Shown here in pieces: positions 1-64,000 of a stretch of DNA of 64,000 nt. The position numbers were made by a program, and so were the translations under genes. The stretch is taken from the NCBI RefSeq assembly GCF_003334815.1, contig NZ_QOWO01000018.1. The stretch is one strand, 5' to 3'. The notes under the pieces were generated by a model. It did not search any database and had not been told where the DNA came from. It worked only from the letters and a program-made list of their open reading frames with translations. This stretch comes from Escherichia coli. GTDB lineage: Bacteria; Pseudomonadota; Gammaproteobacteria; Enterobacterales; Enterobacteriaceae. Numbering within the stretch: position 1 is the stretch's first letter; the number at the start of each line of letters is the position of its first letter.

Positions 1-549
1 ATTTAAAATAAAATCGGTGTGGGCGTCGTCGAGCAAAATACGAAAACAGCTCTCTTCATCGCCCGCAAGGGTAAAGGTTAATTGATACGCCCAGTGGGTA
101 ATCACCGTGCTGCTGTCCAGCTTTAATTTCAGCGCAATACCGGAGGTTTGCAGATTAAATATCAGCGTGCAGATATCCAGCGCGAGTCGGTTCTTTAATC
201 GTGTTTCGGTTTTGGTCGGCAGGCCGTTATGCGCTTTCGCCTCTTCAAGAGACGACTCCAGACCATAAAAATTGCCCAGCAGCATTAACAGCAAGGAGCG
301 ATCAATATCAAACGCCAGATGCCCGACCTGGGAAATCATTAGTTCAGCGTTTTTATTAATAATATCCATTTCGCAGCCAATCTTTTTTAAGGTGATATTG
401 CTGCGATGCTTTTTGAGAAAGTAGCTGCCCAGATGCGAATCAATCACGTCAAAATTCCCCGTAAACAGGGTCGGCAGGTGATGGTAGGGGCGTCCGAGCC
501 GATTACCTTCTAATTTAAAGATGCCTGGCGTTTTACTGTACTTCAGCAT
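1..549 (-). CDS. lfiM: Flagellar motor switch protein FliM homolog (lateral flagellar type), N-terminal part only; gene continues past window start
   Basis: Minus-strand frame open from ATG at 549 to the window edge (183 codons, translated by hand); segment FYGLESSLEEAKAHNGLPTKTETRLKNRLAL resembles the FliM region FGGDGRFPTKVEGREFTHTEQRV; divergent from lafK as in lateral flagellar loci. Confidence 0.55.
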   Translation of the reverse strand, partial: MLKYSKTPGIFKLEGNRLGRPYHHLPTLFTGNFDVIDSHLGSYFLKKHRSNITLKKIGCEMDIINKNAELMISQVGHLAFDIDRSLLLMLLGNFYGLESSLEEAKAHNGLPTKTETRLKNRLALDICTLIFNLQTSGIALKLKLDSSTVITHWAYQLTFTLAGDEESCFRILLDDAHTDFILN

Positions 550-726
550 GGCTTACTTTCTCTGCTGTAATGGTATGGGCGATTTTGTGCACGCAAATCC
601 GGCAGTGACACAAGGTGAGGTATTAAATAGAGGGGGAGTGAAAGGGGCAAATTATTAATAGGATGAAAAAATAATTAAATTATTAAAGGGCTAGATATCA
701 GGCATCGTCATAACACATTGCACGAA

Positions 727-814
<88 letters not shown>

Positions 815-935
815 GATAACTCATTGTTTACCATAAAATAATATTTTTATTATCGTTTAATTCGAACTTGTTAATCCCGCCGGTGATACGCTTCACAATA
901 TCCTGTTTTCTGTCGCTACTGATATCGTTCACCCT

Positions 936-1922
936 ATGTCTGAACTTATTGCAACTGCCGCTTCCAGCATTAACGCTTTTACTCTGGCAAAGCGTGTCGC
1001 CGCATTTAACGTGCCGGTGCTCATTCAGGGCGAAACCGGCGCGGGCAAAGAATGCGTGGCGAAATATATTCACACCGTAGCCTTTGGTGAAAATGATAAC
1101 GCGCCCTATATCGGCGTGAACTGCGCAGCGATCCCGGAAAACATGCTGGAAGCTACATTATTTGGCTACGACAAAGGCGCATTTACCGGCGCAATTGCCA
1201 GTGTGCCAGGAAAAATGGAACTAGCGAATAACGGCACCTTATTACTCGATGAAATTGGCGATATGCCGCTGGCGCTACAGGCCAAAATATTACGCGTATT
1301 GCAGGAGCAACAGGTTGAGCGATTAGGCAGCAACCGACAAATTAAACTCAATTTTCGCCTGATTGCCTGCACCAATAAAAACCTTGAACAGGAAGTGGCT
1401 GCCGGGCGTTTTCGTGAAGATCTCTATTATCGTCTGGCGGTTATTCCTATTACCATGCCGCCACTGCGTGAACGTCTGAACGATATTATTCCGCTGGCAG
1501 AGTCATTTATAAAAAAGTACTCCACGGTGCTGGTGAAAAATATCACCCTTTCAGAATCTACCCGCCGGGCGCTGCTCAATTACCGCTGGCCCGGCAACGT
1601 GCGCCAGCTGGAGAACGCCATTCAGCGGGGAATGATTTTAAATCGCGACGGCGTGATTTACCCGGATGCCTTAGGCCTGCCGGAAACGGACGTTGCCGAC
1701 CGCAGCGAACTGCAATGGCCTGTTCAGCCCGCCGTCCACATTGCCGAAACCAGCGATTTGGGCCAGCACGGACGAAGCGCCCAGTATCAATATATCGCTG
1801 ACCTGATGCGTAAATATCAGGGCAACCGCAGCAAAATCGCCGACCTGTTAGGCATTACCCCGCGCGCACTGCGCTATCGACTGGCCTCCATGCGCAAGCA
1901 AGGTATCGAAGTTTTCTCCTGA
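936..1922 (+). CDS. lafK: Sigma-54-dependent transcriptional activator (AAA+ enhancer-binding protein), lacks N-terminal receiver domain
   Basis: Walker A GETGAGKE, GAFTGA loop (YDKGAFTGA), Walker B LLLDEIGDM, C-terminal Fis-type HTH (ADLLGITPRALRYRL); ATG at 936 with in-frame TAA at 858-860 upstream. Confidence 0.8.
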   Translation: MSELIATAASSINAFTLAKRVAAFNVPVLIQGETGAGKECVAKYIHTVAFGENDNAPYIGVNCAAIPENMLEATLFGYDKGAFTGAIASVPGKMELANNGTLLLDEIGDMPLALQAKILRVLQEQQVERLGSNRQIKLNFRLIACTNKNLEQEVAAGRFREDLYYRLAVIPITMPPLRERLNDIIPLAESFIKKYSTVLVKNITLSESTRRALLNYRWPGNVRQLENAIQRGMILNRDGVIYPDALGLPETDVADRSELQWPVQPAVHIAETSDLGQHGRSAQYQYIADLMRKYQGNRSKIADLLGITPRALRYRLASMRKQGIEVFS

Positions 1923-1936
1923 CCCGGAAGTTAAAA

Positions 1937-2278
1937 ATGAGCATTACCACAATCAACAGCACCATGCAGGCGCAAATCATGCAGGACGTGCAGCGGATGC
2001 AGGCCAACGCCCAGGCGCCGGTGCTACCCGCCATGACCTTCAGTTCCACAGACCCGGACGTGTCGTTTAACCGCATTATGTACGGCGCGCTTGGTCATGT
2101 TGATCAGTTCCAGCAGGTGGCGGAGCAGCAGCAAACGGCTGTCGACACGGGCAAAAGTGATGACCTGGCAGGTGCGATGATCGCCAGCCAGCAGGCGTCG
2201 CTCTCTTTCTCCGCGCTGGTGCAGGTGCGCAATAAAATCGCCACCGGGTTTAACGACCTGATGAGTATGTCGATCTAA
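1937..2278 (+). CDS. lfiE: Flagellar hook-basal body complex protein FliE homolog
   Basis: 113 aa, position between the sigma-54 activator and fliF; C-terminal ...RNKIATGFNDLMSMSI resembles FliE. Confidence 0.7.
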   Translation: MSITTINSTMQAQIMQDVQRMQANAQAPVLPAMTFSSTDPDVSFNRIMYGALGHVDQFQQVAEQQQTAVDTGKSDDLAGAMIASQQASLSFSALVQVRNKIATGFNDLMSMSI

Positions 2279-2282
2279 CCCT

Positions 2283-3929
2283 ATGAATGCACAAATAAAG
2301 AAGTTAACCCAGGCGTTTCCGGCGTTTCGACTGCGTCTCGTAGATAACAAACGCTGGGCGTTGATGGCGGGAGTGGGGCTTGCCGTGGCGGCGACGGCGA
2401 TTATCGTCAGCGTGCTGTGGACCGGTAATCGCGGCTACGTTTCGCTCTACGGACGCCAGGAAAATCTGCCCGTGTCGCAGATTGTCACGGTGCTGGACGG
2501 CGAAAAGCTCAGCTACCGCATCGACCCGCAGAGCGGGCAGATTCTGGTGCCGGAAGATGAACTGTCGAAAACGCGTATGACCCTTGCCGCGAAAGGCGTG
2601 CAGGCGATATTGCCCAGCGGCTACGAGCTGATGGACAAAGACGAAGTGCTCGGCAGCAGCCAGTTCGTGCAGAACGTGCGCTATAAACGCAGCCTCGAAG
2701 GGGAGCTGGCGCAGAGCATTATGTCGCTGGACGCGGTGGAGAGCGCGCGGGTGCATCTGGCGCTCAACGAAGAAAGCTCGTTTGTGGTCAGCGATGAGCC
2801 GCAAAACAGCGCCTCGGTGGTGGTGCGTCTGCACTACGGCGCGAAGCTGAATATGGACCAGGTGAACGCCATCGTGCATCTGGTTTCCGGCAGTATTCCG
2901 GGGCTGCAGGCCAGCAAAGTCAGCGTCGTCGATCAGGCGGGAAATCTGCTAACCGACGGCATTGGCGCGGGCGAGGCGGTCTCTGCCGCTACCCGTAAAC
3001 GCGATCAGATCCTCAAAGACATTCAGGACAAAACCCGCGCCAGCGTGGCGAACGTGCTGGATTCGCTGGTCGGCAGCGGGAATTACCGTGTCAGCGTGAT
3101 GCCGGATCTCGACCTCAGCACCATCGACGAAACTCAGGAACACTACGGAGACGCGCCGAAAATAAACCGCGAAGAGAGCGTGCTGGACAGCGACACCAAT
3201 CAGGTGGCGATGGGTGTGCCCGGCTCTCTCAGCAACCGTCCGCCGGTTGCGGCGAATCAGATGACCAACGGCACGGAAGAAAATCGCTCGCCGGAAGCGT
3301 TATCCAAACACAGCGAAAGCAAGCGCGATTACTCTTACGACCGCAGCGTCCAGCATATTCAGCATCCCGGCTTTGCGGTGAAACGCCTCAACGTGGCGGT
3401 GGTGCTCAATCAAAACGCCCCGGCGCTGAAAAACTGGAAGCCGGAACAGACCACGCAGCTTACCGCGTTGCTGAACAATGCCGCCGGGATCGACGCGCAA
3501 CGTGGAGATAACCTGACGCTTTCACTGCTTAACTTTGTCCCGCAGGTGGTCCCGGTCGAACCGGTGATCCCGCTGTGGAAAGATGACAGCGTGCTGGCCT
3601 GGGTGCGGCTGATTGGCTGCGGCCTGCTGGCGCTGTTGTTGCTGTTCTTTGTGGTGCGCCCGGTAATGAAACGCCTGACGGCGGTGCGTGCGCCGGTTAT
3701 CACACCAGAACCGGAAGCTGTCAGCGAACCGTGGATCGCTATGCCGGAAGAGGAGCGCAAAAACGTCGATCTGCCGTCGCTGCCCGGCGATGACAGCCTG
3801 CCTTCGCAGAGTTCCGGCCTCGAAGTGAAACTCGAGTTCCTGCAAAAACTGGCCATGAGCGACACCGATCGCGTAGCCGAAGTTCTCAGACAATGGATCA
3901 CCAGCAATGAGCGAATTGACAACAAATAA
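2283..3929 (+). CDS. lfiF: Flagellar MS-ring protein FliF homolog
   Basis: 548 aa, N-terminal TM segment, FliF-like length and synteny fliE-fliF-fliG. Confidence 0.85.
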   Translation: MNAQIKKLTQAFPAFRLRLVDNKRWALMAGVGLAVAATAIIVSVLWTGNRGYVSLYGRQENLPVSQIVTVLDGEKLSYRIDPQSGQILVPEDELSKTRMTLAAKGVQAILPSGYELMDKDEVLGSSQFVQNVRYKRSLEGELAQSIMSLDAVESARVHLALNEESSFVVSDEPQNSASVVVRLHYGAKLNMDQVNAIVHLVSGSIPGLQASKVSVVDQAGNLLTDGIGAGEAVSAATRKRDQILKDIQDKTRASVANVLDSLVGSGNYRVSVMPDLDLSTIDETQEHYGDAPKINREESVLDSDTNQVAMGVPGSLSNRPPVAANQMTNGTEENRSPEALSKHSESKRDYSYDRSVQHIQHPGFAVKRLNVAVVLNQNAPALKNWKPEQTTQLTALLNNAAGIDAQRGDNLTLSLLNFVPQVVPVEPVIPLWKDDSVLAWVRLIGCGLLALLLLFFVVRPVMKRLTAVRAPVITPEPEAVSEPWIAMPEEERKNVDLPSLPGDDSLPSQSSGLEVKLEFLQKLAMSDTDRVAEVLRQWITSNERIDNK

Positions 3930-4917
3930 GAGCAACAGCTACCTGGAACAGGCGGCGATCCTGCTGCTGTGTCTGGGCGAAGAGGCGGCGGCGACGGTGA
4001 TGCAAAAACTCAGCCGCGAAGAAGTAGTGCGCCTGAGCGAAAACATGGCGCGGCTTTCCGGCGTCAAAACCAGCATGGCGCGCAAAGTGATCAATAACTT
4101 CTTTGATGAGTTCCGCGAACAGAGCGGGATCAACGGCGCATCGCGATCCATGTTGCAGGGTATTCTCAACAAAGCCCTCGGCACCGAGATCGCCAGCAGC
4201 GTGATCAACGGCATCTACGGCGATGAGATCCGCTCGCGGATGGCGCGCCTGCAATGGGTGGAACCACGCCAGCTGGCGATGCTGATCTCCGAAGAGCATT
4301 TGCAATTACAGGCGGTGTTCCTCGCGTTTCTGACGCCGGAAATCTCGGCGGCGGTGCTCTCGTATCTCAATGAATCGGTGCAAAACGAAATTCTCTATCG
4401 GGTGGCGAAACTCAACGACGTTAACCGCGACGTGGTGGATGAACTGGACAGGCTGATCGAACGCGGCCTGTCGGTGCTCTCTGAACATGGCTCGAAGGTG
4501 AAAGGCATCAAACAGGCGGCGGATATCGTCAACCGCTTCCAGGGTAACCAGCAGGTGATCCTCGACCAGATGCGCGAGCGCGACGAAGAGGTGCTGGAGC
4601 AGCTCCAGGATGAGATGTACGACTTCTTTATCCTCAGCCGCCAGAACGAAGAGGTACGTCGACGTCTGCTCGACGAAGTGCCGATGGAAGACTGGGCGGT
4701 GGCGCTGAAAGGCACCGAAGCCCTGTTGCGGCGCTCGATTTACGCGGTAATGCCAAAACGTCAGGTGCAACAACTGGAAGCGATCACCGCGCGCCTGGGG
4801 CCGGTGCCGGTCAGCCGTATCGAACAGATCCGCCGCGAAATCATGGGCATCGCCCGTGAACTGGAAGAGGCGGGCGAAATTCAGCTACAGCTCTTTGCGG
4901 AACAGACGGCGGAGTAA
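3907..4917 (+). CDS. lfiG: Flagellar motor switch protein FliG homolog
   Basis: 336 aa; AAILLLCLGEEAAATVMQKLSREE resembles FliG N-terminus; synteny. Confidence 0.85.
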   Translation: MSELTTNKSNSYLEQAAILLLCLGEEAAATVMQKLSREEVVRLSENMARLSGVKTSMARKVINNFFDEFREQSGINGASRSMLQGILNKALGTEIASSVINGIYGDEIRSRMARLQWVEPRQLAMLISEEHLQLQAVFLAFLTPEISAAVLSYLNESVQNEILYRVAKLNDVNRDVVDELDRLIERGLSVLSEHGSKVKGIKQAADIVNRFQGNQQVILDQMRERDEEVLEQLQDEMYDFFILSRQNEEVRRRLLDEVPMEDWAVALKGTEALLRRSIYAVMPKRQVQQLEAITARLGPVPVSRIEQIRREIMGIARELEEAGEIQLQLFAEQTAE

Positions 4918-4920
4918 CCC

Positions 4921-5631
4921 ATGACCATTGAAACACTGCGCGGGCGCTATCGCCTGCACCGCTTCCCGCCGCGCCAGCGTGCGGTGACCGGAGAACCGCT
5001 CACCGCCAGCATTAGCGCCGCCGATTACCAGCGCCAGTTGATGGACGGTTTTCAGGAAGGGCTGCAAAAAGGTTTTGCTCAGGGAATGACCGAAGGTCAG
5101 GAGCAGGGCTTTAGCGAAGGTCATCAGCAAGGTTTTGCCGAGGGGCGACGCCAGGGCTACACCGAAGGCAGTCTCGCCGGGCAGCAGGAAGGGCGCAAAC
5201 AGTTTGTTGAGGCGGCGCAGCCGCTGGAAGCCATCACCGGTAAAGTGAACGACTTTCTCGCCCATATCGAACGTAAACAGCGGGAAGATTTGCTGCAACT
5301 GGTGGAAAAGGTGACGCGGCAGGTGATCCGCTGCGAACTGGCGCTGCAACCGACGCAGTTGCTGGCGCTGGTGGAAGAGGCGCTGGCGGCCTTCCCGGCG
5401 ATGCCGGAAACCCTGCAAGTGATGCTGAGTACGGAAGAGTTTAACCGCCTGCGCGACGCGGTGCCGGAAAAGGTCAGCGAATGGGGGCTGACGCCTTCGC
5501 CGGATCTGCCACCGGGCGAATGCCGGGTGATCACCGACAAATCCGAACTGGATATCGGCTGCGAGCATCGCCTTGAACAATGCATGACCGCGCTGAAAGA
5601 AACACTCACGCCGGAGTCGCAGGGTGAGTGA
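4921..5631 (+). CDS. lfiH: Flagellar export apparatus protein FliH homolog
   Basis: 236 aa; AxxxG repeat region (QEGLQKGFAQGMTEGQEQGFSEGHQQGFAEG) typical of FliH; precedes fliI. Confidence 0.75.
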   Translation: MTIETLRGRYRLHRFPPRQRAVTGEPLTASISAADYQRQLMDGFQEGLQKGFAQGMTEGQEQGFSEGHQQGFAEGRRQGYTEGSLAGQQEGRKQFVEAAQPLEAITGKVNDFLAHIERKQREDLLQLVEKVTRQVIRCELALQPTQLLALVEEALAAFPAMPETLQVMLSTEEFNRLRDAVPEKVSEWGLTPSPDLPPGECRVITDKSELDIGCEHRLEQCMTALKETLTPESQGE

Positions 5632-6961
5632 TTTTTCTGCGTTCGATAACGCCCTGCGCTCGCTGGAGTCGATCCCGCTGGCCCGCGTCGCCGGGCGGCT
5701 GGTGCGCCTTAACGGCATCCTGCTGGAGAGTGTCGGCTGCCCGCTAATGACCGGGCAGCTGTGCCGCATCGAAAGTGCCAATCACACGCTGATCGACGCG
5801 CAGGCCGTGGGCTTTAATCGCGACATCACCTATTTAATGCCGTTTAAACAGCCGGTCGGCCTGATGGCAGGCGCACGCGTCTTCCCGGAAGAAAAAGCCC
5901 ACGACATCCTGATAGGCGAAAGCTGGTTAGGCCGCGTGGTGAATGGCCTCGGCGAACCGCTGGATGGCAAAGGCCGCCTGAACGGCAACGACCTTCTGCC
6001 GCCGTTGCCGCCCTCGGTTAATCCCTTAACTCGTCGTTCGGTAGACGAACCGCTGGACGTGGGCGTGAAAGCGATCAACGGCCTGCTGACCATCGGCAAA
6101 GGCCAGCGCGTCGGACTAATGGCAGGCAGCGGCGTCGGGAAAAGCGTGCTGCTGGGGATGATCACCCGCCAGACCAAAGCCGATATCGTGGTGGTTGGGC
6201 TGATTGGGGAACGCGGGCGCGAAGTGAAAGAGTTTATCGACCACTCGCTGGGCGCGGACGGGCTGGCAAAGTCTATCGTCGTCGTCGCGCCTGCCGATGA
6301 ATCGCCGCTGATGCGTCTGAAAGCCACCGAACTGTGCCACTCCATCGCCGCCTGGTTTCGCGACCGCGGGCATCACGTCTTACTGCTGGTGGATTCCCTG
6401 ACCCGCTACGCGATGGCGCAGCGGGAAATCGCCCTCTCGCTCGGCGAACCGCCCGCCACCAAAGGTTATCCGCCATCGGCATTCGGCATGATCCCCAAAC
6501 TGGTCGAAAGCGCAGGCAACAGCGAAAGCGCGGGATCGATGACCGCCATCTACACCGTGCTGGCGGAAGGTGACGACCAGCAAGATCCGATTGTCGACTG
6601 CGCGCGCGCGGTGCTGGACGGGCATATCGTATTAACCCGCAAACTGGCGGAAGCGGGGCACTATCCGGCCATTGATATCGGCCAGTCGATCAGCCGCTGC
6701 ATGAACCAGGTCACCAGCCTGGAACATCAGCAATCCGCCCGCGCGTTAAAGCAAAACTATGCCGCCTATATGGAGATCAAACCTCTGATCCCGCTCGGCG
6801 GCTATGTGGCAGGTGCCGACGCCAGCGTCGACAAAGCGGTGAAAATGTTTCCGGCCATTGAGCGATTTTTGCGCCAGGAGATGCGCGAACCCGCCTCCCT
6901 CGAACTGGTGCAAAGCCGCCTGCAAATCCTCTTTCCTTGTGCCAAAAAGGCAGAACAGTAA
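5624..6961 (+). CDS. lfiI: Flagellum-specific ATPase FliI homolog
   Basis: 445 aa, Walker A GSGVGKS, F1/T3SS ATPase-like; GTG start overlapping fliH stop. Confidence 0.9.
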   Translation: MSDFSAFDNALRSLESIPLARVAGRLVRLNGILLESVGCPLMTGQLCRIESANHTLIDAQAVGFNRDITYLMPFKQPVGLMAGARVFPEEKAHDILIGESWLGRVVNGLGEPLDGKGRLNGNDLLPPLPPSVNPLTRRSVDEPLDVGVKAINGLLTIGKGQRVGLMAGSGVGKSVLLGMITRQTKADIVVVGLIGERGREVKEFIDHSLGADGLAKSIVVVAPADESPLMRLKATELCHSIAAWFRDRGHHVLLLVDSLTRYAMAQREIALSLGEPPATKGYPPSAFGMIPKLVESAGNSESAGSMTAIYTVLAEGDDQQDPIVDCARAVLDGHIVLTRKLAEAGHYPAIDIGQSISRCMNQVTSLEHQQSARALKQNYAAYMEIKPLIPLGGYVAGADASVDKAVKMFPAIERFLRQEMREPASLELVQSRLQILFPCAKKAEQ

Positions 6962-6963
6962 CT

Positions 6964-7398
6964 ATGCGACAAATCATCGACACCCTGGCGCAGTTGCAGC
7001 GCCTGCGGGATAAATCGGTCAAAGACAAAACCGTCGAGCTGGCAAAGCAAAAACAGATTTGCGCGGGTTATGACAACAATATCAAGGCGTTAGGCTACCT
7101 TGTCGAGAAAACATCTGCGGGTGCGGCGGTGTCGGTGGAATCGCTGAAAAACGTCAGCGGCTACAAAGGCACCCTGCGCAAGGTAATCGCCTGGCAGGAG
7201 CAGGAAAAAACGCTGGCCAATATCAAAGCCACGCGAATGCAGAAAAACCTCACGGCGGCGGCGTGCGAAGAGAAAGTAGTCGCCCTGACGCTGGACGACA
7301 AACGCCGCGAGCAACAAGAAAGCGCCACGGCGAAAGCGCAAAAAGCGGTGGACGACATCGCCGTGCAGTGCTGGCTGCGGCACAAATTAGCGGAGTAG
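6964..7398 (+). CDS. lfiJ: Flagellar export protein FliJ homolog
   Basis: 144 aa coiled-coil protein directly after fliI; ATG at 6964 follows the fliI stop (ORF track frame extends to 6937). Confidence 0.6.
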   Translation: MRQIIDTLAQLQRLRDKSVKDKTVELAKQKQICAGYDNNIKALGYLVEKTSAGAAVSVESLKNVSGYKGTLRKVIAWQEQEKTLANIKATRMQKNLTAAACEEKVVALTLDDKRREQQESATAKAQKAVDDIAVQCWLRHKLAE

Positions 7399-7400
7399 CC

Positions 7401-7796
7401 ATGAAAACGGTCATCACCTTCGGCACCTTCGATGTGTTTCATGTCGGTCATCTGCGCCTTTTACAACGCGCCCGCGCATTGGGCGAGCGGCTGCTGGTCG
7501 GCGTATCGTCCGACGCCCTGAACATCGCCAAAAAGGGCAGGGCACCGGTTTACCATCAGGATGACCGCATGGCGATCATCGCCGGGCTGGCGTGCGTGGA
7601 TGGCGTATTTCTGGAAGAGTCGCTGGAGCAAAAAGCGGAGTATTTGCGCGGGTACAGTGCGGATATTTTAGTGATGGGGGATGACTGGGCAGGGAAGTTT
7701 GACAGCTTTGCGTATATTTGTGAGGTGGTCTATTTCCCCCGCACGCCGTCGGTGTCGACGACGGGGATTATTGAGGTGATTAGAGGGCTTTTATAA
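7401..7796 (+). CDS. Glycerol-3-phosphate cytidylyltransferase-like protein (TagD/TarD family nucleotidyltransferase)
   Basis: 131 aa; HxGH signature FGTFDVFHVGH, MGDDWAGKFD and CEVVYFPRT..STTGI motifs as in CTP:glycerol-3-phosphate cytidylyltransferases; ATG at 7401 directly after lfiJ stop with GGAG RBS. Confidence 0.75.
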   Translation: MKTVITFGTFDVFHVGHLRLLQRARALGERLLVGVSSDALNIAKKGRAPVYHQDDRMAIIAGLACVDGVFLEESLEQKAEYLRGYSADILVMGDDWAGKFDSFAYICEVVYFPRTPSVSTTGIIEVIRGLL

Positions 7797-7821
7797 AGTA
7801 CTAAAACAGAGATGTATTTTC

Positions 7822-7905
<84 letters not shown>

Positions 7906-7913
7906 TGCGCGGT

Positions 7914-10358
7914 TTACCCCAGCGCCTCCACAATCACAATCGCCGCCCGTTCTCCCGCCTTGCCATCCATAAACGCATCGCAATAGTGATGGCGAATCTC
8001 CGTAAGCCGCGCCTGCACCGACCCCCAGTCAAACGCCTCTGACAACAAATAACGCAGTTCTGCAACATCATGAGCAACCGGCAATATTTCGCGGATTCGC
8101 TGGTCGGCGCTCTCTGCCGTGGAATAACTTTTCTCACCGTCGAGCAAATCATTCATGCCCGGAAAGTCGAGCAGGATCACCCGCTTATCAACGTGGATAG
8201 CATCGAAAATAAACCCGCTGTTATCGGTCAGCACGTAATCGGCTTTTGCCAGCAGCGCCAGCGTGTGGCGGGCGGAGTCGGTGCGCTGTTTTAAATGCCT
8301 GCGCACCAGGGCCAGCGATGCTGCTTCTTCCGGGCGTGAGCAGGTGCCATGGTGCAGTTTGCAAATCAGGTTCACATCACCGCTCAAGCGGCCCAATTTT
8401 TCAGCCCAGTGGGGCAGGGAGCTTAATGCGCCAAACGTTGGGGCATAGAGCACCGTAGGTTTACGGTAATCTGATTGGATGTTTTCCGGCAACGCGCGAT
8501 CGAACGTGCCGTTATGCCAGGCGTCGAAGCGCGGGTTGCCGACCACTTTTGCGCTGCCGAAATGCGCCAGCGCCTGCTGACTGTAGTGGCTATAACACAA
8601 AATGCTTTGGTAAAAACGATTCCAGTCGGCGTGGTTCCACGTCTCTTTGGCTAAGCCGTACATAGCGCGGATGTTCACCGCCGCCAGGCCATTGAGCGCA
8701 GGCGTGTGGTAGGGGCTGACCAGGCATTTCACCCGCTGACCATGTGTCTGCATTTCTGACAGACGCATACCTTTAAGCTGCGGATCGTCGATGTTTTTCA
8801 GTGTTTCCAGCATCTCATCAAGAAACGGTTTAAACACGCGGTCATTGATCACTAGTGTGCAGCTCTGCCCCTGCGCCTGTAGAGCGGTGATGATTGGGCG
8901 GTACAGCGTGTAGTGGAATGAGGTTTCCATAAAAAAGCCGATGGTATCGGCGATGGGTAATGTAGATGGCTTGGTGGCTACGGGTAACTTATTGAAATAG
9001 TGAGCAATATTATCAGTCGTTTTTTTCTCGATATCACTAAAACCCGGTCGCTGGTAGCAAAGGCTCGGGTAACAGGCCAGCCATTTGTCGGCGCGTAGCA
9101 GCGGCTGCCAGCAGGCTTCCAGCGAGTGCTCATCGTTGCTCATCTGCTGCGCCAGTTGCGGGTAGTAGCGGCTGTTCACCAGATACGCGCACACTTTGCG
9201 GCAGTCCCGCGCGTGCACCAGCCCCGGCAAACTTTTTAGCATCGTTCCCTGCGAAATTTCGCCACCGAGGATCATCACCTGCCAGGGAATTTTCGCCAGG
9301 CTCGCCAGCAGCGTGTTCAGTACCTGAATATGTTTCTCCTGCTTGAGAATAACCGCGTCATCTTCCAGCAGCAGGTAGTTTTGCCAGCCGTGCTGTTGCG
9401 CCAGGCGCAGCGCCTGTAAGTGCGACTGACGGCGGCCCCGTTGACCGTTTTCATCTTCACTGGCGGCAAGGCGGGTGATCTTCTCAGGTGGAATATGCAG
9501 CAATGCCAGTTCTTCACGGATCTGTTGTAAGCGATCCGGGCGTTTATCCAGATTCAGCAGAACGATCTGATCGATCGCCTGATGGTTGATCGCCTGGTGA
9601 TGAGTGGCGTTATGCAGACTCAGATAAGCATTGCGCAGCAGCGGATCGCGGACGATATCCGTAAGCGCCGCGTTTACTGGCGTGCTGGCCCCGAGAATAA
9701 AATCTTTATCAAAGGTGTTGTGACTATGCGAGATACACAGAATCGTGCGCTCGCCGGGCAGTTGCAGCGGGTTTACGCTGAAATTGTCGGTGAAACGTTT
9801 CTCTTCGCCTAAATTGCAATCATCGTCGTAACGGTGCTTTTTCAGGTAGTTACGGTGATAGCAAAAGGTGCCGTTGAGGATGTTATGCGGGCCAAAGCTG
9901 CGGCTTTGAAAGATGCGGTTGATGTGGCTGTACCAGATGGGGATCTGATCGGAGCCGGAGATGAGCGCCCGGTGTTTTTGCATCATGGCGATGGTGTAAG
10001 AGATTTTATCTGCCGGGTAGTAGTCGTCATCGTCCATGCAGAGGATGTATTCGCCGCGCGCCAGTTCGTTGAGCATGTTGCGTTTTTTGCCCAGCGGCAG
10101 TTTTTCCGGGTGATGGATGTAGCGGATGTTAAAGGCTTCCGGCGTGCCATTGGTCAGGCGGTCGATGATGTGTTGATGGCTTTGTGGGGAATCGTCGAGG
10201 ATGATGAGTTCGCGGCGGTCTGCCGGGTAATCCTGATAGCGGTACATATAGAGCAGGTACGGCAGGAATGCGCCGCGGTTCCAGGTTGGCGTGACGACGC
10301 TGACAAACGGTTTTTCGCGGTGGGTGTTGAGTGTTTTGATGATGGTTGGTGTTGGCAT
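7914..10358 (-). CDS. Large multidomain glycosyltransferase: GT2-like N-terminus, GT25-like middle region, TagB/TagF-like CDP-glycerol glycerophosphotransferase C-terminus
   Basis: 814 aa from ATG at 10358 (MPTPTIIKT); VSVVTPTWNRG...ILDDSP and ILCMDDDDYY (GT-A/DxD-like), central LNLDKRPDRL...LLLEDDAVI region, C-terminal ...YVLTDNSGFIFDAIHVDKRVILLDFPG resembling Glyphos_transf; ORF-track N-terminal extension to 10430 is read-through of a repeat and rejected. Confidence 0.7.
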   Translation of the reverse strand: MPTPTIIKTLNTHREKPFVSVVTPTWNRGAFLPYLLYMYRYQDYPADRRELIILDDSPQSHQHIIDRLTNGTPEAFNIRYIHHPEKLPLGKKRNMLNELARGEYILCMDDDDYYPADKISYTIAMMQKHRALISGSDQIPIWYSHINRIFQSRSFGPHNILNGTFCYHRNYLKKHRYDDDCNLGEEKRFTDNFSVNPLQLPGERTILCISHSHNTFDKDFILGASTPVNAALTDIVRDPLLRNAYLSLHNATHHQAINHQAIDQIVLLNLDKRPDRLQQIREELALLHIPPEKITRLAASEDENGQRGRRQSHLQALRLAQQHGWQNYLLLEDDAVILKQEKHIQVLNTLLASLAKIPWQVMILGGEISQGTMLKSLPGLVHARDCRKVCAYLVNSRYYPQLAQQMSNDEHSLEACWQPLLRADKWLACYPSLCYQRPGFSDIEKKTTDNIAHYFNKLPVATKPSTLPIADTIGFFMETSFHYTLYRPIITALQAQGQSCTLVINDRVFKPFLDEMLETLKNIDDPQLKGMRLSEMQTHGQRVKCLVSPYHTPALNGLAAVNIRAMYGLAKETWNHADWNRFYQSILCYSHYSQQALAHFGSAKVVGNPRFDAWHNGTFDRALPENIQSDYRKPTVLYAPTFGALSSLPHWAEKLGRLSGDVNLICKLHHGTCSRPEEAASLALVRRHLKQRTDSARHTLALLAKADYVLTDNSGFIFDAIHVDKRVILLDFPGMNDLLDGEKSYSTAESADQRIREILPVAHDVAELRYLLSEAFDWGSVQARLTEIRHHYCDAFMDGKAGERAAIVIVEALG

Positions 10359-10406
10359 GGTGTTTGGGTGAGTTAATGGGTGAATGTGATGAATGTGCGC
10401 GCTGAT

Positions 10407-19626: not shown

Positions 19627-19925
19627 TGAAAGTTAACGGCAGCGGCGGGATTGACGGCAGCGATGCGTTAATGGGGCCGAAGGTTCAGGCCAATGATATC
19701 AGGCAGGCCGCCGAACAGTTTGAGGCGATTTTTTTACGCAACATGCTGAAAGAGATGCGTAAAACCAACGAGTTGTTTGATTCGAAAGATAACCCATTTA
19801 ACAGCGATTCGGTGCGCATGATGCAGGGATTTTATGACGATGAGTTGTGTAACACCCTGGCGCAGCAGCACGGGATTGGGATTGCGGCGATGATTGTGAA
19901 GCAGTTGTCGCCGAAGCATAGGTGA
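19626..19925 (+). CDS. lfgJ: FlgJ homolog, rod-binding domain only (no muramidase domain)
   Basis: 99 aa; FEAIFLRNMLKEMRK rod-binding motif; gene ends before flgK with no glucosaminidase region. Confidence 0.6.
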   Translation: MKVNGSGGIDGSDALMGPKVQANDIRQAAEQFEAIFLRNMLKEMRKTNELFDSKDNPFNSDSVRMMQGFYDDELCNTLAQQHGIGIAAMIVKQLSPKHR

Positions 19926-19936
19926 AGCTCCGACGT

Positions 19937-20150
<214 letters not shown>

Positions 20151-20228
20151 GCACCCGGTTTACGGAATTTAAGAATCCCCATCTTCACGCCGCTTTTAAC
20201 CGGCACGATTTACCGGTAAGGATCCAAC

Positions 20229-21605
20229 ATGGACATGATTAACATCGGCTACAGCGGCGCATCAACCGCGCAGGTGGAGCTGAACGTCACGGCGCAAAAC
20301 ACCGCTAACGCCATGATCACTGGCTACACTCGCCAGGTGGCGGAGATCAGCACCATCGGTGCCAGCGGCGGTTCGCCGAACAGCGCCGGTAACGGCGTAC
20401 AGGTGGACAGCATTCGCCGCGTCTCCAACCAGTATCAGGTGAATCAGGTGTGGTATGCCGCCAGCGATTACGGCTATTACAGCACCCAGCAGGGGTATCT
20501 CAGCCAACTGGAAGCGGTACTAAGCGACGATAACAGCAGCCTGAGCGGCGGCTTCGATAACTTCTTCGCCGCCCTTAACGAAGCGACCACCAGCCCCGAT
20601 GATTCCGCCCTGCGCGAGCAGGTGATCAGCGAAGCCGGGGCGCTGTCGTTGCGTATTGATAACACGCTCGATTACGTCGACTCGCAAAGCACGGAAATCA
20701 TCAGCCAGCAGCAGGCGATGGTGTCGCAAATCAACACGCTCACCAGCGGTATCGCCAGCTATAACCAGCAAATTGCTCAGGCCGAAGCCAACGGTGATAA
20801 CGCCTCTGCGCTGTACGACGCCCGCGATCAGATGGTGGAAGAACTGAGCGGGATGATGGAAGTGCAGGTCAATATCGACGACCAGGGCAACTACAACGTC
20901 ACCCTGAAAAACGGTCAGCCGCTGGTGAGCGGGCAACAAAGCTCGACCATCGCGCTGGAAACCAACGCCGACGGCACGCCGACCATGTCGCTGACCTTCG
21001 CTGGCACCACCTCGACGATGACCACCGACACTGGAGGTTCATTAGGCGCACTGTTTGATTATCAAAACGATGTGCTGACGCCGTTGACCGACACCATCAA
21101 CAGCATGGCCTCGCAGTTTGCCGATGCGGTCAACAACCAGCTGGCGCAGGGCTACGATCTCAACGGTAACCCCGGCGAGCCGCTGTTTATTTATGACGCC
21201 AGCAATGCCGATGGCCCACTGACCGTTAACCCGGATATCACCGCCGATGAGCTGGCGTTTTCCAGTTCGCCGGACGAAAGCGGTAACAGCGACAACCTGC
21301 AGGCGCTGATCAACATCTCCACCGAACCGCTGGAAATTGCCAATCTTGGCAGTGTGACGGTCGGGCAGGCGTGCTCGTCAATCATCAGCAATATCGGCAT
21401 TTACAGCCAGCAAAACCAGACGGAAGTCGATGCCGCGTCCAATGTCTATTCCGCAGCGCAAAACCAGCAGAGCAGCGTCAGCGGCGTCAGCATGGACGAA
21501 GAGGCGGTTAACCTGATCACCTATCAACAAATTTATGAAGCCAATCTGAAAGTCATTTCCGCCGGGGCCGAGATTTTCGATTCGGTGCTGGAAATGTGCA
21601 GCTAA
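20229..21605 (+). CDS. lfgK: Flagellar hook-associated protein 1 FlgK homolog
   Basis: 458 aa; N-terminal MINIGYSGASTAQVELNVTAQNTANA and C-terminal axial-family helices. Confidence 0.8.
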   Translation: MDMINIGYSGASTAQVELNVTAQNTANAMITGYTRQVAEISTIGASGGSPNSAGNGVQVDSIRRVSNQYQVNQVWYAASDYGYYSTQQGYLSQLEAVLSDDNSSLSGGFDNFFAALNEATTSPDDSALREQVISEAGALSLRIDNTLDYVDSQSTEIISQQQAMVSQINTLTSGIASYNQQIAQAEANGDNASALYDARDQMVEELSGMMEVQVNIDDQGNYNVTLKNGQPLVSGQQSSTIALETNADGTPTMSLTFAGTTSTMTTDTGGSLGALFDYQNDVLTPLTDTINSMASQFADAVNNQLAQGYDLNGNPGEPLFIYDASNADGPLTVNPDITADELAFSSSPDESGNSDNLQALINISTEPLEIANLGSVTVGQACSSIISNIGIYSQQNQTEVDAASNVYSAAQNQQSSVSGVSMDEEAVNLITYQQIYEANLKVISAGAEIFDSVLEMCS

Positions 21606-21619
21606 GCGGGAGCGCGAAA

Positions 21620-22549
21620 ATGCGAGTAACCACCCAACAAACCTACGTCTCGATGACGCAAAGTTTTAATGATCTCTCCGGCGATCTGGCGCATGTGGTC
21701 GAGCAGATGGCAACCGGCAAGCAGATTTTGCAGCCGTCCGATGACCCGATCGCCGCCACGCGCATTACCCAGTTAAACCGCCAGCAGTCGGCGATTGAGC
21801 AGTATCAGAGCAATATCGACTCCGCGTCGGCGGGGTTAAGCCAGCAGGAATCAATTCTCGATGGCGTCAACAACAGCCTGCTGGCGGTGCGTGACGACCT
21901 GCTGGAAGCAGCGAACGGCACCAATACCGCCGATTCGCTCGCAAGTCTCGGGCAGGATATTGAGTCGCTCACCGAATCAATGGTCGCGGCGCTGAACTAT
22001 CAGGACGAAGACGGGCACTACGTGTTTGGCGGCACTATCAACGATCAGCCGCCGATTGTGGCGGTGGACGATGACGGCGACGGCGTGACCGATAGCTACA
22101 GCTATCAGGGCAACAGCGACCACCGCCAGACCACCGTTTCGAACGGCGTGGAAGTGGATACCAACGTGGCGGCGAGCGATTTCTTCGGTAGCAATTTAGA
22201 TGTGCTCAACACGCTCAATTCGCTCTCTCAGGAGTTGCAAGCCCCCAACGTTGACCCGGCAGATCCGCAGGTGCAGAGCGATATTCAGAACGCCGTTGAT
22301 GTGGTGGATACCGCTTCGGACGATCTCAACGCCTCAATTGCGTCGCTTGGCGAGACGCAGAACACCATGTCGATGCTGAGCGATGCGCAGACCGATATTT
22401 CTACCTCTAATGATGAGTTGATTGGTTCTTTACAGGATCTCGATTACGGCCCGGCGTCGATCACCTTTACCGGACTGGAAGTGGCAATGGAAGCTACTCT
22501 CAAGACTTACTCGAAAGTGAGTGAGTTGAATTTGTTCAGCGTTCTCTAA
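21620..22549 (+). CDS. lfgL: Flagellar hook-associated protein 3 FlgL homolog
   Basis: 309 aa from ATG 21620 (MRVTTQQ...), C-terminus ...ELNLFSVL; follows flgK. Confidence 0.75.
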   Translation: MRVTTQQTYVSMTQSFNDLSGDLAHVVEQMATGKQILQPSDDPIAATRITQLNRQQSAIEQYQSNIDSASAGLSQQESILDGVNNSLLAVRDDLLEAANGTNTADSLASLGQDIESLTESMVAALNYQDEDGHYVFGGTINDQPPIVAVDDDGDGVTDSYSYQGNSDHRQTTVSNGVEVDTNVAASDFFGSNLDVLNTLNSLSQELQAPNVDPADPQVQSDIQNAVDVVDTASDDLNASIASLGETQNTMSMLSDAQTDISTSNDELIGSLQDLDYGPASITFTGLEVAMEATLKTYSKVSELNLFSVL

Positions 22550-22565
22550 CTCTTTCAGGAACCGT

Positions 22566-23543
22566 ATGCAGGTCGGACTTACTTCTTCGTCACTCGCCAC
22601 CGGCAGCGCGCATAGCGCTGCGGTATCGTCGTCAACCGTTGCGCCCACTCAGGCGGTGCGGCAAAAACTCCCGGCGACGGCGAGTGAATATCCGGCCTCG
22701 CCGCTGATTACCACTCGCCCGCAGCGTTACAGCGTGCAGCTTAACGACCAGCTCACCACGTTGCAGCAGGCGGATCACTACCTCGGGCAACTGGAGCAGC
22801 AGTTGCTCGATTATCGTCACAGCCAGCGTAAGGGCGGGCAGGCGCAGAGTACGGCGCTGATGCAGATGCTGGACAAACGCACCGCGCTTTCCGGCGGTGC
22901 GGTAGACCGCCAGTTGCAGCCAGTGTTGCAGGGCGAGGCGCGGGTGACTTTTCACTCGCCGGATCTGGCGAATCTCGTACACAACCCCACGCCGGGAACG
23001 CGCATGTTCAGCGTCTCTGACGGGCGGCAGACTCAGCTTTCGGCGGTGATGCTGTCTGAGGATGACAGCGCCGCGCAGTATCAGACGCGGCTGACCAACG
23101 CCCTGCGCCGCGTGGGTGTGCAACTGCATCAGCAAGCGGACGGCATCAGCTTCTCCACCACCGAAAAGCAGTGGCCCAACATTGAAAGCACCTTAAGCGT
23201 GCGCACCGATGGTGATAAGTCGGCGTTTATGCCGCTAAAAACCTTTGCCGAACCGTCGCAGGCCGAGCGTTTAGCGCAAAGCCTGCAACAGGGCGGGGCA
23301 GGGATTTCCCAGATGTTAGAAAACATTAATCAGCAGCGCGCGCAAATGGCGGTGCAGCAGGAAAAAGCCCGCCAGTTGATCGACGGCATGTCCCGCTTCC
23401 CGCAAACGGAAAACGCCGTGCAGGCGTCGGAAAATCTCGGCGGCGTGTTGGATAGCGCGAATCATAACTATCAGGTGTTATTGCAGGCGGTGAATGGTCA
23501 GGCGCGAATTTCCAGCCAGACGGTGAGGAGTTTATTGGGATAA
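22566..23543 (+). CDS. lafW: Hypothetical flagellar protein with flagellin-type C-terminal helix (LafW-like)
   Basis: 325 aa; C-terminus ...VLLQAVNGQARISSQTVRSLLG resembles the flagellin/HAP C-terminal motif; N-terminus unlike flagellin. Confidence 0.4.
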   Translation: MQVGLTSSSLATGSAHSAAVSSSTVAPTQAVRQKLPATASEYPASPLITTRPQRYSVQLNDQLTTLQQADHYLGQLEQQLLDYRHSQRKGGQAQSTALMQMLDKRTALSGGAVDRQLQPVLQGEARVTFHSPDLANLVHNPTPGTRMFSVSDGRQTQLSAVMLSEDDSAAQYQTRLTNALRRVGVQLHQQADGISFSTTEKQWPNIESTLSVRTDGDKSAFMPLKTFAEPSQAERLAQSLQQGGAGISQMLENINQQRAQMAVQQEKARQLIDGMSRFPQTENAVQASENLGGVLDSANHNYQVLLQAVNGQARISSQTVRSLLG

Positions 23544-23548
23544 TTATC

Positions 23549-23588
23549 GGTAGGCCGGATAAGACGCGTTTAGCGTCGCATCCGGCAT
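23549..23588. repeat. REP element
   Basis: gtaggccggataagacgcgtttagcgtcgcatccggca. Confidence 0.8.
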
Positions 23589-23601
23589 ATATTGGCACTC
23601 A

Positions 23602-24444
23602 TCAGCACTTCTGCACAGTATTTAACAACTTCTCTAAATTCTGATACATCGCGCTATTAATATCGCTATTCTGCCACTCATCCACATTAAAGGTTAATTG
23701 CCAGCTACCGTTGCACTGGTTGCGCAGAACAATATCACTCTCCAGTCGGTTACGAACATATTTATAATAGGTTGTCATTGTCATATTATGCGCTGACAAT
23801 AAATTATCGAGTTTGTCTTTTCCTGGTGCGAGGGTTTGTGACAGTAACGGTGCGGAATTATTTTCTTTTCCAGAACTAAGGTGAAATATTTTTATTCTTG
23901 GGCTGTTAATTGACTCTTTTACCAGTTGCGGGGCGTCAGGTGTACTTTTCAAGTGTGAATACCCCACGGTCGAGCCAATAAATATAACAGCCGCGGTCAA
24001 CGCTAACCCCATCAGTCCTTTATGTTTTTTTCTAACAGGCACAGGCAGGGTTGTCGAAGATATCTCTCCTGGCACAGTTTCCTGTACCTGGTTGGTAATA
24101 ATCAGCGCTTCCGCAGGCGATGACTCCGGCAAAGACACATACTCTTTATTGCACAGGTAACCTTTTTTCGGGATGGTTTTAATAATGTTCTGTTGTTTGC
24201 CATCATCGTCGATAGCAACGCGTAATGCATGTATCGCCGTCGGCAGGCTGTTACCGCCGACAATGCGGTTCTTCCATACTTCGGCACATAAATAAGATCG
24301 CGATAAAACCACATCGGCATTTTTTGCTAATGTTTCCAGCAAAATAAAATGGTATTCGCCGAGACGACGTGTTTCACCCGTTTCGCAATGTATTAAGGCA
24401 TTAAGCGACGGGTCCATCCGCCAGTTGTTGATAATAATACTCAT
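23602..24444 (-). CDS. lafZ: ToxR/CadC-like membrane-anchored winged-helix transcriptional regulator (LafZ-like)
   Basis: N-terminal OmpR/PhoB-type winged-helix region (LLETLAKNADVVLSRSYLCAEVWKN...IKTIPKKGY), one predicted TM helix (GLMGLALTAAVIFIGSTVGY), C-terminal periplasmic region; start at 24444 preferred, 24495 possible. Confidence 0.6.
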   Translation of the reverse strand: MSIIINNWRMDPSLNALIHCETGETRRLGEYHFILLETLAKNADVVLSRSYLCAEVWKNRIVGGNSLPTAIHALRVAIDDDGKQQNIIKTIPKKGYLCNKEYVSLPESSPAEALIITNQVQETVPGEISSTTLPVPVRKKHKGLMGLALTAAVIFIGSTVGYSHLKSTPDAPQLVKESINSPRIKIFHLSSGKENNSAPLLSQTLAPGKDKLDNLLSAHNMTMTTYYKYVRNRLESDIVLRNQCNGSWQLTFNVDEWQNSDINSAMYQNLEKLLNTVQKC

Positions 24445-24857
24445 AGTTGAGTTTACCTTAGCAAGGGATAAATGTTTCCTGATAGTGCTTTGCATAAAGC
24501 ACAGTCTTATACGTCCCTGAGAAGATGATTTTTCTGCGTGATAATTAATATTTTATGGTAATAGGATTATTCTTAATCACTATATGGCGTGGAAATGTAA
24601 CGAAATGACAGGACAGGTACAATAGCCAAATGTGTACTATTTGCAACGCAATGTAAATTTTGGCATCAGTACATTGAGAAGAAAACGCGTTAATTGATGG
24701 TAATCTTAACTATATCAAGCGTTTGATAAAGACATATTTTGATACCTGGCCATGTGGCAGATATTGCTAATAATCTTTTTATCTGAATTTAAACTCTGCT
24801 TTTTTTAGCTAAAAGTGGCATCAGATAAACCGCAGTGAAATTTTTTTAACGGCGGTT

Positions 24858-24884
24858 TTAAGTTTGCTCCCGAGGTGTCGTTTT
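24858..24884 (+). promoter_or_regulatory. Candidate sigma-28 promoter upstream of flagellin lafA
   Basis: TTAAGTTT-N11-GTCGTTTT (7/8 match at -35, weak -10) about 45 nt upstream of the lafA ATG. Confidence 0.25.
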
Positions 24885-24929
24885 TACAGGGTATCGAAAC
24901 GAAAACGATTAATCCCAAGGAGCAGTATC

Positions 24930-25844
24930 ATGTTATCTATTAACACCAATAACGCCTCAATGGCCGCCGTTAATGCAATCAGCAAAAGCAGCTCTTCTCT
25001 GTCTACATCTATGGAACGCCTGGCGACAGGTAACCGGATTAACTCTTCTGCCGATGACGCCGCAGGCAAACAAATTGCTAACCGTCTGACAGCACAGTCC
25101 AGCGGTATGGATGTTGCGCTGAGCAACATCAATGATGCCACCGCGATGCTGCAAACCGCCGACAGCATGTTCGACGAAATGTCTGACGTGCTGGGTCGTA
25201 TGAAAGACCTGTCAACTCAGGCAGCGAACGGCACCTACAGCGACGACGATCTGCAGGCGATGCAGGACGAATACGACGAACTGGGCCAGCAGATGTCTGA
25301 CATGCTGCAAAACACCACCTACGGCGGCACCAACCTGTTCGGTGTTTCCGGCACCAGCAACACCGGTACTGACGGCCTGTTCCAGAGCGCGGTAACTTTC
25401 CAGGTGGGCGCGGAATCTTCCGACACCATGACCGTGAACATCTCTAGCCAACTGAACACGCTGGTGACTGACCTTTCTGCTATCAGCAACTCCTTCAGTG
25501 CGGATCAGGCAGACACCACAGGCACCGCAGGCGTTTCTGGCGGTACTGAACTGACTGCGTCTGGCTCGGCTAACCAGATGATCACCAGCATTTCTACCGC
25601 GATGGATGATGTTTCGCAGATCCAGTCCAAGCTGGGTGCGTCTATCAACCGTCTGAACGACACGGCTAATAACCTGACCAGTATGCAGGACAACACCGAA
25701 GTTGCTATCGGTAACATCATGGATACCGACTACGCTACGGAAGCGTCCAATATGACCAAACAGCAGGTGCTGATGCAGACCGGCATCACCATGCTGAAAC
25801 AGTCCAACAGCATGTCCAGCATGGTTTCCAGCCTGCTGCAGTAA
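24930..25844 (+). CDS. lafA: Lateral flagellin
   Basis: 304 aa; flagellin N-terminus MLSINTNNASMAAVN...RINSSADDAAGKQIANRL and C-terminus ...DTDYATEASNMTKQQVLMQTGITMLKQSN...SLLQ; AAGGAG RBS. Confidence 0.9.
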   Translation: MLSINTNNASMAAVNAISKSSSSLSTSMERLATGNRINSSADDAAGKQIANRLTAQSSGMDVALSNINDATAMLQTADSMFDEMSDVLGRMKDLSTQAANGTYSDDDLQAMQDEYDELGQQMSDMLQNTTYGGTNLFGVSGTSNTGTDGLFQSAVTFQVGAESSDTMTVNISSQLNTLVTDLSAISNSFSADQADTTGTAGVSGGTELTASGSANQMITSISTAMDDVSQIQSKLGASINRLNDTANNLTSMQDNTEVAIGNIMDTDYATEASNMTKQQVLMQTGITMLKQSNSMSSMVSSLLQ

Positions 25845-25854
25845 TGGCGGACTT

Positions 25855-25953
25855 GCCGGATGCGGCGTGAACGCCTTATCCGGCCTACAAAATATTGCAA
25901 ATTCAATATATTGCAGAAACCTTGTAGGCCTGATAAGCGCAGCGCATCAGGCA
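25855..25953. repeat. REP/BIME element
   Basis: gccggatgcggcgtgaacgccttatccggcctaca ... tgtaggcctgataagcgcagcgcatcaggca. Confidence 0.8.
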
Positions 25954-26087
25954 GTGTTGCGTTTGTCATCAGTCTCAACACCGCCTGCGGGCGGTGTTGT
26001 TCTTTCTGCGGCAGGCGTATTTCCACCAGACCGGAAATGGCCTTTCCGCCCATTTTTCAATCTATTGATTATTCACATAAAAATTAT

Positions 26088-26102
26088 TGGCACGCCTTTT
26101 GC
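26088..26102 (+). promoter_or_regulatory. Sigma-54 promoter TGGCACG-cctt-TTGC upstream of lafB (fliD-like) operon
   Basis: Exact -24/-12 consensus match 33 nt upstream of ATG 26135. Confidence 0.65.
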
Positions 26103-26134
26103 CAATAACCTGACATCGTTATCCGGAGTCATCA

Positions 26135-27451
26135 ATGATCAACCCAAGAACCATTGCGCAAGAAATCGCTTATGCAGATGTCGCCACTCAGGCGGCAAAC
26201 TTGCAGGAGAAGCAAACGGAGCTGGATGCCGAAAGCAGCGGCCTGGACTCGCTCAGCTCGGCGTTGAGCGATTTCCAGAGCGCCGTGGATGCGCTAAACA
26301 GCGATACCGACGGCCCGGTGACCTTCGCTGCCACCAGCAATAATGACTCGGCGACCGTTTCCGCTAACTCGCAGGCGCAGGCGGGAAGCTACTCGTTTTT
26401 CGTTGAACAACTGGCGCAGGGGCAGCAGACCACGTTCAGTATGGGTGATGACACCTTTTCTGCGACGGGGACGTTCGAAATGACCATGGGCGACAGCACC
26501 ATGGATATTGATCTGGCGGCGGCGGATCAGAACGGTGACGGCGACGGTTTTATCGACGCCAGTGAACTGGTGAATGCGATTAACGACTCCGATGACAATC
26601 CGGGCGTGTCGGCTGCGCTGGTAAAAACCGACGGCACCACCACGATTATGCTCACCTCGGATAGCACCGGGGCGCAGAGCGCGTTTTCGGTGAGCGTAAC
26701 GGGGCATGATGCCAGCAACGATAGCGCCAGCGCGCCCGTTGCCACGGATGTTTCCTCCGCTCAGGACGCGATTATTCATCTCGGTAGCGCCACAGGGCCT
26801 GAGATCACCAACAGCAGCAATACATTTGATGATGTGATCCCCGGCGTCACCATGACTTTCACCGAAGTCAGCGATTCTGACAGCGATCTCACTACCTTTA
26901 ACATCAGCGAAGATTCCAGCGCCAGTCAGGAGAAAGTACAGACCTTTGTCGATGCCTATAACACCTTGATTGATACGGTTGATTCACTGACTACTCATGG
27001 TGATGACAGTACCAGCGCCGGGGTATTTGCAGGCGACGCCGGACTCAATTCACTGGCGAACCAGCTCGATGACATCGCCCATGCCAACTACAACGGCGTG
27101 TCGATTGTTGACTATGGCATCACGCTTGATTCTCACGGCCACTTACAGATTGACTCCGACCAGTTCAACGACGAAATGGCGAAAAATCCTGACGGTCTGA
27201 CCTCTATTTTCGTTGGCGACAACAGCATGGTGGCGCAGATGGACGACCTGATTAACACCTACACGGACTCCAGCAACGGCATCATCACCCTGCGCCAGCA
27301 GAACATTGACGATCAGATGAGCAAAATTCAGGACGAAGGCGATCAGCTTACCGATACCTATAACGCCAACTACGACCGTTATCTCGAGGAGTACACCAAC
27401 ACGCTGGTCGAGGTGTACACCATGAAAGCCAGCATGGCGGCATTCGCGTAA
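26135..27451 (+). CDS. lafB: Flagellar filament capping protein FliD homolog
   Basis: 438 aa, directly downstream of flagellin and upstream of fliS; coiled-coil termini; assignment mainly by synteny. Confidence 0.6.
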   Translation: MINPRTIAQEIAYADVATQAANLQEKQTELDAESSGLDSLSSALSDFQSAVDALNSDTDGPVTFAATSNNDSATVSANSQAQAGSYSFFVEQLAQGQQTTFSMGDDTFSATGTFEMTMGDSTMDIDLAAADQNGDGDGFIDASELVNAINDSDDNPGVSAALVKTDGTTTIMLTSDSTGAQSAFSVSVTGHDASNDSASAPVATDVSSAQDAIIHLGSATGPEITNSSNTFDDVIPGVTMTFTEVSDSDSDLTTFNISEDSSASQEKVQTFVDAYNTLIDTVDSLTTHGDDSTSAGVFAGDAGLNSLANQLDDIAHANYNGVSIVDYGITLDSHGHLQIDSDQFNDEMAKNPDGLTSIFVGDNSMVAQMDDLINTYTDSSNGIITLRQQNIDDQMSKIQDEGDQLTDTYNANYDRYLEEYTNTLVEVYTMKASMAAFA

Positions 27452-27473
27452 CTCAGAAGGAATATCCCTAAAG

Positions 27474-27866
27474 ATGTACCAAGTACAGGACGGCTATTCA
27501 CAATATAAAGAGATCGATCTCGCGGCGCGTACTGCGGCGGCATCGCCTCTGGAACTGGTGCTGGTGCTGTTTTCTGGCCTGATGGACGAGCTGGAACGCG
27601 CCAAAAGCCATATTGAAGGGCGGCGTTTCGAGAAGAAAGCCCAGAGCATCAATAAATGCATCGACATTCTCAATGCGCTTACCAGTTCGCTGGAGTTTGA
27701 AACCGGCGGTGAGCTGGTGGTCAACCTTTCGCGACTCTATGACCACTGCGTTTACCGATTGTATGAGGCCAGCGGCGAATTATCGGCAGAGAAAATCGAT
27801 GAAGTGATGCTGATCTTAAGCAACCTGCGCGAAGGCTGGGAAGGGCTTTCGGGCAAGCTGGGTTAA
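27474..27866 (+). CDS. lafC: Flagellin-specific chaperone FliS homolog
   Basis: 130 aa; ...EIDLAARTAAASPLELVLVLFSGLMDELERAK... typical FliS helical bundle. Confidence 0.8.
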   Translation: MYQVQDGYSQYKEIDLAARTAAASPLELVLVLFSGLMDELERAKSHIEGRRFEKKAQSINKCIDILNALTSSLEFETGGELVVNLSRLYDHCVYRLYEASGELSAEKIDEVMLILSNLREGWEGLSGKLG

Positions 27867-27870
27867 GACG

Positions 27871-28182
27871 ATGGAAAAACAACGCAGGCAACTTTTCGCA
27901 CTGGTCGAGGCGATGAATGAAGCCCTCGACAAGCAACGCTGGCGACGCCTTCCGGCACTGCATCAGCAGTTGATGCGCCAGTTTCACGATTACGCGGCGG
28001 CGGAAACCGACGCGGCGCAGTTCTGTGCGGTAAAGGCGCATTTGTACGGCGCGTTTAATGCCCTGATTAAACGGCGCGAGCAGCGCGCAGAAGTGTTGAA
28101 GGCGCGTATGGAACAGCATCAGCGGCATCAGGAAGGTGTGCTCGCCTACTCAATTGTTAATTTACTTTCGGAGAAGTCATGA
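27871..28182 (+). CDS. lafD: Small helical protein, possible FliT-like chaperone (LafD)
   Basis: 103 aa, position fliS-X-fliK; no strong motif. Confidence 0.4.
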   Translation: MEKQRRQLFALVEAMNEALDKQRWRRLPALHQQLMRQFHDYAAAETDAAQFCAVKAHLYGAFNALIKRREQRAEVLKARMEQHQRHQEGVLAYSIVNLLSEKS

Positions 28183-29240
28183 ATCCGGCATTGCTTGCCA
28201 CGCTCGGAACGCTTGCGGAAACCGCTTCGTTGAAGGCGGATATTTTACCGCCGGTGAGCGGTGAAAACGCGCCCGCGTTTACCCTGCCGAAAATGGCGGT
28301 CGCGGCGGTGGCGGAGCGCGTTCATAGCGCTAAAACCAGTCAGCAACAGGCGACGCGCCCGCAGGAGAACGATCCGGTGGCGATGCAGGCGCTAATGGCG
28401 CTGTTACTTCCACAACCTGCCGCGCCGCATCAGCACACGCCGCAGCCGCGAAACGTCGCAACATCGCCGGTTATCCAGCAATTGACGAAAGCGGTGGTGC
28501 AAAACGCGCCGCAACGCCAGACGCAACAGCAGGAACTCACGCCGTTGCCGCCGCAGTTGCAGGAACTGATCAGTCAGTTGCCACAGGCGAAGCCCGAACA
28601 GCAGGCCAGACTGGCGACTTACGCCAGTGAAGATTTACATGCCATTGCGCCGACGCAGCCGCGCGTTTCAACACAGCCAGCTCGCCCAAAACCTGAACTA
28701 ACCCGTGTGACCGCGCGCCCGCAGGTCGAGCGTAAAACGGAAAAAGTGCCGGACAGCGAACCGGTTATTGCGCGTGCGGTGTTGCAGGTTAAGACGCCGG
28801 AGCTGCTCAGCGAGCATCAGGAGATTGTCGCCAAACCAGCCACGCTTTCGATGGACGAACTGGGCGAAAAACTGACGACGCTTTTGAAAGATCAGATCCA
28901 CTTTCAGCTCAACAAACAACAGCAGATCTCCACCATCCGTCTCGATCCACCGTCGCTTGGCAAGCTCGAGATCGCCGTACAACTCGACAACGGCAAACTG
29001 ATGGTGCACATCGGCGCGAACCAAAGTGAAGTTTGCCGCGCGTTACAGCAGTTTAGCGACGATCTCCGCCAGCATCTGACGGCGCAAAATTTTATGGAGG
29101 TGAACGTACAGGTCTCCTCCGAAGGGCAGTCGCAGCAACAACAACAGTCGGGCCATCAGCAGGAAGAGGTGAGTGCCGCCTTACAGCTTGATGATGCGCC
29201 TCAATTTCAACAGAACGAATCCGTTTTGATCAAAGTGTAA
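28179..29240 (+). CDS. lafE: Flagellar hook-length control protein FliK homolog
   Basis: 353 aa, Pro/Gln-rich central region, C-terminal ...IRLDPPSLGKLEIAVQLDNGKLMVHIGANQSEV... FliK C-terminal domain. Confidence 0.6.
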   Translation: MNPALLATLGTLAETASLKADILPPVSGENAPAFTLPKMAVAAVAERVHSAKTSQQQATRPQENDPVAMQALMALLLPQPAAPHQHTPQPRNVATSPVIQQLTKAVVQNAPQRQTQQQELTPLPPQLQELISQLPQAKPEQQARLATYASEDLHAIAPTQPRVSTQPARPKPELTRVTARPQVERKTEKVPDSEPVIARAVLQVKTPELLSEHQEIVAKPATLSMDELGEKLTTLLKDQIHFQLNKQQQISTIRLDPPSLGKLEIAVQLDNGKLMVHIGANQSEVCRALQQFSDDLRQHLTAQNFMEVNVQVSSEGQSQQQQQSGHQQEEVSAALQLDDAPQFQQNESVLIKV

Positions 29241-29247
29241 AGGCAAT

Positions 29248-29715
29248 ATGAAGAAAATCGTGGTGGCGGGCGTGGTCAGCGCCGTTCTGGCGTTGGTGGT
29301 GGGGGCCGGAGCTGGATGGGGTGTCTGGCATCATTATGCCGGAAAAGGAAAACCGACTGCCGCCGCGCAGACGGAAACGGTGGAAACCCTGGATGAAAGC
29401 AAAAGCGTGTTTGTGACGTTGCCGGAAACCATTGTCACGCTGCATGACAACAACGGCGCGGACCATTATTTGTCGGCGGAATTAGTGATGGTGGTCGCCA
29501 GTGACAAAGAAGCGGAAAAAATAAAACATCAGGAGCCGCTGTATCAAAGTATTGCGGTTGAATGCCTGACGGAAATGAAATTTGAAGATTTGCGTGGCAT
29601 GAAAATATCCGCCATCCGCAAACTCATTTCTGACGCGTTAAAGAAAGATCTTCAGCGTCGCAAAATGAGCGCACCGTATAAGGATTTGCTGGTGAAAAAA
29701 GTGGTCTTCCAGTAA
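29248..29715 (+). CDS. lafF: Flagellar basal-body-associated protein FliL homolog
   Basis: 155 aa, single N-terminal TM helix, FliL-like; precedes fliA. Confidence 0.6.
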   Translation: MKKIVVAGVVSAVLALVVGAGAGWGVWHHYAGKGKPTAAAQTETVETLDESKSVFVTLPETIVTLHDNNGADHYLSAELVMVVASDKEAEKIKHQEPLYQSIAVECLTEMKFEDLRGMKISAIRKLISDALKKDLQRRKMSAPYKDLLVKKVVFQ

Positions 29716-29734
29716 TCACCAGGCGGATATAAAT

Positions 29735-30451
29735 ATGCTACAGGATGTATTCGAGTCGGAAGAATTTGCTGCCGCGCCGGTATTAACCCCGCAGCAGGAG
29801 AGCCACTACTTGCAGGCCTATTTACCGTTGGTGCGTAAAGTGGTGCGGCAACTTGCCCCGCAGTGTAATTGCATTATTGATCGTCAGGATATGGAACAAA
29901 CGGCGTTAATGGGGCTGCTTAATGCCATCCGTCGCTACGGGCTGCCGGACGAAGGTTTTGCGGGCTATGCCGTGCACCGTATTCGCGGCGCGATCCTGGA
30001 TGAGCTGCGCGCTCTCGACTGGCGACCGCGCCAGCTGCGACAGAAATATCATCAGATGAAAGATCTGATTCGCGAAACGCGCAAAAAACTGGGGCACGAA
30101 CCGGAGTGGTCAGAACTGGCCGTGGAAGGGATCTCGCATGAAGATTATCTCGAATATCAGCAACTGGAAGGGGCGGAAACGCTCGCCAGCCTGGACGAAC
30201 TGCTGAACGGCGAAGGGCCTGGCATTCTGCTTGCTGGCAGGGAGCTGGAAGATCAGTTTGTCACCCAGCAAATGCTGCAACAGGCGCTTTCACAATTAAG
30301 CGAAAAAGAGCAACTGATCCTCTCCATGTATTACCAGCATGAGATGAATCTCAAAGAGATTGCGCTGGTATTAGGGCTAACCGAGGCCCGAATTTGTCAA
30401 CTGAATAAACAGATCGCGCAGAAAATTCGTGATTTTGTCTATCCGAATTAA
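29735..30451 (+). CDS. lafS: Flagellar sigma factor sigma-28 (FliA family)
   Basis: 238 aa; sigma-70 family regions 2 and 4 (YLPLVRKVVRQ..., LSEKEQLILSMYYQHEMNLKEIALVLGLTEARICQL). Confidence 0.85.
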   Translation: MLQDVFESEEFAAAPVLTPQQESHYLQAYLPLVRKVVRQLAPQCNCIIDRQDMEQTALMGLLNAIRRYGLPDEGFAGYAVHRIRGAILDELRALDWRPRQLRQKYHQMKDLIRETRKKLGHEPEWSELAVEGISHEDYLEYQQLEGAETLASLDELLNGEGPGILLAGRELEDQFVTQQMLQQALSQLSEKEQLILSMYYQHEMNLKEIALVLGLTEARICQLNKQIAQKIRDFVYPN

Positions 30452-30463
30452 AGTGAAGAAATC

Positions 30464-31327
30464 ATGCAAAAAATATTAGGTTTACTGGTGGTGCTCGGCT
30501 GCGTATTTGGCGGTTATTTTGAAGCGGGCGGGCAATTAGTGGCTATCTGGCAACCGGCGGAAATGATCATTATTTTGGGTGCCGGTTTCGGGGCGATGAT
30601 TATTGGTAACCCGAAACATGTGCTGAAAGAGATTGCCCATCAAATTAAAGGCGTAATCAGTAAAAAACAGCTCGGGCCGGAGTTTCAGCGCCAGCTATTA
30701 ATGTGCCTGTATGAGTTACTCGAAATGGTGCAAAACGGTGGTCTGCGCATGCTGGATCAACATATTGAGCAACCGGAAGAGAGCACCATTTTCCAGAAAT
30801 ACCCGCTGGTGTTAACCCAGAAGCGGCTGGTGACCTTTATTGCCGATAACTTTCGCCTGATGGCGATGGGTAAAATCGACGCCCATGAACTGGAAGGCAT
30901 TCTCGATCAGGAACTGGACACCGCGGAAGAGTCGCTGCTAACGCCGTCGCGCTCGCTGCAACGTACCGCCGAAGCGATGCCGGGGTTTGGCATTTGTGCG
31001 GCGGTGTTGGGCATCATCATCACCATGCAGTCGATTGACGGCTCTATCGCCCTGATTGGCCTGAAAGTGGCGGCAGCGCTGGTGGGGACATTTTTAGGCG
31101 TCTTTATCTGCTACTGCCTGATGGACCCACTCGCCAACGCCATGGAACAACAGGCGCGGGCAGAACATTCTTTGCTGGAATGCGTGCGTACCGTGCTGGA
31201 GGCGCAGGCAGGCGGCAAACCGACGCTGCTGGCGGTGGACGCCGGGCGTAAGCTACTGCATCTGGCGTCCAAACCGACCTTCGCCAACCTCGACGCGTGG
31301 GTGAATGCGATGCTGGAGCAAGAATAA
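30464..31327 (+). CDS. lafT: Flagellar stator protein MotA homolog
   Basis: 287 aa, four TM helices, MotA/TolQ/ExbB family. Confidence 0.85.
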   Translation: MQKILGLLVVLGCVFGGYFEAGGQLVAIWQPAEMIIILGAGFGAMIIGNPKHVLKEIAHQIKGVISKKQLGPEFQRQLLMCLYELLEMVQNGGLRMLDQHIEQPEESTIFQKYPLVLTQKRLVTFIADNFRLMAMGKIDAHELEGILDQELDTAEESLLTPSRSLQRTAEAMPGFGICAAVLGIIITMQSIDGSIALIGLKVAAALVGTFLGVFICYCLMDPLANAMEQQARAEHSLLECVRTVLEAQAGGKPTLLAVDAGRKLLHLASKPTFANLDAWVNAMLEQE

Positions 31328-31329
31328 GC

Positions 31330-32253
31330 ATGAGAAAGACGGGTAACCGCCGCGATCGTGGGGCAAAAACCACCATCGTCCGGCGGCAGATCAAAAAGAA
31401 TCATGCCGGGCACCACGGCGGGGCGTGGAAGGTGGCGTTCGCCGACTTTACTTTGGCAATGATGGCGCTGTTTATGACGCTGTGGATTGTCAACAGCGTC
31501 AGTAAATCCGAGCGTGAAAGCATTATCGCCGCGCTGCACGGGCAGTCGATTTTTAACGGTGGTGGGCTGTCGCCGTTAAATAAAATCAGCCCGTCTCATC
31601 CGCCAAAACCTGCCACCGTGGCGGTGCCGGAAGAGACGGAGAAAAAAGCGCGTGATGTGAATGAGAAAACGGCGCTGCTGAAGAAGAAATCCGCCACCGA
31701 GCTTGGTGAGCTGGCAACCAGTATCAACACCATTGCCCGTGATGCGCATATGGAAGCGAATCTGGAGATGGAGATTGTTCCCCAGGGATTACGCGTGCTG
31801 ATTAAAGACGACCAGAACCGCAATATGTTTGAACGCGGCAGCGCGAAGATTATGCCGTTCTTTAAAACGCTGCTGGTGGAGCTCGCGCCAGTGTTCGACT
31901 CGCTCGATAATAAAATTATTATTACCGGGCATACCGATGCGATGGCCTACAAAAACAATATCTACAACAACTGGAACCTTTCGGGTGACCGCGCGCTTTC
32001 GGCTCGTCGGGTGCTGGAAGAGGCCGGAATGCCGGAAGATAAAGTGATGCAGGTAAGCGCAATGGCGGACCAGATGCTGCTGGATTCCAAAAATCCGCAA
32101 AGCGCGGGCAACCGGCGCATTGAGATTATGGTGCTGACCAAAAGTGCGTCCGATACGCTGTATCAATACTTTGGTCAGCATGGGGATAAAGTGGTGCAGC
32201 CGCTGGTGCAAAAGCTGGATAAGCAGCAGGTGCTTTCGCAGCGAACGCGTTAA
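31330..32253 (+). CDS. lafU: Flagellar stator protein MotB homolog with OmpA-like peptidoglycan-binding domain
   Basis: 307 aa from ATG 31330; TM helix WKVAFADFTLAMMALFMTLW with conserved Asp; C-terminal NLSGDRALSARRVL...GNRRIEI OmpA-like motif. Confidence 0.85.
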   Translation: MRKTGNRRDRGAKTTIVRRQIKKNHAGHHGGAWKVAFADFTLAMMALFMTLWIVNSVSKSERESIIAALHGQSIFNGGGLSPLNKISPSHPPKPATVAVPEETEKKARDVNEKTALLKKKSATELGELATSINTIARDAHMEANLEMEIVPQGLRVLIKDDQNRNMFERGSAKIMPFFKTLLVELAPVFDSLDNKIIITGHTDAMAYKNNIYNNWNLSGDRALSARRVLEEAGMPEDKVMQVSAMADQMLLDSKNPQSAGNRRIEIMVLTKSASDTLYQYFGQHGDKVVQPLVQKLDKQQVLSQRTR

Positions 32254-32291
32254 ATGCTGAATCTTTACGCATTTCTCAAACCCTGAAATCA

Positions 32292-32307
32292 CTGTATACT
32301 TTACCAG
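32292..32307 (+). promoter_or_regulatory. LexA (SOS) box CTGTATACTTTACCAG upstream of dinB
   Basis: CTG-N10-CAG palindrome 17 nt upstream of the dinB ATG. Confidence 0.7.
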
Positions 32308-32323
32308 TGTTGAGAGGTGAGCA

Positions 32324-33379
32324 ATGCGTAAAATCATTCATGTGGATATGGACTGCTTTTTCGCCGCAGTGGAGATGCGCGACAATCCCGCCCTGCGCGA
32401 TATCCCTATTGCTATTGGCGGCAGCCGCGAACGTCGGGGGGTGATCAGCACCGCCAATTATCCCGCGCGTAAATTTGGCGTACGTAGCGCTATGCCGACA
32501 GGGATGGCGCTCAAATTATGCCCACATCTCACCTTGCTTCCGGGGCGCTTTGACGCCTACAAAGAAGCCTCAAATCATATCCGTGAAATCTTCTCGCGCT
32601 ACACCTCGCGCATTGAACCGTTGTCACTGGATGAGGCTTATCTCGATGTCACCGATAGCGTCCATTGCCACGGTTCTGCGACCCTCATCGCCCAGGAAAT
32701 CCGCCAGACAATCTTCAACGAGCTGCAACTGACGGCGTCTGCGGGCGTGGCACCAGTAAAGTTTCTCGCCAAAATCGCCTCCGACATGAATAAACCCAAC
32801 GGCCAGTTTGTGATTACGCCGGCAGAAGTTCCGGCATTTTTACAAACCTTACCGCTGGCAAAAATCCCCGGCGTCGGCAAAGTCTCAGCGGCAAAACTGG
32901 AAGCGATGGGGCTGCGGACCTGCGGTGATGTACAAAAGTGTGATCTGGTGATGCTGCTTAAACGCTTTGGCAAATTTGGCCGCATTTTGTGGGAGCGTAG
33001 TCAGGGGATTGACGAACGCGATGTTAACAGCGAACGGTTGCGAAAATCCGTCGGCGTGGAACGCACGATGGCGGAAGATATTCATCACTGGTCTGAATGT
33101 GAAGCGATTATCGAGCGGCTGTATCCGGAACTTGAACGCCGTCTGGCAAAGGTAAAACCTGATTTACTGATTGCTCGCCAGGGGGTGAAATTAAAGTTCG
33201 ACGATTTTCAGCAAACCACCCAGGAGCACGTCTGGCCGCGGCTGAATAAAGCTGATCTAATCGCCACCGCGCGTAAAACCTGGGATGAACGCCGCGGCGG
33301 GCGCGGTGTGCGTCTGGTGGGGCTGCATGTGACGTTGCTTGACCCGCAAATGGAAAGACAACTGGTGCTGGGATTATGA
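32324..33379 (+). CDS. dinB: DNA polymerase IV (Y-family translesion polymerase)
   Basis: 351 aa; [33 protein letters not shown] hallmark N-terminus. Confidence 0.95.
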
Positions 33380-33430
33380 TGTATACTATTATGTATATTC
33401 TGGTGTGCATTATTATGAGGGTATCACTGT

Positions 33431-33724
33431 ATGCATCGAATTCTCGCTGAAAAATCGGTCAATATCACTGAGTTACGTAAAAACCCAGCTAAATACTTTA
33501 TTGATCAACCGGTTGCGGTTCTTTCTAATAATCGCCCCGCAGGATATCTCTTAAGTGCCAGCGCATTCGAAGCGTTAATGGACATGCTTGCTGAACAAGA
33601 GGAGAAAAAGCCCATAAAGGCGCGCTTCCGTCCAAGTGCTGCAAGATTAGAGGAAATTACACGCCGCGCTGAACAATATCTTAATGATATGACGGATGAT
33701 GATTTCAATGACTTTAAGGAATAA
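33431..33724 (+). CDS. yafN: Antitoxin YafN (Phd/YefM-like)
   Basis: 97 aa, matches recalled YafN; immediately upstream of yafO. Confidence 0.9.
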   Translation: MHRILAEKSVNITELRKNPAKYFIDQPVAVLSNNRPAGYLLSASAFEALMDMLAEQEEKKPIKARFRPSAARLEEITRRAEQYLNDMTDDDFNDFKE

Positions 33725-33726
33725 GG

Positions 33727-34125
33727 ATGCGGGTATTCAAAACAAAACTTATTCGCCTGCAACTTACAGCAGAGGAACTTGATGCGTTAACGGCGGATTT
33801 TATTTCCTATAAGCGTGACGGTGTTTTGCCAGATATATTTGGTCGCGATGCACTCTACGACGACTCCTTTACCTGGCCATTAATCAAATTTGAGCGAGTT
33901 GCTCATATTCATCTGGCAAATGAGAATAATCCATTTCCGCCACAGTTGCGCCAATTCAGCAGAACGAATGACGAAGCGCATTTGGTATATTGTCAGGGGG
34001 CGTTTGATGAGCAAGCATGGTTGCTCATTGCCATTCTGAAACCTGAACCTCATAAACTGGCTCGAGATAACAACCAAATGCATAAAATTGGGAAAATGGC
34101 AGAAGCGTTTCGCATGCGTTTTTGA
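33727..34125 (+). CDS. yafO: Toxin YafO (ribosome-dependent mRNA interferase)
   Basis: 132 aa, conserved dinB-yafN-yafO-yafP operon context. Confidence 0.85.
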   Translation: MRVFKTKLIRLQLTAEELDALTADFISYKRDGVLPDIFGRDALYDDSFTWPLIKFERVAHIHLANENNPFPPQLRQFSRTNDEAHLVYCQGAFDEQAWLLIAILKPEPHKLARDNNQMHKIGKMAEAFRMRF

Positions 34126-34134
34126 ATTTATATT

Positions 34135-34587
34135 ATGAATAACATACAAATAAGAAACTATCAGCCTGGCGATTTTCAGCAACTATGCGCTATTTTCATT
34201 AGAGCGGTTACGATGACCGCCAGTCAGCATTATTCACCACAACAAATTTCCGCCTGGGCGCAGATTGACGAATCTCGCTGGAAGGAGAAACTCGCGAAAT
34301 CACAAGTGTGGGTTGCGATCATTAATGCACAACCGGTTGGTTTTATTTCCCGCATTGAACATTATATCGATATGTTATTTGTTGACCCTGAATACACCCG
34401 CCGTGGGGTTGCCAGCGCTTTGTTAAAACCTTTGATTAAGTCTGAATCCGAACTTACGGTGGACGCAAGCATAACCGCAAAACCCTTTTTTGAACGTTAT
34501 GGTTTTCAGACAGTTAAGCAGCAGCGCGTTGAATGCCGGGGAGCGTGGTTTACTAATTTTTATATGCGATATAAACCGCAACATTAA
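34135..34587 (+). CDS. yafP: GNAT-family N-acetyltransferase YafP
   Basis: 150 aa; acetyl-CoA binding motif region ...RRGVASALLKPL... Confidence 0.85.
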   Translation: MNNIQIRNYQPGDFQQLCAIFIRAVTMTASQHYSPQQISAWAQIDESRWKEKLAKSQVWVAIINAQPVGFISRIEHYIDMLFVDPEYTRRGVASALLKPLIKSESELTVDASITAKPFFERYGFQTVKQQRVECRGAWFTNFYMRYKPQH

Positions 34588-34777
34588 ATCCAGCTTGCAA
34601 TGAAAATAACGCCCGCCTGGTATGTGCGCGTTTTCTGATTCCACAAACTGCAAGGAGGTAAATCATGACAAATCCTTTATCAATGACTCTTTGCAGACCT
34701 TTCCAGGATTAATTCTTTTTTTCTTGCCCTGGATTCGTCTGCCATTTCCTGATTTTTATATTTATATACTCTAAATA

Positions 34778-34892
34778 ATTCGAGTTGCAGGAAGGCGACA
34801 AGCGAGTGAATCGCCAGGAGCTTACATAAGTAAGTGACTGGGGTGAACGAACGCAGTCGCAGTACATGCAACTTGAAGTATGACGAGTATAA
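34778..34892. repeat. ERIC/IRU element
   Basis: Contains gtgaatcgccaggagcttacataagtaagtgactggggtgaacgaacgcagtcgcagtacatgcaacttgaagtatgacgagtat, matching the ERIC core. Confidence 0.65.
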
Positions 34893-35159
34893 ATGGAATG
34901 GTACATGGGCAAATATATTCGTCCCTTATCCGATGCGGTATTTACCATCGCATCTGATGACCTGTGGATCGAGAGTTTAGCGATCCAACAATTACACACC
35001 ACGGCAAATTTACCCAACATGCAGCGCGTAGTGGGGATGCCAGATTTACACCCCGGACGCGGCTACCCGATTGGCGCAGCGTTCTTCTCTGTTGGTCGTT
35101 TTTACCCGGCAAGACGTCGCGGTAACGGTGCTGGAAACAGAAACGGGCCGCTACTCTGA
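34893..35159 (+). pseudogene. ykfJ: rtcB-like RNA ligase remnant (N-terminal fragment, ykfJ-like)
   Basis: 88-codon ORF with [18 protein letters not shown] (RtcB metal-site motif), then loss of frame; overlaps prfH. Confidence 0.55.
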
Positions 35160-35628
35160 CACACTGCGTTCGGCGCTGGTTTCTCTCGATGGCGATAACG
35201 CATGGGCATTAAGCGAAAGCTGGTGTGGCACTATTCAGTGGATTTGTCCGAGTCCGTATCGGCCTCATCATGGGCGCAAAAACTGGTTTCTGGGCATTGG
35301 GCGTTTTACCGCTGATGAGCAGGAACAATCGGATGCAATCCGTTATGAGACGCTGCGTTCGTCGGGGCCGGGCGGTCAACATGTCAATAAAACCGACTCG
35401 GCGGTACGCGCCACGCATTTGGCATCCGGTATTAGCGTGAAGGTTCAGTCAGAGCGTAGTCAGCATGCTAACAAGCGGCTGGCACGATTGCTGATTGCCT
35501 GGAAGCTGGAGCAACAGCAACAGGAAAATAGCGCGGCGCTGAAATCGCAGCGGCGAATGTTCCATCACCAGATTGAACGTGGCAACCCGCGACGGACATT
35601 TACAGGGATGGCTTTTATCGAAGGATAA
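35071..35628 (+). pseudogene. prfH: Peptide chain release factor homolog RF-H, N-terminally truncated (TTG start in ORF track)
   Basis: GGQ motif [11 protein letters not shown]; begins at a TTG inside the rtcB remnant. Confidence 0.65.
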
Positions 35629-35640
35629 TGAAGGATGAAA

Positions 35641-35672
35641 CTGCCGGAAGGCGATTAAACGCCATCCGGCAG
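35641..35672. terminator. Hairpin between convergent prfH and pepD (probable bidirectional terminator)
   Basis: ctgccggaaggcg-attaaa-cgccatccggcag, 13-bp stem with one mismatch. Confidence 0.45.
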
Positions 35673-35684
35673 CAAATCAAATAA

Positions 35685-37142
35685 TTACTTCGCCGGAATT
35701 TCTTTCAGCAGTTCAGTCAGCAGTGTCCAGTAATGACCTACGCTTTCGATGTGAACTTGCTCATCCGGAGAGTGTGGACCGGTGATAGTTGGCCCGATAG
35801 AAACCATGTCCATTTCCGGATACGGTTTTTTGAACAGACCACATTCCAGGCCCGCGTGGATAATCTGGATGTTCGGCGTCTTGTTGAACAGGCGCTGATA
35901 GGTTTCACGTACCAGATGCATCACCGGAGAATTAGCGTCCGGCTGCCAGCCAGGATATGCGCCTTTCGCTTCGGTTTTCGCGCCAGCCAGTTTACCCAGC
36001 GAATCCAGCATGCTCACCACGTAGTCTTTACCGCTGTCGATCAGTGAACGGATCAGGCAGTGAATTTCTACGTTATTGTCAGTCATGGTCACCACACCGA
36101 CGTTCAGGGAGGTTTCAACCACACCTTTGGCTACATCGGAGTTACGAATCACACCGTTCGGGGTGGCGTTCAGCAGACGAATAAAGGTATCGCGAGATTT
36201 CGCAATCAGGGCAGCTTTATCGTTCGCTACAGAGTCCAGCAACAAGGCCAGATTTTTCTCTTTTTCTGCCAGCTCGTTTTTCAGGATCTCCTGATAGGTA
36301 TTCACCAGAGATTTCAGGACGTCGACTTTATCAGCTGCGACAGCAATGGTCGCAAAGGCTTCACGCGGGATGGCGTTACGCAGTGTGCCGCCGTTGAAAT
36401 CGATAAGGCGCAGATCCAGTTCTTCCGCATGACCCGCCAGGAAGCGCACCAGCAGTTTGTTGGCATTACCCAGCCCAACGTGGATTTCCCCGCCGGAGTG
36501 ACCGCCTTTCAGACCTTTTAAGGTTAACTTGAAGGTTTCAAAACCAGCTGGAACCGCTTCACGATCTAAATGCAGGTTGGAGGTGAAGTCGATACCCCCC
36601 GCACAACCCATGTAGATTTCACCTTCTTCTTCGGAGTCGGTGTTAATCAGAATATCAGCCTGCAACCAGTTGCCCTGTAAGCCGAACGCACCGTCCATAC
36701 CGGCTTCTTCGGTCATGGTCAGCAGCACTTCCAGCGGGCCGTGAACCACGTTTTCGTCAGCCAGAACCGCCAGCGCAGAGGCCATACCAATGCCGTTATC
36801 CGCACCCAGCGTGGTGCCGCGCGCTTTAACCCATTCGCCATCAATATAAGGCTGGATAGGATCTTTCGTGAAGTCATGCACGGTGTCGTTATTTTTCTGC
36901 GGCACCATATCGAGGTGGGCCTGTAAGACGACCGGTTTACGATTTTCCATACCTGCGGTAGCAGGTTTACGAATCAGGATATTACCTACCTGATCGCGTT
37001 CGACATGGAAACCTTTCTCTTTTGCCCAACCAACAATGTATTCAGCGAGTTGCTCTTCATGATAGGACGGGTGAGGAATAGAACAGATTTTGGCAAAAAT
37101 ATCCCACAGCGGCTGTGGAGATAATTGAGACAGTTCAGACAC
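35685..37142 (-). CDS. pepD: Cytosol non-specific dipeptidase (aminoacyl-histidine dipeptidase)
   Basis: 485 aa; matches recalled PepD N-terminus MSELSQLSPQPLWDIFAKICSIPHPSYHEE. Confidence 0.95.
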   Translation of the reverse strand: MSELSQLSPQPLWDIFAKICSIPHPSYHEEQLAEYIVGWAKEKGFHVERDQVGNILIRKPATAGMENRKPVVLQAHLDMVPQKNNDTVHDFTKDPIQPYIDGEWVKARGTTLGADNGIGMASALAVLADENVVHGPLEVLLTMTEEAGMDGAFGLQGNWLQADILINTDSEEEGEIYMGCAGGIDFTSNLHLDREAVPAGFETFKLTLKGLKGGHSGGEIHVGLGNANKLLVRFLAGHAEELDLRLIDFNGGTLRNAIPREAFATIAVAADKVDVLKSLVNTYQEILKNELAEKEKNLALLLDSVANDKAALIAKSRDTFIRLLNATPNGVIRNSDVAKGVVETSLNVGVVTMTDNNVEIHCLIRSLIDSGKDYVVSMLDSLGKLAGAKTEAKGAYPGWQPDANSPVMHLVRETYQRLFNKTPNIQIIHAGLECGLFKKPYPEMDMVSIGPTITGPHSPDEQVHIESVGHYWTLLTELLKEIPAK

Positions 37143-37402
37143 GTTAAGTCTCCTTGTCGATCACCCGCAAAACAGTATTGCAGGTCACAGGGTTAGCAGA
37201 AAATGTTGTCAACACAAGACAGGCTTGCGAGATATGTTTGAGAATACCACTTTATCCCGCGTCAGGGAGAGGCAGTGCGTAAAAAGACGCGGACTCATGT
37301 GAAATACTGGTTTTTAGTGCGCCAGATCTCTATAATCTCGCGCAACCTATTTTCCCCTCGAACACTTTTTAAGCCGTAGATAAACAGGCTGGGACACTTC
37401 AC

Positions 37403-37861
37403 ATGAGCGAAAAATACATCGTCACCTGGGACATGTTGCAGATCCATGCACGTAAACTCGCAAGCCGACTGATGCCTTCTGAACAATGGAAAGGCATTAT
37501 TGCCGTAAGCCGTGGCGGTCTGGTACCGGGTGCGTTACTGGCGCGTGAACTGGGTATTCGTCATGTCGATACCGTTTGTATTTCCAGCTACGATCACGAC
37601 AACCAGCGCGAGCTTAAAGTGCTGAAACGCGCAGAAGGCGATGGCGAAGGCTTCATCGTTATTGATGACCTGGTGGATACCGGTGGTACTGCGGTTGCGA
37701 TTCGTGAAATGTATCCAAAAGCGCACTTTGTCACCATCTTCGCAAAACCGGCTGGTCGTCCGCTGGTTGATGACTATGTTGTTGATATCCCGCAAGATAC
37801 CTGGATTGAACAGCCGTGGGATATGGGCGTCGTATTCGTCCCGCCAATCTCCGGTCGCTAA
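37403..37861 (+). CDS. gpt: Xanthine-guanine phosphoribosyltransferase
   Basis: 152 aa; [20 protein letters not shown]..., PRPP-binding [11 protein letters not shown]. Confidence 0.95.
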
Positions 37862-37952
37862 TCTTTTCAACGCCTGGCACTGCCGGGCGTTGTTCTTTTT
37901 AACTTCAGGCGGGTTACAATAGTTTCCAGTAAGTATTCTGGAGGCTGCATCC

Positions 37953-39197
37953 ATGACACAGGCAAACCTGAGCGAAACCCTGTTCAAACCCCGCTTTAAA
38001 CATCCTGAAACCTCGACGCTAGTCCGCCGCTTTAATCACGGCGCACAACCGCCTGTGCAGTCGGCCCTTGATGGTAAAACCATCCCTCACTGGTATCGCA
38101 TGATTAACCGTCTGATGTGGATCTGGCGCGGCATTGACCCACGCGAAATCCTCGACGTCCAGGCACGTATTGTGATGAGCGATGCCGAACGTACCGACGA
38201 TGATTTATACGATACGGTGATTGGCTACCGTGGCGGCAACTGGATTTATGAGTGGGCCACCCAGGCGATGGTGTGGCAACAAAAAGCCTGTGCGGAAGAC
38301 GATCCGCAACTCAGTGGTCGTCACTGGCTGCATGCGGCTACGTTGTACAACATTGCCGCCTATCCTCATCTGAAAGGAGATGACCTGGCCGAGCAAGCGC
38401 AGGCTTTGTCAAACCGCGCCTATGAAGAGGCCGCTCAGCGTCTACCGGGCACGATGCGGCAGATGGAGTTTACCGTACCCGGCGGTGCGCCCATCACCGG
38501 CTTTTTGCATATGCCGAAAGGCGATGGCCCGTTCCCGACGGTATTAATGTGTGGTGGTCTGGATGCGATGCAGACGGACTATTACAGCCTGTATGAACGT
38601 TATTTTGCGCCGCGCGGCATTGCGATGCTGACTATTGATATGCCGTCGGTGGGCTTTTCTTCAAAATGGAAGCTCACCCAGGACTCCAGCCTGTTGCATC
38701 AGCACGTCTTAAAGGCGCTGCCTAACGTACCGTGGGTGGATCACACTCGCGTCGCGGCCTTTGGTTTCCGTTTCGGCGCTAACGTTGCCGTGCGTCTGGC
38801 ATACCTTGAATCGCCGCGTCTGAAAGCGGTTGCCTGTCTTGGTCCGGTAGTTCATACCCTGTTGAGTGATTTTAAGTGCCAGCAACAGGTGCCGGAAATG
38901 TATCTTGACGTTCTGGCCAGTCGTTTGGGGATGCATGATGCTTCCGATGAAGCGTTGCGCGTGGAGCTGAATCGCTATTCATTAAAAGTGCAAGGATTGC
39001 TGGGACGTCGCTGCCCAACGCCAATGTTATCAGGCTACTGGAAGAACGATCCGTTCAGCCCGGAAGAGGACTCACGCTTAATCACCTCATCATCTGCTGA
39101 CGGTAAATTATTAGAGATCCCATTTAACCCGGTGTATCGGAATTTTGACAAAGGTCTTCAGGAAATCACCGACTGGATCGAAAAACGCTTGTGTTAA
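37953..39197 (+). CDS. frsA: Esterase FrsA (fermentation/respiration switch protein)
   Basis: 414 aa alpha/beta hydrolase; conserved gpt-frsA-crl context. Confidence 0.9.
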
Positions 39198-39656
<459 letters not shown>

Positions 39657-39665
39657 GTGAAATGT

Positions 39666-39686
39666 GCCGGATGCATCACATCCGGC
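39666..39686. terminator. Hairpin between convergent crl and phoE
   Basis: gccggatg-catca-catccggc, 8-bp perfect stem. Confidence 0.4.
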
Positions 39687-39694
39687 AATATTCA

Positions 39695-40750
39695 TTAAAA
39701 CTGATACGTCATGCCAACCGCGACAATATCATCATTATTAATATTCAATTTGTTATCGCTATCCAGTTGGTTGATTTTATAATCAACAAACGCTGACATA
39801 TTTTTGTTGAAATAATACGTAGCACCGACGTCGATATAATTGACCAGATCTTCATCACCGATACCTTCAATATCTTTCCCTTTCGATAAGACATAACCCA
39901 GCGATGGACGCAGACCAAAGTCAAACTGGTATTGAGCGACCGCTTCAAAGTTCTGTGTCTTATTGGCAAAGCCGCCAGTTATTGGCGTCATTTTGCGTGT
40001 TTCAGAATAGAAAGTTGCCAGATAAATATTATTGGCATCGTATTTCAGACCTGTTGCCCATGCTTCTGCACGCTTGCCTGTGCCACGGCTTTGCAGGTTC
40101 TGCTCGTTGGTGCGATCTGAGTTGGTATAGGCCCCACTAATGGCGAAATCGCTGCCGCCAAAGTCATATGTCAATGACGTGCCGAAGCCATCGCCGTTTT
40201 GCTTTTTAACGTCGCGGTTTTCGTTTTTCCCTTGATATTGCAGGGTTAAGTTCAGGCCATCGATAACGCCGAAGAAGTCGGTGTTCCGATACGTCGCCAG
40301 ACCGCTGGCGCGTTTGGTCATAAAGTTGTCGGTCTGCGCCGAGGAATCGCCACCAAATTCCGGGAACATATCGGTCCAGGCTTCCACGTCATACAACGCC
40401 CCCAGGTTACGACCATAATCGAAAGAACCCAAATCTTTATATTTCAACCCGGCAAAAGCGAGACGCGTTTTTTGCTGTGCAGTATCACTCTCTGCTTTAT
40501 TACCGGCAAACTCTGCTTCCCAACGACCATAACCAGTCAGTTGATCGTTAATTTGTGTTTCGCCTTTAAAACCAAAACGGATATAACTCTGGTCGCCATC
40601 TTTACTGGCGTTATCACTCATATAATGCATGGCTTTAACTTTGCCATAGACATCCAGTTTATTACCGTCTTTATTATATATTTCTGCAGCCTGTACAGAT
40701 GCAGATGCCACAATGCCCATCACCACTAATGCCAGAGTGCTCTTTTTCAT
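39695..40750 (-). CDS. phoE: Outer membrane phosphoporin PhoE
   Basis: 351 aa from [21 protein letters not shown] signal peptide; porin C-terminal ...YQF. Confidence 0.95.
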
Positions 40751-40825
40751 TTTCATTCCTGATTTTAATTAACGCGCGAATATTCAGCGGGAGAGTCCCG
40801 TTGAAAACAGGAAAGTTTTTAACCT

Positions 40826-40850
40826 GAGATTGTTAAAGATATATTACAGA
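40826..40850 (-). promoter_or_regulatory. Pho box (PhoB binding site) of the phoE promoter
   Basis: Minus strand reads CTGTAATATATCTTTAACAATCTCAGG, two CTGTAAT-like direct repeats upstream of phoE. Confidence 0.45.
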
Positions 40851-41037
40851 TTAATAATATTCTTAAAATGTGGTAATTTATTAAATCTGTAATAAAAGCG
40901 TAAACAACTGCCGCTAGGCTTGCTGATCCCGCGCAACAAAACGCCATGCTTTGCTCGCAGATGGTTGGCAACCGACGACAGTCCTGCTAAAACGTTCGTT
41001 TGATATCATTTTTCCTAAAATTGAATGGCAGAGAATC

Positions 41038-42141
41038 ATGAGTGACAGCCAGACGCTGGTGGTAAAACTCGGCACCAGTGTGCTAACAGGCGGATCGCGC
41101 CGTCTGAACCGTGCCCATATCGTTGAACTTGTTCGCCAGTGCGCGCAGTTACATGCCGCCGGGCATCGGATTGTTATTGTGACGTCGGGCGCGATCGCCG
41201 CCGGACGTGAGCACCTGGGTTACCCGGAACTGCCAGCGACCATCGCCTCGAAACAACTGCTGGCAGCGGTAGGGCAGAGTCGACTGATTCAACTGTGGGA
41301 ACAGCTGTTTTCGATTTATGGCATTCACGTCGGGCAAATGCTGCTGACCCGTGCTGATATGGAAGACCGTGAACGCTTCCTGAACGCCCGCGACACCCTG
41401 CGAGCGTTGCTCGATAACAATATCGTTCCGGTAATCAATGAGAACGATGCTGTCGCTACGGCAGAGATTAAGGTCGGCGATAACGATAACCTTTCTGCGC
41501 TGGCGGCGATTCTTGCGGGTGCCGATAAACTGTTGCTGCTGACCGATCAAAAAGGTTTGTATACCGCTGACCCGCGCAGCAATCCGCAGGCAGAACTGAT
41601 TAAAGATGTTTACGGCATTGATGACGCACTGCGCGCGATTGCCGGTGACAGCGTTTCAGGCCTCGGAACTGGCGGCATGAGTACCAAATTGCAGGCCGCT
41701 GACGTGGCTTGCCGTGCGGGTATCGACACCATTATTGCCGCGGGCAGCAAGCCGGGCGTTATTGGTGATGTGATGGAAGGCATTTCCGTCGGTACGCTGT
41801 TCCATGCCCAGGCGACTCCGCTTGAAAACCGTAAACGCTGGATTTTCGGTGCGCCGCCGGCGGGTGAAATCACGGTAGATGAAGGGGCAACTGCCGCCAT
41901 TCTGGAACGCGGCAGCTCCCTGTTGCCGAAAGGCATTAAAAGCGTGACTGGCAATTTCTCGCGTGGTGAAGTCATCCGCATTTGCAACCTCGAAGGCCGC
42001 GATATCGCCCACGGCGTCAGTCGTTACAACAGCGATGCATTACGCCGTATTGCCGGACACCACTCGCAAGAAATTGATGCAATACTGGGATATGAATACG
42101 GCCCGGTTGCCGTTCACCGTGATGACATGATTACCCGTTAA
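41038..42141 (+). CDS. proB: Glutamate 5-kinase
   Basis: 367 aa from [19 protein letters not shown]; C-terminal PUA domain. Confidence 0.95.
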
Positions 42142-42152
42142 GGAGCAGGCTG

Positions 42153-43406
42153 ATGCTGGAACAAATGGGCATTGCCGCGAAGCAAGCCTCGTATAAATTA
42201 GCGCAACTCTCCAGCCGCGAAAAAAATCGCGTGCTGGAAAAAATCGCCGATGAACTGGAAGCACAAAGCGAAATCATCCTCAACGCTAACGCCCAGGATG
42301 TTGCTGACGCGCGAGCCAATGGCCTTAGCGAAGCGATGCTTGACCGTCTGGCACTGACGCCCGCACGGCTGAAAGGCATTGCCGACGATGTACGTCAGGT
42401 GTGCAACCTCGCCGATCCGGTGGGGCAGGTAATCGATGGCGGCGTACTGGACAGCGGCCTGCGTCTTGAGCGTCGTCGCGTACCGCTGGGGGTTATTGGC
42501 GTGATTTATGAAGCGCGCCCGAACGTGACGGTTGATGTCGCTTCGCTGTGCCTGAAAACCGGTAATGCGGTGATCCTGCGCGGTGGCAAAGAAACGTGTC
42601 GCACTAACGCTGCAACGGTGGCGGTGATTCAGGACGCCCTGAAATCCTGCGGCTTACCGGCGGGTGCCGTGCAGGCGATTGATAATCCTGACCGTGCGCT
42701 GGTCAGTGAAATGCTGCGTATGGATAAATACATCGACATGCTGATCCCGCGTGGTGGCGCTGGTTTGCATAAACTGTGCCGTGAACAGTCGACAATCCCG
42801 GTGATCACAGGTGGTATAGGCGTATGCCATATTTACGTTGATGAAAGTGTAGAGATCGCTGAAGCATTAAAAGTGATCGTCAACGCGAAAACTCAGCGTC
42901 CGAGCACATGTAATACGGTTGAAACGTTGCTGGTGAATAAAAACATCGCCGATAGCTTCCTGCCCGCATTAAGCAAACAAATGGCGGAAAGCGGCGTGAC
43001 ATTACACGCAGATGCAGCTGCACTGGCGCAGTTGCAGGCAGGCCCTGCGAAGGTGGTTGCTGTTAAAGCCGAAGAGTATGACGATGAGTTTCTGTCATTA
43101 GATTTGAACGTCAAAATCGTCAGCGATCTTGACGATGCCATCGCCCATATTCGTGAACACGGCACACAACACTCCGATGCGATCCTGACCCGCGATATGC
43201 GCAACGCCCAGCGTTTTGTTAACGAAGTGGATTCGTCCGCTGTTTACGTTAACGCCTCTACGCGTTTTACCGACGGCGGCCAGTTTGGTCTGGGTGCGGA
43301 AGTGGCGGTAAGCACACAAAAACTCCACGCGCGTGGCCCAATGGGGCTGGAAGCACTGACCACTTACAAGTGGATCGGCATTGGTGATTACACCATTCGT
43401 GCGTAA
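42153..43406 (+). CDS. proA: Gamma-glutamyl phosphate reductase
   Basis: 417 aa aldehyde dehydrogenase family, directly after proB. Confidence 0.95.
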
Positions 43407-43520
43407 ATAAAACCGGGTGATGCAAAAGTAGCCATTTGATTCACAAGGCCATTGACGCATCGCCCGGTTAGTTTTAACCTTGTCCACCGTGATTCACGTT
43501 CGTGAACATGTCCTTTCAGG

Positions 43521-43596
43521 GCCGATATAGCTCAGTTGGTAGAGCAGCGCATTCGTAATGCGAAGGTCGTAGGTTCGACTCCTATTATCGGCACCA
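43521..43596 (+). tRNA. thrW: tRNA-Thr (anticodon CGT)
   Basis: 76-nt cloverleaf GCCGATATAGCTCAGTTGGTAGAGCAGCGCATTCGTAATGCG...GGTTCGACTCCTATTATCGGCACCA with encoded CCA; anticodon loop ttCGTaa. Confidence 0.9.
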
Positions 43597-43722
43597 TTAA
43601 AATCAAAGAGTTACCCCATATTTAAATACACCACGTTTCCTCCTGTGCCGTATTTGTGCCATTGTAACCTTGGCAATTCATCAAAATACTGTTCTGACAT
43701 CAGGCAGTGCAGGTGCAGACAT

Positions 43723-44133
43723 TTAAGCCAATTGCTGCCGCCATTCTTTGACGTAGTCAATCAGGGCGCGGAGCTTTGGTGCAATATTGCGACGCTGTGG
43801 GAAATACAGATAGAAGCCCGGAAATTGTGGAAGAAAGTCATCAAGCAGCGATACAAGCTTACCGCTTTCAATATATGGCCTGAAAGTTTCCTGAGTGGCA
43901 ATTGTTATTCCTCCGCCGGCAAGAGCCAGCCTCAACATCAGACGCAGATCATTAGTCGTAATCTGCGGTTCAATCGCAAGGTCGAAAGTTCTCCCGTTTT
44001 CTTCAAATGGCCAGCGATAAGGCGCAACCTCCGGGGACTGACGCCAGCCGATACACTTATGGGTATTTCCCCCGGAGGCGAGAAAGCGCTCTCCACGCCC
44101 GGCCGCAAGGATCAGGACGACGGGGGCAGGCAT
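43723..44133 (-). pseudogene. yagP: Truncated LysR-family regulator remnant (yagP-like; substrate-binding domain C-terminus only)
   Basis: 137 codons from ATG 44133; C-terminal LysR-like ...GKLVSLLDDFLPQFPGFYLYFPQRRNIAPKLRALIDYV; no HTH domain; overlaps paoD 3' end. Confidence 0.5.
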
Positions 44134-45068
44134 GAATCCTCCTCCTGATGGAGACGTACAGAGGCGACTTCTGCCAGCACGGAGAGTGCCAGAGTATGCG
44201 CATCCCGGGCTTTGGGGAATATCCCGACGGGTGCCCGGATTTGCGTTGTTTCCTCCCTGGACCATCCCAGCTCGTGGAGCTTTTGCAGACGTAACGTGTG
44301 GGTTCGATAGCTGCCCAATGCGCCGAGATAAAAGGGTTTTGCTTCTCGCGCGGCCTGCAACACTGGCAGCTCCCGGTTGAGATCATGGCACAGCAAAATG
44401 ACCGCCGTATCGGTATCGATCTGAGCGCTGGCTGAGGCCGGAAAAAGATCGAAGATATGGCTGTCATAGCCTGTGGCTGCTGCAAGACTCGCGGTTGCCT
44501 GCGCCTCAAGAGAACGTCCGTAAATCATCAGCCTGACGCATGGCCTGAACCCCACCTCAAAGCCATTGAGATTCCAGCCCGTCCGGGTTTGCGTGGGCAG
44601 GCACACCAGCGATTGTGCTTGCGGATCGTAGCGCAGCCCCACCGGTTTTCTCTGTTCCAGGCGGTTCAGCACGGCGAGCAGAGGCTGTGCCGAGCGTAGT
44701 TTATGGAGCGTCAGCGTGATCCCACCGCCGCAGGGCAGAACGATGTCAAACCACGGCGAACCTTCGCCATAGCGAATTTCGCGATCGCGGCCTGAGCCCA
44801 TCATCTCCAGCGCTTCAAAAGCGGCAGCGGCCTCCACGCAGCCGCCAGAGACAAAACCGCAGTAACGACCATCTTCGCGCACCACCATCTGCGCCCCGAG
44901 CGGGCGCGCCGCGCCGCCGCGTATCTCCACCAGCGTCACCAGCACCGCTCCTTTACCGGACATTAGCGCCTCTACGGCGAAGCGCAGAATGGTCCGGTGG
45001 TCATCGGTGAGAAACGCCTGCTCTGGCTTATGCCAGTGTTCGTCTTTGTCAAAAAGCGGGTATGACAT
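44112..45068 (-). CDS. paoD: Molybdenum cofactor insertion chaperone PaoD (XdhC family)
   Basis: 318 aa, XdhC/CoxI-like; downstream of paoABC. Confidence 0.8.
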   Translation of the reverse strand: MSYPLFDKDEHWHKPEQAFLTDDHRTILRFAVEALMSGKGAVLVTLVEIRGGAARPLGAQMVVREDGRYCGFVSGGCVEAAAAFEALEMMGSGRDREIRYGEGSPWFDIVLPCGGGITLTLHKLRSAQPLLAVLNRLEQRKPVGLRYDPQAQSLVCLPTQTRTGWNLNGFEVGFRPCVRLMIYGRSLEAQATASLAAATGYDSHIFDLFPASASAQIDTDTAVILLCHDLNRELPVLQAAREAKPFYLGALGSYRTHTLRLQKLHELGWSREETTQIRAPVGIFPKARDAHTLALSVLAEVASVRLHQEEDSCLPPSS

Positions 45069-45077
45069 TGTTCCTCC

Positions 45078-47276
45078 TTAAACCACATCCGGCAGCTTAT
45101 CGAGCAGCTTATCCAGAGTGATGGGATAATCCCGTACCCGAATACCGGTGGCGTTATACACCGCGTTGGCGATAGCCGCGCTCACGCCGCACAGGCCCAG
45201 CTCACCGACACCTTTGGCCTTCATCGGGGAGGATATGGGGTCGGTATCATCCAGGAAAATCACCTCCTGTTTTGGGATATCCGCATGAACCGGCACCTCA
45301 TACCCCGCCATATCGTGATTAACGAAGTAGCCCAAACGGTCATCCACCGCCAGCTCCTCCATCAGTGCCGCGCCCATGCCCATAGTCATTGCGCCAATGA
45401 CCTGGCTGCGCGCAGTTTTCGGATTCAGGATGCGTCCTGCAGCACACACAGCGAGCATACGCCGGACCCGAACTTCTCCCGTCGCGCTATGCACGCCGAC
45501 CTCCACAAAATGCCCGGCAAAGGTCGACTGCTGGTACTCTTTGCTCAGTGTTCCGAATTCAATGCTCTCTTCCGCTGTCAGTCTGCCGCCTGCGGTGGCT
45601 TCATGTAGCGTGGCGCTTCGGGTACCGTTGGTAATCTTGCCGTCGGCAAACTGCGACTGCTCAGGATCAAACCCGACTGCCGAGGCAATCATTTCGCGAA
45701 GCTTCATACAGGCGGCGTAAACGCCGGAGGTGGAGGTATTCGCGCCCCATTGTCCACCAGAACCCGCAGAAACCGGGAAACTGGAATCGCCGAGGTGAAC
45801 CGCAACCTGCTCCAGCGGTACGCCAAGCATTTCCGCTGCCGTCTGGGCCAGAATGGTGTAGCTGCCGGTGCCAATGTCGGTCATGTCCGTTTCTACGGTA
45901 ACGGTGCCGTTTTGTTCGAGGTGAACCCGAGCACCCGATTTTTCCAGCAGATTATTGCGAAAGCCCGCCGCAACACCGTGGCCGACTAGCCACTCCCCGT
46001 CGCGCACCTGTCCGGGTGTGGCGTTGCGCTGCTTCCAGCCAAATTTATCCGCTCCGGTGCGCAAGCACTCGATAAGCTGACGGCGAGAGAAGCAGCGCGT
46101 CGGGTCGGCGGGGTCAACCTGAGTGTCATTCAGGATGCGAAACTCGACGGGATCGATGCCCGCTTTTTCCGCCAGTTCGTCGATCGCGATTTCGAGCGCC
46201 ATCAGACCGGGGGCTTCGCCGGGCGCACGCATGGCGTTCCCTTCCGGCAAATCAAGCGTGGCGAGCCGCAGGCCGGTATGACGATTCGCCCCGGCGTAGA
46301 GTAATTCGCTTTGCTGTACCGCCGTTTCCGGCGTGCCGCCGGGCAGGTTTCCAGACCAGCTTTCATGTGAGATAGCGGTGATTTTCCCGCTCTGGTCGGC
46401 ACCGATACGCAAGTGCTGAAGGGTGGCGGGGCGGTGCGTGGTGTTATTGGGAATAGAGGGGCGGGGGAGCATCACTTTAACCGGACGTTTCACCGCTCGG
46501 GCGGCGAGGGCCGCCAGCAGCGCATCGCTTCTCAGGAACAGCTTGCCGCCAAACCCTCCGCCGATATACGGGGAGATAATACGCACATTCTCCACGGGAA
46601 CTTTCAGCGTTTTTGCCAGATCGGTGCGGCACCAGTCAATCATCTGATTTGAGGTCCAGAGGGTAAGCTTATTTCCATCCCAGACGGCCATCGAGGCATG
46701 CGGCTCCATCGCCATATGGCTCTGGTCCGGGGTCGTGTAGGTAGCATCAATCTTCACCGCAGCGGAGGTGAAAGCCCCGTCAAAGTCACCGACGTTTTTG
46801 TCGGGCGTGTCTTCCGGCGGCTGATTGACGGCCTGTTTTTCGTCCGCCAGGGAGTAAGCTCCTTTATTACGGCGATAGTGTGCCTGCACCAGCGAGGCCG
46901 CCGCTCGCGCCTGTTCGAAGGTCTCGGCCACTACCAGCGCAATGGCCTGATGATAGTGCTCAATAGTGGGGCCGCCTAACAGCCTGGCGGTGTTTTTGTC
47001 GCCTTTGCCGAGTGCCCCGGCGTTACTGGCGGTAATGACAGCCAGTACGCCCGGCGCTTTTTGCGCGGCGTCCGTATCAAGGGCGGTGAGGCGTCCTTTG
47101 GCAATGGCGGAACCGACGATATAGCCATAGGCGGCGTTGGGGGCTTCTTCATGCCATTCGTAGGCGTAGCGTGCCGTGCCGGTAGTTTTCAGCGGTCCGT
47201 CGATGCGGTCATGGGGACGACCGACAACCTTCAGCTGATCGATCGGGTTTTCCCCTGCGGGTTTATCAAATTTCAT
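45078..47276 (-). CDS. paoC: Aldehyde oxidoreductase molybdopterin-binding subunit PaoC
   Basis: 732 aa xanthine dehydrogenase family large subunit. Confidence 0.9.
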
Positions 47277-48229
47277 GCCTGTGCCCTCGCTTCAGCCAGT
47301 ACGGAGGCAAGCGTTCGCTTCGCCAACAGGAGTTTAAAGGTGTTTTCAGCGGTGGGATGGGCGCTGGCGAACAGCGTGTCATATACGGCCTGCGCCCCCT
47401 GGGATAGCTGAGCATCCGCAGCCTCAATGCGCCAGGGCTTATGTGCTACTCCGCCCAGCGCGACGCGCCCGCTGCCGTCAGGCTGAATAATCGCCGCGAC
47501 CGATACCAGGGCAAAGGCGTAGGAGGCGCGATCGCGCACCTTACGGTAGATATGTTTTCCGCCGAGCGGTGGAGGTAACGTCACCGCAACGATAAGCTCA
47601 CCGGGAAGCAGGGCGGTTTCAATGTGCGGCGTTTTTCCCGGAGGGTGATAAAAATCAGCCAGTGTGATACTGCGAGTCTTTCCCTCCGGCGTGATGGTTT
47701 CCACCACCGCATCCAGCAACCGCATTGCGACCGCCATATCGCTCGGATGGGTGGCAATGCAGGCTTCGCTTACGCCTACCACCGCGTGCTGACGGCTAAA
47801 GCCTTCAAGCGCCGCGCAGCCGCTCCCGGGCAGGCGCTTATTGCAGGGCTGATTGGTGTCGTAAAAATAGGGGCAGCGCGTGCGCTGGAGCAGATTACCT
47901 GCGGTGGTTGCCTGATTACGTAACTGACCAGACGCGCCAGCGAGCAGGGCGCGGGAGAGTACCGCGTAATCACGACGCACGCGCTCGTGAGCCGCCAGGT
48001 CGGTGTTCCGTACCAGTGCGCCGATGCGCAGCCCACCCGCGTCGGTCACTTCAATCTTATCGAGCCCGAGGCCGTTCACATCGATAAGGTGGGTGGGCGT
48101 TTCAATTTCCAGCTTCATCAGGTCCAGCAGATTGGTCCCGCCCGCGATAAATTTTGCGCCGGGTACGCGCTGAGCGCTAAGTGCCGCCTCGGCTGGGGTA
48201 TTCACTCGTTCATAGGTAAACGCCTTCAT
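47273..48229 (-). CDS. paoB: Aldehyde oxidoreductase FAD-binding subunit PaoB
   Basis: 318 aa CO dehydrogenase flavoprotein-like. Confidence 0.9.
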
Positions 48230-48915
48230 GATTTTATCTCCCCCGCAGCATCTTCAATGGCGGCAAGGATGTTAGCGTATGCACCACAGCGACAGATGTT
48301 GCCGCTCATACGTTCACGGATCTCATCGGCAGTTGTTTCTGGAGCGGAAACCAAATCGACCGTGACGTGACTGGGAATGCCGTCCTGAATCTCTTTTAGC
48401 ACCGCTACTGATGAGCAAATTTGCCCGGAGGTGCAGTAGCCGCACTGGAAGCCATCATGCTTGATAAAGGCCGCCTGCATGGGGTGAAGATTATCTGGCG
48501 AACCCAGGCCTTCAATGGTGGTGATCTCGGCCCCCTGATGCATGACTGCAAGCGTCAGGCAGGCATTAAGCCTGCGACCATTGACCAGCACGGTACAGGC
48601 TCCGCACTGTCCGTGATCGCAACCTTTCTTGGTACCGATCAAATGCAGATTTTCACGCAAAGTGTCCAGTAGCGTGGTTCGGGTATCCACCTCAAGCTGC
48701 TCGGTTTTGCCGTTCACCTTCAGTGTCAGGGGCATTATCTCTGGCGCGGGTGTAGCTGCCGGAACGCTTGCCGCCAGCGTAGAATGAGGATAAACCACGG
48801 CGGTCGCCGCTGTTGCGGCGCTCACTTTAATCAGATCGCGACGGGTCAAACTTAAATCGTGCGGCTCGTGCTTCCCAACCCGATTATCTTCGGGGTATTC
48901 GCCTTGGTTGCTCAT
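48226..48915 (-). CDS. paoA: Aldehyde oxidoreductase 2Fe-2S subunit PaoA with Tat signal
   Basis: 229 aa; twin-arginine motif TRRDLIK; Cys clusters for two [2Fe-2S] centres. Confidence 0.9.
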
Positions 48916-49332
48916 ACCAGGCCTCCGGTATTCTAAAGGGGAAAATAAGAGTGCGTTGCGAGAGTGCTGATGCTTTTTTAAACGTTAAGCATAGTCGGCG
49001 ACAGCAGGAGGATTATTCTTAAAACGCGAATGCAGCTATGAGCCCGGCTAATAAATTCATGTTCGCCGGGATGTTGATGATGATGGGAGCTGGTTTATTG
49101 CTTTAGTTGTACGATGCAAAAACCAATAAGGAAACCTGTGATTTTCAGCTCTACATCACCCTGCAAATCTCTGTCACTTCTAATATAAAAATAGGGAGAA
49201 ATGATGGAGCTTATATTCATTGGCGATTAGGAAACTATCTTGTTATACAAAACAATACAGTTCTTTACATTTGCCTTGTTTTATGAATACTCCTGAAGAG
49301 GTGTATAACATAATGGTACAAGCAGGGTAGAT

Positions 49333-49947
49333 ATGAATATATTTGAACAAACTCCACCGAACCGCAGACGTTATGGTCTTGCTGCATTCATTGGGCTGAT
49401 TGCTGGCGTTGTTTCCGCATTCGTGAAGTGGGGGGCTGAAGTTCCATTGCCGCCACGTAGCCCGGTGGATATGTTTAATGCAGCGTGTGGCCCGGAATCA
49501 TTAATCAGGGCTGCAGGCCAAATTGATTGCTCGCGTAATTTTCTCAATCCACCGTATATTTTTCTTCGAGACTGGTTGGGGCTGACAGATCCCAATGCGG
49601 CTGTTTATACCTTTGCCGGGCATGTCTTTAACTGGGTTGGTGTTACGCACATTATCTTTTCGATAGTGTTTGCTGTCGGTTATTGTGTGGTCGCTGAAGT
49701 ATTTCCAAAAATTAAACTCTGGCAGGGCTTACTGGCAGGTGCTTTAGCCCAACTTTTTGTTCATATGATTTCATTCCCTCTCATGGGACTGACGCCACCT
49801 CTGTTTGATCTCCCGTGGTATGAGAATGTTTCTGAAATTTTTGGACATTTAGTCTGGTTCTGGTCTATTGAAATTATTCGCAGAGATTTACGAAACAGAA
49901 TTACTCATGAGCCAGACCCTGAGATCCCTTTAGGCTCAAACAGATAA
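49333..49947 (+). CDS. yagU: Inner membrane protein YagU (DUF1440)
   Basis: 204 aa multi-TM protein; K-12 context after pao. Confidence 0.8.
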
Positions 49948-49964
49948 TGCATTGAATGATAAAA

Positions 49965-49990
49965 ATGGCGCAAATACAGCGCCATTTTTA
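49965..49990 (+). terminator. Rho-independent terminator of yagU
   Basis: atggcgc-aaataca-gcgccat followed by TTTTTA. Confidence 0.6.
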
Positions 49991-50137
49991 TAGGTTAAAA
50001 ACATTGCTTTTTATATTCTGATGCAGATAGTCAGTGAGTATATCGCGCTACTTCAGGATGATGTAGATCCGAAGAACGCTACAGAAGAGAGGCATTGTTG
50101 CTGGCAAATAGAAGAAGTATCGGGTTTTGTTACCCCT

Positions 50138-50173
50138 GAAAAACGAAGCCCCGCTATTATCGCTGGCGGGGCA
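50138..50173 (-). terminator. Probable rho-independent terminator of ykgJ
   Basis: Minus strand GCCCCGC-loop-GCGGGGC followed by ttcgttttt, 22 nt after ykgJ stop. Confidence 0.45.
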
Positions 50174-50194
50174 GTGCAATTAATTATTGTATGT

Positions 50195-50524
50195 TTATAA
50201 CGGTGTCAGCCCGTATTTAGCCCTTGCACGATTGCAAGCCTCATTGACGACTCCGTTCTCACCAGACATGGCGAATTCTCTGCATGTGGACGATCGATTT
50301 TTATATATCGTGCAGCAGGCATTTTTGCCCGGGGTTCCTGCAAGGGCAATACATCGGGGGTTTTTCTGATTGGTACCGCTCATGCATCGGTGAAAAGGGG
50401 ATATTTGTTCAGTGAGCCTGGCGGGAATAGTACCGCCAGCATCGTCGGCTTCGGCCCAGTAAAAAGAGACGCGGAAAAATGCACAACAGGCACCACACGT
50501 CATGCATGGATTCAGATTGCTCAT
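50195..50524 (-). CDS. ykgJ: Cys-rich zinc/iron-chelating domain protein YkgJ
   Basis: 109 aa; CxxCxxCC...CxxL...C pattern. Confidence 0.8.
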
Positions 50525-50836
50525 AATTCACCAGTACAGCTAAAAATCGTAAAGAGAACAGCGGTACATCGTATGTAAGAACGTACCGCGGTTGGCTGGG
50601 GAACTTTCGATAGTGTGAGTATTGAATGATTTCCAGCCGTTACCGATTTTACGTACTAATTCGTGATTAAACCACTCGTTAGCAGGCTGCCTGATACCTT
50701 TCCGTGTCTCCTGAACACTATGGTGTGCATATGAGAAAGCCCATCGTTACAGGTGATATTGACGATCGCTTCCACATCATTTAAACGATTTTTGGGGCTC
50801 TGAGGTGGAATTCTTCCCTCGACCGATGGATAAGTC

Positions 50837-51548
50837 TTAGTCCGCCGAAGGGGGCTTAGCCGGACAGGAATCGCTAATCTTAATGAATTTGTCGTTATAG
50901 ACCAGATAGTGATTCCCCGGCTGACGTAACTCAGGCTGATGAACCACGTCTCCCGGACGTAGATACCAGGCATCGCCTTCCTCTTCGGTCGAATCACATC
51001 CTGGCTTAATCAGTAGCTTAAACCATGTGTTGCCAGTGTTACTTACCGTTCCTGTCACCTTGTCGAAGGACCATTTAAACTGAACCTGACGTGGTCGTAC
51101 TACCAGAATGGTATCCATCACCACCACCGGCTCCGTGCTGACCACGCCGCCGGTTGGGCTGCGTCTTGTATGGTTACGAGTGGGGACCTCGCGAAATGAG
51201 ACCCGGTAGTAGCGCTCGCGGTTATCCCGTGGACCATGATAGTAAAATTTAAAATACTCGCTCTCACCAGCCTGCAACGCCAGCTGGCGGGGGGCGAAAA
51301 GCAGTTCACCATCCACCGGTCGGGTGCGCAATTCACTGCTGCCCGGGCTATCAATAGCACTGATGGCAATACGGTATATCCGTGCGCTTTTGTTGTTATT
51401 CACTACACGTTTGCTGACAAAGTCAGTCTCGGACGGCAGCGAAAATGTCAGATTGCCGACCGAAATCGCCTGTGTCAAAGGTGCCGCCAGCATACAGACC
51501 GCTGTCAGCAGGGCCTTAGTTAATGTTACGCCACGTCGCCTGAACATG
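50837..51548 (-). CDS. ecpE: E. coli common pilus chaperone EcpE
   Basis: 236 aa from [14 protein letters not shown] signal peptide; last gene of ecp operon. Confidence 0.8.
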
Positions 51549-53159
51549 AATCTCTCCTGAAGCGCTGACTTCGCCAAACCAGCCGTTATCATCTACCGTA
51601 CGCAGCGAAATGGCGTTATCCATTGGAATCGAAAATTTGACTGTGGTCTTATCCATCTGCCCCACTTCGCCAGAGATATCAGTCCACGGTGTGGTCAACC
51701 ACAGCGCATCGGTCATATCCCGCCAGCTATCATCGCACCCGGCATCGTAGGTTTTTGTAGCTCCGTTGCGGGTAATAAAGGAAAGTGTCGCCGGGAACGG
51801 TACTTTCGCCTTACCGTCATCGGAGCTGAAGACACAATAGGAGCGCCCGCCAATCACCTGCGCGGGTCCGGTCACCTTGATCAGCACTTCGTCGGCAGCT
51901 GTTTTACCGCTGGTGGTTACGATATAGCCGAAATCGAGTGCCGACTCGCCGCTGCCAACATATCCCTCCCGCGACGGTGTCTGAGTATATTCATCGGAGA
52001 TAATACTGATGCTGAAATCACGGGGTTTGATAATCAGCGTGTTGGAGGTAGAAAATTCATACCAGCCAGACTCCGGTGATGTGGTGTTCTGAAAGCGAAA
52101 GTTGAATAGATCTTTGGTGTTGATATCGCTGATCCCGAGGTTCACCATCTGCTTAAAGAAGTTGCTCGAGAAGAAAACATAGATCGAGTCTGCGCTCTTC
52201 ATCTCGTTGAAGGTGTAGTAATAGGCGGTATTGCTCACCGGTTTCCATGAACTGCCATTCAGACTGAACTGCATATCGTACGCCCCGACGGCCGAGGCTA
52301 ACGACGAGTTGGCGATCGCCGGGAATATATGGATTGAGGTGTTGCTGAGTCCGTTTGTTTGCAGGGTATAGTTAACCATCTTACAACTTAATCCTGAACG
52401 GCTGCCGATGGTTTGCGTCCGGCAGTCGGCGTTCCCTTCGCCCAGAGTCGGTACTCCGTCGCTGTTGATAAATACTTCCGCCAGCGAGTGGGTATTTATC
52501 AACCGTAGATTTGCTGCTTTCGTATGGGTGACGTTGCGAACATACCAGTTGCCGGAGGCCTGATCCTTACAGCGTGCGCCGCTGCTGGCGTCATAGTTCA
52601 CAGAGGTCTGGCAGGCATTGATGGTCATTGTAAAGCTGCTGCCGACGGGCATTTGTTGCATATACTGGTAAAACGCGTCTGACAACATGCCGTGCATCCA
52701 CTTCGCGCCGCCGCTGGTCACCGTCGCGCCATAAAATCCACTGGCGTCGGTGGTTTGCGGCAGGATAAGACTGGTGGTCATATTACACCCAGCGTACCAG
52801 TTGATGCAGCGCAAGCCAGTTAAAGGAGATGAAACTGGTGAATTTTCCAGCCACATATCAAACTTCCAGTTGGTATAAAGGCCGGTGTTGTAACCGTTAT
52901 CAATGTAGCCGAGGCTTTGCTGATAGATGGTTCCTGAACCAGTGTATTTTAAACCGGTCCAGCGGTTGGCACCGGTCAGGCGCGGATCCAGCGCCCCGCC
53001 AGGAGTGACGAAAAAGTTGTCGTCTGAGTTGTTTTCGACAAACACAAACTCGCGTGCCGGTGCATCCGCCCAGGTTGTTTTGCTCACTGCCGCTCTGAGC
53101 GCAGTTACTGGCCAGATTAGCGCGAAAATTATCATCGTTATTAGTAGGTTAACTCTCAT
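51516..53159 (-). CDS. ecpD: E. coli common pilus tip adhesin EcpD
   Basis: 547 aa secreted protein; operon position. Confidence 0.85.

Positions 53160-64000: not shown

Follow-up and report, generated by a model that had tools for sequence, protein, structure and literature searches.

How is a sigma-54 activator controlled when it carries no receiver domain, and is its short form proper to the protein or the outcome of damage to a longer one? The question is raised by lafK, a gene for a sigma-54 enhancer-binding protein that lies at the head of a set of flagellar genes in the stretch of Escherichia coli DNA analysed here (64,000 nucleotides, referred to as the window). Many E. coli chromosomes match positions 1-2300 of the window at 100% identity. 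In the identical locus RefSeq names the lafK product a "sigma-54 interaction domain-containing protein" (WP_001292204.1). There, lafK is flanked on one side by a divergent gene of the FliM/FliN family, past which follow genes for FliN, FliP, FliQ, FliR, FlhB and FlhA, and on the other side by genes for FliE, FliF, FliG, FliH, FliI and FliJ. Cluster 1 of the Flag-2 (lateral-type) locus has been described as lfhAB-lfiRQPNM-lafK-lfiEFGHIJ (De Maayer et al. 2020, PMC6993521), and the region in the window is cluster 1 of Flag-2, the second flagellar system of E. coli. The gene order is that of LafK, which stands first in lafK-fliE-fliF-fliG and divergent from a fliM-type gene within a lateral cluster. 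The Flag-2 region is present in about 1,270-1,285 of 5,426 complete E. coli genomes. The features discussed below are collected in Table 1.

Table 1. Features of the Flag-2 locus and their positions in the window
Feature	Position	Strand	Description
lfiM (5' part)	1..549	-	FliM-like switch protein gene; divergent from lafK; cut by the window edge
BIME	729..811	.	two inverted REP palindromes, 733-763 and 778-807; both strands match Rfam naRNA4
Candidate sigma-70 promoter of lafK	824..853	+	TTGTTT-18 nt-TATTAT; consensus match 3/6 and 5/6
In-frame TAA	858..860	+	upstream closure of the lafK reading frame
lafK	936..1922	+	328-aa sigma-54 enhancer-binding protein; ATG start; no N-terminal regulatory domain
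lfiE	1937..2278	+	FliE; the structural genes begin here, 14 nt past lafK
lfiF	2283-3929	+	same operon as lfiE
lfiG	3907-4917	+	same operon as lfiE
Sigma-54 promoter of lfgB	13161..13175	+	consensus TGGCACGGCGATTGC; predicted LafK target
REP-type element	20015-20092		naRNA4, 83.9 bits (Rfam)
REP-type element	23550-23586
lafZ	23602..24495	-	ToxR/CadC-like regulator; Trans_reg_C winged helix at residues 42-114
Second BIME	25856-25950		between lafA and the lafB sigma-54 promoter; Rfam ES036/CssrF match at 25889-25931
Terminator-like hairpin	25976-26008		between lafA and the lafB sigma-54 promoter
Sigma-54 promoter of lafB (FliD-like)	26088..26102	+	consensus TGGCACGCCTTTTGC; 33 nt upstream of lafB; predicted LafK target
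lafS	29735..30451	+	gene for a sigma-28 factor (FliA type), downstream of the lafB promoter

The LafK protein has a compact layout. Pfam places Sigma54_activat (PF00158) at residues 6-172 (E 8.6e-64), AAA_lid_14 at residues 178-246 and a Fis-type HTH_8 domain at residues 284-317 (E 2.3e-08), so that the molecule comprises an AAA+ core (6-246), a variable linker (247-283) and the C-terminal HTH. The Walker A motif GETGAGKE, the GAFTGA motif (81-86), the Walker B residues DE (105-106) and the arginine motifs are all present. An earlier note on this DNA had described a complete AAA+ sigma-54 module with a C-terminal HTH and the ATPase domain at the very start, and the Pfam boundary at residue 6 bears this out. 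No match to a receiver (Response_reg, PF00072) or to the FleQ N-terminal domain (PF06490) is found by Pfam in LafK, and nothing precedes residue 6. NCBIfam models for NifA, FlbD, NtrC, PspF and proteins like them match LafK solely over their central and C-terminal parts and, in every case, below the curated cut-offs; LafK therefore belongs to no curated equivalog.

The reading frame leaves no room for a longer protein. The in-frame TAA upstream of lafK is followed by no ATG, GTG or TTG in the lafK frame between positions 861 and 935, so that a longer N-terminus is impossible in that frame; an alternative start is ruled out on the same grounds, just as the earlier note had read the stop codon. 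Nor is there a trace of a lost domain, as a tblastn search with two receiver domains against positions 1-1000 of the window gave noise only (best E 0.17 over 21 aa). The whole lfiM-lafK spacer, at 386 bp, could not accommodate a 120-residue domain plus two promoters. We conclude from the Pfam and tblastn results that LafK is without a receiver, as had been proposed. Phospho-control had also been thought improbable, and in the form of control via a receiver in cis it is excluded, since the receiver and a longer N-terminus are both absent.

LafK was also compared with known activators. The closest solved structure is the AAA+ domain of Vibrio cholerae FlrC (4qhs, E 3.7e-75), with FleQ/FlrA at ~1e-62 to 1e-64 and PspF at ~1e-53. 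FlrC and FleR, the NtrC-type activators of polar flagella, share with LafK a position directly upstream of fliE-fliF-fliG, but FlrC has a phospho-accepting N-terminal receiver and a cognate kinase, FlrB, whereas LafK has no receiver; with neither a PF00072 match nor an upstream remnant, LafK does not belong to the NtrC/FlrC type. FleQ and FlrA head a sigma-54 flagellar hierarchy, as is proposed for LafK, and the AAA+ plus HTH_8 core is common to both. LafK differs from them in that it lacks the FleQ N-terminal domain and, by inspection, does not conserve the c-di-GMP motifs LFRS and KExxxRN. The same AAA+ plus HTH architecture is seen in PspF and HrpR/HrpS ('type Ic'), proteins of ~300-330 aa in which only a few residues precede the AAA+ core; residues 4-235 of LafK align with residues 8-239 of PspF.

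The short form is shared by LafK proteins well beyond E. coli. Among the best 120 database relatives of LafK, orthologues are found in eleven genera (Citrobacter, Leminorella, Enterobacter, Pseudescherichia, Atlantibacter, Siccibacter, Budvicia, Pantoea, Regiella, Hafnia and Pragia), and Scandinavium and others are likewise represented among these 120. The full-length orthologues in this set are almost all 324-348 aa long, one upstream-start call reaching 364 aa, and none of those between 324 and 364 aa carries a precomputed PF00072 match. Each of twelve aligned orthologues begins 0-13 residues before the shared AAA+ start, and the catalytic motifs listed above are invariant in all twelve. Citrobacter and Hafnia also have the synteny of the window, with lfiM divergent from lafK and then lfiE, lfiF and lfiG. 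Between E. coli alleles the dN/dS ratio of lafK is 0.026 and 0.099, and in the comparison with Citrobacter it is 0.058; strong purifying selection thus acts on the gene, and these data argue for its maintenance.

The absence of a receiver had been singled out as noteworthy, and an alignment with full-length LafK homologues had been suggested as a check. Francke et al. (2011) had already named PspF, HrpR/S and LafK as enhancer-binding proteins "lacking the signal recognition domain" (PMC3162934), and every enterobacterial orthologue examined has the same receiver-less form. Among these orthologues there is no receiver-bearing LafK to align; the twelve that were aligned share the AAA+ start. The architecture of LafK is thus correctly described but ordinary, already known and family-wide.

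Four database proteins of 462-521 aa (P0053, P0068, P0110 and P0080) appear to depart from this pattern, each having a C-terminus near-identical to that of LafK behind a receiver or some other N-terminal domain. The N-terminus of P0053 is an unrelated response-regulator receiver; the N-terminal halves of P0068 and P0110 we take, reading them by eye, to be E. coli NtrC, and that of P0080 is, by the same reading, presumably E. coli TyrR. In all four the switch to LafK sequence falls at the universally conserved AAA+ motifs FREDLYYRL/PPLRER, and all four come from metagenome contigs of 2-5 kb. Given junctions at conserved motifs and contigs this short, we reject them as true receiver-LafK proteins and regard them as assembly chimeras. 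In two other entries, P0009 and P0011, a frameshift or deletion has fused lafK with lfiE and lfiG. Chimeric gene calls from metagenomes are a trap for surveys of domain architecture.

The predicted targets of LafK lie in the same locus. Exact matches to TGGCAC-N5-TTGC occur at only two sites in the 64 kb, at 13161 and 26088, where chance would give 0.34. These are the two promoters to which the earlier note had pointed; they are the sole exact sigma-54 consensus sites and stand upstream of lfgB and lafB, where sigma-54 sites have already been published for strain PCN033 (PMC4578781). The longest lfgB open reading frame starts at 13183, a position that would precede the predicted transcript start because it is just 8 nt past the sigma-54 -12 element. 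An in-frame ATG at 13213 lies 38 nt after the 13161 site, and position 1 of the FlgB model aligns with residue 1 counted from there, which makes 13213 the likelier start. The location of lafS downstream of the lafB promoter makes the usual three-tier cascade plausible. No match to the sigma-28 consensus TAAAGTTT-N11-GCCGATAA with three or fewer mismatches is found anywhere in the window, and the late promoter of lafA was therefore not located. In the longest lafA open reading frame, which opens with a TTG at 24864 (window 24864-24930), the match to the lateral flagellin model (NF033376, LafA) begins at residue 23, and the true start of lafA is probably near 24930.

Taken with the gene order and the orthologues, these features make it very probable, in our view, that the gene encodes the intact E. 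coli Flag-2 orthologue of LafK, a minimal activator of AAA+ and Fis-type HTH domains that is active by default and whose output is set mainly by its amount. By analogy with PspF and HrpR/S, we infer that LafK activity is constitutive: with no inhibitory or sensory domain in cis, an active hexamer would assemble by default. It would bind upstream of the lfgB and lafB promoters, where ATP hydrolysis and the GAFTGA loop would open the sigma-54 closed complexes, and lafS, carried in one of the operons activated in this way, would then drive the late genes (lafA). The output of the cascade would depend mainly on how much LafK is made, and the suggestion that LafK is regulated at the level of its expression agrees with this as the most plausible mode of control. 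For lafK itself, a sigma-70-type promoter in the divergent lfiM-lafK region would initiate transcription. This type is proposed because no sigma-54 promoter was found there, before either lafK or lfiM, in a search that allowed up to three mismatches and kept the GG and GC dinucleotides.

Signals would probably enter through other regulators, either the ToxR-like LafZ or global factors. A hydrophobic stretch near residues 160-180 of LafZ is read by eye as one membrane span, and the C-terminal ~115 residues have no Pfam match. LafZ could be a sensory input to the locus, with a putative link to lafK.

The lateral flagellar systems of Vibrio and Aeromonas offer the nearest functional comparison. 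There, LafK is the master activator of the lateral flagellar class II genes (PMC4481668, PMC5013049); the requirement for LafK is established in these two genera. In V. parahaemolyticus and A. hydrophila lafK is likewise the first gene of a lafK-fliEFGHIJ-type operon in the lateral cluster, and by its published description the protein also activates with sigma-54, has a C-terminal HTH and lacks a signal-recognition domain (PMC3162934). The Vibrio and Aeromonas targets include flgB-type and late operons (PMC5013049), those in E. coli being predicted. Transcription of lafK in A. hydrophila is sigma-70 dependent (PMC4481668). E. coli lafK, which has no sigma-54 promoter, resembles the Aeromonas gene in this respect, unlike that of V. 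parahaemolyticus, for which RpoN-dependent expression has been reported.

The strongest alternative to control by amount is that LafK is regulated post-translationally, either by a trans-acting anti-activator like PspA, HrpV or, in the case of FleQ, FleN, or by a small ligand, for example c-di-GMP bound to the AAA+ domain as in FleQ/FlrA, so that its level alone would not be decisive. The best-studied receiver-less activators are indeed regulated in trans: PspF and HrpR/S are held in check by dedicated partners encoded nearby, PspA and HrpV respectively. No pspA-, hrpV- or fleN-like gene was noticed in the Flag-2 locus, although this look was not systematic. LafV, a degenerate EAL protein of V. 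parahaemolyticus, represses genes of the surface regulon in a LafK-dependent manner (PMC9303241). As to a ligand, c-di-GMP binds FleQ on its AAA+ domain (PMC7288161). In E. coli LafK, however, the FleQ motif KExxxRN that follows Walker A reads KECVAKY by inspection, with K43 invariant in 12 of 12 orthologues, and the LFRS switch position would, also by inspection, fall before Met1. FleQ-type binding of c-di-GMP by LafK appears unlikely on these residues, and post-translational control as a whole we regard as improbable. We retain the reading in which LafK is active by default and its amount sets the output, and turn to the region from which lafK would be expressed.

The lfiM-lafK spacer is shorter in E. 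coli than the 594 bp of Citrobacter and the 641 bp of Hafnia. The candidate sigma-70 promoter lies within an AT-rich block that is conserved among E. coli alleles and with Citrobacter. The leader from this block to the start codon measures ~65 nt in E. coli (positions 871-935), ~145 nt less than its Citrobacter counterpart, in a comparison (against L002:2810-3000 and L004) whose alignment is not good enough to pin the difference to a single deletion. No obvious Shine-Dalgarno sequence precedes lafK in E. coli, Citrobacter or Hafnia, and the only known RNA element that Rfam reports for the lafK leader, riboswitches included, is the REP-derived naRNA4 match on the BIME that lies upstream.

This BIME had been credited with a possible influence on lafK. 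The element itself is real, being an inverted pair of imperfect REP palindromes of the GCC(G/T)GATGCG...CTTATC(C/A)GGCCTAC type (inverted repeats I1-I3), and it matches the REP-derived Rfam family naRNA4 over positions 732-808 with 85.9 bits, which exceeds the gathering score of 59.5. That it tunes the expression of lafK (and lfiM), for instance through gyrase or HU binding, a cruciform or a naRNA4-like RNA, we nevertheless consider highly unlikely. Its location would suit such a role, as it lies ~10-95 bp upstream of the candidate -35 element and inside the divergent promoter region, and the BIME version of this slot is the commonest in E. coli, most Flag-2 carriers aligning over the full 1,001 bp. 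However, the slot is polymorphic. In strain 118UI (L008:1900-2050) it is occupied by a rearranged REP pair; unrelated non-REP sequence fills it in another locus (L007:1830-1960) and in at least 58 genomes, PCN033 and SMS-3-5 among them. No BIME is present in the Citrobacter or the Hafnia spacer. Elsewhere in the locus, REP-type elements occupy at least three more intergenic sites (Table 1).

The flanks of the slot are conserved across the E. coli alleles with the BIME, the rearranged REP pair and the non-REP sequence. The last of these is ~120 bp long, G/C-rich and palindromic, and megablast finds it as a single copy per genome in 58 genomes. It could be matched to no known repeat family, Rfam giving one below-threshold chance match for the L007 version. 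A 2.3-kb query containing the BIME, by comparison, matched all 5,426 genomes, at a median of 25 places in each. The distribution of the BIME looks like neutral, ordinary REP colonisation of intergenic DNA, and the claim of a regulatory influence on lafK, resting on an element that is polymorphic in E. coli and absent in relatives, is unsupported.

The idea that lafK is what is left of a longer FlrC/FleQ-like activator with a receiver, a truncated gene or pseudogene clipped in E. coli by a repeat insertion for example, can be dismissed almost completely. The closeness of the FlrC structure, the shortened E. coli leader and the few long proteins that pair a receiver with a LafK C-terminus might suggest it. 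It is refuted, however, by the alignment, in which orthologues from other genera share both the shortness and the start residue of the E. coli protein, and it is opposed by the lack of an upstream receiver remnant, by the strong purifying selection on lafK and by the nature of the long proteins as assembly chimeras. LafK as an intact activator of normal length for its family is the reading that stands.

Receiver-less activators also occur among more distant relatives. A search of a representative library together with a cluster look-up returned several short distant homologues of 312-368 aa, and receiver-less homologues of 336-350 aa are encoded directly upstream of fliE in other Gammaproteobacteria. 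In a Pseudomonadales MAG (GCA_019090385.1, L009:1772-5400) the corresponding region contains, in this order, genes for a FleQ-like activator, a histidine kinase (251 aa) and a receiver-less sigma-54 activator (350 aa), followed by fliE; the kinase beside a receiver-less activator points either to a mis-called start or to an intermediate in receiver loss. Two tandem activators stand before fliE in two further loci (L010 and L011). It is possible, though we put it forward tentatively and with more doubt than belief, that LafK-type regulators descend from FlrC/FleR by loss of the receiver and the kinase, with possible intermediates surviving as in the Pseudomonadales MAG, and that the control region of E. 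coli lafK has been remodelled further, as its shorter leader and polymorphic repeat slot may reflect. Such remodelling could contribute to the apparent laboratory silence of Flag-2 and to differences in its expression from strain to strain.

In the ST131 strain EC958, LafA was undetected and Flag-2 motility was not seen under the conditions tested (PMC4637896), and the literature examined yielded no condition under which E. coli expresses Flag-2. Since LafK has no sensory domain, artificial expression of lafK should suffice to test Flag-2 assembly. Roughly one quarter of E. coli strains carry Flag-2, and their ability to build these flagella should be testable by this means. The main value of the analysis lies in the correct annotation of LafK as the entry point of the Flag-2 regulatory cascade. 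The loci are not all equally intact. In E. coli 1303 (L001:10921-11620) the Flag-2 fliH gene (lfiH) is marked as frameshifted by RefSeq, and the lafK region is 100% identical to that of the window. The counterpart of lfiH in the window, the reading frame at 4921-5631, is open and encodes 236 aa, so that loci which are otherwise near-identical differ in whether Flag-2 is intact. Away from the Flag-2 locus, a tRNA gene at 43521-43593 and a match to the IS009 RNA family at 49953-50152 (202 bits) are identified by Rfam.

Follow-up and report, generated by a model that had tools for sequence, protein, structure and literature searches.

LafW of the Escherichia coli Flag-2 locus is a probable flagellin-derived protein that lacks the ND0 helix

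The axial subunits of flagella carry paired N- and C-terminal helices, ND0 and ND1 among them, that build the inner tube. The C-terminal segment of flagellin is also the binding site of the chaperone FliS, and Helicobacter pylori has a FliS co-chaperone, HP1076. For the Flag-2 locus of E. coli 042, Ren et al. 2005 is reportedly the source cited for naming one product, LafW, a "putative hook-associated protein". LafW is described in these words, and as having no counterpart in the primary flagellar locus, in accounts that give Flag-2 cluster 3 as lafWZABCDEFSTU (PMC6993521, PMC7526173). Because lafW has carried its name for about twenty years, the gene itself is not new; no experiments on LafW were found in the literature searched. 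Flag-2 is reported to be the only flagellar system of the motile genera Budvicia and Tatumella (PMC6993521), and the gene table published for the functional Plesiomonas lateral cluster names LafA, Maf-5, FlgL, and FlgK and does not list LafW (PMC4481668).

Here, we compare these systems with a Flag-2 locus contained in a 64-kb stretch of E. coli DNA, the whole of which we refer to as the window. The 325-aa protein that the first-pass annotation had placed at 22566-23543 is encoded there, on the plus strand, by an ORF of 325 codons and a stop, with the translation quoted in that annotation; the gene is genuine, and RefSeq labels its product a "hypothetical protein". We identify this ORF as lafW, a gene of the lateral-type (Flag-2) flagellar locus of E. 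coli. UniProt entries that are 94-96% identical to its product are named "Lateral flagellar hook associated protein LafW" or "flagellar hook-associated protein", and both NCBIfam assignments and RefSeq neighbors place the gene directly 3' of lfgL and 5' of lafZ and lafA, which fits the expected start of Flag-2 cluster 3.

The two genes immediately upstream on the same strand are lfgK (20229-21605, plus strand), encoding FlgK or hook-associated protein 1 (NCBIfam TIGR02492, 347 bits; RefSeq), and lfgL (21620-22549, plus strand), encoding FlgL or hook-associated protein 3 of the short, 309-aa lateral type (NCBIfam TIGR02550, 196 bits; RefSeq start). Farther upstream of lfgK, NCBIfam identifies FlgM, FlgA, FlgB-J, and a 99-aa rod-binding FlgJ. 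On the other side, lafW converges with lafZ (23602-24444, minus strand), a CadC/OmpR-type winged-helix regulator (NCBIfam CadC-like, E 2.6e-8; RefSeq) whose name is taken from the literature, and beyond it lies the lateral flagellin gene lafA (24930-25844, plus strand; NCBIfam NF033376, 667 bits). The region 3' of lafA encodes, by NCBIfam, FliD, FliS, a FliK-like protein, FliL, a FliA-type sigma factor, MotA, and LafU; the FliS-type export chaperone is the product of lafC (27474-27866, plus strand; NCBIfam TIGR00208, 79 bits). The gap between lafW and lafZ, the VR2 position, holds no cargo genes in this strain. It contains a palindrome (23549-23590), identified by reading the sequence, that resembles two copies in the lfgJ-lfgK gap and that we take to be a REP-type element from its likeness to E. 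coli REP sequences.

The start codon of lafW lies 16 nt past the lfgL stop and is preceded, at a distance of 4 nt, by a ribosome-binding site, AGGAA (22557-22561, plus strand), that can be read directly in the sequence. The Met-Gln start of the protein is kept family-wide, which confirms the start codon. Over its 978 bases the gene matches the chromosomes of many E. coli strains with 100% identity; it is carried by 1276 of 5426 complete E. coli genomes and is full length in 1272 of the 1276 carriers. When the window allele is compared with one E. coli allele of approximately 94% identity, dN/dS is 0.088 (42.5 synonymous versus 13.5 non-synonymous changes), and the neighboring genes of the same allele pair yield 0.020 (lfgK), 0.040 (lfgL), 0.008 (lafA), and 0.167 (lafZ). 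Together with orthologues in other genera, these data establish a coding gene, and lafW is under purifying selection. Minus-strand ORFs that overlap it (e.g., 22632-23135) were discarded because conservation and the pattern of synonymous and non-synonymous changes favor the plus-strand frame.

The flagellin-like C-terminus that had been noticed in the initial reading of this ORF is real. Residues 310-325 (23493-23540, plus strand), GQARISSQTVRSLLG, fit the flagellin signature QAN-5 residues-VxxLL both in spacing and in distance from the end, and conservation, motif search, and alignments all mark them as a flagellin-type (CD0-like) motif. Expressed as Q[AS][NRQK]-5 residues-[VIL]xxLL at the terminus, a regular expression that was written post hoc, the motif is found in two of the 427 window ORFs of at least 60 aa, namely LafW and LafA, and in none of ten lateral FlgL proteins. 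These last 16 residues are also the best-conserved stretch of the LafW family, at 2.23 bits per column, and in family profiles the last ~90-120 residues align to flagellin CD1 and CD0, in register to the final residue. The terminal segment may act in chaperone binding or in axial packing.

The same annotation had described the N-terminus and body as unlike flagellin. This stands for residues 1-51, which have no flagellin counterpart, and does not stand for residues ~55-150, which correspond to ND1 and the adjoining beta-hairpin. Two different LafW family profiles, searched against PDB sequences, ranked flagellins at the top (E 0.065-0.1), with Pseudomonas aeruginosa FliC, Vibrio flagellin D, and Bacillus subtilis Hag as the leading matches. 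The alignments run through CD1 (aLeqigeqRqqlasqQekarqlidgm versus ALAAIDAQRADLAAVQNRFKNTIDNL) to the last residue, and a second, weaker, colinear segment falls in ND1. Similarly, hhalign was used to compare a 113-member LafW alignment with eight diverse flagellins drawn from the window, a metagenomic relative, and annotated replicons. LafW 60-152 matched LafA 68-172 (P = 0.0014), an alignment that spans LNDQLTTLQQADHYL versus N.NDG.S..QTAEGAL as well as the FQVGA/GETI beta-hairpin, and LafW 240-324 matched LafA 208-303 (P = 0.04), ending one residue short of both C-termini. The two matches are mutually colinear, with an hhalign probability of only 18%. An enteric-only LafW alignment compared with single LafA, LfgL, and LfgK sequences gave nothing significant, the LafA match falling in the expected ND1 register, and neither Pfam Flagellin_N (PF00669) nor Flagellin_C (PF00700) matched any of the 113 family members. 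The LafW query itself has no Pfam-A or NCBIfam family, and Pfam-A returned none for the 113 relatives.

Since none of these similarity values is conventionally significant alone, and since Pfam matched 0 of 113 members, we take homology to flagellin as probable and not as proven. The remote homology and structure comparison that the initial reading had put forward as a check did recover a flagellin-like ND1, CD1/CD0, and concordant models, with sequence similarities that are all below conventional significance. LafW therefore probably has a flagellin-like architecture, and the concordance of several weak signals suggests membership in the flagellin superfamily. With Flagellin_N and ND0 absent and the Flagellin_C match below significance, we term the protein flagellin-derived and do not file it as a flagellin or a FlgL. 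A reading of LafW as a diverged FlgL duplicate was rejected because hhalign of the family against an alignment of ten lateral FlgL proteins returned a probability of 3%, an essentially negative result. The inserted domain weakly resembles the outer domains of flagellin and FliD. Its similarity to the anticodon-binding domain of threonyl-tRNA synthetase (E 0.2-0.9) was put down to chance.

The predicted structures fit these sequence similarities. A full-length AlphaFold (AF2) model of LafW has a pLDDT of 72, and the protein has a folded, high-confidence domain. Residues 1-51 (22566-22718, plus strand) form a disordered, Ser/Thr/Ala/Pro-rich N-terminus with pLDDT below 50 and, at 0.89 bits, show the lowest conservation anywhere in the family. 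They are followed by a long helix at residues 52-88 (22719-22829, plus strand) that resembles the second half of flagellin ND1a; by a beta-hairpin and a conserved alpha/beta insert, the latter a D2-like outer domain, at residues 108-236 (22887-23273, plus strand); and by two helices at residues 247-309 (23304-23492, plus strand) that resemble flagellin CD1 in both the profile alignments and the AF2 secondary structure. In the model itself, the alpha/beta insert occupies ~110-230, helices run from 232-241, 247-276, and 282-309, and a short terminal helix covers 317-324. The outer domain is conserved at least as well as the CD1 helices, and the E. coli and Citrobacter proteins lack two family-wide motifs, ETLxFS and GEGxRFP.

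LafW has neither ND0 nor the first half of ND1, in models and sequences alike, and all 113 family members are without an ND0 helix. The ~53 residues that precede the ND1-like helix contain at least two prolines in 113 of 113 members (median 5), compared with 0-1 prolines in the first 60 residues of flagellin. Lacking ND0, LafW is therefore unlikely to be a normal self-polymerizing axial subunit. Its N-terminus could serve as an export signal.

LafW extends well beyond E. coli. Orthologues of 96% to 36% identity occur in Citrobacter, Atlantibacter, Leminorella, Siccibacter, Pseudescherichia, Ewingella, and others, and homologues are present in Budvicia and Tatumella. A profile built from 26 orthologues matches ~249 clusters (50% identity) at E <=0.001, and nearly all of the full-length matches are 330-380 residues long. 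A Foldseek search of AFDB50 likewise recovered full-length look-alikes at 20-26% identity, both in Betaproteobacteria (Chromobacterium, Azoarcus, Crenobacter, Burkholderia latens, Massilia, Acidovorax, Roseateles, and Paludibacterium) and in some Gammaproteobacteria (Steroidobacter, Pseudomonas straminea, and Halopseudomonas). In all seven contigs examined for distant homologues, the lafW-like gene lies directly 3' of a gene for a ~300-aa FlgL, with FlgK before FlgL wherever that region is present; one of the seven preserves the full E. coli order of lafW, a convergent Trans_reg_C regulator, flagellin, fliD, and fliS. The laf region of Azospirillum (flgK, flgL-like, flagellin, and fliD) contains no ORF that matches the LafW profile. 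Because this cluster and the functional one of Plesiomonas are without an annotated LafW, the protein is not a universal structural requirement of lateral flagella. A tblastn search of PLSDB plasmids with a betaproteobacterial homologue returned no match. An Aeromonas caviae locus reached through a flagellin match is not beside FlgL, an observation that says nothing on lateral clusters.

The position of lafW also bears on its predicted expression. A sigma-28-like motif, TTAAG-N15-GCCGCTTT (20169-20196, plus strand), is located 33 nt before the lfgK start and is a probable late promoter for lfgK-lfgL-lafW. A pattern search places a second copy, TTAAG-N14-GTCGTTTT (24858-24884, plus strand), before lafA. 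The pattern TTAAG-N13-16-GYCGYTTT occurs only at these two places in the 64-kb window, a count that is circular because the pattern was built post hoc from the lfgK and lafA upstream sites. The motif resembles the sigma-28 consensus, TAAAGTTT-N11-GCCGATAA. A search with the classical consensus at three mismatches gave 85 matches, was too permissive to inform, and was replaced by the lfgK/lafA motif. An independent metagenomic locus (L006) has the exact pattern again ahead of flagellin and, ahead of flgK, TTAAT-N15-GTCGCTTT, which carries one mismatch; this recurrence supports late, LafS-dependent expression of lafW alongside the hook-associated proteins and flagellin. A scan for sigma-70 promoters and terminators found none separating lafW from lfgL, so that the simplest reading puts lafW at the 3' end of an lfgK-lfgL-lafW transcript. 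Overall, lfgK-lfgL-lafW is probably a late (sigma-28-type) operon with a predicted promoter.

A junction or cap-associated component and a secreted regulator were the two roles first proposed for this protein, and they largely coincide with the putative function already annotated in the literature. Its likeness to flagellin, its place in an operon with flgK and flgL, and the late-promoter motif agree with that proposal; the missing ND0, the dissimilarity to FlgL, and the presence of a separate FlgM in the locus weigh against parts of it. We give about an even chance to a reading in which LafW is a late, exported, flagellin-derived accessory protein and not a canonical polymerizing subunit. LafW would be a diverged derivative of the flagellin superfamily that has kept part of ND1, the D1 beta-hairpin, a D2-like outer domain, CD1, and the C-terminal CD0 segment, and in which ND0 and the first half of ND1 would have been replaced by ~50 disordered, proline-rich residues. 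It would be produced with the hook-associated proteins after completion of the hook-basal body. A late-substrate chaperone may then bind its C-terminus. LafC, a FliS-type protein, is the most plausible candidate, given that FliS attaches to flagellin at the C-terminal segment; the FlgN-type LfgN is a less likely partner because the end of LafW is unlike that of LfgL. The disordered N-terminus and the flagellin-like C-terminus could together steer LafW to the lateral flagellar type III export apparatus. Once exported, it may serve at the distal hook, the junction, or the nascent filament or filament base, where its conserved outer domain would give it a minor accessory or assembly role.

Alternatively, LafW might stay in the cytoplasm as a flagellin mimic, with a C-terminus that binds LafC or another flagellin-binding factor and thereby tunes flagellin export or synthesis, and would not be part of the flagellum at all. 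It would then work as the FliS co-chaperone HP1076 or other partner-switch regulators do. HP1076, however, is no more similar to LafW than many helical bundles are, an N-terminus that is disordered, rich in Ser/Thr/Ala, and conserved at its start looks more like a type III substrate than a cytoplasmic regulator, and a cytoplasmic mimic offers no obvious role for a strongly conserved outer-type domain. We regard this alternative as unlikely, if still worth weighing.

It is more doubtful that LafW is a canonical third hook-associated protein that forms a stoichiometric ring in the hook-filament junction, as FlgK and FlgL do. The existing name, "putative hook-associated protein", points this way, as do the D1-like helical bundle, the CD0-like end, and a predicted shared transcript with flgK and flgL in each of the loci examined. 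Axial subunits, however, need paired terminal helices, and the ND0 helix is present in 0 of 113 members; profile comparison of the family shows no similarity to lateral FlgL and nothing notable with FlgK; and its conservation is inverted relative to axial proteins, with an outer domain conserved at least as well as the CD1 helices. The Plesiomonas lateral cluster, moreover, has no listed LafW (PMC4481668).

A secreted regulator of the FlgM type, which on leaving the cell by way of a finished hook-basal body would lift inhibition of late gene expression, could make use of a disordered N-terminus and of placement in a late operon. The locus, however, encodes its own FlgM (12035-12313, minus strand), which scores above the NCBIfam cutoff (45.5 versus 40.75 bits), and LafW is a folded protein of 325 aa with a high-confidence domain and no FlgM match in Pfam or NCBIfam scans, all of which makes this role very improbable. 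Finally, the idea that LafW is a decaying flagellin or FlgL duplicate without function in E. coli, which could appeal to the view of E. coli Flag-2 as often cryptic, its expression being undemonstrated there, and to the loss of ETLxFS and GEGxRFP from the E. coli and Citrobacter proteins, is largely refuted by the low dN/dS between E. coli alleles, the full-length gene in almost every carrier genome, and a family maintained at a fixed position in both Beta- and Gammaproteobacteria, and we give it next to no credence.

The accessory-protein reading can be carried further, though only tentatively. The LafW family (~250 clusters in Beta- and Gammaproteobacteria) is absent from Pfam and NCBIfam and lies directly 3' of flgL in the loci examined. 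LafW might be the founder of a widespread but unrecognized family of N-terminally truncated flagellin paralogues that would constitute a part, so far undescribed, of one flagellar lineage and act as a non-polymerizing adaptor, or "fourth HAP", docked by CD1/CD0 at the junction or filament base with the outer domain on display; we see this as a possibility that falls well short of an even bet. Four points appear to be absent from the literature examined: the truncated-flagellin architecture, the conservation of the outer domain, the extension into Betaproteobacteria with fixed synteny behind flgL, and the common late-promoter motif. Our analysis gives a named but uncharacterized protein a concrete, testable picture: flagellin-derived, without the polymerization helix, with a flagellin-type end and a conserved outer domain, and distributed well past the Enterobacterales at a fixed position after flgL. 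Should LafW prove to have a structural or assembly role, the hook-filament region in a large group of flagella would gain a part, and the protein could help account for the differences between Flag-2-type systems and the classical lateral flagella found in Vibrio, Aeromonas, and Plesiomonas. A chaperone-titrating mimic would instead represent a new mode of regulating flagellin export.

Among described systems, the nearest is the Flag-2 LafW of E. coli 042 (CAH19144.1), the same gene in the same position between lfgL and lafZ, with nothing material different; strain 042 carries toxin/antitoxin cargo between lafW and lafZ, whereas the present strain has the REP element there and no cargo. HP1076 (FliS_cochap, PF16522) has no significant LafW match, with one of 113 members reaching E 0.012, and LafW is much larger and bears an alpha/beta domain and a flagellin-type C-terminus. 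FlgL ends in ...LSLFDVL, unlike the flagellin-type end of LafW, which also has no Flagellin_N match. With flagellin (FliC/LafA), LafW probably shares a colinear ND1-like helix with the N.ND..S..Q.AE..L pattern, a FQVGA/GETI-like beta-hairpin, an outer domain inserted at the corresponding point, and CD1 helices, and it has an ending of the form QAN-5 residues-VxxLL; the predicted D1-like bundle and outer-domain fold appear to match as well. It differs from flagellin in that ND0 and the first half of ND1 are absent, ~50 disordered, proline-rich residues standing in their place, and in that the outer domain, hypervariable in flagellin, is conserved in LafW.

The 325-aa LafW protein of the window (22566-23543, + strand) belongs to a wider family of about 249 clusters in Beta- and Gammaproteobacteria, and two motifs that are near-invariant across that family are altered in E. 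coli and Citrobacter (residues 144-148 and 212-219). The family motif ETLxFS reads GTRMFS in these LafW proteins, and GEGxRFP is replaced by TDGDK with a short deletion. Despite both departures, lafW is under purifying selection.

Upstream of lafW, the FlgJ of Flag-2 comprises just 99 aa (19626-19925, + strand), with the rod-binding part present and no muramidase domain. Genes in the FlgJ position of distant LafW-containing loci are also short (106-140 aa), and four of five match the rod-binding Pfam family; in the Plesiomonas lateral cluster, which has no LafW, FlgJ is 328 aa (PMC4481668). A short FlgJ may co-vary with LafW as a marker of the lineage.

Between lfiJ and lfgN, the variable region holds two cargo ORFs, both on the minus strand. 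The first (838 aa; 7914-10430) has an N-terminal, WcaA-like GT2 glycosyltransferase domain (E = 4e-9), and the second (322 aa; 10537-11505) shows weak similarity to FliB, the flagellin lysine-N-methylase, with an E value of 3.6e-11 that misses the family cutoff. Both are candidate flagellin-modification genes of Flag-2. Neither the presumed lfgN (142 aa; 11594-12022, - strand) nor lafD, in the FliT position (103 aa; 27871-28182, + strand), matched an NCBIfam family at the thresholds used. The last Flag-2 gene is lafU (31297-32253), after which the region beyond the locus begins with dinB, encoding DNA polymerase IV (32324-33379, + strand). At this site E. coli K-12 retains only remnants of lfhA and lafU.

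Loss within the locus and inconsistent naming were both seen in other E. coli genomes (NZ_CP128613.1 and NZ_CM173937.1). Strain WL297 carries just the first 382 nt of lafW, and because this remnant abuts lafU, it indicates that Flag-2 is internally deleted there. Another genome has lafW annotated as "flagellar biosynthesis protein FlhF", and RefSeq calls the gene variously hypothetical protein, hook-associated protein or FlhF. Of the 1276 lafW copies in E. coli, two come from plasmid-labelled records. Two PLSDB entries (NZ_AP026896.1 and NZ_CP104632.1) comprise an Aeromonas caviae "plasmid" of 4.9 Mb, evidently a chromosome, and a 100-kb E. coli "plasmid" with a 99.7% identical lafA. Such cases may reflect errors of assembly or labelling.

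In the literature, "lafWZ" has been described in a paper on ST131 as a putative toxin/antitoxin system (PMC4637896), which appears to be a misreading; the E. coli W paper places the toxin/antitoxin pair of strain 042 between lafW and lafZ (PMC3032704).

Within the window, palindromic repeats of REP/BIME type occur at two places. Two copies (19930-20150) fill most of the 300-nt gap between lfgJ and lfgK, and a single copy (23549-23590) lies directly 3' of the lafW stop codon. The position after lafW is occupied by a repeat in the window, whereas in other strains it holds cargo such as a toxin/antitoxin pair.

Follow-up and report, generated by a model that had tools for sequence, protein, structure and literature searches.

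Results

The lafZ gene in the Flag-2 locus

The window, that is, the whole 64,000-nucleotide stretch analysed here, comes from an Escherichia coli chromosome whose Flag-2 locus is intact. The open reading frame between lafW and lafA, divergent from lafA, is lafZ of this second (lateral) flagellar locus, a known gene and not a new one. The following features define its surroundings.

22566–23543, plus strand: lafW, Flag-2-specific and convergent with lafZ (ORF list, RefSeq)
23545–23600, no strand: REP-type palindromic element that occupies the 58 bp separating the stop codons of the convergent genes lafW and lafZ
23602–24444, minus strand: lafZ coding sequence, 280 amino acids plus stop (RefSeq WP_000022372.1, 'transcriptional regulator')
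24445–24929, no strand: lafZ–lafA intergenic region, 485 bp, 35% GC
24455–24459, minus strand: Shine-Dalgarno-like AAGGT of lafZ (ACCTT on the plus strand), invariant in a five-species alignment
24930–25844, plus strand: lafA, lateral flagellin (NCBIfam NF033376, 667.8 bits against a cut-off of 440 bits; RefSeq)

The encoded protein is identical at 268 of 280 residues (96%) to that of the gene at the LafZ position in E. coli 042 (NC_017626.1); with equal length and the same lafW and lafA flanks, the two are the same gene. The loci differ: in strain 042, a RelE/HTH toxin-antitoxin pair is inserted between lafW and lafZ and lfgC is frameshifted, and the window strain shows neither change. The name lafZ reportedly dates from 2005, from a description of the 042 Flag-2 locus by Ren et al. 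In the literature LafZ appears as a 'putative transmembrane regulator' that flag-1 lacks, and lafZ serves there as a flag-2 marker gene (De Maayer et al. 2020, PMC6993521). Our search of the searchable literature found no experimental work on LafZ.

The open frame extends over 23602–24495 on the minus strand and could encode 297 amino acids. We rejected the start at 24495, because the resulting 17-codon extension has no Shine-Dalgarno sequence, is absent in homologues and is unconserved beyond Escherichia. The ATG at 24442–24444, used by RefSeq and by the preliminary description, gives 280 residues and the 485-bp spacer, and is supported by the conserved AAGGT and by the alignments of LafZ homologues and of ToxR, which start there (that of ToxR at LafZ residue 3). 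lafZ is a real gene rather than a chance open reading frame, since, of the 1272 complete E. coli genomes carrying it, 1266 have it at full length (a match over at least 80% of the gene), and its whole-gene dN/dS is 0.14–0.18. This region of Flag-2 occurs in 1278 of 5426 complete E. coli genomes, about a quarter, and the locus is often apparently intact. Computed on the window, the GC content is 43% for lafZ, 35% for the spacer, 60% for lafW, 54% for lafA and 53% overall.

Domain architecture of LafZ

The protein can be divided as follows, with residues numbered on the 280-residue form.

24154–24372, minus strand: winged helix-turn-helix, Pfam Trans_reg_C match (residues 25–97, E = 4e-13)
23959–24018, minus strand: single transmembrane helix (residues 143–162), with RKKHK on its N-terminal side
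23605–23958, minus strand: periplasmic domain (residues 163–280, 118 amino acids) of VtrA/ToxR-type beta2-alpha-beta3-alpha fold
23713–23715, minus strand: Cys244, in the periplasmic domain
23605–23607, minus strand: Cys280, in the periplasmic domain, the C-terminal residue

A winged helix, one transmembrane helix and a periplasmic domain had been proposed for this protein, and all three parts were recovered. Trans_reg_C, the sole Pfam domain in LafZ, begins at about residue 25 within a conserved DNA-binding domain of OmpR/PhoB type covering about residues 1–110. Residues 143–162 form the only segment exceeding 1.6 on the Kyte-Doolittle scale (mean 1.85 over 19 residues), and 51 of 51 homologues have a hydrophobic segment at the equivalent position. 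Because RKKHK just precedes this segment as a positive-inside flank, we predict a cytoplasmic N terminus and a C terminus outside. The earlier label 'ToxR-like' is also apt: the top PDB sequence matches are the ToxR DNA-binding domain (8b4b, E = 3.7e-8), the best solved relative, and CadC (5ju7, E = 2.3e-6), and the likeness to ToxR extends to the fold. The 118 C-terminal residues are modelled with high confidence (pLDDT 91), and the predicted fold is the periplasmic one listed above. C244 and C280 are invariant among 51 homologues of 28–80% identity, and since one of these cysteines is the last residue, as in ToxR, an intramolecular disulfide between them is likely.

Selection differs along the chain, with dN/dS of 0.02–0.07 for the DNA-binding domain over all comparisons and 0.3–1.2, near neutrality, for the transmembrane segment and the variable linker. 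Profile searches of LafZ gave no Response_reg match to indicate a receiver domain of OmpR-family response regulators; models of response regulators matched with only their C-terminal DNA-binding part, far below the cut-offs.

Promoters and conserved blocks in the lafZ–lafA spacer

The AT-rich spacer of 485 bp shared with the divergent lafA is as first described. It holds the following elements.

24567–24595, minus strand: candidate sigma-70 promoter of lafZ from a consensus scan (-35 TTTCCA at 24595–24590, -10 AATAAT at 24572–24567)
24593–24601, plus strand: conserved block D, AAATGTAAC, overlapping the candidate lafZ -35
24626–24667, plus strand: conserved block C, AAATGTGTACTATTTGCAACGCAATGTAAATTTTGGCATCAG, a candidate regulator-binding site
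24745–24782, plus strand: conserved block B, CTGGCCATGTGGCAGATATTGCTAATAATCTTTTTATC, with a sigma-70-like TGGCCA-N16-AATAAT inside
24858–24884, plus strand: predicted sigma-28 (LafS)-type lafA promoter, TTAAGTTT-N11-GTCGTTTT
24885–24929, plus strand: conserved lafA 5' leader, with Shine-Dalgarno AAGGAG at 24917–24922

Between E. coli alleles the spacer is 96.9–99.2% identical while dS in the flanking genes is 0.14–0.22, a result amounting to effectively one comparison, since the three divergent alleles resemble one another. The sequence and spacing of blocks B, C and D are preserved as far as Citrobacter and Phytobacter, and the distance between D and C is fixed in Escherichia, Pseudocitrobacter, Citrobacter and Phytobacter. 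No other close match to these blocks was found in the 64-kb window, where block C has one distant match with three mismatches at 50010. The core of block C, TTTGCAAC-NN-AATGTAAA, lies at 24640–24657, and TGCAAC is enriched in 32 Flag-2 spacers (16 observed, 3.8 expected). Block B might be a second lafA promoter or a binding site. The element at 24567–24595 is a candidate for the lafZ promoter, and its -10 falls within the conserved block GATTATTCTTA.

Cross-species comparison recovered the lateral promoter form TTAAGTTT-N11-GTCGTTTT, which loci ranging from Citrobacter to Budvicia, Cedecea and Yersinia keep at -75 to -95 from the lafA ATG. Of the 32 spacers, 20 contain GTCGTTTT, where 0.3 would be expected. 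Within the Flag-2 locus the pattern recurs only once, at 12379 on the minus strand, upstream of lfgM. Upstream of lafA, the E. coli FliA consensus TAAAGTTT-N11-GCCGATAA gave nothing above a threshold of 12 of 16 positions. The preliminary description had placed the regulatory input apart from the sigma-54/sigma-28 cascade. This part had to be abandoned: since lafA keeps a sigma-28 (LafS)-type promoter conserved across distant Flag-2 loci, an input from LafZ would be layered on the cascade and would not form a separate route.

Other readings of the spacer were tried as well. A sigma-54 scan found no correctly spaced GG-N10-GC in the spacer, and TGGCAGATATTGCT in block B, read from the sequence, is 2 nt too short for such a site. 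The spacer contains no V. cholerae ToxR box (TNAAA-N5-TNAAA), and a CRP-like reading of block C (TGTGT-N6-TGCAA), which we do not claim, fits at just 6 of 10 half-site positions. In Enterobacter-type loci, the related motif AAAGTGTGATGTGCAAC has one perfect CRP half-site. An Rfam search of 23400–25100 gave no match in the spacer; the only match in that range was a sub-threshold one to naRNA4/REP at 23553–23596. The small open reading frames of the spacer have 21–37 codons, and a repeat search returned short two-copy matches only, of doubtful meaning.

A partner gene overlapping lafZ in related loci

Of 83 related loci in other genera, 60 have, along with lafZ, a signal-anchored ORF of 145–200 amino acids, whose start falls 20–29 nt ahead of the lafZ stop codon in 51 of these 60 loci. 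All 60 partners belong to one blastp-linked family. The partner occupies the lafW–lafZ gap in most other Enterobacterales, whereas lafZ in the window is followed, where a lipocalin-like partner gene would stand, by just the 58 bp with the REP element. The 64-kb window yielded no partner homologue, and Escherichia is missing from the 120 matches listed of the 142 database matches to the family. The start site of the partner inside lafZ is conserved as AAT GAA ATG (N-E-M codons) where the partner is present, but is AAT ACT GTG in E. coli. The partner gene has been lost in Escherichia and Pseudocitrobacter. In C. rodentium, a 132-residue ORF downstream of lafZ could be taken for a soluble protein, but its start is miscalled: a start 75 nt further upstream, within lafZ, yields the full ORF, which includes a signal sequence.

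As most relatives carry the overlapping VtrC/ToxS-like partner gene, the ancestral LafZ system is a two-protein one, and the earlier designation 'one-component' holds for the Escherichia/Pseudocitrobacter clade and fails for most relatives. Within the partner-less clade, dN/dS is 0.06–0.07 for the DNA-binding domain and 0.09–0.17 for the periplasmic domain, in comparisons with at most 39 non-synonymous and 43 synonymous changes counted.

Discussion

We lean towards a reading in which LafZ is a membrane-anchored ToxR/VtrA-family regulator that acts locally on the lafZ–lafA spacer and has no partner in Escherichia. LafZ would be an inner-membrane transcription factor with a single span, which might bind the DNA of the AT-rich spacer from its membrane anchor, most likely at the conserved blocks at 24593–24601, 24626–24667 and 24745–24782. 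It might control its own promoter, add to the lafA transcription driven by the LafS (sigma-28) promoter, or both, possibly by countering nucleoid-protein silencing of the AT-rich DNA, a mechanism that ToxR and CadC use at the sites they regulate. A cue from the periplasm or envelope would be the input, probably read in most Enterobacterales by the lipocalin-like VtrC/ToxS-type partner whose gene overlaps the lafZ 3' end. Because Escherichia and Pseudocitrobacter lost this partner, LafZ would have to work alone there, and its periplasmic domain, still under purifying selection, presumably retains some role in stability, dimerisation or direct sensing.

The regulatory link between LafZ and lafA is plausible but unproven, on the circumstantial basis of conserved synteny and conserved spacer blocks. 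In Enterobacteriaceae, Yersiniaceae, Budviciaceae and Erwiniaceae alike, lafW–lafZ has remained in divergent orientation to lafA. De Maayer et al. also noted a non-motile strain that has only a flag-2 locus, one without lafZ (PMC6993521).

It is rather unlikely, though to be taken seriously, that LafZ is a working membrane-bound regulator with a target other than lafA, either a higher Flag-2 step such as lafK or genes outside the locus, so that spacer conservation would reflect the LafS promoter, the lafZ promoter and global-regulator sites. The blocks lie about 120–245 bp upstream of the predicted LafS-dependent start and nearer the candidate lafZ promoter; B, C and D are therefore far for direct lafA activation and may serve autoregulation or other regulators. 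The sigma-28-type promoter of lafA is complete, widely conserved and apparently self-sufficient, and lafA may need nothing beyond it. In Erwinia, Kosakonia, Pluralibacter and others, about 20 pairs of a homologous regulator and its partner are found at sites with no Flag-2 gene nearby, which means that the LafZ family is not intrinsically flagellar. Known relatives such as VtrA and ToxR control structural genes indirectly, through the gene of a downstream regulator (vtrB, toxT; PMC9214523, PMC4933562). Against such a distant target, blocks B, C and D are absent upstream of lafK and the other Flag-2 promoters in the window, and the divergent pairing with flagellin is kept across the four families while other parts of the locus are rearranged.

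We consider it improbable that LafZ in Escherichia is a crippled remnant, unstable or blind to its signal without the VtrC/ToxS-like partner and contributing to Flag-2 silence in E. coli. The absent partner gene and its destroyed start codon inside lafZ fit such decay, as does the almost neutral linker and transmembrane segment, and VtrA/VtrC is described as an obligate heterodimer (PMC10140157). Since VtrA and ToxR need partners for signalling or stability, LafZ without one may, by analogy, be weak. LafA was undetected in the ST131 strain EC958 grown in LB at 28 or 37 °C (PMC4637896), the single open study found that tested LafA, under standard conditions. However, both the periplasmic and the DNA-binding domain are constrained throughout the partner-less clade, C244 and C280 are both retained, and a useless gene would have decayed instead of staying full length in nearly all genomes that carry it. 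That lafZ is horizontally acquired AT-rich cargo and a chance neighbour of lafA unrelated to flagella is very improbable, despite its low GC content beside neighbours of 54–60%, the known insertion hot spot VR2 in the lafW–lafZ gap and an E. coli–Pseudocitrobacter amino-acid identity of 61–66% for LafZ as opposed to 99% for LafA, because its homologues hold the same Flag-2 position in four enterobacterial families and the gene itself is used as a flag-2 marker.

Beyond the local action of LafZ that we prefer, we tentatively suggest a wider model, possible rather than probable, in which Flag-2 of Enterobacterales is gated by a co-component envelope sensor of the VtrA/VtrC (ToxR/ToxS) type, the small 'VR2 cargo' gene between lafZ and lafW is the cognate lipocalin-like co-sensor, and Escherichia and Pseudocitrobacter discarded it, leaving a stand-alone LafZ. 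If true, such gating would explain why E. coli Flag-2 is silent in laboratory conditions and what switches it on, and Flag-2 would be the first example of flagella linked to a sensor of this class. Being among few Flag-2-specific regulators, in a family whose studied members convert extracytoplasmic cues (bile salts, pH) into transcription, LafZ is an obvious and cheap handle on Flag-2 expression, and possibly the missing switch. A VtrC/ToxS-like partner in the 'cargo' gene beside lafZ would suggest a small hydrophobic ligand as the signal, and lineages with and without the partner offer a natural comparison.

VtrA/VtrC of Vibrio parahaemolyticus is a bile-salt receptor (PDB 5kev/5kew; Li et al. 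2016, PMC4933562). Unlike E. coli LafZ, VtrA has its partner; it controls a type III secretion regulator and not flagella, and no sequence similarity to the LafZ system is detectable in the periplasmic parts. ToxR of Vibrio shares the terminal cysteine with LafZ, but ToxR/ToxS has a different regulon, its ToxR-box consensus is absent from the lafZ–lafA spacer, and E. coli has no ToxS-like gene. CadC of E. coli is likewise a membrane-tethered winged-helix one-component regulator, and many LafZ proteins carry the NCBI name 'CadC family'; LafZ nevertheless does not reach the NCBIfam equivalog score of CadC and has neither its large two-subdomain periplasmic sensor nor neighbouring cadBA.

The co-component systems of enterics (PsaE/PsaF, TcpP/TcpH, YqeI/YqeJ, GrvA/FidL, MarT/FidL and BZ17_3283/BZ17_3282; Kinch et al. 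2022, PMC9214523) and LafZ loci have a common cassette logic, a membrane-tethered winged-helix regulator with an overlapping lipocalin-like partner, of which E. coli LafZ is the partner-less form. That study surveyed E. coli K-12 and Sakai and does not mention flagella; in our comparison, K-12 MG1655 and O157:H7 EDL933 contain only a truncated Flag-2 remnant. The Flag-2 locus of Y. pseudotuberculosis encodes a 348-residue LafZ homologue with an overlapping 148-residue partner. The 348-residue length matches, and these are very probably BZ17_3283/BZ17_3282, the pair of 'unknown function' whose periplasmic domain was assigned to residues 235–348 (PMC9214523).

LafZ and the Flag-2 locus

The window is part of the E. 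coli chromosome, and its segment 23400–25100, which matches strain 300709 and many others at 100% identity, was found in 1278 of 5426 complete genomes. That segment falls within the second (lateral) flagellar locus, Flag-2, whose ends here are flhA/lfhA and lafU, with rayT and dinB on either side, and none of the genes of the locus carries a pseudogene flag. The lafZ reading frame is open over 23602–24495 (minus strand), and RefSeq places the start at 24444, giving a 280-residue "transcriptional regulator" (WP_000022372.1). Judged from the sequence, this start appears to be correct because the homologues and the ToxR alignment begin at that residue, a conserved AAGGT lies 5' of it in a five-species alignment of the lafZ–lafA spacer (A1), and the 17-codon extension to 24495 lacks a ribosome-binding site. 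The lateral flagellin gene lafA (24930–25844, plus strand) matches NF033376 with 667.8 bits. The two starts at 24444 and 24930 therefore enclose a spacer of 485 bp (24445–24929), from which lafZ and lafA diverge as previously described, and the spacer is indeed AT-rich, with a GC content of 35% (lafZ, 43%) versus 53% for the window and 54–60% for the neighbouring genes.

Flag-2 was defined in E. coli 042, and the protein encoded there at the lafZ position is 96% identical to LafZ of the window over 280 residues. A RelE/HTH pair lies between lafW and lafZ in E. coli 042, whereas an O25b:H4 strain of ST131 type (L004) lacks that pair; lafW and lafZ are annotated as intact in the latter (L004:465–2343). 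In the ST131 strain EC958, LafA was undetected in LB at 28 or 37 °C, and the Discussion of the same paper gives "lafWZ (putative toxin/antitoxin system)" as missing from that strain (PMC4637896). The name LafZ, a "putative transmembrane regulator", was used by De Maayer et al. 2020 (PMC6993521), crediting Ren et al. 2005; in that survey, lafK, lafW, and lafZ had no flag-1 counterparts, and LafZ was among the least conserved Flag-2 proteins, with an average amino-acid identity of 38.9%. No experimental study of LafZ came up in the literature that was searchable. The gene lafZ is already known by name and functionally unexplored, and the new points here are limited to two, the loss of a partner protein in Escherichia and the re-reading of a "variable region 2 cargo" gene as a co-sensor.

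LafZ has a ToxR-like architecture

The preliminary description of a winged helix followed by a single transmembrane helix and a periplasmic domain agrees with our analysis. Trans_reg_C (E = 4e-13) is the one Pfam domain in LafZ, and the NCBIfam matches, to CadC and to response regulators at their DNA-binding ends, were all below threshold. Among solved structures, the sequence search placed the DNA-binding domain of V. cholerae ToxR at the top (8b4b, E = 3.7e-8), followed by CadC. Residues 143–162 are the single segment with membrane-spanning hydrophobicity, and RKKHK directly before them predicts a cytoplasmic N terminus. Across 51 aligned full-length homologues (28–80% identity), a highly conserved DNA-binding domain is followed by a hypervariable, often acidic linker, the transmembrane segment, and a periplasmic domain of about 115–130 residues, in which only Cys244 and the C-terminal Cys280 are invariant. 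The label "ToxR-like" is warranted for LafZ as regards its DNA-binding domain, predicted topology, sensor fold, and pair of cysteines.

A partner gene overlaps lafZ in other genera

Both ToxR and VtrA have partners, ToxS and VtrC, encoded immediately downstream. We gathered related loci, 80 of them from species-representative genomes and several others through exact-protein look-up, and tallied the partner over 83 loci. In 60 of them, an ORF of 145–200 residues with an N-terminal signal anchor or signal peptide begins just 5' of the lafZ stop codon. The partner ATG lies within the Asn-Glu codons of LafZ (aATGaa), 20–29 nt ahead of the lafZ stop, in 51 of the 60, and this dual coding accounts for the conserved L-N-E-M motif of LafZ and for M-K-W/C in the partner. 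All 60 partners form one family in blastp, named only "hypothetical protein" in the source records, with no Pfam domain and no sequence match in the PDB. The order lafW–(partner)–lafZ, divergent from lafA, is found in Escherichia, Citrobacter, Phytobacter, Enterobacter, Lelliottia, Kluyvera, and Buttiauxella, and also in Mangrovibacter, Leminorella, Budvicia, Rahnella, Yersinia, Izhakiella, and others.

The C. rodentium partner (L006:4929–5402; about 155 residues with a signal anchor, overlapping the lafZ 3' end) has equivalents in 59 other loci (L017–L089); the gene caller placed its start 75 nt too late, by which the signal sequence was lost. Modelling predicts a VtrC/ToxS-like fold for this protein, and LafZ and its partner are best matched by the two chains of one solved complex. 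In its ancestral form, the regulator of Flag-2 is a pair of the VtrA/VtrC type, a "co-component" system as Kinch et al. 2022 (PMC9214523) use the term; these authors do not mention flagella. They list the Y. pseudotuberculosis pair BZ17_3283/3282, of function not known, with a periplasmic domain at residues 235–348. The Flag-2 locus of this species encodes a 348-residue LafZ homologue and an overlapping 148-residue partner between two flagellin genes and lafW, which are almost certainly BZ17_3283/3282. De Maayer et al. counted the partner gene as cargo of "variable region 2", averaging 0.6 kb and one protein and present in 81% of loci (PMC6993521).

Further regulator–partner pairs have no Flag-2 gene within 3.5 kb (L037, L038, L041, L043, L053, L054, L064, L066, L071, L073, L078, and L083). 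These "orphan" pairs occur in Erwinia, Winslowiella, Silvania, Kosakonia, Cedecea colo, and Limnobaculum, and the pair of Erwinia aphidicola neighbours unannotated proteins and a MocR-like regulator. A record titled Chryseobacterium sp. 18061 (L035) carries an enterobacterial Flag-2 segment that, judging by its tblastn identities and coordinates, looks no different from the one in Citrobacter sp. 18056, which belongs to the same project; the record is probably mislabelled or contaminated.

The partner was lost in Escherichia while lafZ remained constrained

In the window, only 58 bp, a REP element, separate the lafZ stop from that of the convergent lafW. The sequence at the overlap is AAT ACT GTG in E. 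coli, so the partner start codon is gone. The partner is absent from all examined loci of Escherichia (coli, marmotae, whittamii, and unnamed species) and Pseudocitrobacter, no homologue lies elsewhere in the 64-kb window, and no Escherichia protein is among the 120 partner database matches listed of 142. An ancestral two-protein sensor of the VtrA/VtrC type has been cut to one protein in Escherichia. "One-component", the earlier designation, holds only for the clade of Escherichia and Pseudocitrobacter, and not for the ancestral system; 60 of the 83 loci have a partner.

Within the partner-less clade, dN/dS is 0.06–0.07 for the DNA-binding domain and 0.09–0.17 for the periplasmic domain, values resting on at most 39 non-synonymous and 43 synonymous changes, and the linker and transmembrane segment are nearly unconstrained (0.3–1.2). 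The low dN/dS and the full length of lafZ (at least 80% matched) in 1266 of 1272 genomes indicate, at the sequence level, that LafZ is functional in E. coli and that its periplasmic domain still matters. Between Pseudocitrobacter (L007, L014–L016) and E. coli, LafA, LafB, LafW, and LfgL are 93–99% identical versus 61–66% for LafZ, and the identity at fourfold sites is 0.40 for lafZ versus 0.81 for lafA. This mosaic divergence implies that the lafZ alleles are either much older than their flanks or the product of recombinational replacement.

Promoters and candidate LafZ sites in the spacer

E. coli alleles with a flank dS of 0.14–0.22 differ at 0.8–3.1% of spacer positions, effectively one comparison because the three comparison strains are mutually similar. 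Across genera, alignment A1 and a motif scan identified five persisting elements.

Conserved elements of the lafZ–lafA spacer and related features of the window
24858–24884: element 1, TTAAGTTT-N11-GTCGTTTT, then a conserved leader and AAGGAG
24745–24782: element 2, block B
24626–24667: element 3, block C, core TTTGCAAC-NN-AATGTAAA
24593–24601: element 4, block D, AAATGTAAC
24564–24575: element 5, GATTATTCTTA
12352–12379 (minus strand): second LafS-type motif, TAAAGTTT-N12-ACCGCTTT, inside lfgA, upstream of lfgM
19800–20040, 23545–23600, and 25850–26100: REP-type palindromic elements, occupying several Flag-2 intergenic gaps

In Flag-2 loci out to Budvicia, Cedecea, and Yersinia, element 1 lies between −75 and −95 relative to the lafA start, and GTCGTTTT occurs in 20 of 32 spacers (expected, 0.3). 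We read it as a putative promoter for LafS, the Flag-2 sigma-28. Within the Flag-2 locus, the pattern is matched at just one other place, the motif at 12352–12379; in flag-1, a class 3 flgM promoter occupies the corresponding position upstream of flgM.

Conservation of blocks B, C, and D, with their spacing fixed, is confined to genera in which LafZ reaches at least 49% identity (Escherichia, Pseudocitrobacter, Citrobacter, and Phytobacter), and none of the blocks has a second close match in the 64-kb window. A sigma-70-like promoter directed at lafZ has its −35 overlapped by block D and its −10 by element 5, and block B includes a sigma-70-like element directed at lafA. We infer that these blocks are the best candidates for LafZ sites, possibly serving autoregulation, control of lafA, or both. 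The V. cholerae ToxR box was not found in the spacer, nor was any Rfam RNA element. Regulation of lafA by LafZ is a reasonable idea with circumstantial support. The proposal of an input distinct from the sigma cascade needs correction; any LafZ input would come on top of the sigma-28 promoter and leave the cascade in place.

The motif ATAAAAGTGTGATGTGCAAC occurs about 275–297 bp upstream of lafZ in Flag-2 spacers of Enterobacter, Lelliottia, Kluyvera, C. koseri, and Buttiauxella (L049, L056, L057, L059, L062, L065, L074, L084, and L088); its sequence, similar to that of E. coli block C (AAATGTGTACTATTTGCAAC), includes a perfect CRP half-site, TGTGA. Sigma-54-like sequences were noted on the plus strand at 13161–13176 (TGGCACGGCGATTGCT), just inside the annotated lfgB, and at 30220–30235 (TGGCATTCTGCTTGCT), inside lafS and upstream of lafT (motA).

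Other features of the window

The REP-associated transposase gene rayT lies directly left of the Flag-2 locus (L002:6131–6628). Variable region 1 (7283–11348, between lfiJ and lfgN) encodes a cytidylyltransferase, an 814-residue glycosyltransferase, and a 309-residue hypothetical protein, and is probably flagellin-modification machinery, in line with De Maayer et al. A genomic island at tRNA-Thr (about 43521–64000; L009) carries a tyrosine integrase, an hha copy, and an inovirus Gp2-type gene, together with an HsdM-family methyltransferase, a 568-residue zinc-ribbon protein, and a hypothetical protein, which might constitute a defence module. The island also contains a unit flanked by IS1 that encodes an Orn/Lys/Arg decarboxylase along with two basic amino-acid/polyamine antiporters.

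Follow-up and report, generated by a model that had tools for sequence, protein, structure and literature searches.

The lateral flagella (Flag-2) locus of Escherichia coli was reportedly described by Ren et al. in 2005. In the lateral system of Vibrio parahaemolyticus, the fliDSTKLAmotAB operon, which contains the sigma-28 gene fliA_L, is a LafK- and sigma-54-dependent class II operon (Stewart and McCarter 2003, cited through PMC6963403 and PMC4481668), and PMC6963403 lists the same operon in both class II and class III and gives lafA, flgKL, and flgMN as the sigma-28-dependent class III units. An RpoN site (TAGGCACGTATCTTGCGAT) has been predicted before the V. parahaemolyticus lafB gene (VPA1550), and this promoter was not bound by RpoN alone in an electrophoretic mobility shift assay (PMC9817140); sigma-54 alone is a weak test. 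In Plesiomonas, FliA_L positively regulates the operon fliDS-lafX-fliKL-fliA-lafTU (PMC11242183), and in Aeromonas hydrophila many lateral clusters are reported to be LafK-independent (Wilhelms et al. 2013, cited through PMC4481668). For E. coli, the text of Liu et al. 2015 (PMC4578781) places the sigma-54 motif analyzed here upstream of lfgB as well as lafB in strain PCN033; as found, that text makes no mention of the palindrome, the integration host factor (IHF) core, the third promoter, or the LafS-type promoters described below. The main text of an RpoN ChIP paper on Yersinia pseudotuberculosis does not mention Flag-2 or lateral genes.

Here, we analyzed a 64-kb stretch of DNA (hereafter, the window), which is E. 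coli chromosome with an intact Flag-2 locus, the locus naming following De Maayer et al. (PMC6993521). Many E. coli chromosomes match the region around the motif with 100% identity, and the Flag-2 genes are all annotated as intact in the matching RefSeq genomes. Gene names were checked against the RefSeq annotation of these genomes, in which the series reads lafA, fliD (lafB here), fliS, a hypothetical gene, fliK, a fliL family gene, a FliA/WhiG sigma factor gene, motA, and lafU, followed by dinB; farther upstream, the annotation gives flhA/B, fliR/Q/P, FliM/N genes, a gene for a sigma-54 interaction domain protein, and fliE to fliJ. An anti-sigma factor is also encoded within the locus, lfgM being annotated as FlgM. 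The sigma-54 activator gene lafK (936-1922, + strand), recognized by both Pfam scan and annotation, lies about 25 kb upstream of the lafB promoter in the same locus. Its 328-aa product matches PF00158 at 8.6e-64, with an AAA+ sigma-54 interaction domain beginning at residue 6, an AAA lid, and a C-terminal Fis-type helix-turn-helix (HTH_8), and the Pfam scan detected no N-terminal regulatory domain, neither receiver nor FleQ. PspF-type activators have no sensory domain and, by analogy, a LafK without a regulatory domain should be active whenever it is made.

The window agrees with the V. parahaemolyticus system in gene content and order (FliD, FliS, FliT-like, FliK, FliL, FliA_L, MotA, MotB), in the combination of a LafK activator with a sigma-54-type site before lafB, and in an operon-encoded sigma-28 factor for lafA, flgKL, and flgMN, which in the window is read from motifs. 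It differs in that the E. coli LafK is short and has no N-terminal domain, unlike in the Vibrio system, and in that the palindrome considered below lies 48 nt upstream of the sigma-54 site, versus 59-103 nt in Vibrionaceae loci. Moreover, the operons of V. parahaemolyticus and Plesiomonas also depend on FliA_L (sigma-28), whereas the window has no LafS-type motif before lafB. With A. hydrophila, the window shares LafK, LafS, and the same gene block, but Aeromonas-like loci, unlike the window, have no sigma-54 site before lafB, in line with the LafK independence reported for many clusters of that genus. The Flag-2 of E. coli 042 and PCN033 is the same locus with the same motif, and the promoter itself does not differ.

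The sigma-54 promoter, TGGCACGCCTTTTGC, is found at 26088-26102 on the + strand (-24 TGGCAC, -12 TTGC), upstream of lafB (26135-27451, + strand), the first gene of the operon, which encodes a FliD-type filament cap. An earlier, sequence-only reading had singled out this motif, as TGGCACG-cctt-TTGC, and our analysis confirmed it as exact, rare, and positionally conserved; the location given in that reading also stands, although the distance of 33 nt to lafB does not, as we counted 32 nt between the motif end at 26102 and the lafB ATG at 26135. Specifically, TGGCACGCCTTTTGC matches TGGCAC-N5-TTGC exactly and, of the 16 positions that YTGGCACG-N4-TTGCW specifies or leaves degenerate, agrees with 15; the exception is the last one, a C instead of W, so that the -11 base is C where the consensus has A/T. 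The invariant GG and GC doublets are exactly 10 bp apart, within TTGGCACGCCTTTTGCC (26087-26103). Searching both strands of the window returned two exact TGGCAC-N5-TTGC matches, against 0.34 expected from shuffles, and both are on the + strand, each shortly before the gene that opens a flagellar operon (13161 for lfgB, 26088 for lafB). When one mismatch was allowed, 13 matches were found versus 7.5 expected, which is hardly above chance, and what carries the case for the site is therefore the exact matches together with where they lie. The lafB site is intergenic and correctly oriented, with the lafA terminator preceding it, and the same locus encodes LafK, a cognate AAA+ activator of the enhancer-binding class. 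Based on the usual -24/-12 geometry, transcription would start at about 26114. By its sequence, TGGCACGCCTTTTGC is a real, deeply conserved sigma-54 promoter of the lafB-to-lafU operon, and we consider it very probable that it works as a LafK/sigma-54 promoter for these genes. The promoter as such is not new, the motif having already been published for E. coli PCN033.

The surrounding intergenic region displays a full promoter layout. Downstream of lafA (24930-25844, + strand), Rfam matches were limited to REP-derived elements at 25834-25931, with nothing at the lafB promoter itself. These are followed by an intrinsic terminator of lafA (25976-25999, + strand; CAACACCGCC-tgcg-GGCGGTGTTG then TTCTTTCT), for which a terminator scan gave a GC-rich hairpin of 10 bp with a T-rich tail. 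The RNA fold of 25845-26010 (166 nt) is far better than that of shuffles (z = -7.2), and the hairpin is kept in an alignment of nine Enterobacterales sequences. Given the strength of this hairpin, lafA transcription should stop before the motif. Between the terminator and the start codon, the elements are arranged in the order palindrome, IHF core, -24/-12, Shine-Dalgarno, and ATG. The palindrome, a candidate LafK enhancer, is GGAAAtggccTTTCC at 26033-26047, centred 48 nt upstream of the first base of TGGCAC. A degenerate second palindrome with one mismatch (GGCAGGCGTATTTCC, 26010-26024), centred 71 nt upstream of TGGCAC, was seen only in the window and two Pseudocitrobacter loci, and may act as a weaker second activator site. 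The candidate IHF core (AATCAATAGATTG, 26058-26070, - strand) is an exact WATCAA-N4-TTR located between the palindrome and the -24 element. The Shine-Dalgarno GGAG (26125-26128, + strand) is found 6 nt before the lafB ATG, within an ACGGAGT conserved in the Enterobacterales alignment. The scan also flagged a hairpin at 26032-26048 as terminator-like, a reading which we rejected because the palindrome also occurs before lfgB, before the methylase gene described below, and before Pseudomonas lafB genes that have no lafA upstream, and thus in places without an upstream gene end.

Promoters of the nifH and Pu type combine an upstream activator palindrome with an intervening IHF core and GG/GC doublets at -24/-12. 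The lafB promoter has the same layout, except that its candidate activator site is unusually close (the palindrome is centred about 73 nt from the predicted start, a shorter distance than is typical of enhancers) and that LafK is sensor-less, as PspF is.

The genes downstream of the promoter are arranged as a compact block on the + strand, i.e., lafB, lafC (27474-27866; FliS), lafD (27871-28182), lafE (28179-29240; FliK-type), lafF (29248-29715; FliL-type), lafS (29735-30451; FliA/WhiG-type sigma-28 factor, starting 19 nt after lafF), lafT (30464-31327; MotA, stator), and lafU (31330-32253; MotB-like, stator), which marks the operon end. The successive gaps between these eight genes are 22, 4, -4, 7, 19, 12, and 2 nt, and consensus scans, which weak promoters can escape, detected no convincing + strand terminator or promoter inside lafB-lafU. 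Since the gaps are small and no internal terminator or promoter was found, lafB to lafU are likely co-transcribed. The gene order was also examined in related loci: a LafB homologue search yielded only E. coli and Citrobacter among the best 120, too narrow a range for footprinting, and we therefore used a LafS-like sigma factor profile with a genome scan, which gave 80 loci, drawn from contigs of one genome per species. The order lafB-C-(D)-E-(F)-S-T-U (FliD-FliS-(FliT-like)-FliK-FliL-FliA-MotA-MotB, on one strand) is kept in all 80. The sequence-only reading had described the downstream genes as tightly spaced through lafS and the stator genes and had taken the motif as the sigma-54 promoter of the lafB-to-lafU operon; the first point is upheld by gaps of -4 to 22 nt and by the order kept in 80 loci, and the second is supported at the sequence level by the full promoter layout, the upstream lafA terminator, and the presence of LafK in the locus.

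Promoter motifs elsewhere in the window suggest how this operon fits into a larger hierarchy. The second exact sigma-54 promoter (TGGCACGGCGATTGC, 13161-13175, + strand) precedes lfgB (13213-13548, + strand, ATG at 13213), with a palindrome, aGGAAAtaaaaCTTCC at 13095-13109, centred 59 nt upstream of the sigma-54 site. A third, sigma-54-type promoter with one mismatch (CGGCACGCTTATTGC, 11502-11516, - strand) precedes, by 35 nt, the gene of a FliB-like lysine methylase (10537-11466, - strand) and a glycosyltransferase gene, and its palindrome (11557-11571) is centred 48 nt upstream. For sigma-28, the canonical E. coli FliA consensus (TAAA-N15-GCCGATAA) has no match before lafA or any laf gene, and we instead derived a lateral sigma-28 motif, TTTAAG-N14/15-GYCGYYTT, from cross-genus lafA upstream regions. 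Without mismatches, this LafS-type motif occurs in the 64 kb only before lafA (24857-24884, + strand; TTTAAG-N14-GTCGTTTT), where it is conserved in many genera, and before lfgK (20168-20196, + strand; TTTAAG-N15-GCCGCTTT). A two-mismatch version precedes lfgM (12380, - strand), about 1.9 matches being expected in shuffles at that tolerance. In the window, no LafS-type motif was found before lafB, lafS, or lafT, and the lafM-lafK intergenic region (550-935) contains neither a sigma-54 nor a LafS-type motif. The motif-bearing late units, lafA, lfgK, and lfgM, correspond to the V. parahaemolyticus class III units lafA, flgKL, and flgMN. Taken together, the motifs allow the window to be read as a three-tier system, with the lafK operon first, the units with a sigma-54 site and palindrome (lfgB, lafB, and the modification genes) second, and the LafS-type units third. 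This is the cascade that the earlier reading had predicted, from sigma-54/LafK to sigma-28 to late genes such as the flagellin gene, and at the sequence level it is supported by the LafK domains, the position of lafS in the operon, and the sigma-28 motifs at lafA and lfgK. The cascade is already known, as it equals the published V. parahaemolyticus hierarchy, the one system for which the literature establishes that lafS expression requires lafK and that lafA expression requires lafS.

The cascade may not be strictly linear: the sigma-54 promoter could be real and lafS nevertheless also be transcribed from a weak internal sigma-70 promoter or through sigma-28 autoregulation, in which case LafK would not be the sole switch of sigma-28. 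The dual listing of the V. parahaemolyticus operon in class II and class III (PMC6963403) and the activation of the orthologous Plesiomonas operon by FliA_L (PMC11242183) both point this way, and the placement of promoters within the block appears changeable, given that Aeromonas sp. RU39B and Thalassomonas carry a sigma-54 site with a palindrome after lafC and not before lafB. In the window, however, no credible LafS-type sigma-28 motif was detected on the + strand of 25845-31400 with up to three mismatches, a simple consensus scan, which misses weak promoters, gave no sigma-70-like match upstream of lafS, and the lafF-lafS gap leaves only 19 nt. We thus regard a branched cascade as possible but unlikely in this locus.

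Next, we evaluated the variation of the lafB promoter within E. coli. The promoter region was present in 1276 of 5426 complete genomes, and the intergenic allele of the window is rare, with 43 genomes at ≥99% identity and 1229 at 90-95%. Six diverged E. coli alleles, differing by 6-9% and by indels, were aligned: among these, REP content varies, one strain carries a tandem triplication, and base changes are scattered, while the terminator stem, the palindrome half-sites, the 17-nt core TTGGCACGCCTTTTGCC, and the Shine-Dalgarno are invariant. The invariance of core, palindrome, and Shine-Dalgarno amid varying neighbours indicates purifying selection. This bears on the proposal that the promoter is intact but silent in E. 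coli, i.e., that Flag-2 is cryptic or decaying and the motif an inherited relic. Such a relic would be consistent with the deletion of Flag-2 in most E. coli, with the lfgC frameshift of strain 042 (as quoted in PMC4578781), and with strain EC958, for which no LafA was detected under any condition of the study, in LB broth or LB soft agar at 28 and 37 C (PMC4637896). EC958, however, is without several Flag-2 genes that are present in the window (PMC4637896), and the intact Flag-2 genes of the matching RefSeq annotations and the selection just described both argue against decay, which makes a silent relic distinctly improbable.

The same alleles inform the interpretation of a perfect 9-bp inverted repeat, TTATTGGCA-N7-TGCCAATAA, at 26084-26108, in which the motif is embedded. 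If this repeat were the operator of a dimeric regulator, its likeness to a sigma-54 site would be secondary, and it is true that its arms are 100% complementary and that six extra pairs match outside the bases fixed by the sigma-54 consensus. The repeat, however, shrinks to 8 bp in most E. coli alleles, and its right arm is broken in GN05505; Citrobacter, Phytobacter, and RIT691 have different flanking bases (TTGCTATCA and others) but keep TGGCA-N6-TTGC, so that conservation tracks the sigma-54 elements and not the inverted repeat. We therefore consider an operator very improbable, rejected the repeat as a separate element, as it is conserved neither in E. coli alleles nor in other genera, and treated it as incidental.

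To evaluate conservation across genera, the 370 nt before each lafB orthologue were scored with a weighted sigma-54 consensus (maximum 23), for which a score ≥20 was found in 2.4% of random 370-nt windows. Sites scoring ≥20 and located 25-70 nt before the lafB start codon were detected at all eight Enterobacterales loci, at about 16 of 18 loci of Pseudomonas, Stutzerimonas, and Cellvibrionaceae, and at seven of eight from Shewanella and Ferrimonas. Among the five Vibrionaceae loci, two had such a site, two more scored 19.5 in the same interval, and the fifth scored 20 at 157 nt upstream. None was found at this threshold and distance in Betaproteobacteria and Xanthomonas, nor in Aeromonas, Zobellella, Oceanisphaera, Marinobacter, and Thalassomonas. 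That the lafB motif is a chance match without function, for which the commonness of one-mismatch matches in the window (13 versus 7.5 expected) might speak, is effectively refuted by these comparative data and deserves almost no credence, as the exact match is rare (2 versus 0.34 expected), correctly positioned and oriented, conserved over four Gammaproteobacteria orders at a fixed distance from lafB, and accompanied by a conserved palindrome and IHF core.

The palindrome itself was found in association with sigma-54 sites. Exact GGAAA-N5-TTTCC has two copies in the 64 kb, each 48 nt upstream of a sigma-54 site, and the one-mismatch copy aGGAAAtaaaaCTTCC is found 59 nt (48 + 11) upstream of that of lfgB, so that the distances at the three sigma-54 promoters of the window are 48, 48, and 59 nt. 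An alternative description of the repeat as TTTCCG-N6-CGGAAA was dropped, GGAAA-N5-TTTCC fitting all three promoters better. Across 1.5 Mb of loci plus the window, the relaxed form GGAAR-N5-YTTCC has a density of 0.12 per kb, yet of 189 sigma-54-like sites, 51 have it no more than 140 nt upstream, versus about 3 expected. It is present in the lafB promoters of Enterobacterales, Pseudomonas, Shewanella, and Vibrionaceae, at distances that are fixed within clades and differ between them: 47-49 nt in Enterobacterales, 50-53 and 91-94 nt for the two copies of Pseudomonas lafB promoters, 91-103 nt in Shewanella, and 59-69 or 103 nt in Vibrionaceae, while in Pseudomonas lfgB promoters it is found at 114-117 nt. 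The simplest reading, and a likely one, is that GGAAA-N5-TTTCC is the LafK enhancer, a reading drawn from compared loci most of which have no lafK in the retrieved stretch. IHF binding at 26058-26070 is suggested by a similar comparison, the exact IHF core being found at fixed positions in 10 of 39 lafB promoter regions and in 0.3-0.5% of control windows (about 50-fold enrichment). No account of a LafK binding site turned up in the searchable literature, although a prior description is possible, and the conserved palindrome is thus the only possibly new point of this analysis, and a modest one.

Based on these features, host sigma-54 holoenzyme would be held on TGGCAC-N5-TTGC as a closed complex, and the GGAAA-N5-TTTCC palindrome, 48 nt upstream, would serve as the LafK binding site. 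An IHF-induced bend at 26058-26070 would help LafK, which would use ATP to open the promoter, yielding a single transcript from about 26114 through lafB-lafC-lafD-lafE-lafF-lafS-lafT-lafU. Its products would include the filament cap, chaperones, hook-length control, the stator, and the sigma-28 factor LafS; upon export of the anti-sigma factor LfgM, LafS would drive transcription at the late promoters of lafA, lfgKL, and probably lfgMN. In this scheme, we infer from sequence features that LafK binds the palindrome and IHF its core, where transcription starts, that the genes are co-transcribed, and that expression in vivo depends on rpoN, lafK, and lafS.

Overall, these results lay out, at the level of sequence, how a second flagellar system, found in about one in four complete E. 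coli genomes, is wired: an early lafK operon with neither motif, three middle promoters that combine a sigma-54 site with a shared palindrome, and three late ones with a LafS-type motif. This scheme shows an experimenter which sites to mutate or to place in a reporter fusion, and it further suggests that the timing of Flag-2 switch-on reduces to the control of lafK transcription. More broadly, we lean slightly towards the view that GGAAR-N5-YTTCC is a LafK enhancer conserved over at least four Gammaproteobacteria orders and spaced from the sigma-54 sites before lafB, lfgB, and the E. coli flagellin-modification operon at intervals that are clade-specific and helically phased, and that, with a sensor-less LafK, the Flag-2 middle class would be set only by the amount of LafK. 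If true, the LafK regulon would be predictable in any genome from sequence alone.

The sigma-54 sites preceding lafB, lfgB, and, in the window, a flagellin-modification operon have a GGAAR-N5-YTTCC palindrome upstream at fixed distances, an element shared with the related lateral-flagella loci L008-L086. In the window, its copies lie at 26033-26047 (lafB), 13095-13109 (lfgB), and 11557-11571 (modification operon), and across the compared loci the element is conserved in Enterobacterales, Pseudomonas, Shewanella, and Vibrionaceae. This palindrome is likely the enhancer of LafK, the sigma-54 activator encoded in the locus. In E. coli E2855 (locus L007, about 220-300), a palindrome-bearing 23-bp unit, TTTCCGCCAGACCGGAAACGCCA, occurs in tandem triplicate upstream of the lafB promoter, which gives this naturally occurring allele three candidate copies of the enhancer.

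An exact IHF core consensus (26058-26070, minus strand) separates the palindrome of the lafB promoter from its -24 element. When 39 lafB promoters of other genomes were compared, 10 had exact cores, at fixed offsets. The sigma-54 motif is itself enclosed by a perfect 9-bp inverted repeat, TTATTGGCA-N7-TGCCAATAA (26084-26108); since other genera do not keep this repeat and one E. coli allele disrupts it, it is probably incidental. The surrounding lafA-lafB intergenic allele (25995-26330) is rare, being found at ≥99% identity in 43 of 1276 E. coli genomes; most of the other genomes match it at 90-95% identity. Elsewhere in the locus, a REP-type indel of 118 bp distinguishes the lfgJ-lfgK spacer from its counterpart in strain A14.

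The lafK gene (936-1922) encodes a product of only 328 aa, in which the AAA+ domain begins at residue 6, and neither a receiver nor a FleQ-type N-terminal domain is present. Its upstream region (550-935) contains REP elements, and neither a sigma-54 nor a sigma-28 motif was found there. A sigma-28 motif of the LafS type (LafS being the sigma factor encoded in the lafB-lafU operon), TTTAAG-N14/15-GYCGYYTT, is found with zero mismatches before lafA (24857-24884) and lfgK (20168-20196), and with two before lfgM (12380 region, minus strand). This LafS-type motif is unlike the E. coli FliA consensus, for which no match was found anywhere in the locus. At the operon's far end, no terminator-like structure was detected in the 70-nt lafU-dinB gap (32254-32323), and the dinB LexA box (CTGTATACTTTACCAG, 32293-32308) comes directly next, so that transcription of the lafB operon reading through into dinB is conceivable.

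Further pairings of palindrome and sigma-54-like site were observed. Inside lfgG, ahead of the 203-nt lfgG-lfgH gap, a weak sigma-54-like site (TGGCACAGTGACGGC, 17318-17332) has a palindrome with one mismatch (GGAAATCGACGTTCC, 17270-17284) 41 nt before it; this pair could act as a weak internal promoter or could have arisen by chance. In Enterobacteriaceae RIT691 (locus L014, 4410, minus strand), a perfect palindrome precedes a strong sigma-54 site, TGGCATGCTTATTGCT, by 58 nt; this site and lafA are on opposite strands. The sigma-54 site of Aeromonas sp. RU39B and Thalassomonas, with its palindrome 59-60 nt upstream, follows lafC rather than preceding lafB (L078, 7632; L085, 7640), and the LafK-dependent unit in these genomes may begin at lafD/lafE.

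The third sigma-54-type promoter of the window, CGGCACGCTTATTGC (11502-11516, minus strand), shows the same 48-nt palindrome spacing as lafB. Downstream, on the same strand, lie the gene for a FliB-like flagellin lysine methylase homologue (10537-11466) and then a large glycosyltransferase gene (7914-10358). The LafK class seems to include these flagellin-modification genes.

Follow-up and report, generated by a model that had tools for sequence, protein, structure and literature searches.

The window analysed here, a stretch of 64,000 nt of Escherichia coli DNA, holds the end of a Flag-2 lateral flagellar gene cluster followed, on the same strand, by the SOS gene dinB and by yafN, yafO and yafP. 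Gene annotation was transferred from the chromosome of E. coli strain 300709, which is 99.9-100% identical to the window apart from a 118-bp offset. The genes and the promoter elements around the junction are the following.

26088-26102, + strand: sigma-54-type promoter-like site TGGCACGCCTTTTGC, 33 nt upstream of lafB (consensus match)
26135-32253, + strand: lafB-C-D-E-F-S-T-U, corresponding to fliD, fliS, lafD, fliK, fliL, a fliA-like sigma factor, motA-like and motB-like genes (300709 annotation)
31330-32253, + strand: lafU coding sequence (MotB-like lateral stator protein, last Flag-2 gene), TAA stop at 32251-32253
32254-32323, + strand: lafU-dinB intergenic gap, exactly 70 bp, 40% G+C
32273-32278, + strand: -35-like hexamer TTCTCA of the dinB promoter (consensus scan)
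32290-32309, no strand assigned: LexA box CACTGTATACTTTACCAGTG, with its CTG-N10-CAG core at 32292-32307 and an A/T-rich spacer
32295-32300, + strand: -10-like hexamer TATACT within the LexA box, 16 nt spacing from the -35-like TTCTCA
32312-32321, + strand: Shine-Dalgarno region of dinB, GAGAGGTGAG, read from the sequence; 32315-32321 are paired in the fold of the long RNA
32324-33379, + strand: dinB (DNA polymerase IV), ATG at 32324
33431-34587, + strand: yafN, yafO and yafP, the remainder of the dinB operon (300709 annotation)

The eight genes from lafB to lafU lie on one strand with the content and order of Flag-2 cluster 3, and the gaps of -4 to 22 nt between them make them a presumptive single operon. 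The product of lafU is full length here (307 aa), and its homologues carry the Pfam MotB_plug and OmpA domains. The site upstream of lafB is a near-perfect match to the sigma-54 consensus TGGCACG-N4-TTGC. It is the likely source of any transcript reaching lafU, and as a candidate promoter it would place lafB-lafU under LafK and sigma-54 as one operon, on the pattern of the lateral systems of Vibrio. The annotation of strain 300709 lists a regulator with a sigma-54 interaction domain and shows the rest of the Flag-2 genes intact, and the search for sigma-28-type promoters within or before lafT and lafU gave no match better than 1+1 mismatches. That a transcript reaches the end of lafU when Flag-2 is on thus appears plausible from the sequence. 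Flag-2 is not known to be expressed in E. coli; in strain EC958, LafA was undetectable at 28 and 37 degrees C and no Flag-2 expression was seen under laboratory conditions (PMC4637896).

Three statements made in the preliminary description of this stretch hold: that 70 bp lie between the lafU stop and dinB, a distance that is exact when counted between the TAA and ATG codons listed above; that the LexA box is inside this gap; and that no obvious terminator follows lafU. A terminator scan of the + strand from 31546 to 32818 returned no terminator-like site, and the hairpins of the gap are followed by UUGAGAGG or UGUGGAUA, with no U tract, so that nothing after lafU has the form of an intrinsic terminator. 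With no sequence element to halt RNA polymerase on its way from lafU to dinB, transcriptional read-through from one into the other is possible in principle. Junction and LexA box, like the operon and the Flag-2 boundary, were all known before, and as a description of the locus those statements add nothing to its map.

The dinB promoter

The string CTG-N10-CAG occurs 22 times in the window, with an A/T-rich spacer in three cases, and only one of these three, the dinB box, precedes a gene start. The operator overlaps both the -10-like hexamer and the expected start site directly 5' of dinB, which is the layout of an SOS promoter; from the promoter geometry, transcription would start at about 32306-32309. 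In all but a few of 79 enterobacterial species, dinB is preceded by the arrangement of cTTCTCA, about 16 nt and CTGTATACTT..CAG regardless of the gene upstream, which supports the promoter assignment and indicates that the promoter is that of dinB and not of the flagellar cluster. Nine dinB loci (L021, L038, L043, L047, L066, L067, L072, L075 and L078) have a different upstream region; their LexA box is also different (e.g. TACTGTATATAAATACATGT, TGCTGTATGGGTATACAGTG) and cTTCTCA is absent, which points to another promoter lineage or locus.

The consensus of the LexA box is TACTG(TA)5CAGTA, the heterology index of the dinB box is 9.4, and dinB of K-12, identical in sequence, is induced 5.4- to 6.9-fold (PMC11228462). 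The dinB-yafNOP operon, its control by LexA and the variable presence of yafNO have been described (PMC2814082, PMC3105422), and in K-12 the SOS induction of the downstream yafNO message is wholly dependent on the dinB promoter (PMC2814082). In many E. coli the match to the window stops at the dinB stop codon and yafP comes directly next, the missing part being 33380-34134 (yafN-yafO); this two-gene dinB-yafP form, without the yafNO toxin-antitoxin pair, is known (PMC3105422).

Distribution of the junction in E. coli and other genera

The 241-bp stretch that spans the junction, 32180-32420, has 100% identity to K-12 MG1655 and was found in 5388 of 5426 complete E. coli genomes (at least 80% coverage, 97.5-100% identity). 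The gene just upstream of lafU, lafT, taken as a proxy for a flagellar operon retained upstream of the junction, is present in only 1320 of the same 5426 genomes (24%). The remaining E. coli have the well-known lfhA-lafU deletion, which leaves the same right-hand boundary, the boundary itself being no different (PMC6993521, PMC11420993). K-12 shares with the window not only these 241 bp of lafU' (mbhA)-dinB but the LexA box, the order dinB-yafN-yafO-yafP and the rtcB and prfH remnants downstream; in the window these truncated remnants lie at 34905-35628, beyond yafP, and are annotated as pseudogenes exactly as in K-12. The two differ in what lies upstream: here a lafU of 307 aa ends an apparently intact Flag-2 cluster, whereas K-12 keeps only a 261-aa lafU remnant with the neighbouring lfhA remnant on the opposite strand, so that no flagellar promoter is directed into the lafU remnant. 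The Flag-2 locus of E. coli 042, reportedly described by Ren et al. in 2005, is a close known counterpart of the present cluster: there and in Enterobacterales, lafU closes cluster 3 (lafA-B-C-D-E-F-S-T-U) and lies at the same place in the chromosome. In the survey of Flag-2 in Enterobacterales by De Maayer et al. (2020; PMC6993521), neither dinB nor read-through is mentioned.

At the level of the family, 80 dinB loci from Enterobacteriaceae, one per species, were compared. Among the dinB loci collected, lafU is found directly 5' of dinB only in Escherichia. The order lafB-lafU itself is shared with Citrobacter, Kluyvera, Enterobacter, Atlantibacter and Leminorella. An ORF of 213-214 aa stands between lafU and dinB in the Citrobacter freundii group, C. 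rodentium and Kluyvera ascorbata, and in Enterobacter kobei, Atlantibacter and Leminorella unrelated genes come next after lafU. The ORF of Citrobacter and Kluyvera (L019 2293-2934; L093 3548-4189; L094 3550-4194) is conserved and co-directional, ends about 66 nt before dinB, has no Pfam match and is absent from Escherichia. As far as gene order can tell, the contact between lafU and dinB is a local historical accident of the Escherichia lineage and not a conserved feature of Flag-2. With the adjacency confined to Escherichia and other neighbours present elsewhere, a conserved link between flagella and the SOS response is unlikely.

In several genera a conspicuous hairpin lies just upstream of the dinB promoter. 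REP-like elements are found 5' of this promoter in several Enterobacter species, and terminator-like stems in Buttiauxella, Atlantibacter and Trabulsiella. In E. albertii (L088 2760-2888, L089) a REP-like insert of 59 nt (…GTAGACCGGATAAGCGCTGCGCATCCGGCG…) lies between a shorter lafU and the conserved upstream sequence, and the gap amounts to 129 nt. The frequent presence of a hairpin or REP element at this place suggests that insulation of the dinB promoter is common. Insulators of the REP/BIME and intrinsic-terminator types are thus found ahead of the dinB promoter and after a gene read in the same direction, a place where E. coli has neither.

An inverted repeat across the dinB promoter

What E. 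coli does have at this position is an inverted repeat whose arms flank the expected start of dinB transcription. The elements that concern it are the following.

32258-32284, + strand: 5' arm of the fold-back helix (TGAAT / TTTACGCATT / CTCA / CCT), upstream of and including the -35 hexamer
32315-32340, + strand: 3' arm, covering the Shine-Dalgarno sequence, the AUG at 32324-32326 and the first five dinB codons
32254-32286, + strand: 10-codon ORF (ATG CTG AAT CTT TAC GCA TTT CTC AAA CCC TGA), right after the lafU stop and in the same frame, covering the 5' arm

In the minimum-energy fold of the RNA from 32200 to 32340, positions 32258-32262 pair with 32336-32340, 32264-32273 (UUUACGCAUU) with 32323-32332 (AAUGCGUAAA, AUG included), 32275-32278 (CUCA) with 32318-32321 and 32282-32284 (CCU) with 32315-32317, the partner of the last two segments being AGGUGAG (32315-32321), the Shine-Dalgarno sequence. 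The outer helix has up to 22 pairs and the LexA palindrome forms its apical hairpin. The predicted energy is -45.7 kcal/mol (z-score -3.09), and two of 200 shuffled sequences folded equally well. An independent repeat search gave the same element as an inverted repeat with 15-nt arms, 32264-32278 and 32318-32332, complementary at 14 of 15 positions, with a perfect 10-nt part, TTTACGCATT / AATGCGTAAA. The window contains seven repeats of this quality, where 20 shuffles yielded 0.15 on average; among the other six, no fewer than two are of the REP type. An Rfam scan of 31900-32700 gave chance-level matches only, and no family fits.

To open positions -13 to +6 of dinB would take a predicted 16.3-17.6 kcal/mol (about 16.8) in RNAs starting between 32100 and 32254, in an energy model that takes no account of the transient melting of the outer stem by ribosomes terminating at the end of lafU; in an RNA starting at 32307, as expected from the -10 hexamer, it is 6.6 kcal/mol. 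When the 36 nt upstream of the box were shuffled preserving dinucleotides, 14 of 500 sequences reached the native opening energy, the mean of the shuffled sequences being already 11.5 kcal/mol. None of the other annotated gene starts in the window, among 43 compared, has a higher value than dinB, either for the opening energy in the long context or for the difference between long and short contexts. With the -35 hexamer inside the 5' arm, the transcript from dinB's own promoter does not contain this arm and only RNA from upstream can form the helix. The layout is therefore that of a fold-back element, one arm lying 5' of dinB's own start and the second covering the Shine-Dalgarno sequence and start codon, with a repeat beyond chance and a ribosome-binding site that, by the predicted energies, is markedly less accessible only in the long RNA.

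Sequence comparison bears on the helix to a limited degree. Across nine Escherichia sequences of the E. coli group (E. coli, Escherichia sp. E1V33 and E. whittamii) both arms are invariant except for one wobble-compatible change, and 13 other columns, at flanking and loop positions, vary. No double, compensatory change was found in the Escherichia alignments, with or without E. albertii; in the E. coli group 27 of 29 pairs are constant, and 23 of 29 still are once E. albertii is added, and with most pairs invariant covariation is almost uninformative. One-sided wobble changes affect five pairs, four in the fold-back helix and one in the LexA-box hairpin. The only divergent Escherichia included was E. 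albertii, whose junction was recovered through LafU, and no junction of E. fergusonii or other divergent Escherichia was present among the members of the DinB cluster or in the list of DinB homologues. The E. albertii 5' arm has six substitutions at paired positions (about 27% divergence), of which four, from C to U or from A to G with the partner unchanged, give G-U pairs and two break terminal pairs. The minimum-energy fold of the E. albertii sequence retains the helix, with an opening energy of 14.8-17.6 versus 4.9 kcal/mol. Four or more wobble-compatible changes out of six have a probability of about 0.1 (a rough binomial estimate in which about one third of random substitutions are tolerated), and the substitution rate is similar in the paired and unpaired parts of the 5' region. 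Conservation within E. coli, at 97.5-100% identity, is uninformative, and the 3' arm is under other constraints in any case, as it holds the Shine-Dalgarno sequence, the start codon and coding sequence, just as part of the 5' arm is the -35 hexamer. Taken as sequence evidence, the evolutionary support for the helix is weak to moderate.

Masking of the ribosome-binding site as a property of dinB leaders throughout the family was ruled out, the median z over shuffles being 0.48 in 79 species. Strong masking is predicted for Escherichia, the Enterobacter cloacae complex and a few others only, and masking is, in these models, a lineage-specific feature rather than a universal one. Nine Enterobacter loci (L018, L024, L031, L032, L039, L040, L048, L049 and L058) have a different repeat, CTCAAnCCTCATT / AATGAGTGAGGG, at about -60 to +5 of dinB, accompanied by a REP-like element further upstream. 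It is also predicted to mask the dinB Shine-Dalgarno sequence in RNA initiated upstream (z of 1.9-4.9 against shuffles), and may be a convergent case.

Read-through, a proposed insulation and alternative explanations

Stress-induced and antibiotic-induced mutagenesis in E. coli proceeds at a rate set by the level of Pol IV, and any route to dinB expression independent of SOS would therefore matter. The explanation that we tentatively prefer for this locus is that of an ancestral Escherichia junction between Flag-2 and dinB-yafNOP in which dinB depends on its own LexA-controlled promoter and a fold-back helix shields it from RNA coming from upstream. In this scheme dinB would be transcribed from the promoter in the gap, with the LexA operator over the -10 hexamer and the expected start, and this RNA, starting between the two arms, would keep its ribosome-binding site accessible. 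An upstream RNA would carry both arms; it would arise by read-through of the sigma-54-type lafB-lafU operon, solely in those E. coli strains, about one in four, in which that operon survives, and would fold back and hide the ribosome-binding site of dinB, so that little Pol IV would be made from it. Untranslated dinB RNA would then probably be exposed to Rho-dependent termination. The net effect would be that dinB stays under the control of LexA (and RpoS) despite the absent terminator.

The function proposed for the helix in read-through RNA, which we infer from the folding models, has a known precedent. Fold-back inhibition reportedly limits translation of the transposase from external-promoter transcripts in IS10 of Tn10 (Davis, Simons and Kleckner, 1985) and, it is said, also in IS50 of Tn5 (Schulz and Reznikoff, 1991). 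The logic is the same, with one arm upstream of the element's own start and another over the ribosome-binding site, so that only external RNA forms the helix; here, in contrast, the gene is a chromosomal SOS gene and not a transposase, and the effect is predicted from sequence. A literature search returned no paper on read-through from lafU to dinB, on the structure of the dinB leader or on fold-back inhibition of dinB. The masking repeat is possibly the sole item of this locus not yet described, as a further example of a known mechanism.

The main rival explanation, which we regard as rather unlikely, is that the inverted repeat has no function and arose by chance or as a by-product of mutation, for instance as a quasi-palindrome produced by template switching, read-through being unimportant for other reasons, be it that transcription of Flag-2 is rare or that Rho or bound LexA puts an end to read-through. 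The lack of compensatory covariation, the lineage-specific masking, the uninformative conservation within E. coli and the 11.5 kcal/mol that base composition alone provides in shuffles all agree with this explanation. It would also be helped by the natural complementarity between a pyrimidine-rich -35 region and a purine-rich Shine-Dalgarno sequence. However, the perfect TTTACGCATT / AATGCGTAAA segments fall for the most part beyond both the -35 hexamer and the Shine-Dalgarno sequence, so that this complementarity fails to explain the repeat, and such repeats are about 50 times rarer in shuffled sequences. The persistence of the helix in E. albertii through some 27% divergence of the 5' arm, mostly by wobble changes, is a further point against it.

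The preliminary description had proposed that read-through would couple expression of the translesion polymerase to that of the motility genes. Its anatomy stands, as does the lack of a sequence that would stop RNA polymerase, but the coupling is unsupported. In its full form, with the lafB-lafU transcript running into dinB-yafNOP and Pol IV, YafNO and YafP co-expressed with lateral flagella independently of SOS, we consider it improbable. In its favour are the lack of a terminator-like site past lafU, the close spacing of the co-directional genes (70, 51, 2 and 9 nt), the sigma-54-type consensus promoter ahead of lafB and the intact annotation of Flag-2 in the near-identical strain 300709. 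These are outweighed by the comparative data, under which a functional coupling of flagella and Pol IV is possible and the least supported reading: the junction is kept equally in the 76% of E. coli without the operon, being the same in K-12, with its antisense lfhA remnant, and in about 99% of E. coli genomes, and the adjacency, specific to Escherichia, is not conserved in the Flag-2 systems of other genera. Furthermore, the Shine-Dalgarno sequence and AUG of dinB are predicted to be buried in a long helix in any RNA started upstream, and a LexA-occupied operator would stand in the path of the polymerase. The results on LafA in EC958 (PMC4637896) and on the SOS induction of yafNO in K-12, which rests entirely on the dinB promoter (PMC2814082), point the same way.

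A variant of this coupling would make it conditional on translation. Ribosomes ending lafU would reinitiate at the UAA-AUG of 32254 and melt the helix, so that dinB would be translated only if lafU is translated. The 10-codon ORF adjoins the lafU stop and spans the 5' arm, and in the nine E. coli-group sequences its in-frame stop is at the same place. Against this, two Escherichia lineages have ACG in place of its ATG and a GTG at the next codon, E. albertii, where the 59-nt REP-containing insert parts the lafU stop from the arm, has not retained the ORF, it has no evident Shine-Dalgarno sequence, and short ORFs are common by chance in 70 nt. The ORF is probably fortuitous, and conditional coupling through it very improbable. 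The same low standing must be given to the most elaborate version, in which surface sensing through LafK and sigma-54 would drive Pol IV and the YafO toxin independently of SOS by read-through, with the helix gated by translation of the 10 codons; we hold it to be highly speculative. If it were true, error-prone synthesis would be tied to active translation of a motility operon in Flag-2-positive strains.

Returning to the explanation by an insulated dinB, the evidence points away from a route independent of SOS, the absent terminator being old and species-wide and the sequence appearing to protect dinB translation. Should the prediction for the helix hold, a chromosomal gene would here share the defence that insertion sequences have against outside promoters. 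The helix would then also call for caution with constructs, cassettes with outward-reading promoters being routinely placed in lafU, beside dinB; zaf-3633::cat is an example of a cassette at this site (PMC4564189).

Several minor observations were made on the window and on the sequences collected. REP-type inverted repeats (CTTATCAGGCCTACA / TGTAGGCCGGATAAG) lie inside Flag-2 at 14727-14772 and 25875-25937, one in the flgD-flgE interval and one in the lafA-lafB interval. Four more inverted repeats with 15-nt arms and at least 14 complementary positions, at 10408-10515, 58630-58666, 62696-62730 and 62738-62775, may be terminators or regulatory hairpins. Between 19938 and 20160, in the interval between the gene for a rod-binding protein and flgK, there are two REP-containing direct repeats of 92 nt, 118 nt apart; they were shown by a direct-repeat search, Tandem Repeats Finder giving nothing at 19.5-20.4 kb. 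The same REP region of strain 300709 has three 118-nt units, and the 118-bp offset of the window lies upstream of about 19.9-20.15 kb, so that the DNA of the window is not exactly that of strain 300709. An E. coli metagenome-assembled genome (L091 2736-2800) has a deletion from the end of the LexA box (…TTTACCAG) into dinB at about codon 40, with loss of the ribosome-binding site and of the start of dinB. Lastly, a protein of 444 aa from a Logan assembly (P0214) combines the OmpA domain, C-terminal in LafU, with DinB domains, and could be a lafU-dinB fusion or an assembly or deletion variant.

Follow-up and report, generated by a model that had tools for sequence, protein, structure and literature searches.

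A common deletion allele of the rtcB2-prfH ribosome-repair operon in Escherichia coli

The interval between yafP and pepD in the Escherichia coli DNA analysed here (a stretch of 64,000 nucleotides from contig NZ_QOWO01000018.1 of assembly GCF_003334815.1, hereafter the window) raises the question of what two short, overlapping reading frames at 34893-35628 derive from and whether any of their ancestral activity could survive. At intact loci, this site is occupied by the rtcB2-prfH operon. When colicin E3 or CdiA-CT has cleaved 16S rRNA between A1493 and G1494, PrfH binds the ribosome, recognizing its damaged decoding center, and sets the nascent peptide free, after which RtcB2 seals the break in the 16S rRNA on the liberated 30S subunit (Tian et al., 2022; PMC9304027). 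An initial annotation of the window, made from the sequence, described a decayed rtcB-prfH module inactivated by an internal deletion. The core of that description stands, as one 1,027-bp deletion fuses the RtcB N-terminus to a 5′-truncated prfH and the remnant has been left in place, but two of its details, a retained metal-binding motif and a TTG start for prfH, do not. We place at about 95% the probability that 34893-35628 is a non-functional remnant of the rtcB2-prfH operon, produced by one repeat-bounded 1,027-bp deletion, representing a common allele and free of constraint at the protein level.

The region is flanked by yafP, which ends at 34587, and by the convergent pepD on the minus strand (35685-37142). 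Window positions 31600-38700 are matched exactly by the 7,101-bp locus of K-12 DH10B (L001), for which the RefSeq annotation gives two adjacent plus-strand pseudogenes at the equivalent of window positions 34905-35111 ("RtcB family protein, missing C-terminus") and 35122-35628 ("prfH, peptide chain release factor H, missing N-terminus"). The two reading frames of the initial annotation exist as described in the program-made list of open reading frames, both on the plus strand: a mechanical 88-codon frame at 34893-35159, in which 4 codons precede RtcB2 residues 1-69 and 15 out-of-frame codons lead to a TGA, and a mechanical 185-codon frame at 35071-35628 that contains the prfH remnant. The former, or the rtcB2 fragment within it, we take to be the K-12 gene ykfJ, and the prfH remnant presumably corresponds to prfH' of K-12. 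The name ykfJ is also present in the annotation of O157:H7 Sakai.

Several features of the neighborhood vary among strains. The yafNO toxin-antitoxin pair (yafN and yafO, window 33431-34125) sits between dinB and yafP, is missing from L002, L004, L016, L018, L019 and L022-L024, where dinB directly overlaps yafP, and carries an internal stop in yafO in strain L020; its presence or absence does not follow the deletion status of rtcB2-prfH. On the other side of the module, the gap between prfH and pepD in K-12 spans 56 bp and holds only a hairpin. An inverted-repeat search placed this hairpin at 35641-35672, with 16-nt arms (CTGCCGGAAGGCGATT and AAACGCCATCCGGCAG) that are perfectly adjacent, leaving no loop, and 88% complementary. 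It is probably a shared bidirectional terminator hairpin or a REP-like element, and it was missed by a simple terminator scan because it has no T-run. In three strains with an intact operon, two additional genes lie between prfH and pepD (L020 4306-5113, L021 4306-5113 and L023 4307-5121), one annotated as a "metal-dependent hydrolase" (~170 aa, on the prfH strand) and the other encoding a 93-aa hypothetical protein on the opposite strand, and the final few prfH codons are altered in these strains.

An ERIC/IRU-like element, a 128-bp imperfect palindrome at 34764-34891 with 25-nt terminal inverted repeats (34765-34789 and 34867-34891), ends 1 nt ahead of the ATG at 34893 and 13 nt ahead of the rtcB2 start at 34905, and thus lies in the leader of the module without being part of it. 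A sequence that we take to be that of the ERIC2 PCR primer coincides with 34828-34849 with 1 mismatch. The element is absent from UPEC 536 (L003), and in L002, L005 and L007 its site measures only ~57-65 bp; it also accounts for the multiple places per genome returned by megablast. When 34300-35900 was compared with Rfam families at a permissive threshold, the only results were a sub-threshold match to this element, covering the full length of the Vibrio family V_AS5 (46.5 bits, E = 1.5e-8), and one chance snoRNA match, so that no known RNA gene accounts for the region.

The 5′ part of the remnant encodes the N-terminus of RtcB2. Residues 5-73 of the 88-codon frame correspond to profile positions 1-69 of both NF007153 (E = 7.7e-31) and TIGR03073 (E = 6.2e-29), with scores under the whole-protein cut-offs of each (107.4 vs 407 bits and 101.1 vs 271.8 bits, respectively). 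The homologous start is therefore not the first codon of the frame but the ATG at 34905, four codons inside it, which is profile position 1 and also the start of the RefSeq pseudogene. The fragment (codons 1-69 of 379; plus strand, 34905-35111) is 99.1% identical in nucleotide alignment to L003 3162-3384. Its orthology is also evident from position: it lies directly upstream of prfH, between yafP and pepD, and shares 99% nucleotide identity with the first 207 nt of intact rtcB2. The initial annotation held that the metal-binding motif of RtcB is kept here, and this is not the case. In RtcB of Pyrococcus horikoshii (PhoRtcB), Cys98, His234 and His329 coordinate M1, Asp95, Cys98 and His203 coordinate M2, and the guanylylated nucleophile is His404 (PMC9745838). 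Through alignment of intact RtcB2 to PDB chains, these residues map to D74, C77, H137, H168, H239 and H294 of RtcB2, with D74 and C77 lying within GNDIGCG (residues 72-78) and the nucleophile within SLAHGAGR (residues 291-298), a motif missing from the window. Since the fragment ends at A69, three residues short of GNDIGCG, no catalytic residue survives; the codons for the His nucleophile and for each of the five metal ligands fall in the deleted segment. What is retained is MPDLHPGRG (residues 45-53), a conserved RtcB signature that is not among the metal ligands given in PMC9745838. The N-terminal MPDxHxGxG signature is common to the window fragment, canonical RtcB1 of the rtcBA operon and the archaeal and human RtcB tRNA ligases; unlike canonical RtcB1, the fragment belongs to the RtcB2 subfamily, cluster 2 of Tian et al. 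(PMC9304027), and represents 18% of the protein.

The 3′ part is a prfH gene that has lost its own start and residues 1-30 or 1-32. Codons 34-204 and the TAA stop occupy 35113-35628 on the plus strand, with homology reaching back to codon 31 through the repeat at the junction. Against the PrfH model TIGR03072, the 185-codon frame aligns over profile positions 31-200 of 200 with 277.3 bits, above the equivalog cut-off of 166.65. The remnant is 96.9-98.6% identical to intact prfH in nucleotide alignment and differs at 2 residues from the corresponding part of EcPrfH (PDB 7sa4, chain 8). The GGQ motif for peptidyl-tRNA hydrolysis (PrfH residues 120-122; plus strand, 35371-35379) is retained, as had been noted initially. 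The TTG at 35071, from which prfH had been thought to begin, is a mechanical edge of the reading frame in rtcB-derived sequence: PrfH homology begins only at 35104-35113, and the first 11 codons from the TTG consist of rtcB sequence in a different frame. There is no in-frame ATG for prfH, and no Shine-Dalgarno-like sequence was found ahead of either the TTG at 35071 or the GTG at 35128. A scan of 34500-35800 called neither a sigma-70-like promoter nor a plus-strand terminator, a result that is uninformative about transcription. The rRNA-recognition domain is incomplete as well, as the deleted residues include 9-12. In the cryo-EM structure, one wall of the pocket for the 3′-phosphate end of cleaved A1493 consists of G10-P12 together with the residue 9 main chain (PMC9304027).

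Alignment to the intact loci of JNE181771 (L002) and UPEC 536 (L003), in which rtcB2 (379 aa) and prfH (204 aa) overlap at ATGA (L002 4370-4373, L003 4314-4317), defined the endpoints of the deletion. The distance from the rtcB start to the prfH stop is 724 bp in the window vs 1,751 bp at the intact loci, 1,027 bp being missing; homology on the left extends to 35111, and homology on the right resumes from 35103/35105. Base-by-base alignment places the junction at 35104-35111 on the plus strand, where a single 8-nt sequence survives as a hybrid of two imperfect direct repeats, a left copy in rtcB2 codons 67-69 (ACCCGGCA) and a right copy in prfH codons 31-33 (ACCCGACA). The same junction is found in 13 further sampled genomes (L004-L007 and L009-L017). 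The deletion removed 310 RtcB2 codons (residues 70-379), the overlap of the rtcB stop and the prfH start, and PrfH residues 1-30 (1-32 by the strict breakpoint). The length of the deletion is not divisible by three, and the rtcB frame therefore continues through 15 wrong codons of prfH DNA to a TGA at 35157-35159 (tail and stop, 35112-35159 on the plus strand), which bears out the loss of frame noted at the outset.

This arrangement suggests how the remnant could have arisen. A single 1,027-bp deletion joined rtcB2 codon 69 to prfH codon ~33 out of frame, and its position between imperfect 8-nt direct repeats points to replication slippage or illegitimate recombination as the probable mechanism. 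With all RtcB2 catalytic residues, the translational coupling at ATGA and the N-terminal pocket wall of PrfH lost, neither product is able to function, and the remnant DNA persists because nothing removes it.

Further decay is seen in other strains. A second deletion of ~165 bp within the prfH remnant (equivalent to ~35298-35462), with 4-nt microhomology (L004 2196-2199 and L005 2123-2126), removes the GGQ motif. Of the 14 deletion alleles sampled, 4 (L004, L005, L010 and L016), representing two flanking haplotypes, carry it. As a guess from 5 of 30 evenly spaced rows with 79-85% coverage, something like one sixth of records may carry this second deletion. In strain 99-3311, ISEc20 (IS110-like; L008 1077-2273) splits an otherwise full-length rtcB2 next to an intact prfH, and IS1 is found at the locus in strain EC24. 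These two insertions are independent inactivations.

Selection on the remnant was considered in a small set, chosen by identity rank rather than at random, of 14 alleles with the deletion and 10 in which prfH is intact. Pairwise pN/pS in the prfH remnant is only 0.03-0.17 (pS, 0.07-0.15), even where both members of a pair carry the deletion. These low ratios, at first a hint of purifying selection on the remnant, are not what neutral, clonal decay after one ancient deletion would predict, and all variable sites were therefore tabulated. At least five flank haplotypes are present among the 14 deletion alleles, and most of the polymorphisms in these haplotypes also occur in intact alleles; stretches of synonymous variants are common, for example, to the O157:H7 allele (L006) and the intact-prfH allele of strain 99-3311 (L008). 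Variants private to deletion alleles comprise 10 nonsynonymous and 2 synonymous changes, against a neutral expectation of ~0.76 (p = 0.74), whereas those private to intact alleles comprise 15 nonsynonymous and 41 synonymous changes (p = 1e-14 vs neutral), and the two classes differ from each other (Fisher p = 4e-4). Within prfH, the deletion-private variants number 7 nonsynonymous and 2 synonymous, among them P>L, W>L and an S>P next to GGQ. The shared polymorphism and the private-variant test thus speak against purifying selection on the remnant, whose low pN/pS is explained by variation that is shared with intact alleles and was filtered in intact genes. Judged by these variants, the remnant appears unconstrained and to be drifting neutrally.

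The deletion is not peculiar to this assembly. Of 5,426 complete E. coli genomes, 2,692, O157:H7 Sakai included, match a 120-nt probe spanning the junction over its full length, and 2,715 contain a probe from the deleted interior, so that the deleted and intact classes nearly partition the sample; RefSeq sampling being biased, the finding that about half of the complete genomes carry the deletion is not a population frequency. The identical junction in so many genomes from many laboratories and platforms effectively excludes a collapse in assembly. It is vanishingly improbable that a full-length rtcB2 is really present and that its frame loss is a sequencing or assembly error, as 1,027 bp are physically gone rather than the 1-2 nt of a frame error, and as Baranov et al. 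(2006; PMC1586002) had independently described the deletion in MG1655, W3110 and two O157:H7 strains. The deletion may have arisen once or several times. The junction occurs in three variants, ACCCGGCA in K-12, ACCCGACA in O157:H7 and a common commensal type, and ATCCGGCA, and by flanking SNPs the deletion alleles do not form one clade. It is possible, though on balance doubtful, that the 1,027 bp were lost several times independently in different haplotypes by slippage at the same 8-nt repeats. Each of the three junction variants matches a left- or right-repeat variant found in intact alleles, and the deletion-bearing flank haplotypes, at least five in number, are as near to intact alleles as to one another (e.g., L006 and L008). 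Strain HS, which we take to belong to phylogroup A like the deleted K-12, has an intact operon. However, imperfect 8-nt repeats 1 kb apart are a weak substrate for slippage, and the deletion alleles are almost identical to one another over ~27 nt on the left side of the junction and 50 nt on its right side, barring private changes and repeat positions. The independent second deletion of ~165 bp is also found on two backgrounds, for which frequent recombination is the simpler explanation, and recombination in E. coli erodes linkage over a few hundred bases. We tentatively favor a single old deletion whose flanks were later shuffled by homologous recombination, because recombination is frequent in E. 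coli, the 27-50 nt nearest the junction are uniform and the second deletion is likewise mosaic.

The open prfH frame could also be taken to mean that translation from the GTG at 35128 or the TTG at 35071 still yields a truncated PrfH of 166-185 aa that has kept or gained a function, such as GGQ-dependent release on stalled ribosomes. The frame at 35071-35628 is indeed open, the GGQ motif and the rRNA-contact residues R83, H86, R88, K89, N90 and R189 are kept, pairwise pN/pS between deletion alleles is low, and expression was originally suggested by Pel et al. (1992), as far as a reviewer comment in PMC1586002 relates it. Such a role is nonetheless highly improbable. The candidate starts offer neither an in-frame ATG nor a Shine-Dalgarno-like sequence, and translation is no longer coupled to that of rtcB2. 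The deletion has also taken away the N-terminal strand and residues 9-12 of the pocket wall, and according to Baranov et al. the truncated product would lack a central β-strand of domain 2, which would not fold (PMC1586002). Deletion-private variants in prfH are mostly nonsynonymous and include the S>P next to GGQ, and the motif itself has been lost from 4 of the 14 sampled deletion alleles. In BW25113, wild type and knockouts of the remnant are equally sensitive to colicin E3, which the authors attributed to the truncation, whereas knockouts of the operon in ATCC25922 become sensitive (Maviza et al., 2022; PMC9223846). The near-even split between deleted and intact genomes may also reflect, instead of drift, a maintained polymorphism in which defense against colicin E3 or CdiA ribotoxins is set against some cost of the system, with loss occurring repeatedly through the slippage-prone repeats or through favored recombinational spread; this is improbable, and it is much less likely still that the open prfH frame provides a residual GGQ factor. 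The sequence evidence given here and the published experiments lead back to the reading of a non-functional remnant: the module is dead in this window.

The deletion and the loss of function are already known from published work (Baranov et al., 2006, PMC1586002; Tian et al., 2022, PMC9304027; Maviza et al., 2022, PMC9223846). The window shows no substantive difference from the K-12 pseudogenes ykfJ and prfH' (Pel et al., 1992; Baranov et al., 2006; PMC1586002), sharing the locus and allele, the position between yafP and pepD, the ~1,000-nt deletion and the annotation as pseudogenes. In K-12 MG1655, W3110 and O157:H7, that deletion was described as removing the C-terminal part of the upstream gene and the N-terminal part of the release factor homolog (RFH), which was called a pseudogene (Baranov et al., 2006; PMC1586002). 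Compared with the intact RtcB2-PrfH operon of ATCC25922, CFT073 and UPEC 536 (PMC9304027; PMC9223846; PDB 7sa4), the window DNA occupies the same chromosomal site and is 96-99% identical in the retained parts, but it lacks RtcB2 residues 70-379, and with them the whole active site, along with the stop/start overlap and PrfH residues 1-30 or 1-32, and the protection from colicin E3 seen with the intact operon is absent in K-12 (PMC9223846). To this, the present analysis adds the exact anatomy and size of the junction, its prevalence in 5,426 genomes and the neutral evolution of a remnant that shares polymorphism with intact alleles. The deletion explains the sensitivity of laboratory K-12 to colicin E3-type ribotoxins, whereas strains with an intact operon (ATCC25922 and many B2/UPEC strains) can repair their ribosomes. 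K-12 is thus unrepresentative of E. coli for the RtcB2-PrfH pathway.

Follow-up and report, generated by a model that had tools for sequence, protein, structure and literature searches.

An unoccupied thrW attachment site in Escherichia coli and the probable remnants of earlier rearrangements at its flank

The tRNA gene thrW is a recognised integration hotspot (PMC7545054), and an E. coli chromosome in which no element lies at this gene raises the question of what such an empty site records. It may never have been used, or it may carry traces of former occupants, and the truncated regulatory gene found beside it has to be explained in either case. Here, this question is addressed in a stretch of 64,000 nt from E. 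coli (hereafter the window). The preliminary description of this DNA had proposed an empty thrW site followed by a fragment of a LysR regulator. Our analysis makes it very probable that the unoccupied attachment site is flanked by three fossils, namely an integrase relic, the stump of a MocA-like gene and the chimeric ORF yagP, which would have been formed by a microhomology deletion.

The attachment site at thrW

The intact tRNA-Thr gene thrW (anticodon CGT) lies at 43521–43596 on the plus strand, where it was detected by ARAGORN and by Rfam (RF00005, 71.8 bits), and it is the sole tRNA gene that ARAGORN finds in the whole window. Positions 43551–43596, on the same strand, correspond to the 46-bp att core ATTCGTAATGCGAAGGTCGTAGGTTCGACTCCTATTATCGGCACCA, which is used by phages of the SfI, SfII, SfV, SfX and P22 types (PMC3636060). 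The conserved left flank of the site holds proB and proA, the latter an ORF at 42153–43406 (plus strand) that is annotated as proA in the identical stretch of ATCC 8739. On the right, a spacer of 126 nt (43597–43722) leads to an ORF of 137 codons (43723–44133, minus strand), which is overlapped by 22 nt by paoD (44112–45068, minus strand), identified from its ORF and annotation as the last gene of paoABCD, and beyond paoD lie paoC, paoB and paoA. This is the direct succession of tRNA, ORF and paoD that the preliminary description had reported. No RNA family other than the tRNA was found with Rfam, a scan for terminators in the spacer found none, and the one promoter-like match in the spacer is at chance level.

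With regard to occupancy, the stretch is an unoccupied thrW attB in the empty-site configuration. The tRNA gene is intact, the att core is single and no direct repeat flanks it in the 64-kb window: a search for a second thrW 3’ end with a 25-mer, allowing up to 3 mismatches, returned 1 match only, and a search of the window for degenerate copies with blastn-short (word size 7) gave a best other match of 12 nt (E 0.42). Since the 46-bp core occurs only once in the window, the thrW site is read as an unoccupied attB. Neither island cargo nor an attR is found at thrW, the spacer being all that separates the tRNA gene from the LysR stop codon, and tblastn of the window with HK542 Int and K-12 IntF gave nothing significant beyond the relic at 43611–43665 that is discussed below. 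The absence of an att duplication and of an island, claimed before on first inspection, is borne out by these searches.

The same configuration is found in other strains. In a set of 5426 complete E. coli genomes, the sequence runs uninterrupted across attB, with the same flank, in 948, and 769 of these are contiguous across the whole of thrW, yagP and paoD. Strains W, B (REL606) and Crooks (ATCC 8739) share the gene order proA-thrW-yagP-paoD with the window; thrW is listed as unoccupied in all three (PMC3032704, Table 2), and a ‘thrW/yagP’ intergenic region is listed in a REL606-based annotation (PMC5809092). ATCC 8739 is 100% identical to the window over 1.1 kb around the locus and 96–99.5% identical elsewhere. 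A 24-kb stretch of the window is ~100% identical to EC416, Ecol_AZ155 and others, which places the strain with this group and sets it apart from ATCC 8739. From 43545 onward, the window is 99.88% identical to K-12. In K-12, the sequence is split by the 34.3-kb CP4-6, with the left match ending at 43614 and the right match starting at 43545, in agreement with the earlier statement that a large prophage is inserted at thrW in that strain. O157:H7 carries a P4-like element at the same point, and BR1220, with flanks ~100% identical over 24 kb, carries a P4-like satellite of 12,412 bp at exactly this position. Both flanks are contiguous in the window and separated in these three strains, so that the comparison with element-bearing strains suggested in the preliminary description upholds its empty-site reading.

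The BR1220 satellite is bounded by an 18-bp repeat (43580–43597 in window numbering) and contains genes for an integrase, an Icd-like protein, a DUF927 primase, ogr/Delta and a Shedu nuclease. Because the 46-bp core is identical and a strain with near-identical flanks holds this 12.4-kb element, the core of the window should still accept thrW-targeting integrases. BR1220 also bears on how the site came to be empty, as it differs from the background of the window essentially by this element and its 18-bp repeat, which is a substrate for precise integrase-mediated excision. It is therefore possible that a CP4-6-like or P4-like island was recently removed by precise excision, as opposed to never having been acquired, but we hold this to be rather unlikely; such an excision leaves no scar, and a site emptied in this way reads in sequence just like one that the island never entered.

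In the BR1220 satellite (L091 10599–22992), the Shedu immune nuclease gene adjoins attR, and an IS3-family element lies inside ogr/Delta. Additionally, 44 bp at 38882–38925 of the 44.8-kb plasmid NZ_CP172337.1, within an annotated integrase gene, match the 3’ end of thrW and the bases downstream of it with 93% identity, and may represent the attP of a phage-plasmid.

Other parts of the window also differ between strains. Positions 1–32253, upstream of dinB, hold a complete-looking Flag-2 (lateral flagella) cluster with lafA, lafU, motA, flg/fli paralogues and a glycosyltransferase gene, identified from the annotation of the 96–98% identical ATCC 8739 stretch; K-12 retains only remnants of Flag-2. 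The prfH region (35071–35628 and 34135–34587) looks degenerate, and related strains annotate a prfH pseudogene beside an RtcB fragment. In comparison with ATCC 8739, the window has no IS1 at yafO and an intact ecpC; yafP is intact in the window, and the record of silver-adapted ATCC 8739 has an IS1 in that spot.

The integrase relic in the spacer

Read outward from the tRNA, the window presents thrW, 14 nt, an integrase stop codon (43611–43613) and the last 17 codons of the gene up to 43665, where the similarity stops abruptly. This relic (43611–43665, minus strand), recognised by alignment with tyrosine integrases of the HK542/mEp213/SfX type, reads NGTNTAQEE, a 1-bp deletion and NVVYLNMG*, as against NVVYLNAR* in HK542. 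By tblastn, 9 of 9 residues agree with residues 370–378 of HK542 Int, together with 6 of the 8 residues that follow the 1-bp deletion. At 55 bp the relic is short, and it spans residues 370–386 only, downstream of the region of the catalytic tyrosine and thus outside the R-H-R-Y catalytic domain. An integrase remnant adjoining the tRNA, one mark of a decayed island or prophage, is present, and a partial tRNA repeat and cargo, which are further marks, are not. The preliminary description had stated that there is no integrase at the site, and had named a thrW direct repeat with an integrase remnant as the sign of a decayed island. Its statement holds for the gene and fails for this 3’ end; of the two elements of that sign, the repeat is missing and the remnant exists.

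The phage affinity of the relic is apparent from a blastn comparison of the tRNA-free spacer with 50,697 phage records, which gave 18 phage matches (E 1e-13 to 7e-10) at 83–87% identity, all over spacer positions 1–68 (in one case 9–68). The best match of the relic without the tRNA part has 87% identity and an E of 1e-13, and the single spacer match at 100% is a prophage record that includes host flank. This type of integrase is found in the lambdoid phages HK542, mEp213, mEp043, HK446, mEpX2, HK75, ECP1 and SfX, and attP in the HK542-group phages, which lies immediately next to the stop codon of int, is annotated as a match to thrW/ptwF. The attL of HK542, mEp213, mEp043 and SfX lysogens has the same order and spacing as the window (thrW, 14 nt, int stop codon, int C-terminal codons), at 83–87% identity, but the window holds only 17 codons with a frameshift and neither xis nor a prophage nor attR. 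Furthermore, some occupied genomes match the window for 68 nt past the tRNA, ending inside an annotated integrase pseudogene, and in genomes that have an integrase at thrW, whether intact or partial, the alignment reaches exactly window position 43664. The phage matches end at spacer position 68, and the following 57 nt up to the LysR stop codon (43666–43722), which have no phage match and are conserved in O157 and K-12, presumably represent the 3’ flank of the LysR gene.

These comparisons suggest that the thrW site is not pristine and that, in the distant past, it was occupied and then emptied by an imprecise deletion on at least one occasion. The opposite polarity would require an attB that was never used, with phages taking up host flank by aberrant excision and thereby acquiring the likeness at the end of int. 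Identity between attP and attB does pass the end of the tRNA in several elements, the repeat of K-12 CP4-6 reaching 43614 and the HK542 attP annotation reaching the int stop codon, so that some host-like flank in phages is normal. However, many phages have, in the segment concerned, the coding 3’ end of a functional integrase, the more distant integrases of the SfII/SfV type have a homologous tail of equal length, and the chromosomal copy is frameshifted and breaks off inside the ORF. Moreover, at thrW in AVS0196, this integrase survives over 68 codons, among them the catalytic RRYAHL or catalytic-tyrosine region (…EMVRR*AHLS…). In the light of these features an unused attB appears improbable, and because the segment is coding in phages, has the homologous SfII-type tail and is frameshifted in the chromosome, we infer that it passed from phage to chromosome.

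With regard to the age of the prophage remnant, the same relic is found beyond attR in both K-12 and O157, which suggests that it is older than the islands of those strains, and it appears to belong to the common flank of the lineages with the LysR/pao region. Strains that lack pao, such as AVS0196 (L005 9523–11212), have a different right flank at thrW, in which a P4-type integrase pseudogene, attR, a 48-codon integrase relic of the SfII type and then yagU are found; the thrW island of AVS0196 carries type I R-M and AbiE genes. The separate SfII-type relic of the pao-less lineages would imply repeated use of the hotspot, with imperfect clearance on more than one occasion.

The composition of yagP and the 6,134-bp deletion

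The 137-codon ORF (136 aa plus stop) corresponds to K-12 yagP (b0282), a 411-bp ORF in the same position next to paoD that is 99.9% identical and is annotated as ‘putative LysR family substrate binding domain-containing protein’. The preliminary description had regarded the whole ORF as the C-terminal fragment of a LysR regulator, which is accurate for 113 codons. Pfam LysR_substrate (PF03466) matches ORF aa 24–131 only, over model positions 103–207 of 209, and BLASTP aligns aa 24–136 with residues 187–299 of the intact 299-aa LysR protein of O157:H7, with 110 of 113 residues identical. PGAP marks exactly 43723–44061 as a partial LysR pseudogene. This segment (minus strand; 113 codons including the stop) comprises the second half of the effector-binding domain and is devoid of the N-terminal winged HTH. 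Because half an effector domain and no HTH are left, YagP cannot function as a regulator of the LysR family. LysR sequence accounts for 113 of the 137 codons only, and codons 1–26 come from a different gene.

These first codons (44056–44133, minus strand; MPAPVVLILAAGRGERFLASGGNTHK) resemble the beginning of a MocA-like (NTP_transf_3) gene that would once have followed and overlapped paoD. Genes of 183–188 aa follow and overlap the paoD homologue in Pluralibacter, Leclercia, Enterobacter, Silvania, Dryocola, Kosakonia and others, in a contig scan with PaoD that gave other Enterobacteriaceae and returned no E. coli, E. albertii or E. fergusonii locus. The first 26 residues of the stump are identical to these full-length relatives at 20–22 of 26 positions (BLASTP E 2e-12 for 22/26), and the overlap with the paoD stop is the same, but in E. 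coli the gene breaks off after codon 26. The full-length gene matches PF12804, the MobA/MocA-like nucleotidyltransferases, at E 2e-21; against TIGR03310 (MocA) it reaches E 5e-20 to 7.5e-24, below the curated cutoff, so that it is to be seen as a relative of MocA and not as an equivalog. Of a complete nucleotidyltransferase fold of ~180–190 aa, E. coli thus keeps the 26 N-terminal codons, which in the undeleted arrangement of O157 form a dead end.

The two stumps meet at a deletion junction. The window aligns to O157 in two blastn segments that overlap by the five bases TTATG at 44057–44061, a microhomology also seen against PCP06238 (L088), and the copies of this pentamer lie at 12477–12481 and 18611–18615 of the O157 stretch L002, which gives a deletion of 6,134 bp. 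The breakpoint flanks read ACACTTATG followed by ATTCAC and AATTTATG followed by GGTATT. The undeleted right side in PCP06238 is AATTTATGGGTATTT, an exact match to the window, and O157 lacks one G there. The microhomology consists of His-Lys codons (CAT AAG) common to both genes, and the MocA-like stump is fused in frame to the LysR stump, the junction in YagP reading …GGNTHKCIGWRQ…. What K-12 annotations present as a LysR fragment or domain protein is here shown to be composite, with a MocA-like 5’ stump joined to a LysR 3’ stump; no account of the origin of yagP was found in the literature searched for this gene.

O157:H7 has the intact 299-aa LysR gene at the same position, with a block of 6.1 kb before paoD, in the order LysR, SDR oxidoreductase, hypothetical protein, ykgR fragment, second LysR, alpha/beta hydrolase, MFS transporter, MocA-like stump and paoD. 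The block (L002 12482–18610), which is absent from the window, includes an incomplete copy of ykgR as well as a module of LysR, alpha-beta hydrolase and MFS genes, and an intact ykgR lies ~15 kb downstream in the region of the window, which points to an earlier duplication or rearrangement involving both places.

The LysR 3’ end is present in some form in 3280 of the 5426 genomes. The TTATG junction, that is the yagP allele, accounts for 2685 of them, K-12 included, and the LysR gene is intact across both breakpoints in 415. Most of the remaining ~180 show a second, independent deletion with a break at window position 43953, as in PCP06238, where thrW is also empty; the LysR 3’ region is wholly absent from the other ~2100 genomes. 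Since K-12 shares the junction with so many strains, the deletion appears to be independent of thrW occupancy. The proposal that the truncated regulator marks an older rearrangement is supported by these data, and the rearrangement would be the loss of 6,134 bp relative to the O157:H7 arrangement. The rarity of the intact arrangement might be taken to indicate that the LysR fragment is ancestral and that O157:H7 gained its 6.1-kb block by insertion. Such an insertion, however, would have to supply exactly the 186 missing N-terminal codons in frame, to yield a complete 299-aa LysR that agrees end-to-end with the LysR family models, and would also have to end at a 5-bp repeat, whereas a microhomology deletion is the simple reading; in addition, the second allele truncates the same LysR gene at a different point. 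We regard an insertion as scarcely credible.

With the origin of yagP attributed to a deletion, the question arises of whether its product has a role. A Shine-Dalgarno-like sequence, AGGAGGAGG (44138–44146, minus strand), stands 4 nt before the start codon ATG (44133), within the 3’ end of paoD, and would be a ribosome-binding site by its sequence. As this site and the start codon are kept, the fusion is in frame and about half of the sequenced E. coli retain it, YagP could be a small protein that is translated along with the pao operon and has acquired a role, for instance in binding a LysR partner or PaoD. Such a protein would combine the stump of a nucleotide-binding loop with half a LysR effector domain, and a role of this kind seems very unlikely to us.

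History of the locus and its implications

From the observed anatomy, homologies, breakpoints and allele counts, an order of events may be reconstructed, in which parsimony would set both age and polarity for the relic and for the MocA-like loss. A lambdoid prophage of the HK542/SfX type would once have resided at thrW with int next to the tRNA, as in the attL of such lysogens, and an imprecise deletion would have taken all but the last 17 int codons, restoring a single intact thrW. The ancestral enterobacterial pao operon probably ended with a gene of the MocA-like cytidylyltransferase family overlapping paoD, of which E. coli keeps 26 codons. An arrangement like that of O157:H7 would then have been shortened by 6,134 bp between the two TTATG pentamers in the His-Lys codons of both genes, which would have placed the last 110 LysR codons in frame behind the MocA-like stump and given rise to yagP.

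The hotspot status of thrW, its emptiness in W, B and Crooks and the annotation of yagP are already known, and the new details are curatorial; old scars at a tRNA hotspot are ordinary and unsurprising. Nevertheless, a stretch of 600 bp would record four events, namely the gain of a prophage, its imprecise loss, the loss of the last gene of an operon and the creation of a chimeric ORF by microhomology deletion. For annotation, yagP is better described as a fusion pseudogene than as a LysR-domain protein, and the 55 bp after thrW should not be counted as native flank in the mapping of att sites. Strains in which the locus is so arranged should provide a free thrW attB for HK542, mEp and Sf-type phages and for P4-like satellites.
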